A DNA stretch of 28,555 bases, from positions 1 through 28,555 of the forward strand of contig DASQTT010000121.1 of assembly GCA_035641735.1 (NCBI GenBank), in the 5' to 3' direction. Source of the DNA: Actinomycetota bacterium (GTDB taxonomy: Bacteria > Actinomycetota > UBA4738 > HRBIN12). The notes beneath the pieces were generated by a model. It made no database searches, was not told where the DNA came from, and saw nothing but the letters and a program-made list of their open reading frames with translations. Position 1 is the first letter of the stretch, and each line of letters begins with the position of its first letter. Positions 1 to 28,555 of the stretch are shown in pieces. The position numbers and the translations under genes are program-made.

Positions 1-1
1 G

Positions 2-154
2 GCCGTCGGGATGTGCGCGGTGTGGATGCTGCGAGGAGAGGCGCCGGACGAGCCGACGCTCGATCAGCTCGCCGAGGCCGACGCGGCGATCCGCAGCCTC
101 ACGGAGCTGCCGGACGCCTTGGACCGGCTCTCGCGCGAGGCGAAGGCCGGGTGA
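2..154 (+). CDS. 3' end of a probable HAD-superfamily hydrolase (partial, runs off the window)
   Basis: Frame 2 is open from the edge and reads AVGMCAVWMLRGEAPDEPTLDQLAEADAAIRSLTELPDALDRLSREAKAG*, resembling HAD C-termini (A..aGm..vw...aDa.i.sl.eL). Its TGA overlaps the GTG of the next gene (GTGA at 151-154). Confidence 0.55.
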   Translation, partial: AVGMCAVWMLRGEAPDEPTLDQLAEADAAIRSLTELPDALDRLSREAKAG

Positions 155-1443
155 CGGAACGGCGGATCCTGGTGGTCGGGGCGGGGTTCGCCGGCCTGCA
201 CGCCGCGATGGGCCTGAAGGAGGCCGTGACTGCCGGCCACCACGTCACGGTCGCGAACGCGGAGAGCTTCTTCCAGTACCAGCCGTTCCTCCCCGAGGTG
301 GCCTCGGGGACGATCGATCCTCGCGCCGCGGTCGTGCCGCTCCGGGGGGTCCTCCGGCACTGCCGGCTGCTGGTCGGCGAGGTCACGCGGATCGATCACT
401 ACGCCCGCCGGGCACTGGTGCGCATCGCGACCGGGGAGGAGCGAACCGTCGCCTACGACGTGCTCGTGCTCACCCCGGGCTCCCGGTCGCGCGTCCTGCC
501 GATCCCGGGTCTCGCCGAGCACGGCATCGGCTTCAAGACCGTGCAGGAGGCGATCTACCTCCGTAACCACGTCCTCTCGCAGCTCGACGTGGCCGCGAGC
601 GCGGAGGACCCCGATCGTCGGCGCGCGGCGCTCACCTTCGTCTTCGTCGGCGGCGGATACGCGGGCGTGGAGGCGTTGGGCGAGCTCGAAGACCTCGCCC
701 GGGACGCGATCGCGAACGATCCCGGGCTCCGGTCGTCCGACATGCGGTGGGTCCTCGTGGACGCGGCGGACCGGATCCTGCCCGAGCTGTCGGAGGATCT
801 CGGCTCGTACGCGGCCGACCGGCTCCGCGACCGAGGCGTCGAGGTCCTGCTGTCGACCCGTCTCGAGTCCGCCGAGGACGGCGTCGTGCGTCTGTCGGAC
901 GGTCAGGCGTTCCCGGCCGAGACGCTGGTGTGGACGGCGGGCGTGAAGCCGTCACCGCTGGCGCGGAACTCCGGCCTGCCCGTGGACGAGCAGGGCCGGG
1001 TGCCGGTCGACGCGTTCCTCCGGATCGAAGGGCTCGACGACGCCTGGGCGGCCGGGGACGCGGCGGCCGTGCCCGACGCCTCGAGCGGTTCGGTCGCGCC
1101 ACCGACCGCGCAGCACGGCCTGCGGGAGGGACGGCGCTTGGCGGCGAACGTCACCGCCGTCTTCGAGGGCGGCGAGGTCCGGCCCTTCGCCTACACGAGC
1201 ATCGGCGGGGTCTGTTCCCTCGGCCGCTACAAGGGGGTCGCGATCGTGAAGGGCGTGCGGCTCCGCGGGTTCGCCGCCTGGGTCGTGCACCGTTCCTACC
1301 ACCTGCTCGCGATGCCGACGTGGACGAGACGGGTGAAGATCGCGATGGATTGGACGGTGGCGCTCCTGTTCCCACGTGACCTGGCGCAGCTCGGTTCGCT
1401 CAGGAGCCCGCGAGAGCCGTTCGAACGCGCTGCCGGGGACTGA
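151..1443 (+). CDS. ndh: NAD(P)/FAD-dependent oxidoreductase, type II NADH dehydrogenase family
   Basis: Two Rossmann motifs (VVGAGFAG, VGGGYAGVE), FQYQPFLPEVASG, LVWTAGV, AAGDAA, PPTAQHG. The start is placed at the GTG overlapping the upstream stop, not at ORF-track position 13. Confidence 0.88.
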   Translation: MTERRILVVGAGFAGLHAAMGLKEAVTAGHHVTVANAESFFQYQPFLPEVASGTIDPRAAVVPLRGVLRHCRLLVGEVTRIDHYARRALVRIATGEERTVAYDVLVLTPGSRSRVLPIPGLAEHGIGFKTVQEAIYLRNHVLSQLDVAASAEDPDRRRAALTFVFVGGGYAGVEALGELEDLARDAIANDPGLRSSDMRWVLVDAADRILPELSEDLGSYAADRLRDRGVEVLLSTRLESAEDGVVRLSDGQAFPAETLVWTAGVKPSPLARNSGLPVDEQGRVPVDAFLRIEGLDDAWAAGDAAAVPDASSGSVAPPTAQHGLREGRRLAANVTAVFEGGEVRPFAYTSIGGVCSLGRYKGVAIVKGVRLRGFAAWVVHRSYHLLAMPTWTRRVKIAMDWTVALLFPRDLAQLGSLRSPREPFERAAGD

Positions 1444-1444
1444 C

Positions 1445-1906
1445 CTAGGCGCCGCGCTGGCGCTGGAGCTCGCTGGCCGCCTGGAGCGCGGCGTGGGAAC
1501 CGGCGATGTCGGGCATCTCGTGACCGGTCGAGAGCTCCTCGGCCGCCCACCGGGTCATGTCGCGGATCGAGATGATCCCCACCACGTCGTCGCCCTCCAC
1601 GATCGGGAGGTGGCGGATGTTCCGCGAGACCATCGCCGCCGCCGCCTCCGTCAGCTGCGCCTTCGGCGAGATCGTCACGAGGTCGCGCCGCGTCATCCCG
1701 TGCTCGACCGTCGTCGAGTGCGGATCGCCCCCGGCGGCGACGAGGTTCACGATGTCGCGCTCCGTCACGATGCCCACCAGCTTCTTGCCGTCAAGCACGA
1801 CCACGGAGGAGATCCCGTTCGTCCGCATCATCTTGGCGACGTCGGCGAAGGACTCCTGCGGGCTCGCGGCCTTCACGTCCCCGTGCATGATGTCCCCGAC
1901 GAGCAT
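1445..1906 (-). CDS. CBS-domain pair protein
   Basis: Tandem CBS motifs (VGDIM...VVVLDGKKLVGIVTERDI; MVSRNIRHLPIVEGDDVVGIISIRD). GAGGAGGA SD upstream of ATG 1906. Confidence 0.9.
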   Translation of the reverse strand: MLVGDIMHGDVKAASPQESFADVAKMMRTNGISSVVVLDGKKLVGIVTERDIVNLVAAGGDPHSTTVEHGMTRRDLVTISPKAQLTEAAAAMVSRNIRHLPIVEGDDVVGIISIRDMTRWAAEELSTGHEMPDIAGSHAALQAASELQRQRGA

Positions 1907-1986
1907 GCGGTCCTCCTCGTTCCGGTGGCGGCGAAAGCCTACTACGGGCCTCATCGGCGGCTCACGTCGGATGGCATGATGCGCCG

Positions 1987-3171
1987 ATGGCGAAGGCGAC
2001 GTACGTCGCGAACGTGACGTTGTTCGACGGCCGGGCCGCGAAGGCGAACCGCGGGGTCCTGTTCGGAGAGGACGGGATCGCGTGGGTCGGCGCGCACGCG
2101 CGAGCACCGCGGGAGGCTCGCGACGCGCGTACGGTCGACGGCGCCGGCTCCACGCTCTTGCCGGGCCTGATCGACGTCCACGTCCACCTCCAATTCGACG
2201 GGGGTCCCGACTTCGAACGCGAGGCGAAGGAGCTCACGACGCCGGGGCAAGCCGCGATCAAGGCCGTCGTGAACGCGAGGCGGAGCCTTCAGGCCGGCGT
2301 GACGACGGTGCGCGACCTCGGCGGGTTCGGCGGCGCGAGCATCGACGTGGCCCGAGCCGTGGCCGCCGGCCTGGTCCCGGGCCCGCGGATCCTGGCGGCC
2401 GGGCGCGCGCTCACCGTGAGCGGCGGCCACGGCCACAACATCGCGTTCTCACGCGAGGTGGACGGTGCCGACGCCGTCCGGGCCGCGGTGCGGGAGGAGA
2501 TCCGCGCGGGCGCTACCGCGATCAAGCTGATCGCGACGGGCGGCGTCCTGACGCGGGGGATCCCTGTGTCGTTCAGCGCGTTCACCGCGGAGGAGCTCTC
2601 GGCCGGCGTCCGGGAGGCGCACGAGCGCGATCTGCCGGTCGCGGCCCACGCGATCGGCGCGAACGGGATCCGCGCCGCGGTCCTCGCGGGTGTCGATTCG
2701 ATCGAGCACTGCAACCAACTCACGGCCGCCACCGCGCGAGAGATGGTGGAGCGTGGCACGTTCCGGTCGCCGACGATCTGCGCGATCCGGGGGATCGACG
2801 AGCACGCGGACCGGGTCCCGTCGTACGCGGTCGAGAAGGCGCGAGCGATCGAGGAAGATTCCCGCCGATCGCACCGGACCGCGCTCCGGGCGGGCGTCCG
2901 TCACGCGTGTGGGACCGACGCCGGCACGCCGTTCAATCCCCACGGCAACGCGGCCCAGGAGGTCGTGCACATGGTGGATTGGGGGATGCGCCCGCTCGAG
3001 GCGCTCCGCGCGGCGACGGCGAACGGCGCGGAGCTGCTGCGGCTCGACGACGTGGGCACGATCGAGGTGGGGAAGCGCGCCGACCTCCTCTTGGTCGCCG
3101 GCGATCCCGTCCAGGATCCAGGCGCGTTGCTCGGCCGGAAGCGGGTGTGGCGGGAGGGCCGGCCGGTCTAG
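1987..3171 (+). CDS. Metal-dependent amidohydrolase (HutI-like / Xaa-Pro dipeptidase-like)
   Basis: PGLIDVHVHL, TTVRDLG, IKLIATGG, AAHAIG, SIEH, GTDAG, GKRADLLLV motifs. Confidence 0.9.
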   Translation: MAKATYVANVTLFDGRAAKANRGVLFGEDGIAWVGAHARAPREARDARTVDGAGSTLLPGLIDVHVHLQFDGGPDFEREAKELTTPGQAAIKAVVNARRSLQAGVTTVRDLGGFGGASIDVARAVAAGLVPGPRILAAGRALTVSGGHGHNIAFSREVDGADAVRAAVREEIRAGATAIKLIATGGVLTRGIPVSFSAFTAEELSAGVREAHERDLPVAAHAIGANGIRAAVLAGVDSIEHCNQLTAATAREMVERGTFRSPTICAIRGIDEHADRVPSYAVEKARAIEEDSRRSHRTALRAGVRHACGTDAGTPFNPHGNAAQEVVHMVDWGMRPLEALRAATANGAELLRLDDVGTIEVGKRADLLLVAGDPVQDPGALLGRKRVWREGRPV

Positions 3172-3620
3172 GGCTCGTGCAGGACCCGCTCGAGCACGTC
3201 CACGCCGCCGCCCAGCGCGGCGAGGTCGTCGGGAGGAAGATCCCCCAGCGCGGCCGAAAGACGCTCGAGGCGCCGGGCGCGTCCGAGCCGGAGCGTGCGT
3301 CGTCCTTCCGCGGTCGCGCGGACGAGCACCGCGCGCGCGTCGTCCGGAACGGCTTCGCGGATCGCCAGGCCGTCCCGGACGAGTCCGTCGACCAGCCGGG
3401 TCATCGTCGGCGGCTCCACCTGCTCGATCCGAGCGAGCTCACCGATCCGCCTCGGGCCGGCGAAGACCAGGACCGACAGCACCGAGAGTCGGGGAGCGGA
3501 GATCCCCAGCGCCTCGTCCTCCATGCGCAGGCGACGCAAGAGGTGGATCGCGGCCGAATGGAGCCGGTCCGCGATGCGCTCCACCTCTCGCGTCGGGGAA
3601 GTTCGCCTTGACGGAGCCAT
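3168..3620 (-). CDS. MarR-family transcriptional regulator
   Basis: Winged-HTH pattern RLSVLSVL...RIGELARIEQVEPPTMTRLVDGLVRDGL..R...PDDARAVLVRAT.EG. Confidence 0.9.
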   Translation of the reverse strand: MAPSRRTSPTREVERIADRLHSAAIHLLRRLRMEDEALGISAPRLSVLSVLVFAGPRRIGELARIEQVEPPTMTRLVDGLVRDGLAIREAVPDDARAVLVRATAEGRRTLRLGRARRLERLSAALGDLPPDDLAALGGGVDVLERVLHEP

Positions 3621-3625
3621 CTATA

Positions 3626-3640
3626 GTTAGTTAGCCTAAC
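3626..3640. promoter_or_regulatory. Probable MarR operator GTTAG-N5-CTAAC
   Basis: Inverted repeat in an AT-rich patch within the 44-bp gap between the divergent marR and ankyrin genes. Confidence 0.7.
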
Positions 3641-3664
3641 GAAGTATCCTCGGAGAGGACGAAG

Positions 3665-4339
3665 ATGGCAAGCAGCGAGCGCGAGCTGTTCCGGGCGATC
3701 GAGGCCGGGAACGGCGACACCGTCCGCACGCTACTCCGCGAGGATCCGGGGCTCGCGGCGGCCCGCGACGAGCACGGCGTCTCGGCGCTGATGCGCGCGA
3801 TCTACCGCTTCGACGCCGCGACGACGGAGCCGATCCGCCAACGGGTCGGCGACCTCGACGTCTTCGAGGCGGCGGCCCTCGGCGACGAGCCGCGCCTGCG
3901 TGAGCTCCTCGATGGCGAGCCGGCCCTCGTGAGCTCCTATTCCGCGGACGGGTTCACCGCCCTGCACCTCGCGGCGTTCTTCGGGCACGCCGGCGCCGTC
4001 GACGTGCTGTTGGAACGCGGCGCGGAGGTCGACGCGTTCGGTCGCGGCTGGATGACCGGCACGGCTCTGCACTCGGCCGTGAGCCGGAAGGGCGCCGACA
4101 TCGCCCGCCGTCTCCTGGAGGCGGGAGCGAACCCGAACGCCCGCCAGTCCGCGGGATGGACGCCGCTCGCGGCCGCGGCCAACAACGGCGACCTCGCCAG
4201 CCTCGACCTGCTCCTGGCGGCCGGCGCGGATCCGTCGGCGACGAACGACGAGGGACGCAGCGTCCTGCAGCTCGCAGAGGAGCGGGACGATCCCGCGACC
4301 ACCGGACGCGTTCGCGCCGCGCTTCAGGCCGCGCCGTAG
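3665..4339 (+). CDS. Ankyrin-repeat protein
   Basis: Repeated ankyrin motifs GVSALMRA, GFTALHLAAFFG, TALHSAV, GWTPLAAAA, GADP.ATN.EGRS. GGAGAGG SD. Confidence 0.9.
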   Translation: MASSERELFRAIEAGNGDTVRTLLREDPGLAAARDEHGVSALMRAIYRFDAATTEPIRQRVGDLDVFEAAALGDEPRLRELLDGEPALVSSYSADGFTALHLAAFFGHAGAVDVLLERGAEVDAFGRGWMTGTALHSAVSRKGADIARRLLEAGANPNARQSAGWTPLAAAANNGDLASLDLLLAAGADPSATNDEGRSVLQLAEERDDPATTGRVRAALQAAP

Positions 4340-5403
4340 CCGGCGAACACGTACTCCTGCTCCATCGAGTCGCACGGGTTGCCGCGCCCGAACAGGATCC
4401 TGCCCTCGGTGACGTCCGCCACGGTCCAGAACACCGTCTTCGACTCGGGGTGGCCGAGGTCCGGGTGCCGGCAGACCTCGTTCGGCGGGTTCTCGTGGTC
4501 CGACAGGATCTTGCGGAGCGTCTCGGGCGTGACGGACGCCGGCCCCTGCTCGGCCAGCAGGTCGCGGGCGCGGCAGAACCGGACGTCCGAGCGCGCCGCG
4601 TACGCCGGATCCCCCTCGAACGGACGCATCCGGTCGGTCACGTAGTGGTTCGTGTGGACCATCCGGTCGTCCTCGCCCAGCCGCGTGATCTCGACGTCGG
4701 TCGCGCTGCCTTCGACGTTCGCGACGTCGCCGTACCGGTCGGCGAGCACGTTGTTGTACGAGGAGGCCCGATCGGGCCGGATCGCCTGTGCGACCATCTC
4801 GTGGAGGTTGCGGGCACGGAGCATCTCGAACACCTGGTGCGCGCGTGAGATCCCCACACGCTCGTCGTTCGGGCTGAGCTCGTTGCCGGTGAGCGAGAGG
4901 CCGGCCTGGCTCCAGCCGACGCTGATCCACGGCACGCCGCCGATCTGCAGGATCGTCGGCTCGTCGTCGACCGCCTTCTCGATCGCGACGATCTCCGCTT
5001 CCCTCTCCGGCCGGAGGTCGTTGTTGTGCCCCACCCAGAGGTGGCCGTCGGCGGTGGCGGCCGGGCCGGCGACGACGTCGCTGCAACGTCCCTCGGTCGT
5101 CTTCGCGTAGGGGGCGTACCAGATCTCTTCGATCGTCGCGGCGAACAGCTCGAGGGGGTCCACGCCGGCGCCCTCCGCGCAGCCGTCGAGCTCATCGATC
5201 AGCCGCGGGAGCGCGGGGGCCGTGACGTCGCGGTAGGCCTTCGCGAGCGAGAGCTGTTCCCCGCGGGTCCGGCCCTCGGGGAGCTCGCCGTCGAGGAGGG
5301 CCACGCTGCGACCGATCTGCTCTGCGCCGAGCTCGCCCATCTGGATCCCGACCTCGCGGTGAGAGCCCTTGACGCGGTAGAGCTCCAGGGGATGCGGCGT
5401 CAC
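4324..5403 (-). CDS. Peptidase C45 / acyl-CoA:6-APA acyltransferase-like Ntn hydrolase
   Basis: Propeptide followed by GRCSDVV (catalytic Cys), GHNND, GLSLTGNEL, VHTNHY, LSDH motifs. Confidence 0.85.
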   Translation of the reverse strand: MTPHPLELYRVKGSHREVGIQMGELGAEQIGRSVALLDGELPEGRTRGEQLSLAKAYRDVTAPALPRLIDELDGCAEGAGVDPLELFAATIEEIWYAPYAKTTEGRCSDVVAGPAATADGHLWVGHNNDLRPEREAEIVAIEKAVDDEPTILQIGGVPWISVGWSQAGLSLTGNELSPNDERVGISRAHQVFEMLRARNLHEMVAQAIRPDRASSYNNVLADRYGDVANVEGSATDVEITRLGEDDRMVHTNHYVTDRMRPFEGDPAYAARSDVRFCRARDLLAEQGPASVTPETLRKILSDHENPPNEVCRHPDLGHPESKTVFWTVADVTEGRILFGRGNPCDSMEQEYVFAGYGAA

Positions 5404-5444
5404 GAACGGATGCTACCCCCTCGTTCCGTCCCCTTCCGAGGTTC

Positions 5445-5466
5445 TGTCACCAGGGGGGATTACGGT
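5445..5466 (+). promoter_or_regulatory. Candidate PafBC/RecA-NDp-type DNA-damage promoter of rmuC
   Basis: TGTCAC-N10-TACGGT, matching the spacing of the actinobacterial TGTCRG-N10-TANNNT consensus with one mismatch in the upstream hexamer. Confidence 0.55.
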
Positions 5467-5509
5467 TGGCCCATGACCCCCAAGCCACCTACCCAGGGAA
5501 GGTGACCGC

Positions 5510-6583
5510 ATGTCCACCGATCTCCTGATCGCCGTGTTGGCGGGGTGCGTCGGCGCCGCCGCCGGCGTCCTGATCGTGCAACGGAGGCGCCCGCCGGAGG
5601 CAGACGGCCCGCGGCCCGATGAGGCCGCCGAGACGCTCCGTGCGCTGAACGCCCAGCTCCACGCGGAGCTGACCGCCCGGCTCGAGGTTCAGGCGGCGGA
5701 GCTCCGCAGGATCGCGGACGCCGCCGGTCAGCGCGATCGCGTGACCGAGCACCTGCGCGACGGTCTGGACGCCACCCGGCAGATCCTCGAGCTGATCCAG
5801 GCCAGGGACGAGGAGCGACGCGGCTCGGAGACCGAGAACCGCGAGGTCGTGCGTCGCCTCGCCACCGTGCTGGCGGGCGGCAACACGAAGGGCCGCGCTG
5901 GGGAGCACGTCCTGCGCGAGCATCTCGGACAGCTGCCCCCGTCGATGCTCGCGGCGGACTTCCGCGTGAACGGCAAGGTCGTCGAGTTCGGCCTGCGGCT
6001 GCCGGACGGTCGCCGGCTGCCCATCGACTCGAAGTGGGCGGCGGTCGCCGAGCTCGAGGCGATGGAGGCCGAGGAGGATCCGACGCGGAGGGCCGAGTGC
6101 GCTCGCAAGGTCGAGCGAGCGGTGGCGTCCAGGGCGAAGGACGTCGGGCAGTACATCGACCCGGCCGTCACCGCCCCGGTCGCCGTGGCCGCCGTCCCGG
6201 ACGCCGCGTATCAGGTGCTCTCCCGGGCCCACGCCGTCGCGTTCTCGAGGAACGTCGTGATCGTGCCGTATTCCACGGCCCTGCCGATCATCCTCTTCCT
6301 CTACGCCCTGGTGGAGCGCTTCGGGGACGCCGCCGACGTGCAGGCGGCGCTGGCCGAGGTCGGCACGCTGCTCGACGCGATGGACACGATCGTCGAGAAC
6401 AAGTTCTCGAAGGCCGGCACGATGATCGCGAACGGGGCGGACGAGTTCCGCTCGCACGTCGGGAAGGCCCGCGGCTCCATCGCCCGGGCCAGGCAGGTCG
6501 AGCAGCTCGAGCTCCCGGACGAGAATCAGCTGCCGCTGCCGGCGTCCGACGCGGACGACGGGATCTTGTCGATCGTGGGTTGA
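5510..6583 (+). CDS. rmuC: DNA recombination protein RmuC family
   Basis: N-terminal membrane anchor, coiled coil, KGRAGEHVL, LPDGRRLPIDSKW nuclease-like motif, VIVPYST. Confidence 0.88.
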   Translation: MSTDLLIAVLAGCVGAAAGVLIVQRRRPPEADGPRPDEAAETLRALNAQLHAELTARLEVQAAELRRIADAAGQRDRVTEHLRDGLDATRQILELIQARDEERRGSETENREVVRRLATVLAGGNTKGRAGEHVLREHLGQLPPSMLAADFRVNGKVVEFGLRLPDGRRLPIDSKWAAVAELEAMEAEEDPTRRAECARKVERAVASRAKDVGQYIDPAVTAPVAVAAVPDAAYQVLSRAHAVAFSRNVVIVPYSTALPIILFLYALVERFGDAADVQAALAEVGTLLDAMDTIVENKFSKAGTMIANGADEFRSHVGKARGSIARARQVEQLELPDENQLPLPASDADDGILSIVG

Positions 6584-6609
6584 TCCGTCGCGGACTACGC
6601 TCCCGCGGG

Positions 6610-6948
6610 ATGGACTTCGACGAAGCACTCGATCGGTTCGGCTTCCACATCCGCGAGGAGCGCGGCTTCGCCAGGGGAACGCGGCTGCACGTCGCGTCGC
6701 CGAACCGCTTCATGACCTACATGGTCCACGCCGATCCCGACGGAACGGCGATCTTCAGCTGGGAGTTCGCGCTCGGCGAGTTCCTGCTCACCCGCGGGAT
6801 CCAGGTGGGCTCCGACGAGACCCTGAACCAGTTCGCCTACCCGCGTGAGGACGTTCGCGGGCCGCAGGACGGGGCGTGGCTCGCCTCGGCGATCGAACAG
6901 GCGGAGGCGTTGCTCGCCGACGTCCGGCTCGACCGGCCCGAAGGCTGA
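6610..6948 (+). CDS. Hypothetical protein, 112 aa
   Basis: MDFDEALDRFGF...LDRPEG has GC3-biased codons and normal composition. TACGCT -10 hexamer 8 nt before the ATG. No recognised motif. Confidence 0.75.
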   Translation: MDFDEALDRFGFHIREERGFARGTRLHVASPNRFMTYMVHADPDGTAIFSWEFALGEFLLTRGIQVGSDETLNQFAYPREDVRGPQDGAWLASAIEQAEALLADVRLDRPEG

Positions 6949-6966
6949 AGGGACCGCGGAACGTGA

Positions 6967-6996
6967 GGGCCGGCGCGCCGTTCGGCGCGCCGGCCC
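6967..6996. terminator. Hairpin between convergent genes, probable bidirectional terminator
   Basis: Perfect 13-bp stem GGGCCGGCGCGCC / GGCGCGCCGGCCC with a 4-nt loop; the U-tract is weak. Confidence 0.7.
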
Positions 6997-7011
6997 ATCC
7001 ACCGCTCGCGA

Positions 7012-7212
7012 TCAGACGATCCGGACGTTCTGGGCCTGGGGACCCTTCTGCCCCTCCGCGATGTCGAACTCCACCGCCTGGCCCTCTTCGAGGTTGCGGT
7101 ACCCGTCCCCGGTGATGCCCGAGTAGTGGACGAACACATCGGGACCGTCGGCCTGGGTGATGAAGCCGAACCCCTTCTCGGGGCTGAACCACTTCACGGT
7201 GCCTGTTGCCAC
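7012..7212 (-). CDS. cspA: Cold-shock protein (CSD)
   Basis: [18 protein letters not shown]...DVFVHYS...VEF...GQKGPQA (RNP1/RNP2). GGAGGG SD. Confidence 0.96.
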
Positions 7213-7348
7213 TGGCGATCCCTCCTTCCGCGGCCGGTGCGGACGTGTCGCACGTGCGTGTCCGTCGGCCTACCCGGCCTCGGCCGGGGAGGGAACTGCC
7301 AGAGCAACGGCGGAACCGAGTGCTGCATGAACCCTCGATCCGAGCGTA
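7213..7348 (-). promoter_or_regulatory. cspA promoter and long structured 5' UTR
   Basis: -10 TACGCT at 7348-7343. The ~120-nt leader has hairpins at 7240-7264 and 7273-7288 and an anti-SD segment at 7288-7302. Confidence 0.6.
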
Positions 7349-7415
7349 CCCGATGCGCCCGGGGGCCGCCACGGCTGGGCTGCGGCGAGGCCGAAAGCCT
7401 GCGGTCCAGCCCCTC

Positions 7416-8891
7416 TCAGGCCGTCGACAGCGTCTCGCGACGGTCCGGCTCGTCCAGCCCGGCGGTGACCACCGGGATCGTGACGGTGAAGACGGAGCCT
7501 CGACCGGTCACGCTGTCGACGGCGACGTCGCCGCCGAGGCGACGGGCGAGCTCGCGGACGAGGTGCAGTCCGAGACCGACCCCGCCGTGCGCCCGGGTGG
7601 ACGACTGATCGATCTGGACGAACCGGTCGAAGATCCGCGGCAGATCACCTTGAGAGATGCCTTCGCCCTCGTCCCGCACACGCAGGATGAGGGATCCCTC
7701 GCGCACGGCGGCCTCGACCCGGACCGCCGTCGCCGGCACCGAGTACTTCAGCGCGTTGTCGACCAGGTTCGCGACGATCTCCTGCAGCGCCACCCGGCTC
7801 ACCGGCACCGATCCGACCGGGCCTTCGACGTCGATCGCGATCCGGTCGGCGGCGCCCGGGAACCCGCGGCGCACGTCGTCGAGGATCTCCTCGACCGGTG
7901 CCCGGTCCTCGTTCAGCGCCTCGTCGCCGTGCTCGAGGCGTGCCTCCCGAAGCAGGTTGGCGACGAGCCGCTGGAGGTGGGCCGTCTGCCGGGCGATCGT
8001 GTCGGCCGCCTCGCGCGTGCGCTCGTCCGCGTCCGACCGTGACTGCAGGAGCTCAGCGAATCCGCGGATCGTCGTCAGCGGTGTTCGCAGCTCGTGCGAC
8101 GCGGCCGCGACGAAGTCGTTCTTCATCCGGTCGAGCTCACGCAGCTCGGCCACCGTCTCCTGCTCGCGTGCGAGGAGGACGGCGAGCTGCTCCGCCTGCT
8201 CGTGCACCTGCGAGTTCTGCCTCCGGAGCGTTCGCGTCGTCCCCACCATGACGGGCAGCAGCAAGACGTAGAGGGCGAGGAGGCCGGCCCCGAGGGAGAT
8301 CGTCAGCGGGTCGTCCAGCCGATCGATCTCGTCCTGGATCGAGGAGTAGTCCTGGTAGATCTCGATCACGGCGTCCACGTCCGAGGCGTCACCCGCTCCG
8401 TCGACGCGGACCGGGACGTAGGTCTCGAAGAGCTCCTCGGCGAGCCGGCGTTCGCTCACGTTCTCCGGCTCGTCGAGGTCGGAGATCTCGCTCGATACCT
8501 CTCCGTCGAAGGCCTCCAGCAGGTCCTCCTCCGGCTCCGGCGTGAGACCGATCTGCGACCGGTCGTTCGAGAACAGCACGGTGCCGTCCGGCGCCCAGAT
8601 CTTGATCCGCTCGACCCCCGCGTGATCCATCGCGAACCCGTGGATCGCTCGGTCGAGCTGTTCATAGCGCGATCCCCGGATCGGGGCCTCCAGGTCCGTG
8701 CGCCGGAGGAGCGGCGCGACCACGCCCTCGGCGATCAGCTCTGCCCGGACGGCAGCGCCCTCCTCGGACCTGGCGCGCAGGTCGCGCTCGCGCGTGGTCG
8801 CGATCACGAAGCCGATCAGGACGAACACGAGGAGGCTGGTCACGGCGAACCGCCACACGATCGACGTGCCGCGGAGCCGTTCGCGGGCCAT
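7416..8891 (-). CDS. Membrane sensor histidine kinase (2 TM, extracytoplasmic sensor, HisKA-HATPase)
   Basis: H-box ASHELRTPL, N-box NLVDNALKY, G1 DEGEGI, F-box IFDRF, G2 GGVGLGL; two hydrophobic spans. Confidence 0.92.
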   Translation of the reverse strand: MARERLRGTSIVWRFAVTSLLVFVLIGFVIATTRERDLRARSEEGAAVRAELIAEGVVAPLLRRTDLEAPIRGSRYEQLDRAIHGFAMDHAGVERIKIWAPDGTVLFSNDRSQIGLTPEPEEDLLEAFDGEVSSEISDLDEPENVSERRLAEELFETYVPVRVDGAGDASDVDAVIEIYQDYSSIQDEIDRLDDPLTISLGAGLLALYVLLLPVMVGTTRTLRRQNSQVHEQAEQLAVLLAREQETVAELRELDRMKNDFVAAASHELRTPLTTIRGFAELLQSRSDADERTREAADTIARQTAHLQRLVANLLREARLEHGDEALNEDRAPVEEILDDVRRGFPGAADRIAIDVEGPVGSVPVSRVALQEIVANLVDNALKYSVPATAVRVEAAVREGSLILRVRDEGEGISQGDLPRIFDRFVQIDQSSTRAHGGVGLGLHLVRELARRLGGDVAVDSVTGRGSVFTVTIPVVTAGLDEPDRRETLSTA

Positions 8892-8960
8892 CTCGAAGGT
8901 ATCGGCACCCCCCAGGACCGGTTGAACGGCGTTGGCGAGGCGAGGCGCTACGCTCACCTC

Positions 8961-9761
8961 GTGGGCTTCTCGAGCGCGCTCGTGCTGTTCGCCCACCCGG
9001 ACGACGCCGAGTTCTCGTGCGGCGGCACCGTCGCGCGGTGGTGCCGCGAGGGCTGCGACGTCCATTACGTGTGTATCACCGATGGCTCCGCGGGCTCGAA
9101 CGACCCCGGTACGACCCGTGAAGCGATGCGCGATGTGCGGGCCCGTGAGCTCCAGGCGGCGGCCGACGTCCTCGGCGTGGCGTCCGTGACCTTCCTCGGC
9201 GAGCTCGACGGGTTCCTCGAGGTGACCGCGGAGACGCGCCGGAAGGTGACCCGGGAGGTTCGCCGGCTGCGGCCCGAGGTGATCGTGGCGCCGGACCCGT
9301 CACGGCTCTGGTACGGCAACAGCTACATCAATCACTCGGACCACAAGGCCGCCGGCGCGCTGGCGCTCTCGGCGGTCATGCCGGACGCGCCGACCCGCGT
9401 CCTCTTCCAGGAGCTGGAGGACGAGGGCATCCAGCCGTTCGAGGTGCCGAACCTGTACCTCGTCGCCGACGAGCCCGACACCTTCGTCGACATCACCGAG
9501 ACGTTCGACGTGAAGATCAAGGCCCTCCTGGCCCATGCCTCGCAGATCGGCGACGGGATGGAGGAGCGGGTCGCCGAGCGTGCTCGCGCGCTCGGCGAGC
9601 TGGCCGGTTGCGAGTACGCCGAGGCATTCAAGACGTTCGCGTTCGTGGACGAGGGGTCTGGGGAGCCCGATCAGCGCGAGTGGAGCCCCCAGGGAGCGGG
9701 GTCTGGGGGCTCAACCAGCGAACGCGACCAGCGCGAGCGTAGCCCCCAGGAAACCGGATAG
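8961..9761 (+). CDS. PIG-L/LmbE family deacetylase (MshB/BshB-like) with a repeat-derived C-terminal tail
   Basis: AHPDDAEFSCGG, R.RE..AA..LG, HSDH and HASQ motifs. GTG start 6 nt after TACGCT. The last ~38 codons come from two repeat copies. Confidence 0.88.
   Translation: MGFSSALVLFAHPDDAEFSCGGTVARWCREGCDVHYVCITDGSAGSNDPGTTREAMRDVRARELQAAADVLGVASVTFLGELDGFLEVTAETRRKVTREVRRLRPEVIVAPDPSRLWYGNSYINHSDHKAAGALALSAVMPDAPTRVLFQELEDEGIQPFEVPNLYLVADEPDTFVDITETFDVKIKALLAHASQIGDGMEERVAERARALGELAGCEYAEAFKTFAFVDEGSGEPDQREWSPQGAGSGGSTSERDQRERSPQETG
9644..9692 (+). repeat. Palindromic repeat family, copy 1 (internally deleted)
   Basis: CGTGGACGAGGGGTCTGGGGAGCCCGATCAGCGCGAGTGGAGCCCCCAG. The first 20 nt are identical to 15948-15967. 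Confidence 0.85.
9698..9749 (+). repeat. Palindromic repeat family, copy 2
   Basis: GGGGTCTGGGGGCTCAACCAGCGAACGCGACCAGCGCGAGCGTAGCCCCCAG, with a perfect 9-bp CTGGGGGCT/AGCCCCCAG stem. Confidence 0.88.
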
Positions 9762-9772
9762 GCGAGGGGACG

Positions 9773-10273
9773 ATGGAAGAGCCCGAGGAGCCGTACGAGC
9801 TCACGCCGGAGGAACGCAAGGACATCCAGGCCGACCTGGACGACCTGGCGTCGATGCGCACGGCGTTCGGCGGCCAGGGCGTGAAGGGCGTCGTGATCGC
9901 CTGCCAGGAATGCGGTTCGAACCACTTCTATGAATGGGAGCTGCTCCGCGACAACCTCGAGCACATGCTGACGTCGGGGGAGCCTCGGATGCACGAGCCC
10001 GCCTACAACATCGTCGAGGAGGAGTACATCCAGTGGGACTACGGCAAGGGCTACGTCGACGCCCTCGCCGACACCGGGCTCGACCTCGACCGCCGGATCG
10101 AGGTCAAGAGCTGCCCGTGGTGCCAGACGCCCCTCGCCGACGATCACGCCTACTGTCCGCGATGCGGGCGCTCGATGGGTCCCGTCCGGCTCTATCAGGA
10201 GCTGATCGGCAAGGGGATGGACGACCGCGACGCCCGCGCCCTCCTCGTCCGGGCCGGATTCGAGCCGATCTAG
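9773..10273 (+). CDS. DUF5319-like actinobacterial protein with a C-terminal zinc ribbon
   Basis: DLDDLASMR...GVKGVVIACQECGSNHFYEWELLRDNL...HEPAY.....EYIQWDYGKGYVDAL, then CPWC...CPRCG. GAGGGG SD. Confidence 0.75.
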   Translation: MEEPEEPYELTPEERKDIQADLDDLASMRTAFGGQGVKGVVIACQECGSNHFYEWELLRDNLEHMLTSGEPRMHEPAYNIVEEEYIQWDYGKGYVDALADTGLDLDRRIEVKSCPWCQTPLADDHAYCPRCGRSMGPVRLYQELIGKGMDDRDARALLVRAGFEPI

Positions 10274-10332
10274 GTCTCTCTTGACTGGGGCTACGCTCGC
10301 GCTGAGCGTGCTCGCGGCTCGAGCCTCAGATC
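10273..10332 (-). repeat. Palindromic repeat family, copy 3 (intergenic, inverted)
   Basis: The minus strand reads GATCTGAGGCTCGAGCCGCGAGCACGCTCAGCGCGAGCGTAGCCCCAGTCAAGAGAGACC. It fills the gap between the two convergent stop codons. Confidence 0.8.
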
Positions 10333-10334
10333 GC

Positions 10335-12890
10335 TTAACGCTTCCGGCGCACCTTGTCGAAGGCCGGCGGCTCCAGCACACACTCGTCGGGCGTCTTGTC
10401 GGGGCGGAGGCCGCGGAACGACGGCGCACGCATCTTCCCGGTCGACTTCGTGTACTCGTGGTACTCGACCTCGCACACCAGCTCGGGCTCGACGAACCGA
10501 GCGCCCTTGAGCTTGGCGAACGCCGGATCGTCGATCGGCGGCGTGGTTCGTTCGAGCTTCTCGAGCTGACCCATCAGCCTCTCGAGCATCCGATGGTCGA
10601 AGCCGGTGCCCACCTGCCCGACCCATCGGAGCTTCCCGCCGTCGTAGGCGCCCACCAGCAGGGCGCCGAAGCTCCCCGAGCGTCCTCCCTGGCCCGGCGT
10701 CCAGCCCAAGATCACGCAGTCCTGCGTCGAGATCAGCTTGATCTTGCGCCAGTCGGGCGACCGCTTCCCCGGCACGTACGGCGACCCCTTCCGCTTCGCC
10801 ACCACGCCCTCGAGGCCGAGCTTCCGCGCCTGCTCGACGAAGGCTTTCCCCTCCTCGTCGACGTAGGTCATCAGCTGGAGCCTCCGGTCCTCCTCGACGA
10901 CGAGCTCCAGCAGCTCGCGGCGCTCCTCCACCCCGAGGCCGACCGTGTCGCGGCCGTCGAGCCACAGCAGGTCGAAGACCACGTACGACACCGGGATCTG
11001 TGCCGAGACGCGCTTGATCTCGCGCTCGTTCTGGAGGTTCATCCGCTGCTGGAGGACCTCGAACGAGGCCTTGCCCTCGGCGTCGACGGCAACGATCTCT
11101 CCGTCGAAGATCGCGTTCACCTCGTCCACGAGCTCGTGGAGCATGTGCAGCTCCGGGTACTGGTAGGTGACGTCGCGCCCGCGGCGCGTCGAGAGTGCCG
11201 TCGTCCCGGTGTCCATCGTGGCGAGCGCGCGGATGCCGTCCAGCTTCGGCTCGAAACGCCATGCCGGATCGTCGAACGGCTGCCCCCCGCCCTCGGCCAG
11301 CATCGGTTGGTACCGGGGCGGCGACGCGATCAGCGGCACGACCTGGTGGGACGCCAGGAACACGAGCCAGTCCGTCCTGGTCTTGACGAGGTGGTACTCG
11401 AGCGCCGGGTAGCGCCGGCCGTGGAGCCGGAAGCTCACCTTCGTGTCCGTCCACTCGAGCGTCTCGTACCAGCCGTCGTCGAAGATCCGTACCTCGCCCG
11501 CGCCGTAGTGCCCCTCCGGGATCGTCCCCTCGAACGACCCGTACTCGAGCGGATGCACCTCGGTCTCGACCGCGAGCCGGCGCTCGCCTTTCACCGTCGG
11601 CAGGCCCTTCGGGACCGCCCACGAGGGGAGGCCGCCGTCGCGCTCTAGGCGGAGGTCGTAGTGGAGACGGGTGGCACGGTGCTTGTGGATCACGAACGAG
11701 TTCCCGGTGCCGACGGCGCTGCCGGGGGCCGGCTCGGTCGTCCCCGCCTCGCCGAACTCCCGCTTCCGCACGTACTCGTAGAGGTTCGGGTCGCGCGACG
11801 CCTCCACGATCTCGTCCGACGACTTCCGGGCGACGGCCGGGGCGGCCGTCCGTGGCAGGGGGGCGCCGACGCGCGGCTCTTCCTCCTCGACCTTCACGTC
11901 GAGCGCCTCGAAGGCGGCCGAGAGGTCCACCTCCTCGGTCAGGACGCCCTGGAAGAGGTCGCCGCGTTCGGCGAAGCGCTCCCACACGTTGTCGATCCGG
12001 AAGTCGCCGGGCTCGAAGCCGCCTTCCTCGACCTCGTCCCAGGCGAGCGGCGTCGAGACGGTCGCGCCGGGCTCGGGCCGGAGGGAATAGGCGGCAGCGA
12101 TGTTCGCGCCCTGCCGGTTCATGTTGTGGTCGATGAAGACCTTGCCGGCGCGGTCGGCCACCCGCCACGCCATCGTGACGCGGTCCTTGTCGGCACGCCC
12201 GATCATCCGACCGCACGCCCCGACGAACGCGCGCACCTGCCCGTAGGTGTAGGCGCCGCGGCGGACCGGGACGTAGATCTGCATGCCGGTCGCGCCGGAC
12301 GTCTTGGGGTACGAGGGGATCGAGAGCTGATCCAGCAGCACCTTCACGTGGCGCGCCACCGCGAGGACGTCCTCGTAGGTGTAGGGCGGGAACGGGTCCA
12401 GATCGAAGAAGAGGTAGTCGGGATGCTCAACGTCCTCGCACCGCGAATGCAGCGGATGCATCTCGATGCAGCCGAGGTTGGCGACGTACAACATCGTGGC
12501 GGTGTCGTCCACGACGAGGTAGTCGATCACCCCGGTCTTGGAATCCTCCGAGAGGACCTTGCATCGATGGATCCAGTCCGGCGTGTGCGACGGCGCGGTC
12601 TTCTCGTAGAAGAACGGGCCCTCCGCGCCGTCCGGCATCCGCTTCATCGTGAGGGGGCGCCCGCGGAGATGCGGCCCGATCAGGTCGGCCACGTTCGCGT
12701 AGTACGCGATCAGGTCTCCCTTCGTGTACCCCTCGCTCGGCCAGAAGACCTTCGTGAGATTCGACAGCCGCAGGTCCCGGCCGTTCATCTCGACGAACCA
12801 GGCGTCGCCCTCCTTCCTGGCGTCGAGCGGGACCGGCAGCTCCACCGTGAATGGGCGAGCACTAGACCTAGGCCGCGTTCGTGGGGACAT
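10335..12890 (-). CDS. ligD: NHEJ DNA ligase D, polymerase (AEP) - 3'-phosphoesterase - ATP-dependent ligase order
   Basis: Pol: LSNLTKVFWP..GYTKGDLIAYY, FFDLDP, KTSG. PE: FVIHKHRATRLHYDLRLE, SWAVPKG, HYGAG. Lig: EPKLDGIR, IFDGEIV, EGVVAKRKGSPY.PGKRS..WRKIK. The start is uncertain (12890, 12896 or 12920); TAGCAT 8 nt before 12890 favours it. Confidence 0.95.
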   Translation of the reverse strand: MSPRTRPRSSARPFTVELPVPLDARKEGDAWFVEMNGRDLRLSNLTKVFWPSEGYTKGDLIAYYANVADLIGPHLRGRPLTMKRMPDGAEGPFFYEKTAPSHTPDWIHRCKVLSEDSKTGVIDYLVVDDTATMLYVANLGCIEMHPLHSRCEDVEHPDYLFFDLDPFPPYTYEDVLAVARHVKVLLDQLSIPSYPKTSGATGMQIYVPVRRGAYTYGQVRAFVGACGRMIGRADKDRVTMAWRVADRAGKVFIDHNMNRQGANIAAAYSLRPEPGATVSTPLAWDEVEEGGFEPGDFRIDNVWERFAERGDLFQGVLTEEVDLSAAFEALDVKVEEEEPRVGAPLPRTAAPAVARKSSDEIVEASRDPNLYEYVRKREFGEAGTTEPAPGSAVGTGNSFVIHKHRATRLHYDLRLERDGGLPSWAVPKGLPTVKGERRLAVETEVHPLEYGSFEGTIPEGHYGAGEVRIFDDGWYETLEWTDTKVSFRLHGRRYPALEYHLVKTRTDWLVFLASHQVVPLIASPPRYQPMLAEGGGQPFDDPAWRFEPKLDGIRALATMDTGTTALSTRRGRDVTYQYPELHMLHELVDEVNAIFDGEIVAVDAEGKASFEVLQQRMNLQNEREIKRVSAQIPVSYVVFDLLWLDGRDTVGLGVEERRELLELVVEEDRRLQLMTYVDEEGKAFVEQARKLGLEGVVAKRKGSPYVPGKRSPDWRKIKLISTQDCVILGWTPGQGGRSGSFGALLVGAYDGGKLRWVGQVGTGFDHRMLERLMGQLEKLERTTPPIDDPAFAKLKGARFVEPELVCEVEYHEYTKSTGKMRAPSFRGLRPDKTPDECVLEPPAFDKVRRKR

Positions 12891-12990
12891 CGCCATCGAT
12901 GCTACGTCGGAGGTCGCCATCGGCCGTTCGGGTGTTGCCTGACCGGCCCAGGCGGTCGATATCCCGACGACAGAGACTAGAGGTCCGTCG

Positions 12991-14595
12991 ATGAGCTTCC
13001 CCGCCGATCGCGAGCAGCACTGGCAGCCCCGGCCGCTGGTCGCGCTCGGGCTCCGCCTCGTTTCCGTGCTCGTGCCGGCCGCGGCCGGCGCCGCAAGCGC
13101 GTACGGGTTCGCGACGGCGGTGCCCCTACCCGACGGTCTCGCCCGTGCCGGCTGGCTCGTCGTGCTCGTGGCGATCTCCACGCTGGCGGCGGCGCTGGCG
13201 GAGCGGGTCGGCCGACGCTTCCTGCCGCTGGCGGTCCTGTTCCGTCTGTCCCTGGTGTTCCCCGACCGCGCGCCGTCGCGGTTCGCGATCGTCCGCGGCG
13301 CCGGTAACGTGCGGCAGCTCGAACGCCGGATCCACGACGCACGCGAGCACGGGGTCGACCCCGAGCCGGCGCGCGCCGCCGAGCAGATCCTCGGCCTCGT
13401 GTCCGCCCTCTCGGCCCACGACCGCAAGACGCGGGGTCACAGCGAGCGCGTCCGGGCGTTCACCGATCTCGTGGCGGCCGAGCTGCGGCTCGCGGACGAC
13501 GATCGCGACCGGCTCCGGTGGGCGGCGCTCCTACACGACATCGGCAAGCTCCAGGTCCCCTCCCGCATCCTCAACAAGCCCGGCCGGCCTGACCCGCGGG
13601 AGTGGGAGCGGCTGCAGGAGCACCCTGCGGCCGGCGCCCGGATCGCCGCCCCGCTGCTGGCGTGGCTCGGTCCGTGGGGCCAAGCGATCGAACAGCACCA
13701 TGAGCGGTTCGCCGGCGGCGGCTACCCGGGTGGGCTGGCCGGCGATGACATCTCGCTGGCAGCCAGGATCGTGAGCGTGGCGGACTCGTTCGAGGTGATG
13801 ACGGCCGCCCGGTCGTACAAGAAGCCGATCAGCGTCCCGGCGGCGCGACGCGAACTGGCCACCTGCGCCGGGGACCAGTTCGATCCCGCGATCGTTCGGT
13901 CGTTCCTGAACGTGTCACTCGGCCGGCTGTGGTGGACCGTCGGGCCGGCGTCGTGGACCGCGCTGCTGCCGGTGATCGGGCCCGTGCAGCGCGCGAGCGG
14001 TCAGGTCGCCGCGGCCGCCGGTTCCGGCGCGGCGGCCGTCGCCGTCGGCGCGGGAACGCTCCTGTCGGCATTCGCCGGCACGGCCACCGCGTACGACACC
14101 GGCGGCGGGCCGGCGATCACCCGCTCGGTGCTCACCGGAGCCGACCCCGGCGCGTCCGAACCGGGGCAGGACGAGGACCACGGACCGGGGACCGATCGCG
14201 ACGACGATGGAGGACGGCCGACGGACGGAACGGGCACGGTCGATCCCGGCGGCGGGAACGAGGAGCCGCCGGTGGACGAACCCCCCGACCCGGTCGACCC
14301 CGATCCCGTGGACGAGGTGCTCGACGATCCCGGCGGAGCCGTCGGCGAGGTCGTCGACGGCGCGACGGGCGCGGTGGACGACGTCGTGGACGGAGCGGGG
14401 GAGACCGTCGACGACGTCGTGGACGGCACGACCGACGTCCTCGACGACGTGGTGGGAGCGGGGACGGACGCGCTCGACACGGTCACCGGCGGCTCGAGCG
14501 ACGCGGTCGACGGTGTCGTCGAGAGCGTGACGGGTACGGTGGACGACGCGATCGACGACGTGACGGACCTGACCGGAGGCCTGCTCGGCGGCTGA
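12991..14595 (+). CDS. Membrane-bound HD-GYP domain protein (putative cyclic-dinucleotide phosphodiesterase) with an acidic repeat tail
   Basis: Two N-terminal TM spans; HD..TRGHSERV, LLHDIGK, HPAAGA, HHERFAGGGYP, IVSVADSFEVMT..RSYK; a later hydrophobic span, a Pro/Asp stalk and 11-mer repeats. Confidence 0.85.
   Translation: MSFPADREQHWQPRPLVALGLRLVSVLVPAAAGAASAYGFATAVPLPDGLARAGWLVVLVAISTLAAALAERVGRRFLPLAVLFRLSLVFPDRAPSRFAIVRGAGNVRQLERRIHDAREHGVDPEPARAAEQILGLVSALSAHDRKTRGHSERVRAFTDLVAAELRLADDDRDRLRWAALLHDIGKLQVPSRILNKPGRPDPREWERLQEHPAAGARIAAPLLAWLGPWGQAIEQHHERFAGGGYPGGLAGDDISLAARIVSVADSFEVMTAARSYKKPISVPAARRELATCAGDQFDPAIVRSFLNVSLGRLWWTVGPASWTALLPVIGPVQRASGQVAAAAGSGAAAVAVGAGTLLSAFAGTATAYDTGGGPAITRSVLTGADPGASEPGQDEDHGPGTDRDDDGGRPTDGTGTVDPGGGNEEPPVDEPPDPVDPDPVDEVLDDPGGAVGEVVDGATGAVDDVVDGAGETVDDVVDGTTDVLDDVVGAGTDALDTVTGGSSDAVDGVVESVTGTVDDAIDDVTDLTGGLLGG
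14332..14592 (+). repeat. Coding 33-nt (11-aa) tandem repeat
   Basis: GGAVGEVVDGA / TGAVDDVVDGA / GETVDDVVDGT / TDVLDDVVGAG / TDALDTVTGGS / SDAVDGVVESV / TGTVDDAIDDV / TDLTGGLLGG. Confidence 0.85.
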
Positions 14596-14710
14596 CCGGC
14601 CGCGCCACGACGCCCGGAGGGCGCGTCGGCCGTGGCGGCTAGGATAGGTTCTCGAGTCCAGCGTCCCGGGGGGAGCGACCCTCGGGCACGGCCGTTCCCG
14701 GGAGGACGTC

Positions 14711-15944
<1,234 letters not shown>

Positions 15945-15947
15945 CGG

Positions 15948-16020
15948 CGTGGACGAGGGGTCTGGGGGCTCAAGAAGCGAGCGCGATCAGCGCGAGCGTG
16001 GCCCCCGTCAAAAGGGACCC
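15948..16020 (+). repeat. Palindromic repeat family, copy 4 (longest; overlaps the glnD start)
   Basis: CGTGGACGAGGGGTCTGGGGGCTCAAGAAGCGAGCGCGATCAGCGCGAGCGTGGCCCCCGTCAAAAGGGACCC. Confidence 0.88.
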
Positions 16021-18477
16021 GAGCCCGTCGTCACCCTGAGATTCGAGCTCGAAGCGCTCGAGCGGGCCTACTCGCGTGGCCACCACGGGATGTGGGCGGC
16101 GCGCCGGCGCGCCGAGCTGGTGGATGCCGCGCTCACCGAGCTGTTCCGGCGTGCCGGCGCGCCGCCCGGCGTCGCCCTCGCCGCGGCGGGCGGGTACGGC
16201 CGCGGCGGCCTGCTCCCGCGGTCGGACATCGACCTCCTGCTGATCCACGACGGACGGGACCTCGACGTCGTCGCTCCGCTGGCCGACGCTCTGCTGTATC
16301 CGCTGTGGGACGCGGGGTTCGAGGTCGGGCACGCCGTACGGACCGTGGAGGAGTGCGAACGGGCCTGTGAGCGGCTGGACGTCGGCGCCTCGATGCTCGA
16401 CCTCCGTCACCTGGCGGGCGACGAGCGGCTGAGCAGGGACGCCGGCCGGAGGGTCGAGCGATGGGCGCGGTCGGACGTGCCTGCGTTCGTCGCGGCGATC
16501 CGGGACGACGCCGTTCGTCGGGCCGAGCGGTTCGGCTCCACCGCCCATCTCCTCGAGCCCGATCTGAAGGAGGGGTCAGGGGGATGGCGCGATGTGCATT
16601 CGGTCCATCTGATCGAGCGGTCGGTCGGAGCTCGGCTCGAGGACGCGGGGCTCCTTCGCGGCCGCGAGCGCGAGGCACTCACGGCCGCGGAGGAGTTCCT
16701 CGCCCGCGTTCGGAGCGCGCTGCACCTCGAGTCGGGACGTCGAGCGGAGCGGCTCGTCGTCGATCACCAGCCGGCGATCGCTCGCGCGATGGGCTTCGAG
16801 GACGAGCCGCGCTTGGTAGCGATCGACGGCCTGATGCGGGCGTTGTTCGAACACGCGCGACAGGTCGAGTTCTTGCTGGCGGCGGTGATCCGTCGGTCCC
16901 TCGAGCCGGGCACGCCGGCCGTGGAGCCGCCGGCCGACGCGGCCGCGGTGCTCGAGGCGCTCGCGTCCGAGGCCGAGGCCGGACGCGAGCCGCCGGCAAC
17001 GCTGCTGGACGCGATCGACGAGGTCGAGCTCCCGGATCAGATCGACTGGGAACCGCGCGTCCGCGCGGCGTTCCTCCGCCTGGTCCGAGCGGGCAACCGC
17101 GGCGCCGCTTCGCTCGAGGTCCTCGACCGGCTGGAGCTCCTCGAGCGGTTCCTGCCCGTCTGGCGCGAGGTGCGCTGCCGCCCGCAGCGCGACCCCTACC
17201 ACCGGTACACCGTCGACGCGCATCTCACGAACACGCTGAGGGCGATGTCCGGGATCCTCGCCGGCGAGGGCGCCGTGGAGGATCCCGTCCAGGCCGAGGC
17301 GGTGCGCCAGGTCGCCGATCCCGACGCGCTCCTCCTCGGCGCGCTCCTGCACGACATCGGCAAGACCGGCGAGGGGCATCACGTCGTGGTCGGCGAACGG
17401 GTCGCCCGGTCGATCCTCGATCGGATCGGGATCGACGGGGTCTCCGCCGAGCTCGTGCGCTTCCTCGTGAGCCGGCACCTGCTCCTGCCCGACACCGCGA
17501 CGCGACGGGATCTGACCGACGAGAATCTGATCATCGACGTGGCGGCGGACGTCGTCTCCCCCGAGCGGCTGGCCGCGCTCTACCTCCTCACCAAGGCCGA
17601 CGCCGAGGCGACGGGGCCGGCAGCCTGGACGCCGTGGCGCCGAACCCTGATCCGGGAGCTGGTCGCGAAGGTGCAGCACGTGCTCGAACGGGGACAGATG
17701 GGTCCGGAGCTCGCGGGCCGCCTGGCGGAGGGGGTCGACCGGTTGCGCGACCTGCTCCGGAGCGAGCCGCCGGCGGACGTCGAGGCGTTCCTGCGCCGGA
17801 TGCCCCGCGGCTATCTCCTGAGCGTGGAGCCGGAACGCGCGGCCCGACACTTCGTCACGATCGTCCCGCCCCTCGGGGCGAACGAGGTGCGAGCGGTCCA
17901 GCACGAAGGCGGCCGCGCCGGGACGTACGAGCTCCTGGTCGTCGCCCAGGACCGCCCCGGCCTGCTCTCGTGGATCGCGGGTTCGCTCGCGCTGGCCGGG
18001 CTCTCGATCCTGACGGCGCAGGTCTTCACGACCGACGATGGCGCGGCGGTCGACGTCTTCGAGGTCGAGGGCGTCTGGGAGCGCGACGTGGTCGAGCGCC
18101 GCTGGCGAGCGTTCCGCGGAACGCTCCGCCGAGCGATCGACGGCACGCTCTCGCTCGAGCACCGCGTCGACGAGAAGCGCCGCTGGTATCCGGCTCCTTC
18201 CCTCGACACGCCGTTGAGCGTCAACGTGGACGACGGCGCGTCGGATTTCGCGACCGTGATCGAGGTCGGCGCGGCCGACCGGATCGGGCTCCTCTACGAC
18301 ATCACCCGGACCCTGGCCGAGCTGGACCTCGACGTGCACGTGGCGAAGGTCGCCACGTACGACGGCCGGGTCGTCGACTCCTTCTATGTCCGGGGTCCGG
18401 GAAGCAGGAGCACGATCGACGACCCGGCGCTGGCGTCACGCCTGGAGGAGGCGCTCCGCGCCCGGCTCACGCGGTAG
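15949..18477 (+). CDS. glnD: P-II nucleotidyltransferase (NTase-HD-ACT-ACT)
   Basis: GGYGRG.L.PRSDIDL, EPDLKEGSGG.RD, YHRYTVD.H, LLHDIGK, DRPGLL, EV.AADRIGLLYDI, VDSFYV. Confidence 0.93.
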   Translation: MDEGSGGSRSERDQRERGPRQKGPEPVVTLRFELEALERAYSRGHHGMWAARRRAELVDAALTELFRRAGAPPGVALAAAGGYGRGGLLPRSDIDLLLIHDGRDLDVVAPLADALLYPLWDAGFEVGHAVRTVEECERACERLDVGASMLDLRHLAGDERLSRDAGRRVERWARSDVPAFVAAIRDDAVRRAERFGSTAHLLEPDLKEGSGGWRDVHSVHLIERSVGARLEDAGLLRGREREALTAAEEFLARVRSALHLESGRRAERLVVDHQPAIARAMGFEDEPRLVAIDGLMRALFEHARQVEFLLAAVIRRSLEPGTPAVEPPADAAAVLEALASEAEAGREPPATLLDAIDEVELPDQIDWEPRVRAAFLRLVRAGNRGAASLEVLDRLELLERFLPVWREVRCRPQRDPYHRYTVDAHLTNTLRAMSGILAGEGAVEDPVQAEAVRQVADPDALLLGALLHDIGKTGEGHHVVVGERVARSILDRIGIDGVSAELVRFLVSRHLLLPDTATRRDLTDENLIIDVAADVVSPERLAALYLLTKADAEATGPAAWTPWRRTLIRELVAKVQHVLERGQMGPELAGRLAEGVDRLRDLLRSEPPADVEAFLRRMPRGYLLSVEPERAARHFVTIVPPLGANEVRAVQHEGGRAGTYELLVVAQDRPGLLSWIAGSLALAGLSILTAQVFTTDDGAAVDVFEVEGVWERDVVERRWRAFRGTLRRAIDGTLSLEHRVDEKRRWYPAPSLDTPLSVNVDDGASDFATVIEVGAADRIGLLYDITRTLAELDLDVHVAKVATYDGRVVDSFYVRGPGSRSTIDDPALASRLEEALRARLTR

Positions 18478-18504
18478 ACGACGAGACGAGGAGCTGGCGG
18501 AAGG

Positions 18505-19233
18505 TCACGCCCGACCAGTAGGCACCTGCAACGCGGCCGCGAGCCGCTTCGCCATCTTCGGTCCTGCGGCATCCTCCTCGTGCTTGAAATAGCAGAAGAC
18601 ATCAGCGCCGGAGTCGAGCGCCGGCCCGATCCGGCCGGCCCAGTCCGCGAGCTCCTCGTCCGTGTACTCGCTCTTGCGCAGGCGGAGGTAGCCGACCGGT
18701 TCCCACGAAAGGTCGTCGGGTCCCGGGTCCTTCTCGTCCGTCTCGGCCACGCACCACGCCACCCCTTGGGACCTGAGGAGTTCCCTCGCCTCCACCCAGG
18801 ACGGGTGGCGGAATTCCATCGCGAACCGCCGACCCGGCGGGAGGTATCCGACGAAGGCCTCGATCAGTGAACGGTCGTAGTGGAGGGTCGGCGGGCACTG
18901 GAACAGGACGCATCCGAGCTTGTCCCCGAGGAGCTCGGCGAGCTTCAGGAAGTCGCGGACGTCCTCGTCGGTGTCGGCCAACCGCTTGAAGTGGGTGATC
19001 CGCTGGTTCGCCTTCAGCGTGAAGGTGAAGCCCTCGGCCGCCTGTTCCCGCCACGTCGTCAGGGACTTCTCCGTGGGGAAGCGCCGGAACGTGTAGTTGA
19101 TCTCCACCGACGACAGTTGGCCGGAGTAGTAGGACAGCATCTCCCGGTTCTTCAGGCCCACCGGGTAGAAGACGCCGTGCTTCCAGCCGTCGAAGGAGAA
19201 CCCGGAGGTGCCGAGATGGAGGCGGCCGCCCAT
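18505..19233 (-). CDS. DUF72 (UPF0759/YecE-like) TIM-barrel protein
   Basis: LGTSGFS...W...FYP, SVEINYTF.R.P, FTLKA...ITH..RL, LFQCPP, AMEFRH.SW, YLRL, YFKH. Confidence 0.9.
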   Translation of the reverse strand: MGGRLHLGTSGFSFDGWKHGVFYPVGLKNREMLSYYSGQLSSVEINYTFRRFPTEKSLTTWREQAAEGFTFTLKANQRITHFKRLADTDEDVRDFLKLAELLGDKLGCVLFQCPPTLHYDRSLIEAFVGYLPPGRRFAMEFRHPSWVEARELLRSQGVAWCVAETDEKDPGPDDLSWEPVGYLRLRKSEYTDEELADWAGRIGPALDSGADVFCYFKHEEDAAGPKMAKRLAAALQVPTGRA

Positions 19234-19253
19234 CGCGTGCATCATGGCATGCG

Positions 19254-19922
19254 ATGACGGGACCGGAGGAGTCGCTGCGGATCGACACGGCGAAAGGGCC
19301 CGTGTCGGCCCGGTACGCTCCGGCGTCCTCGCCGTCGCCGACGATCGTCGTGGCGCACGGCGCCGGCGCCGGCATGGACCACCCGTTCATCGCCGGCTTC
19401 GCGCGGGCCTGCGTCGACGAGGGGCTCGCGTCGCTCCGCTTCAACTTCCCCTACCTCGAGGCCGGCCGCCGGAGCCCGGATCCGGAGGCCGTATTGCGGG
19501 ACGCGTGGCGCGCGGCGTTCCACATGGCCGATGATCGTGCCGACGGGCAGCCCGTCTGGGCGAGCGGGAAGTCCCTCGGGGGCCGGATCGCGTCGATGGC
19601 CACCGCCGACAGCGAGGTGCCGGCAGCCGGGCTCGTGTTCCTCGGGTATCCGCTCCATCCGCCTGGCAAGCCGGAGCGGATCCGTGACGAGCACCTGTAC
19701 CGGATCGACGTCCCGATGCTGTTCTTGCAGGGCACGTCGGATCCGTTCGCGTCCCCGGAGCTGCTGGGCAAGGTGGTCGCGAAGCTGGGCTCGCTCGCGG
19801 AGCTCGTCCGCTTCGAGGGAGCCGGCCACTCCTTCGAGGTCCGCGGGCGGAAGCGAGACCCGCGCGAGGTGGGAGCCTCGCTCGCCCCCACCGCGGCCGC
19901 CTTCATCCGGGAGCGGAGCTGA
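19254..19922 (+). CDS. Alpha/beta hydrolase (KANL3/Tex30-like)
   Basis: AHGAGAGMDHPF, FNFPY, GKSLGGR nucleophile elbow, GYPLHPPGKP, QGTSDPF, GHSF. Confidence 0.9.
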   Translation: MTGPEESLRIDTAKGPVSARYAPASSPSPTIVVAHGAGAGMDHPFIAGFARACVDEGLASLRFNFPYLEAGRRSPDPEAVLRDAWRAAFHMADDRADGQPVWASGKSLGGRIASMATADSEVPAAGLVFLGYPLHPPGKPERIRDEHLYRIDVPMLFLQGTSDPFASPELLGKVVAKLGSLAELVRFEGAGHSFEVRGRKRDPREVGASLAPTAAAFIRERS

Positions 19923-20209
19923 TGCCCAGGAGGAACCGGCGCGACCCGGCGTTCGCCCAGGCCCAGCCCGCGCCGCGAGCCCGCTCGGCGGCGCCGGATT
20001 GGGCCGAGCTCCGGGGATACGACGTCCGACACGTCGGCGGGGAGAAGGAGTACCGATGCCCGGGATGTGACCACCCCATCCGAGCGGGGATCTGGCATCT
20101 CGTGGTCGTTCCCGCGGATGCGCCCGACGACCGGCGCCACTGGCACACCGAGTGCTGGCGCCGGGAGCTCCGGCGGATCGGCGCGTATCGCCCCCCTGCT
20201 CCCGAGTGA
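19922..20209 (+). CDS. Small actinobacterial zinc-binding protein (Rv1322-like)
   Basis: MPRRNRR...KEYRCPGCDHPIRAG.WHLVVVP....DDRRHWHTECW. Coupled to the upstream gene by a TGATG overlap. Confidence 0.8.
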   Translation: MPRRNRRDPAFAQAQPAPRARSAAPDWAELRGYDVRHVGGEKEYRCPGCDHPIRAGIWHLVVVPADAPDDRRHWHTECWRRELRRIGAYRPPAPE

Positions 20210-20238
20210 CGTCGGTCCGTGAGGCTATCGTGGCCGAG

Positions 20239-20385
20239 ATGGATGCGCCTGCAGCCGCCCGATGCATCCCCCTGACCGAGTCGAAGCGGCTTCCGTGTGA
20301 CGCGTGCGGCGCTCCCATGGAGCCCGAGCACGCTCACTACCGGTGCCCGTCGTGCGGATACATCCTCCCGTGCTGCGGCTGGTAG
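20239..20385 (+). CDS. 48-aa zinc-finger microprotein (CPxCG-type)
   Basis: CDACG.PM...HAHYRCPSCGY..PCCGW. TATCGT -10 hexamer 7 nt before the ATG. Confidence 0.7.
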   Translation: MDAPAAARCIPLTESKRLPCDACGAPMEPEHAHYRCPSCGYILPCCGW

Positions 20386-20462
20386 CCGCCCCTCCGATCC
20401 GGTAAGCCGTCGACCCTCCAGCAGTGAGACGGCGTCATACCTTCGCGCTACCATCCCGTTCC

Positions 20463-20852
20463 GTGGAGCAAGAGGCGCCGGCCCGAGCGCGAGTGTGGGA
20501 GACGGGAGGTCGCTGGTTCGCGCACGTCCTCGACGTTCCGGCCTACATCGAGGTGACGGCCACGAGCCGGAGCGGATGCATCGAGGAGCTGCGTCGGGTC
20601 ACCGGCGACGACGTCGATCTGATCCTGGAGGTCATCCCGGCGGTTGCCGGCGTCGCCGAGGCCGCGGAGATCATGGGCTGGGACAAGCGCCGCGTGATCA
20701 CGTACATCGACCGCGGCTCGTTCCCGGAGCCGATCACCTCGCTCGCCTCCGGCCGGATCTGGCTGCGCGAGGACGTCGAGGAGTTCGCGCGCGTGTGGCG
20801 CGAGACGCACCCGCGTCCGGCGGCGAAGAAGGGGGTGCGCGCGCCCGCGTGA
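20463..20852 (+). CDS. Putative regulator: HicB-like N-terminal module plus AlpA/excisionase-type HTH
   Basis: RVWETGGRWFAHVLDVP...TATSRSGCIEEL, followed by GVAEAAEIMGWDKRRVITYIDRGSFPEPI..LASGRIWLREDVEEF. GTG 8 nt after TACCAT. Confidence 0.7.
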   Translation: MEQEAPARARVWETGGRWFAHVLDVPAYIEVTATSRSGCIEELRRVTGDDVDLILEVIPAVAGVAEAAEIMGWDKRRVITYIDRGSFPEPITSLASGRIWLREDVEEFARVWRETHPRPAAKKGVRAPA

Positions 20853-21526
20853 CCGGCCGCGTCCTGTACCTGATCCGGCACGGTCGTTCCGACTTCGATC
20901 GCCTCGAAGATCGATTCGCGGGTGCGAGGGGCGAGCAATGGGATCCGCCGCTCTCGGAGGAGGGCCGGCGACAGGCGGAGCTCCTGGCCGCGCGGCTGCT
21001 CGTGATGGACCTCGAGCCCTTCGTCGTGTACTCCTCGCCGCTCCGTCGCGCGACCGAGACGGCCGGCGCGTTCGCCGAGCGAGCGGGGATCGAGGTCTCA
21101 CTCGAGGACGACCTGATGGAGGCGCACATCGGCGGCTGGGAGGGCATGCCGTTCGAGCAGCTCGTCGAGACGGATCCCGACATCGTCCACCACCTCCGGA
21201 ACCAGCGCGCGATCTGGCATCGAGCTCCCGACGCCGAGCGAGAGGACCGGTTCCGAGCGCGGGTGCGCGATGCGGTGGAGGATCTCCTCTCGCGGCACAC
21301 CGACGTCAACGTCGTGTGCTTCGTGCACGGGGGTGTGATCAACGCCTACTGCGGCGAGGTCCTGGGACTCGCGCAAGAGATGTTCTTCCTGCCGGAGAAC
21401 ACGAGCGTGAACAGCATCCAGATCGATGGGGAGCTGCGGCGGGTTCGGTTCCTCAACGACGTGCTGCACCTGACCGATCCGCATTTCTTCCGCGACGGTC
21501 CCCCCTATACTCCGTCGGACCCGTAG
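20849..21526 (+). CDS. Histidine phosphatase (phosphoglycerate mutase) family protein
   Basis: LIRHG, PLSEEG..QA, SSPLRRA.ETA, LME...G.WEG, HGGVIN. GTGA overlap with the upstream gene. Confidence 0.9.
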   Translation: MTGRVLYLIRHGRSDFDRLEDRFAGARGEQWDPPLSEEGRRQAELLAARLLVMDLEPFVVYSSPLRRATETAGAFAERAGIEVSLEDDLMEAHIGGWEGMPFEQLVETDPDIVHHLRNQRAIWHRAPDAEREDRFRARVRDAVEDLLSRHTDVNVVCFVHGGVINAYCGEVLGLAQEMFFLPENTSVNSIQIDGELRRVRFLNDVLHLTDPHFFRDGPPYTPSDP

Positions 21527-21561
21527 CCCCCGAACGACGTCGACGCGCGGAGGTCATGGAC

Positions 21562-21945
21562 GTGGCGGTCAAGTTCCTTTCCGAACCCTGGGCCGAAGCG
21601 CTGAAGACCGAGCTGAACGCCAGCGAGGACTTCCAGCGTGCGGCCGCCGGCCAGCGAGCCACGATCCAGCAGGTGATCACCGACGCTGGGGGTGAGACGC
21701 ATTACTGGATCTCGATCGCGGAGGGTCGGATCGACCTGGGCGTCGGCGACGTCGACGCGCCCGACGCCACGATCACCCAGAGCTACGACTCCGCCGCGGC
21801 CCTCGCGAGGGGGGAGCTCAACCCGGTGACGGCGTTCATGACGGGCAAGCTGAAGATCGCCGGCAACATGGGCATGATCCTTGGCCTGCAGGGCGCGCTT
21901 GCCCAGCTCCCCGCCGCGATGGCGAAGATCGACGTCGAGTACTAG
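21562..21945 (+). CDS. SCP2 sterol/lipid-binding domain protein
   Basis: MAVKFLSEPW...PDATIT..Y..A....RGELNPVTAFMTGKLKIAGNM. GGAGG SD 8 nt before the GTG (alternative ATG at 21556). Confidence 0.88.
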   Translation: MAVKFLSEPWAEALKTELNASEDFQRAAAGQRATIQQVITDAGGETHYWISIAEGRIDLGVGDVDAPDATITQSYDSAAALARGELNPVTAFMTGKLKIAGNMGMILGLQGALAQLPAAMAKIDVEY

Positions 21946-22358
21946 GCGTCGCGTCCGCGGACGGAGAACCGTGACTGCGCCCGGGCCAGCAGCTTCCCGT
22001 CCGCGTCCTCGATCGAGGCCTCGGCGAAGGCCAGCGATCGTCCGATCTTGACGGCCCGGCCACGACCCGAGAGCACGCCGGGGCGCGCCGGCGCCAGGAA
22101 GTGGATGTCGAGGTCGGACGTGATGTGGAGGCGTCCCGGCTCGATCGCCGAGCGGATCGACAGCCCGCACGCGGTGTCGGCGAGGATCGCGAGCATCCCG
22201 CCGTGGACGAGCCCCTGCAGGTTCACGTGCTGCTCCGTCACCGTCATCGAGACCGTGACCGAGCCGGAACGGGCGTCCACGACCTCGATCCCCGCCCAGG
22301 AGTGGAAGGTTGACCGGGCGACGGTCGTTCGGAGCGTCTGCAACAGGTCTTCGTCCAT
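21942..22358 (-). CDS. PaaI-family (hotdog) thioesterase
   Basis: HVNLQGLVHGGMLAILADTACG, TSDLDIHFLAPA, KIGRSLAFAEA. Confidence 0.9.
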   Translation of the reverse strand: MDEDLLQTLRTTVARSTFHSWAGIEVVDARSGSVTVSMTVTEQHVNLQGLVHGGMLAILADTACGLSIRSAIEPGRLHITSDLDIHFLAPARPGVLSGRGRAVKIGRSLAFAEASIEDADGKLLARAQSRFSVRGRDA

Positions 22359-22484
22359 CCCTCGGGCTCCTCGTGCCGTAGTTTCCCATGGGCCTCCGTT
22401 CGCCGGTCGTTTGACGGACGGACGCCCACGCTCGGAGAATCCGTGTGATCGGGCCGTCGGCCCGAGGCAAGCAGAGGAGGGAGC

Positions 22485-23576
22485 ATGCCCAAGTGGTTTC
22501 GGACGTTCCTCGTGCCCATGGCCCTGCTGGCGCTCGTCGCGGCGGCCTGCGGCGAGGAGGACGGCGACGTACCGCCGGCTAACGGCGACGAGGTCGAGTG
22601 CAACGCGGATCTGAACGTCGGTGTCGCCTACGACGTCGGCGGCAGAGGCGACAAGTCCTTCAACGATGCCGCGACCGCCGGCGTCACCGCCGCGGTCGAC
22701 GAGGGCCTCGTGTGTGAGGAGAACGTCACCTACATCGAGCCGGATGCGACGGGATCGAACCGCGACGAGAACGTCCTCGCGCTGGCTGAGGACGGGAACG
22801 AGCTCGTCGTCGCGGTCGGGTTCGCCTTCTCGGAGGGGATCAACGAGACCGCGGGCGACTTCCCCGACACCCACTTCGCCATCATCGACGGCTTCGCGAC
22901 CTGCGGCACCGTGTGCGGACTCGCGAACGACGACCTCACGAACGTCACCGACCTCACGTTCAAGGAGCACGAGGGCTCGTTCCTGGTCGGGGCGGTCGCC
23001 GCGATCCAGGCGGGGAAGGACGGCTGCGATACCGTCGGCTTCCTGGGCGGCCAGACCGGCCCGCTGATCGAGAAGTTCGAGGCCGGCTACATCGCCGGTG
23101 TGGCGCACATCGACGAAAGCATCGAGGTCCTGTCCGAGTACATCGGGCCGGACGTGACGGCGTTCAACGACGCGGTGCGCGGCGAGGCGCTGTCCACCGA
23201 CATGTACGACGCCGGTGCGTGCATCATCTACCACGCGGCCGGCGCGTCGGGCGCCGGACTCTTCAACGCCGCGGTCGAGGCCGATCAGCTCGCGATCGGC
23301 GTCGACTCGGATCAGTACCTTCTGGTGAGCCCGGAGCAGCAGCCGCACATCCTCACCTCGATGCTGAAGCGCGTGGACACCGCGGCGCACGACGCGATCC
23401 AGCAGGAGGGCGACGGCACGATCGAGCCGGGCGCCCAGGTGTTCGGCATGGAGGAGGGCGGCGTCGACTATTCGAAGAGCAACACGGACCTGATGACCGA
23501 GGACATCACCTCGGAGGTCGACGAGCTGAAGCAGATGATCATCGACGGCGAGATCACCGTCCCGGAGACGCCGTAA
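22485..23576 (+). CDS. BMP-family ABC substrate-binding lipoprotein (nucleoside type)
   Basis: Lipobox LVAAAC, DVGGRGDKSFND, VGFAF, FKEHEGSFLVG, IGVDSDQ, TSMLKRVD. Confidence 0.92.
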   Translation: MPKWFRTFLVPMALLALVAAACGEEDGDVPPANGDEVECNADLNVGVAYDVGGRGDKSFNDAATAGVTAAVDEGLVCEENVTYIEPDATGSNRDENVLALAEDGNELVVAVGFAFSEGINETAGDFPDTHFAIIDGFATCGTVCGLANDDLTNVTDLTFKEHEGSFLVGAVAAIQAGKDGCDTVGFLGGQTGPLIEKFEAGYIAGVAHIDESIEVLSEYIGPDVTAFNDAVRGEALSTDMYDAGACIIYHAAGASGAGLFNAAVEADQLAIGVDSDQYLLVSPEQQPHILTSMLKRVDTAAHDAIQQEGDGTIEPGAQVFGMEEGGVDYSKSNTDLMTEDITSEVDELKQMIIDGEITVPETP

Positions 23577-23599
23577 GCGATCCGGAGGGACATCGCCCG

Positions 23600-25135
23600 A
23601 TGAGCGACGAACGAGGGGCGGGGCGCGAGAGCGCCCCGCCCCTCGTCATGATGGAGCAGATCACGAAGCGGTTCCCGGGCGTCGTCGCGAACGACGACGT
23701 GTCGATCGACCTGCGACCCGGCGAAGTTCACGCCCTGATCGGCGAGAACGGCGCCGGGAAGTCCACGTTGATGCGCGTCCTCTACGGGATGTATCCGGCG
23801 GACGCCGGCCGGATCCTCGTCAAGGGCCAGCAGGTCAAGATCTCGTCGCCGCGCGTCGCGATCGCGCACGGGATCGGGATGGTGCATCAGCACTTCGTGC
23901 TGGTCGACCCGTTCACGGTGACGGAGAACGTGATCCTGGGCGAGGAGGGCGGCTTCGTCCTGGACATCGAGTCCTCCCACGAGAAGGTCGCCGAGCTGGC
24001 CGAGGCGTACGGGTTCCGGGTCCGTCCGAGCGCGGTCGTCGAGGATCTCTCGGTCGGCGAGGAGCAGCGGGTCGAGATCCTGAAGGCGCTCTACCGAGGC
24101 GTCGACATCCTGATCCTCGACGAGCCCACGGCGGTGCTCACGCCCGGAGAGACGAAGGAGCTGTTCGGCAACCTCCGGAAGCTGCGCGAGGCCGGGAAGT
24201 CGATCGTGTTCATCAGCCACAAGCTCGAGGAGGTCCTCGAGATCGCCGACCGCATCACCGTGCTGCGCCGTGGGCGCGTCGTCGGCGAGACCGAGCCCGC
24301 GGCCACGTCGAAGGCGAAGCTCGCCGAGATGATGGTCGGGCGCCCGGTCCTGTTCCGGCTGGACAAACCCGAGGTCGAGGTCGGGGCGCCCGTGTTGGTC
24401 GCCGAGGGCTTGCTGGCGGCCGGGCAGTTGAACGGGCTCAGTTTGGAGGTGCGCGCCGGAGAGATCCTGGGCGTCGCCGGCGTCGAGGGGAACGGGCAAC
24501 GCGAGCTGGCCGAGGCGCTGATGTGCCTCCGGCCGCTGACGTCGGGCTCGATCCGCCTCGGGGACGTCGAGATCACTGGTTGGCACGTGGACGACATCCG
24601 CGACGCCGGCGTCGCGTACATCCCCGAGGATCGCCACGAGCAGGGCCTCGTGCTGGACATGTCGCTCTGGGAGAACGCGATCCTCGGCCGTCACGACGAC
24701 CGCGAGTTCCTCCGGCTCGGCCGGCTCTTCCTGATGATCGCGAAGATCAAGGAGCTCGCGAAGCGACTCATCGGGCGCTTCGACGTCCGGACGCGGTCGA
24801 TCAACGTCACGGCGGGCACGCTCTCGGGCGGCAACCAGCAGAAGCTGATCCTCGCCCGCGAGCTCGACTCGGATCCGAGGCTCCTGATCGCCTCCCAGCC
24901 CACGAGGGGGCTCGACGTTGGCGCGATCGAGTTCGTCTGGCGCCAGCTCCTCGCGCAGAAGGCTGCCGGCCGGGCCGTGCTCCTGATCTCGGCCGAGCTC
25001 GACGAGATCTACGCGCTCGCCGACCGCATCGTGACGCTGTACGAGGGCCAGATCACCGGGGAGTACGCGCCGGACGCGGCACCGGAGGAGATCGGCGTCG
25101 GGATGCTCGGGGGCCGGCTGGAGACCGCGAGCTGA
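23600..25135 (+). CDS. Nucleoside/sugar ABC transporter ATPase (tandem NBD)
   Basis: GENGAGKSTLM, HQHF.LV, LSVGEEQRVEILKAL, LDEPTAVL, LSGGNQQK, QPTRGLDVGA. GGAGGGA SD. Confidence 0.94.
   Translation: MSDERGAGRESAPPLVMMEQITKRFPGVVANDDVSIDLRPGEVHALIGENGAGKSTLMRVLYGMYPADAGRILVKGQQVKISSPRVAIAHGIGMVHQHFVLVDPFTVTENVILGEEGGFVLDIESSHEKVAELAEAYGFRVRPSAVVEDLSVGEEQRVEILKALYRGVDILILDEPTAVLTPGETKELFGNLRKLREAGKSIVFISHKLEEVLEIADRITVLRRGRVVGETEPAATSKAKLAEMMVGRPVLFRLDKPEVEVGAPVLVAEGLLAAGQLNGLSLEVRAGEILGVAGVEGNGQRELAEALMCLRPLTSGSIRLGDVEITGWHVDDIRDAGVAYIPEDRHEQGLVLDMSLWENAILGRHDDREFLRLGRLFLMIAKIKELAKRLIGRFDVRTRSINVTAGTLSGGNQQKLILARELDSDPRLLIASQPTRGLDVGAIEFVWRQLLAQKAAGRAVLLISAELDEIYALADRIVTLYEGQITGEYAPDAAPEEIGVGMLGGRLETAS
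23611..23646 (+). other. Perfect 16-bp stem with a GAGA tetraloop at the start of the ATPase gene
   Basis: ACGAGGGGCGGGGCGC-GAGA-GCGCCCCGCCCCTCGT. Confidence 0.85.
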
Positions 25136-26346
25136 TGTCCGCGCGCTCGGTGTCGGTACGCGCGCCACGGGAGCGGCCGCCGTGGCTGGAGTCCCTCGTC
25201 GGCCAGGGGCTGGCGCTGGTGATCGCCTTCCTGATCGCGGTGGCGATCGGTTCGCTGATCGTCGTCCTCTACGGCGAGAACCCGCTGACGGTGTACGGCG
25301 CGATCCTGCGATTCGCCTTCCGGGACCCCACCAGCGTCGGTACGGTGCTCGCGATCGCGACGCCGCTCATCTTCTCCGCCCTCGCCGTGGCCGTCTGCTT
25401 CAAGGCGGGGCTCTTCAACATCGGGGTGGAGGGCCAGTTCCTCGTCGCGATGGTGACCGCCTCGTGGGCCGCGCTGGCGCTCGAGTTCCTCCCCGGCGTC
25501 ACGCACATGATGGCGGTGCTCCTCGCCGCGATCCTCGGCGGGATGGTCTATGCCGCGATCCCCGCGGTGCTGAAGGTCACCACCGGCGCGCATGAGGTCG
25601 TCACGACGATCATGCTGAACGGCGTCGCGCTCAGCATCGTCTCGTACGCCCTGAATGGTCCTCTGAAGTACCGGGACGCGCCTCCCGGACAGAACGTCGA
25701 CCTTCGGACCGACATCTTCGAGGAGAGCGCGCTGGTCCCGCAGATCGGTCATCTCTTCGACGTGGGCGACTCGGCCAACCTCTCGCTGCTCTTCCCGTTG
25801 GCGCTCGTCGCGGCGGTCCTGCTCTGGCTCCTGATCCGGAAGATGCGACTGGGCTACGAGGCGCGTGCGGTCGGATCGTCCGCGGGCTCCGCCCGCGCCG
25901 GCGGCATCGCCATCGGTTCCGTGCAGATCAAGCTCTTCCTGGTCTCCGGCGCGCTCGCGGGTCTCACCGGCATGCAGCAGGTCCTCGTGGAGCGCGCGGC
26001 ACTGGTGCAGAACTACGAGGCGCAGCTCGGGTTCACCGGCATCGCCGTGGCGTTCCTGGGGCAGAACAACCCGATCGGCATCGTCTTCGCCGCGGTCCTT
26101 TGGGCGATCCTCTCGCGCGGCGAGACCGCGCTGCAGATCGAGACCGAGGTCCCGCGCGAGTTCGTGATCATCCTGCAGAGCATCCTGATCCTCACGGTGG
26201 TCGTCGTGTACCAGATCGCGAAGCGGCGGCTCGCGCGCCGACAGCTCCAGCGGGCCGGGGCCGAAGAAGGGTCGGCGCAGGACGCGTCGACGCCGGGCGA
26301 CGTCGACCGGCCCGAGACGCCGGAGCGGATGTCGGAGGTGGATTGA
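25135..26346 (+). CDS. Nucleoside ABC transporter permease 1
   Basis: ATPLIFSALAV...AGLFNIGVEGQ, EVVTTIMLN, LGYEARAVG, GFTGIAVAFLG.NNP.G; multiple TM spans. Confidence 0.92.
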   Translation: MSARSVSVRAPRERPPWLESLVGQGLALVIAFLIAVAIGSLIVVLYGENPLTVYGAILRFAFRDPTSVGTVLAIATPLIFSALAVAVCFKAGLFNIGVEGQFLVAMVTASWAALALEFLPGVTHMMAVLLAAILGGMVYAAIPAVLKVTTGAHEVVTTIMLNGVALSIVSYALNGPLKYRDAPPGQNVDLRTDIFEESALVPQIGHLFDVGDSANLSLLFPLALVAAVLLWLLIRKMRLGYEARAVGSSAGSARAGGIAIGSVQIKLFLVSGALAGLTGMQQVLVERAALVQNYEAQLGFTGIAVAFLGQNNPIGIVFAAVLWAILSRGETALQIETEVPREFVIILQSILILTVVVVYQIAKRRLARRQLQRAGAEEGSAQDASTPGDVDRPETPERMSEVD

Positions 26347-27323
26347 TGGACCTCGCCGACGTCGGCGCGGCGATCCGGATCGCGTTCATCTACTTCACGA
26401 TCCTCTACCTCACGGGGCTCGGAGGGCTCTTCAGCGAGCGCTCCGGGATCGTGAACATCGGCCTCGAGGGGCTGATGGTGATCGGGACCGTCACCGGCGC
26501 CGCCGGGGCCGAGATCTTCGCCGGTGCGGCGCCCGAGGGCCTCGGGTGGGGCGTCGGCGGCGTCGTGCTCGGCCTGCTCTTCGGGGCGCTCTGCGGGGCG
26601 CTGTTCGCGGGCGTCCACGCCCTCGCCACGATCACGTTCCGCGTCGACCACATCGTCTCGGGGGTGGTGATCAACCTGGCGGCGATCGGCCTGGCGCGAT
26701 TCCTCTCCTTCGTGATCTTCGAGCAGGCGACGCAGTCGGATCCGGGCGGACCTCATCTCCCGCGGCTCGACATCCCGCTCCTGTCCGACATCCCGGAGGT
26801 GGGACGGGCCTTCACCAGCCTTTCGCCGGTCGTGCTGTTCGCCGCGTTCCTCGTCTTCCCCGTGTGGTTCGTGCTCTACCGGACGCGATGGGGGCTGCGG
26901 CTCCGCTCGGCGGGCGAGAACCCCGAGGCCACGCGGTCCCTCGGCGTGGGCGTGTCGGCGTTGCGCTGGCAGGGCGTGCTCCTCTCGGGCGCGCTCGCGG
27001 GACTGTCCGGCGCGTTCCTCTCGGTCGAGGTCGTGGGCAATTGGCGGGAGGGCCAGACGCTCGGGCTCGGCTTCATCGCGCTCGCCGCGCTGATCCTGTC
27101 GAACTGGAACCCGCGTCGCCTGATCTTCGCGACGTTCCTGTTCGGCTTCGCGCTGGCGATCCCGCTGCGGTTCCGGCACGCCCCGATCATCGAGGAGATC
27201 CCGCCGCAGCTGATCAGCGCGATCCCGTACATCGTCACGATCATCGCGATCGCGGGGTTCGTGGGGCGCGTCCGGCCGCCTGCGGCGGCCGGACGCGCCT
27301 ACGAGGGGGCCGGCGGGACCTAG
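26346..27323 (+). CDS. Nucleoside ABC transporter permease 2
   Basis: GGLFSERSGIVNIGLEG.M, GLRLRSAGENPEA, GFIALAALI..NWNP, IPYIVTI. Confidence 0.92.
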   Translation: MDLADVGAAIRIAFIYFTILYLTGLGGLFSERSGIVNIGLEGLMVIGTVTGAAGAEIFAGAAPEGLGWGVGGVVLGLLFGALCGALFAGVHALATITFRVDHIVSGVVINLAAIGLARFLSFVIFEQATQSDPGGPHLPRLDIPLLSDIPEVGRAFTSLSPVVLFAAFLVFPVWFVLYRTRWGLRLRSAGENPEATRSLGVGVSALRWQGVLLSGALAGLSGAFLSVEVVGNWREGQTLGLGFIALAALILSNWNPRRLIFATFLFGFALAIPLRFRHAPIIEEIPPQLISAIPYIVTIIAIAGFVGRVRPPAAAGRAYEGAGGT

Positions 27324-27946
27324 ACGTCGGTCCCGTGGAGCCGGTCCCCGAAGTCGCCGAGGCCCGGCAGGATGAAGCCCACGTCGTTCAGCCGGCGATC
27401 GAGCGCCCCGGCCACGATCGGCACCTCGGGGTGATCCGCCTCGAGCCTCGCCACGCCCTCCGGAGCGGCGACGACGCACACGAACGAGATCGACGTCGGG
27501 TTCGCGTGGGTCTTCACGTGCGTGATCGCCGCGGTCCCGGAGCCGCCGGTCGCGAGCATCGGGTCGAGCACGAGCGCCCGCCGGCCCTCCATCGGCGGGA
27601 GCTTGGCGTAGTAGTCGCGCGGCTCTAGGGTCTCCTCGTCGCGCTCGAGGCCGAGGTACCCGACGACGGTGTCGGGGTAGAGGTCCGTCGCGGCGTCCAG
27701 CAGGCCGAGCCCGGCGCGCAGGACCGGTATCGCCACGAGGGGTTCGGCGATCCGGAAACCCTTCGCCTCCTCGAGCGGCGTGTCGATCGTGACGCGCTCG
27801 GTCATCAGGTCGCGGGTGGCCTCGACCACGAGAAGCCAGCCAAGCCGGCGCGTCAGCGTGCGGAACTCGGCCGGCCCCGTGTCGCGCTGCCGCAGGCGAG
27901 ACAGGAGGTCCTCGGCGAGCGGGTGTTCCAGCACCGTCAGGGGCAC
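27320..27946 (-). CDS. upp: Uracil phosphoribosyltransferase
   Basis: PVLRAGLG, GLERDEETL, VLDPMLATGGS, GFILPGLGDFGDRL.GT. Confidence 0.96.
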   Translation of the reverse strand: MPLTVLEHPLAEDLLSRLRQRDTGPAEFRTLTRRLGWLLVVEATRDLMTERVTIDTPLEEAKGFRIAEPLVAIPVLRAGLGLLDAATDLYPDTVVGYLGLERDEETLEPRDYYAKLPPMEGRRALVLDPMLATGGSGTAAITHVKTHANPTSISFVCVVAAPEGVARLEADHPEVPIVAGALDRRLNDVGFILPGLGDFGDRLHGTDV

Positions 27947-27964
27947 CGCGGCATCCTAGCCCTG

Positions 27965-27994
27965 TTGACACGGCCGATGCCCCGCCGTCACGAT
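27965..27994 (+). promoter_or_regulatory. Housekeeping-type promoter for the aro leader
   Basis: TTGACA (27965-27970), 18-nt spacer, CACGAT (27989-27994); the leader ATG follows 8 nt later (leaderless geometry). Confidence 0.7.
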
Positions 27995-28002
27995 GGGCGC
28001 CG

Positions 28003-28056
28003 ATGCGGTGGTTCTCCGGCGACGGGTTCACCTACTTCGGGCGGCGTCCGGGGTAG
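28003..28056 (+). CDS. Aromatic-rich attenuator leader peptide MRWFSGDGFTYFGRRPG
   Basis: 17 codons with 1 Trp, 3 Phe and 1 Tyr, directly upstream of DAHP synthase; its 3' half overlaps alternative hairpins. Confidence 0.8.
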   Translation: MRWFSGDGFTYFGRRPG

Positions 28057-28116
28057 CCGCCTGCAGCCGAGCGAGCACAGGGGCCCCGGGCGCAAACACC
28101 CGGGGCGTTTCGCGTT
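28032..28116 (+). promoter_or_regulatory. Attenuator RNA: 1:2 pause, 2:3 antiterminator and 3:4 terminator helices
   Basis: 1:2 CTACTTCGGG (28032-41) / TCCGGGGTAG (28047-56). 2:3 CGTCCGGGG (28045-53) / CCCCGGGCG (28084-92). 3:4 GCCCCGGG (28083-90) / CCCGGGGC (28099-106), followed by GTTTCGCGTT. Confidence 0.75.
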
Positions 28117-28149
28117 CCGGGGTCAGAGGGGCGCCGGAGGAGGACGTCG

Positions 28150-28555
28150 ATGGTCGTCGTGATGAAAGCGGGCGCCACCGAGGCGGACATCGAGGCCGTC
28201 TCGGAGCGGGTGCGCGGCCTCGGCGGCGAGGCGTTCGTCTCCCGCGGCCAGGTCCACACCATCATCGGGCTCGTCGGCGACACCGACCGGTTCCAGGCGA
28301 TCGAGTGGAAGCAGATGCCCGGCGTCGACCACGTCATCCGGATCGGCAAGCCCTACAAGATGGTGGCGCGCGACCTCCATCCGGAGACGACCACGGTGAA
28401 GGTCGGGACGACGCCCGTCGGCCGGGACACGTTCACGCTGATCGCCGGCCCGTGCGCCCTGGAGGACGAGGAGCAGGCGATGGCGGCGGTCGAGGCGTCG
28501 CAGGCGGCCGGCGCGACGATCCTCCGAGGAGACGTCTACAAGCCGCGGACGTCTC
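28150..28555 (+). CDS. aroF: Type I-beta DAHP synthase with N-terminal regulatory domain (5' part only)
   Basis: MVVVMK.GAT..DIEAV...V...G.....SRG...TIIGLVGD, GVDHVIRIGKPYK, IAGPCA.E, KPRTS. GGAGGAGG SD. Confidence 0.9.
   Translation, partial: MVVVMKAGATEADIEAVSERVRGLGGEAFVSRGQVHTIIGLVGDTDRFQAIEWKQMPGVDHVIRIGKPYKMVARDLHPETTTVKVGTTPVGRDTFTLIAGPCALEDEEQAMAAVEASQAAGATILRGDVYKPRTS

Follow-up and report, generated by a model that had tools for sequence, protein, structure and literature searches.

The window analysed here is a stretch of 28,555 nt that corresponds to contig C121 of a metagenome-assembled genome (MAG), which is 83% complete. Close to its right end, an intergenic region is bounded on one side by the divergent gene upp (27320..27946, reverse strand), which encodes uracil phosphoribosyltransferase (PF14681) and lies outside the element described below. 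On the other side is aroF (28150..28555, forward strand), which is cut by the window end. The portion of aroF present in the window is its 5' part and encodes a DAHP synthase with an N-terminal ferredoxin-like domain. On a longer metagenome contig, where the adjacent upp is identical, the full protein has 339 residues with the domains PF18152 (FXD) and PF00793, and an orthologue (L188:331-1356) has the same two. On the basis of this domain pair, AroF is a class I-beta DAHP synthase with a ferredoxin-like regulatory domain, which agrees with the type assigned in the initial annotation of this DNA. The Shine-Dalgarno (SD) sequence of aroF, GGAGGAGG, is located at 28136..28143 on the same strand. 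In a search of sequencing runs, near-identical DNA was found only in soil and rhizosphere metagenomes. One metatranscriptome shared 5% of the words, and its contigs, at less than 95% identity, spanned parts of upp and aroF; the leader had no coverage in that single word-sharing metatranscriptome.

All features of the intergenic region discussed here are on the forward strand. A −35-like hexamer, TTGACA (27965..27970), is separated by an 18-nt spacer from a −10-like hexamer, CACGAT (27989..27994), which agrees with TATAAT at three of six positions. Eight nucleotides further downstream is the ATG (28003) of a short leader ORF (28003..28056), which ends with TAG at 28054-28056. Both the promoter-like hexamers and the ORF can be read in the sequence as the initial annotation had described them, and the coordinates it gave for the elements agree with the sequence to 1 nt or better. 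The 17 codons encode MRWFSGDGFTYFGRRPG, in which five residues are aromatic (W3, F4, F9, Y11 and F12; codons at 28009-14, 28027-29 and 28033-38), so that Trp, Phe and Tyr are all present. No SD sequence precedes this ATG in the window sequence. Counting both strands, the window has 18 ATG-started ORFs of 14-20 codons, and this is the sole one among them with more than one aromatic residue.

The leader contains segments that can form mutually exclusive helices. Segment 1 (28018..28042) lies inside the leader ORF and is made up of an outer-helix part (28018-20 and 28023-27) and a core (28032-42); it was delimited by the minimum free energy (MFE) fold, the RNAalifold consensus, the counts of compensatory pairs and the cognate-duplex test. 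Segment 2 (28044..28068) comprises the last leader codons, the stop codon and 12 nt beyond it. It pairs with segment 1 through 28046-56, 28059-63 and 28066-68, or alternatively with segment 3 through 28044-54 and post-stop bases. Segment 3 (28077..28093) consists of the pre-terminator bases and the 5' arm of the terminator, and can pair with either segment 2 or segment 4. The terminator hairpin with its U-tract occupies 28083..28116 (stem 28083-90/28099-106, U-tract 28107-16).

In the window fold, the core of the 1:2 hairpin (28032-42/28046-56) has 11 bp and is extended by the outer helix (28018-27/28059-68), giving a long hairpin of −31.3 kcal/mol. The 1:2 helix proposed earlier, 28032-41/28047-56, is therefore present, but was drawn too short. 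The 2:3 antiterminator (28044-54/28083-93; −30.9 kcal/mol) shares bases with the 5' arm of the terminator, and its 11 contiguous pairs make it unusually long. It includes the previously proposed pairing of 28045-53 with 28084-92, although the pairing extends further, into the region after the stop codon. The 3:4 terminator, an 8-bp GC stem at 28083-28106 ahead of the aroF SD, was found as annotated; its eight G-C pairs (−20.3 kcal/mol) are followed by a weak U-tract, GUUUCGCGUU. This tract is poor in the window and in its genus, and 59 of 82 sequences have a longest T run of only 2-3. Proper U-tracts, such as GGGGUUUUUC and GGGGUUUUUU, are seen in families further away. The leader of the window does not fold more stably than its shuffles (z = −1.26).

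Orthologues of aroF were identified in 38 of 41 relatives, and the whole leader arrangement was present upstream of aroF in each of the 30 relatives first examined. All 30 of these upstream regions contain a W/F/Y-rich ATG ORF of 16-21 codons. A nearly invariant hairpin, GACCCCGGGC-loop-GCCCGGGGUY, is located 20-30 nt past the end of this ORF. A covariance model (R1) was built from an alignment (A1) of the upstream regions of aroF in relatives. With it, a single strong match per genome was obtained for 105 of 151 genomes at the level of the order (E ≤ 1e-3) and for 120 of 151 at the level of the class (E ≤ 1e-6). Counted in these numbers are three unpublished genomes (G029, G110 and G156), which are left out of the alignments and of all sequence-level claims. 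By family, the class search matched 106/115 genomes in f1, 3/3 in f2, 2/2 in f3, 1/1 in f5, 6/6 in f6, 0/10 in f7 and 1/13 in f8. In the three f7/f8 genomes that were checked (G030, G031 and G036), the best DAHP synthase match has 35-43% identity, and the f8 genome G037 (locus L028) has both a 59% identical aroF orthologue and the leader. From this pattern, the leader appears to travel with orthologous aroF. All aligned R1 matches with downstream sequence are located 9-75 nt upstream of an aroF orthologue, encoding an FXD-type DAHP synthase. The leader is conserved across at least six families. Second strong copies in genomes G107 and G114 were considered as paralogous regulons and set aside as probable MAG mixtures, since each closely resembles the leader of another genome.

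The promoter-like pattern is also kept in relatives. TTGnnn-N17-19-nAnnnT precedes the leader ATG in 79 of 81 distinct upstream regions, compared with 7 of 1620 shuffles. In the 79 relatives having this pattern, the gap between the end of the −10 hexamer and the leader ATG is 8-11 nt, and in 78 of them it is 8-10 nt. A promoter ending so close to the ATG makes a leaderless start likely. The leader transcript is probably leaderless or has a 5' untranslated region of 1-3 nt, with its start no more than about 3 nt away from the AUG; the leaderless start suggested in the initial annotation thus gains comparative support. A generic scanner for sigma-70 promoters and terminators made no call at the leader region, which we ascribe to an actinobacterial −10 hexamer and a weak U-tract that fall below its thresholds.

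Three natural variants favour the promoter assignment. In G089, which belongs to a genus of small genomes with no R1 matches, the same promoter is found 8 nt before the ATG of aroF itself, and the leader, the hairpin and the SD sequence are all absent after it. G104 has lost the aromatic portion of its leader. In G045, the leader ORF is lost and the hairpin is kept directly after the promoter, an arrangement that sits uneasily with a strong unconditional terminator.

All 84 aligned homologues have a leader ORF that starts with ATG, is 16-19 codons long and encodes 3-7 aromatic residues, so that leader lengths differ by whole codons. The 84 leader matches yielded 73 distinct peptides of 16-19 residues each, with the consensus M-Q-R-F-F-G-x-W-F-F-Y-[F/G]-G-x-x-P-[A/G/E]-stop. 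The median number of aromatic residues in these 73 is five (range 3-7). Phe and Tyr occur in all of them and Trp in 57. When codons of the family leaders are counted back from the stop, the frequency of aromatic residues is 0.55 at −14 and 0.62 at −13, and at −10, −9, −8 and −7 it is about 0.70, 0.93-0.94, 0.67-0.68 and 0.84-0.86, respectively. Aromatic identity is preserved despite shifts in codons and order (WFFYF, WYFSF, RWYFA, WWYFA, RFTYD), which, we argue, reflects selection on the codons as such. Conservation at the C-terminal end of the peptide (G at −5, P at −2) tracks RNA constraints. The residue at −3, for example, may be R, S, C, G or D, yet its codon stays NGC or GAC, within the GCCCGG pairing block. 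The leader in the window is slightly atypical of its family: GGG replaces the TGG codon conserved in relatives, its sole Trp is at codon 3, and the counterpart of the family cluster W-F-F-Y at codons −10 to −7 is F9, T10 and Y11.

Covariation was assessed on the 82 distinct rows of alignment A3. The structure of the terminator state (outer helix, 1:2 helix and terminator) is 94.6% paired, compared with 35-57% when the 3' partners are slid, and shows double changes at nine pairs. The terminator stem is 99.9% paired in the 82 sequences, with an exchange of A-U to G-C at the base of the stem in 14. The antiterminator columns are 98.5% paired, compared with 19-71% when slid. In ten sequences, a G-C to A-U exchange (alignment columns 79:138) links a position in a leader codon with the base following the 5' arm of the terminator. 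Further pairs form a lower antiterminator helix, between bases just after the stop codon and bases just before the terminator. This helix occurs in five compensating variants: GUC-A-CCUG/CAGG-GAC, GUCCUU/AAGGAC, GUCCG/CGGAC, GUCGC/GCGAC and CCUC/GAGG. Their shorter notation is CCUG/CAGG, CCUU/AAGG, UCCG/CGGA, UCGC/GCGA and CCUC/GAGG. Changes in this lower helix are matched at the base of the terminator stem (GAC...GUC versus GGC...GCC).

For both the lower antiterminator helix and the outer 1:2 helix, cognate duplexes are more stable than non-cognate ones. None of 5000 permutations reached the cognate mean in either case and none of 500 column shuffles reached the values observed for the terminator state, but tests of this kind overstate significance, as the sequences are related and not independent. 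The stronger argument, in our view, comes from the several distinct compensating variants. All three helices (1:2, 2:3 and 3:4) show compensatory changes. The alignment of aroF upstream regions thus revealed both conserved aromatic codons and covarying helices, as would be anticipated from the initial annotation.

The effect of a stalled ribosome on the competing helices was simulated. When the full leader was folded at equilibrium under ribosome masks, the terminator was preferred at most stall positions; this was judged to be the wrong model, full-length equilibrium being unsuited to a co-transcriptional decision, and the folding of truncated transcripts was adopted instead. Since the terminator wins at full-length equilibrium, the attenuator model depends on co-transcriptional kinetics. 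Transcripts were truncated just before segment 4, and RNA covered by the ribosome was made unpairable. The footprint was assumed to extend 12 nt beyond the first base of the codon in the A site, and the outcome depends on this assumption.

In the set of 81 leaders, sequestration of the terminator's 5' arm had a probability of 0.91-0.93 for an A site at codons −10 to −7, 0.50 for codon −6, and 0.26-0.44 from codon −5 through the stop. The positions at which stalling favours the antiterminator are the most aromatic positions of the leader. With no ribosome, the family average was intermediate (0.58), and the truncated transcript of the window itself favoured the antiterminator even with no ribosome present. 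In these simulations, a stall at the aromatic cluster selectively favours the antiterminator, in line with the earlier proposal.

We therefore consider it likely, with good confidence, that the element is a classical ribosome-mediated transcription attenuator controlling aroF, the gene of an FXD-type (class I-beta) DAHP synthase. The comparative evidence supports the leader-peptide attenuator with mutually exclusive helices that was first proposed. This reading draws on the anatomy of the leader, its conservation, the covariation and the positional fit in silico, all of which were observed, whereas the start of transcription, a real stop of transcription at the hairpin and the identity of the sensed amino acids are inferred. 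Several observations count against it: the poor U-tract, the preference for the terminator at equilibrium, the values obtained without a ribosome, the ordinary folding stability relative to shuffles, the hairpin kept without a leader ORF in G045, and the GGG that stands in place of TGG.

According to the attenuator model, the promoter 8 nt before the ATG would produce a leaderless transcript that opens with the 17-codon ORF. When aromatic tRNAs are charged, the ribosome would reach the UAG and cover segment 2 (28044-28068), leaving segment 3 free; the hairpin at 28083-28106 would then form and transcription would stop before aroF. Without a ribosome, segments 1 and 2 would form the long hairpin with the same outcome, namely termination. 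When Phe-, Tyr- or Trp-tRNA is scarce, the ribosome would stall in the aromatic cluster, masking segment 1 and not segment 2. Free segment 2 could then capture the 5' arm of the terminator by pairing, which would let RNA polymerase read through into aroF. Most likely, then, a shortage of aromatic amino acids turns aroF up via the leader.

A related possibility is that the leader-dependent fold switch exists and its output is something other than intrinsic termination, such as Rho-dependent termination, mRNA stability (through a stabilising 5' hairpin) or access of the ribosome to the binding site of aroF. The weak U-tract in the genus of the window is consistent with this, as is the MFE fold of the full leader, in which the region after the hairpin pairs with upstream sequence. 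The G045 variant points in the same direction: a hairpin found after the promoter without a leader would be tolerated, or useful, without an antiterminator. This is awkward for a strong unconditional terminator and keeps these outputs in play. However, the distant families carry the proper tails GGGGUUUUUC and GGGGUUUUUU, the antiterminator specifically sequesters the 5' arm of the hairpin and covaries with it, and aroF has a strong SD sequence of its own 30 nt past the hairpin, outside the conserved helices. On balance, we regard an output of this type as unlikely.

Another question is whether the leader needs to be translated at all. A structured RNA acting independently of translation, be it a riboswitch or a leader that binds a protein, along the lines of TRAP or T-box systems, would make the ORF incidental, and RNA constraints do explain much of the conservation at the C-terminal end of the peptide (residue −3 and Pro at −2). 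Yet the ATG, the in-frame stop and the length of 16-19 codons are kept in 84 of 84 homologues, the aromatic residues survive changes of codon and order, and the codons at which a stall favours the antiterminator are the aromatic ones. The position of the promoter suits leaderless translation, and Rfam, with its T-box and other known leaders, gave no match. An RNA of this kind is accordingly very improbable here.

The conserved ORF with its recognisable W-F-F-Y-F-G motif might also be taken for a functional micropeptide, for example a precursor peptide, that stands before aroF by chance. However, residues outside the aromatic cluster vary freely or follow the RNA pairing, the neighbours are upp and aroF with no partner gene for modification or export, and the ORF is strictly linked to aroF and to the terminator and antiterminator; we give this explanation hardly any credence. 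Lastly, although GC-rich sequence folds strongly anyway, as the comparison with shuffles illustrates, an origin of the ORF and hairpins as chance products of GC-rich intergenic DNA is refuted by the comparative data, namely the presence in at least six families, the covariation and the strict linkage to aroF, and the window has no other aromatic-rich small ORF.

Leaders of this general type are not limited to the family of the window. Unrelated aromatic-rich leaders, followed by a GC hairpin, were found before FXD-type DAHP synthase genes in several other lineages. Examples are MRQQFWFWFGYRPG... in Streptosporangiaceae and Actinomadura, ...FYFWYGFYFRPS... in Geobacterales, ...FWFSTYYFYG..CPSLRR in Syntrophaceae and MKLNGFYFYGYYFFEPIS in Clostridia; aromatic leaders are also present in Solirubrobacterales-like MAGs and in a MAG of Gemmatimonadaceae. 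Among 80 loci from other lineages, an aromatic-rich ORF upstream of the DAHP synthase gene was observed at 30 in the sense direction, compared with 10 of 80 in the antisense control. Model R1 gave a full match at only one of these 80 loci (L083). The peptide and RNA sequences of these other leaders are unrelated to those of the window family, and they are probably independent inventions or have diverged beyond recognition.

A broader and more tentative proposal is one that we consider possible but somewhat doubtful. The single leaderless leader of 17 codons may act as a three-input sensor, in which a shortage of any one of Phe-, Tyr- or Trp-tRNA relieves termination, adding to the enzyme a Trp input that is not known for the FXD allosteric domain. 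It may also belong to a large number of aromatic leaders that arose independently and go together with FXD-type DAHP synthase genes in several phyla. If true, this would amount to a general, uncatalogued regulatory rule for FXD-type DAHP synthase genes.

The proposed mechanism itself is textbook: what is new is a well-conserved family, with no new principle of attenuation, and the leader in the window leaves the understanding of attenuation unchanged. Its value lies in offering a concrete mechanism by which a large lineage of uncultured, high-GC soil bacteria could control how much carbon enters the shikimate pathway. With alignment A3 and model R1, the leader could be annotated in considerably more than 100 genomes. 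The mixed W/F/Y cluster lends itself to testing if several amino acids can be integrated by a single attenuator, and the deletion variants G089, G045 and G104 provide existing comparisons from which the part played by each segment may be judged.

The conserved leader of the window family is absent from Rfam, and no published report of it was found. An Rfam cmscan of 27800-28300 (E ≤ 10) gave only sub-threshold chance matches to the hairpin, and none of them was a T-box or a leader for Trp, Phe, His, Leu or Thr. A comparative study of actinobacterial amino-acid leaders included none for Phe or Tyr genes (Seliverstov 2005, PMC1262725), and a survey of premature terminators does not mention aro genes (Naville and Gautheret 2010). 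When the literature was searched for leaders of DAHP synthase genes in further groups, among them Geobacter, only work on C. glutamicum came up.

That work shows that the initial annotation went too far in suggesting that such a leader was new for an actinobacterial DAHP synthase, as the aroR-aroF system of C. glutamicum is a published attenuator of this kind (PMC4046766, PMC11802643). A Phe-Tyr-Phe leader, aroR, was predicted upstream of aroF from RNA-seq (Mentz et al. 2013, PMC4046766) and, as summarised in a later article, responds to limitation for Phe and not for Tyr (Neshat et al. 2014, in PMC11802643). The two systems have in common an actinobacterial short leader ORF upstream of a DAHP synthase gene, with mixed aromatic codons (Phe-Tyr-Phe in aroR, F-T-Y-F in the window and W-F-F-Y-F in the family). 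In C. glutamicum, ribosome stalling raises transcription of the aroF operon, and the same logic is proposed here. The comparison is by published motif and linkage to aroF only. On these terms, the published aroR motif, unlike the window family, has no Trp, and the element in the window appears to represent a separate conserved family that spans a class of uncultured soil bacteria. The AroF of C. glutamicum belongs to a different subclass of DAHP synthases, one without the FXD domain.

With the enterobacterial trpL-trpE and pheL-pheA systems (the Yanofsky model), the leader shares the four-segment logic, with regulatory codons in segment 1, a stop codon beside segment 2, a 2:3 antiterminator and a predicted 3:4 terminator. 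In trpL and pheL, however, an SD-led ORF reads one amino acid and the terminator has a canonical U-tract, whereas the ORF in the window mixes codons for three aromatic amino acids and is probably leaderless, and the U-tract that follows is weak. The targets also differ: the leader in the window precedes the gene for the entry enzyme of the common pathway, an enzyme that in E. coli is controlled by the TyrR and TrpR repressors.

The leader ORF of the window departs from the consensus of its family at the conserved Trp position, where it carries GGG (Gly; 28024-28026), the codon there being TGG in 59% of the relatives; it has TGG at codon 3 (28009-28011) instead. Its antiterminator helix is also unusually long, with 11 contiguous pairs.

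Within the same family as the window, a genus with reduced genomes of 1.3-1.6 Mb appears, from the upstream sequence, to transcribe aroF as a leaderless and unattenuated mRNA. In its representative G089 (L192:1-178) the conserved promoter, here TTGCCA-N17-GACAAT, is separated by 8 nt from the start codon (ATG) of aroF itself, and leader ORF, hairpin and SD are all absent. The covariance model of the attenuator family (R1) matched none of the three genomes of this genus.

Partial deletions of the leader were observed in two other relatives. In genome G104 (L190), about 110 nt upstream of aroF, the leader lacks its aromatic part (reading ATGGCCCCGCGTAG...), and both segment 2 and the terminator are kept, together with the bases that precede the terminator; this leader is likely a constitutive-antiterminator variant. 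About 90 nt upstream of aroF, G045 (L191) has lost the leader ORF and segment 2 and retains the hairpin CCCCGGG...CCCGGGG with its UUUCUU tail directly 3' of the promoter, so that constitutive termination would be expected if this hairpin terminates strongly.

The MAGs G107 (L048, L075) and G114 (L050, L065) each contain the element in two strong copies. The first copy of G114 is near-identical to one of the G107 copies and its second is similar to L029, a leader from another family; these sequence resemblances point to mixed bins rather than paralogues. Downstream of aroF in G007, a 198-aa ORF without a Pfam match (L188:1402-1998, + strand) begins after 46 nt on the same strand and may share a transcript with aroF. 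The gene after this ORF is convergent and encodes a Zincin_2 metallopeptidase.

Aromatic leaders also precede the FXD-type DAHP synthase in other lineages. In Streptosporangiaceae and Actinomadura sp. WMMA1423 (L086, L087, L090, L091) the leaders upstream of aroF form a distinct aromatic family, represented by MRQQFWFWFGYRPGSRTVACQTLR; a GC hairpin ending in a U-tail comes next, and the gene encodes the same FXD-type enzyme. Further W/F/Y-rich ORFs, unrelated to the family of the window, lie upstream of the gene in Geobacterales (L102, L126, L148, L150), Syntrophaceae-like bacteria (L106, L117, L131, L138), Clostridia (L121, L141, L157), Solirubrobacterales-like bacteria (L123, L147) and Gemmatimonadaceae (L130), with peptides such as ...FYFWYGFYFRPS..., ...FWFSTYYFYGQVCPSLRR, MKLNGFYFYGYYFFEPIS and ...YARYYAWRFS. 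Of 80 loci in total, 30 had such an upstream ORF on the sense strand and 10 had one on the antisense strand.
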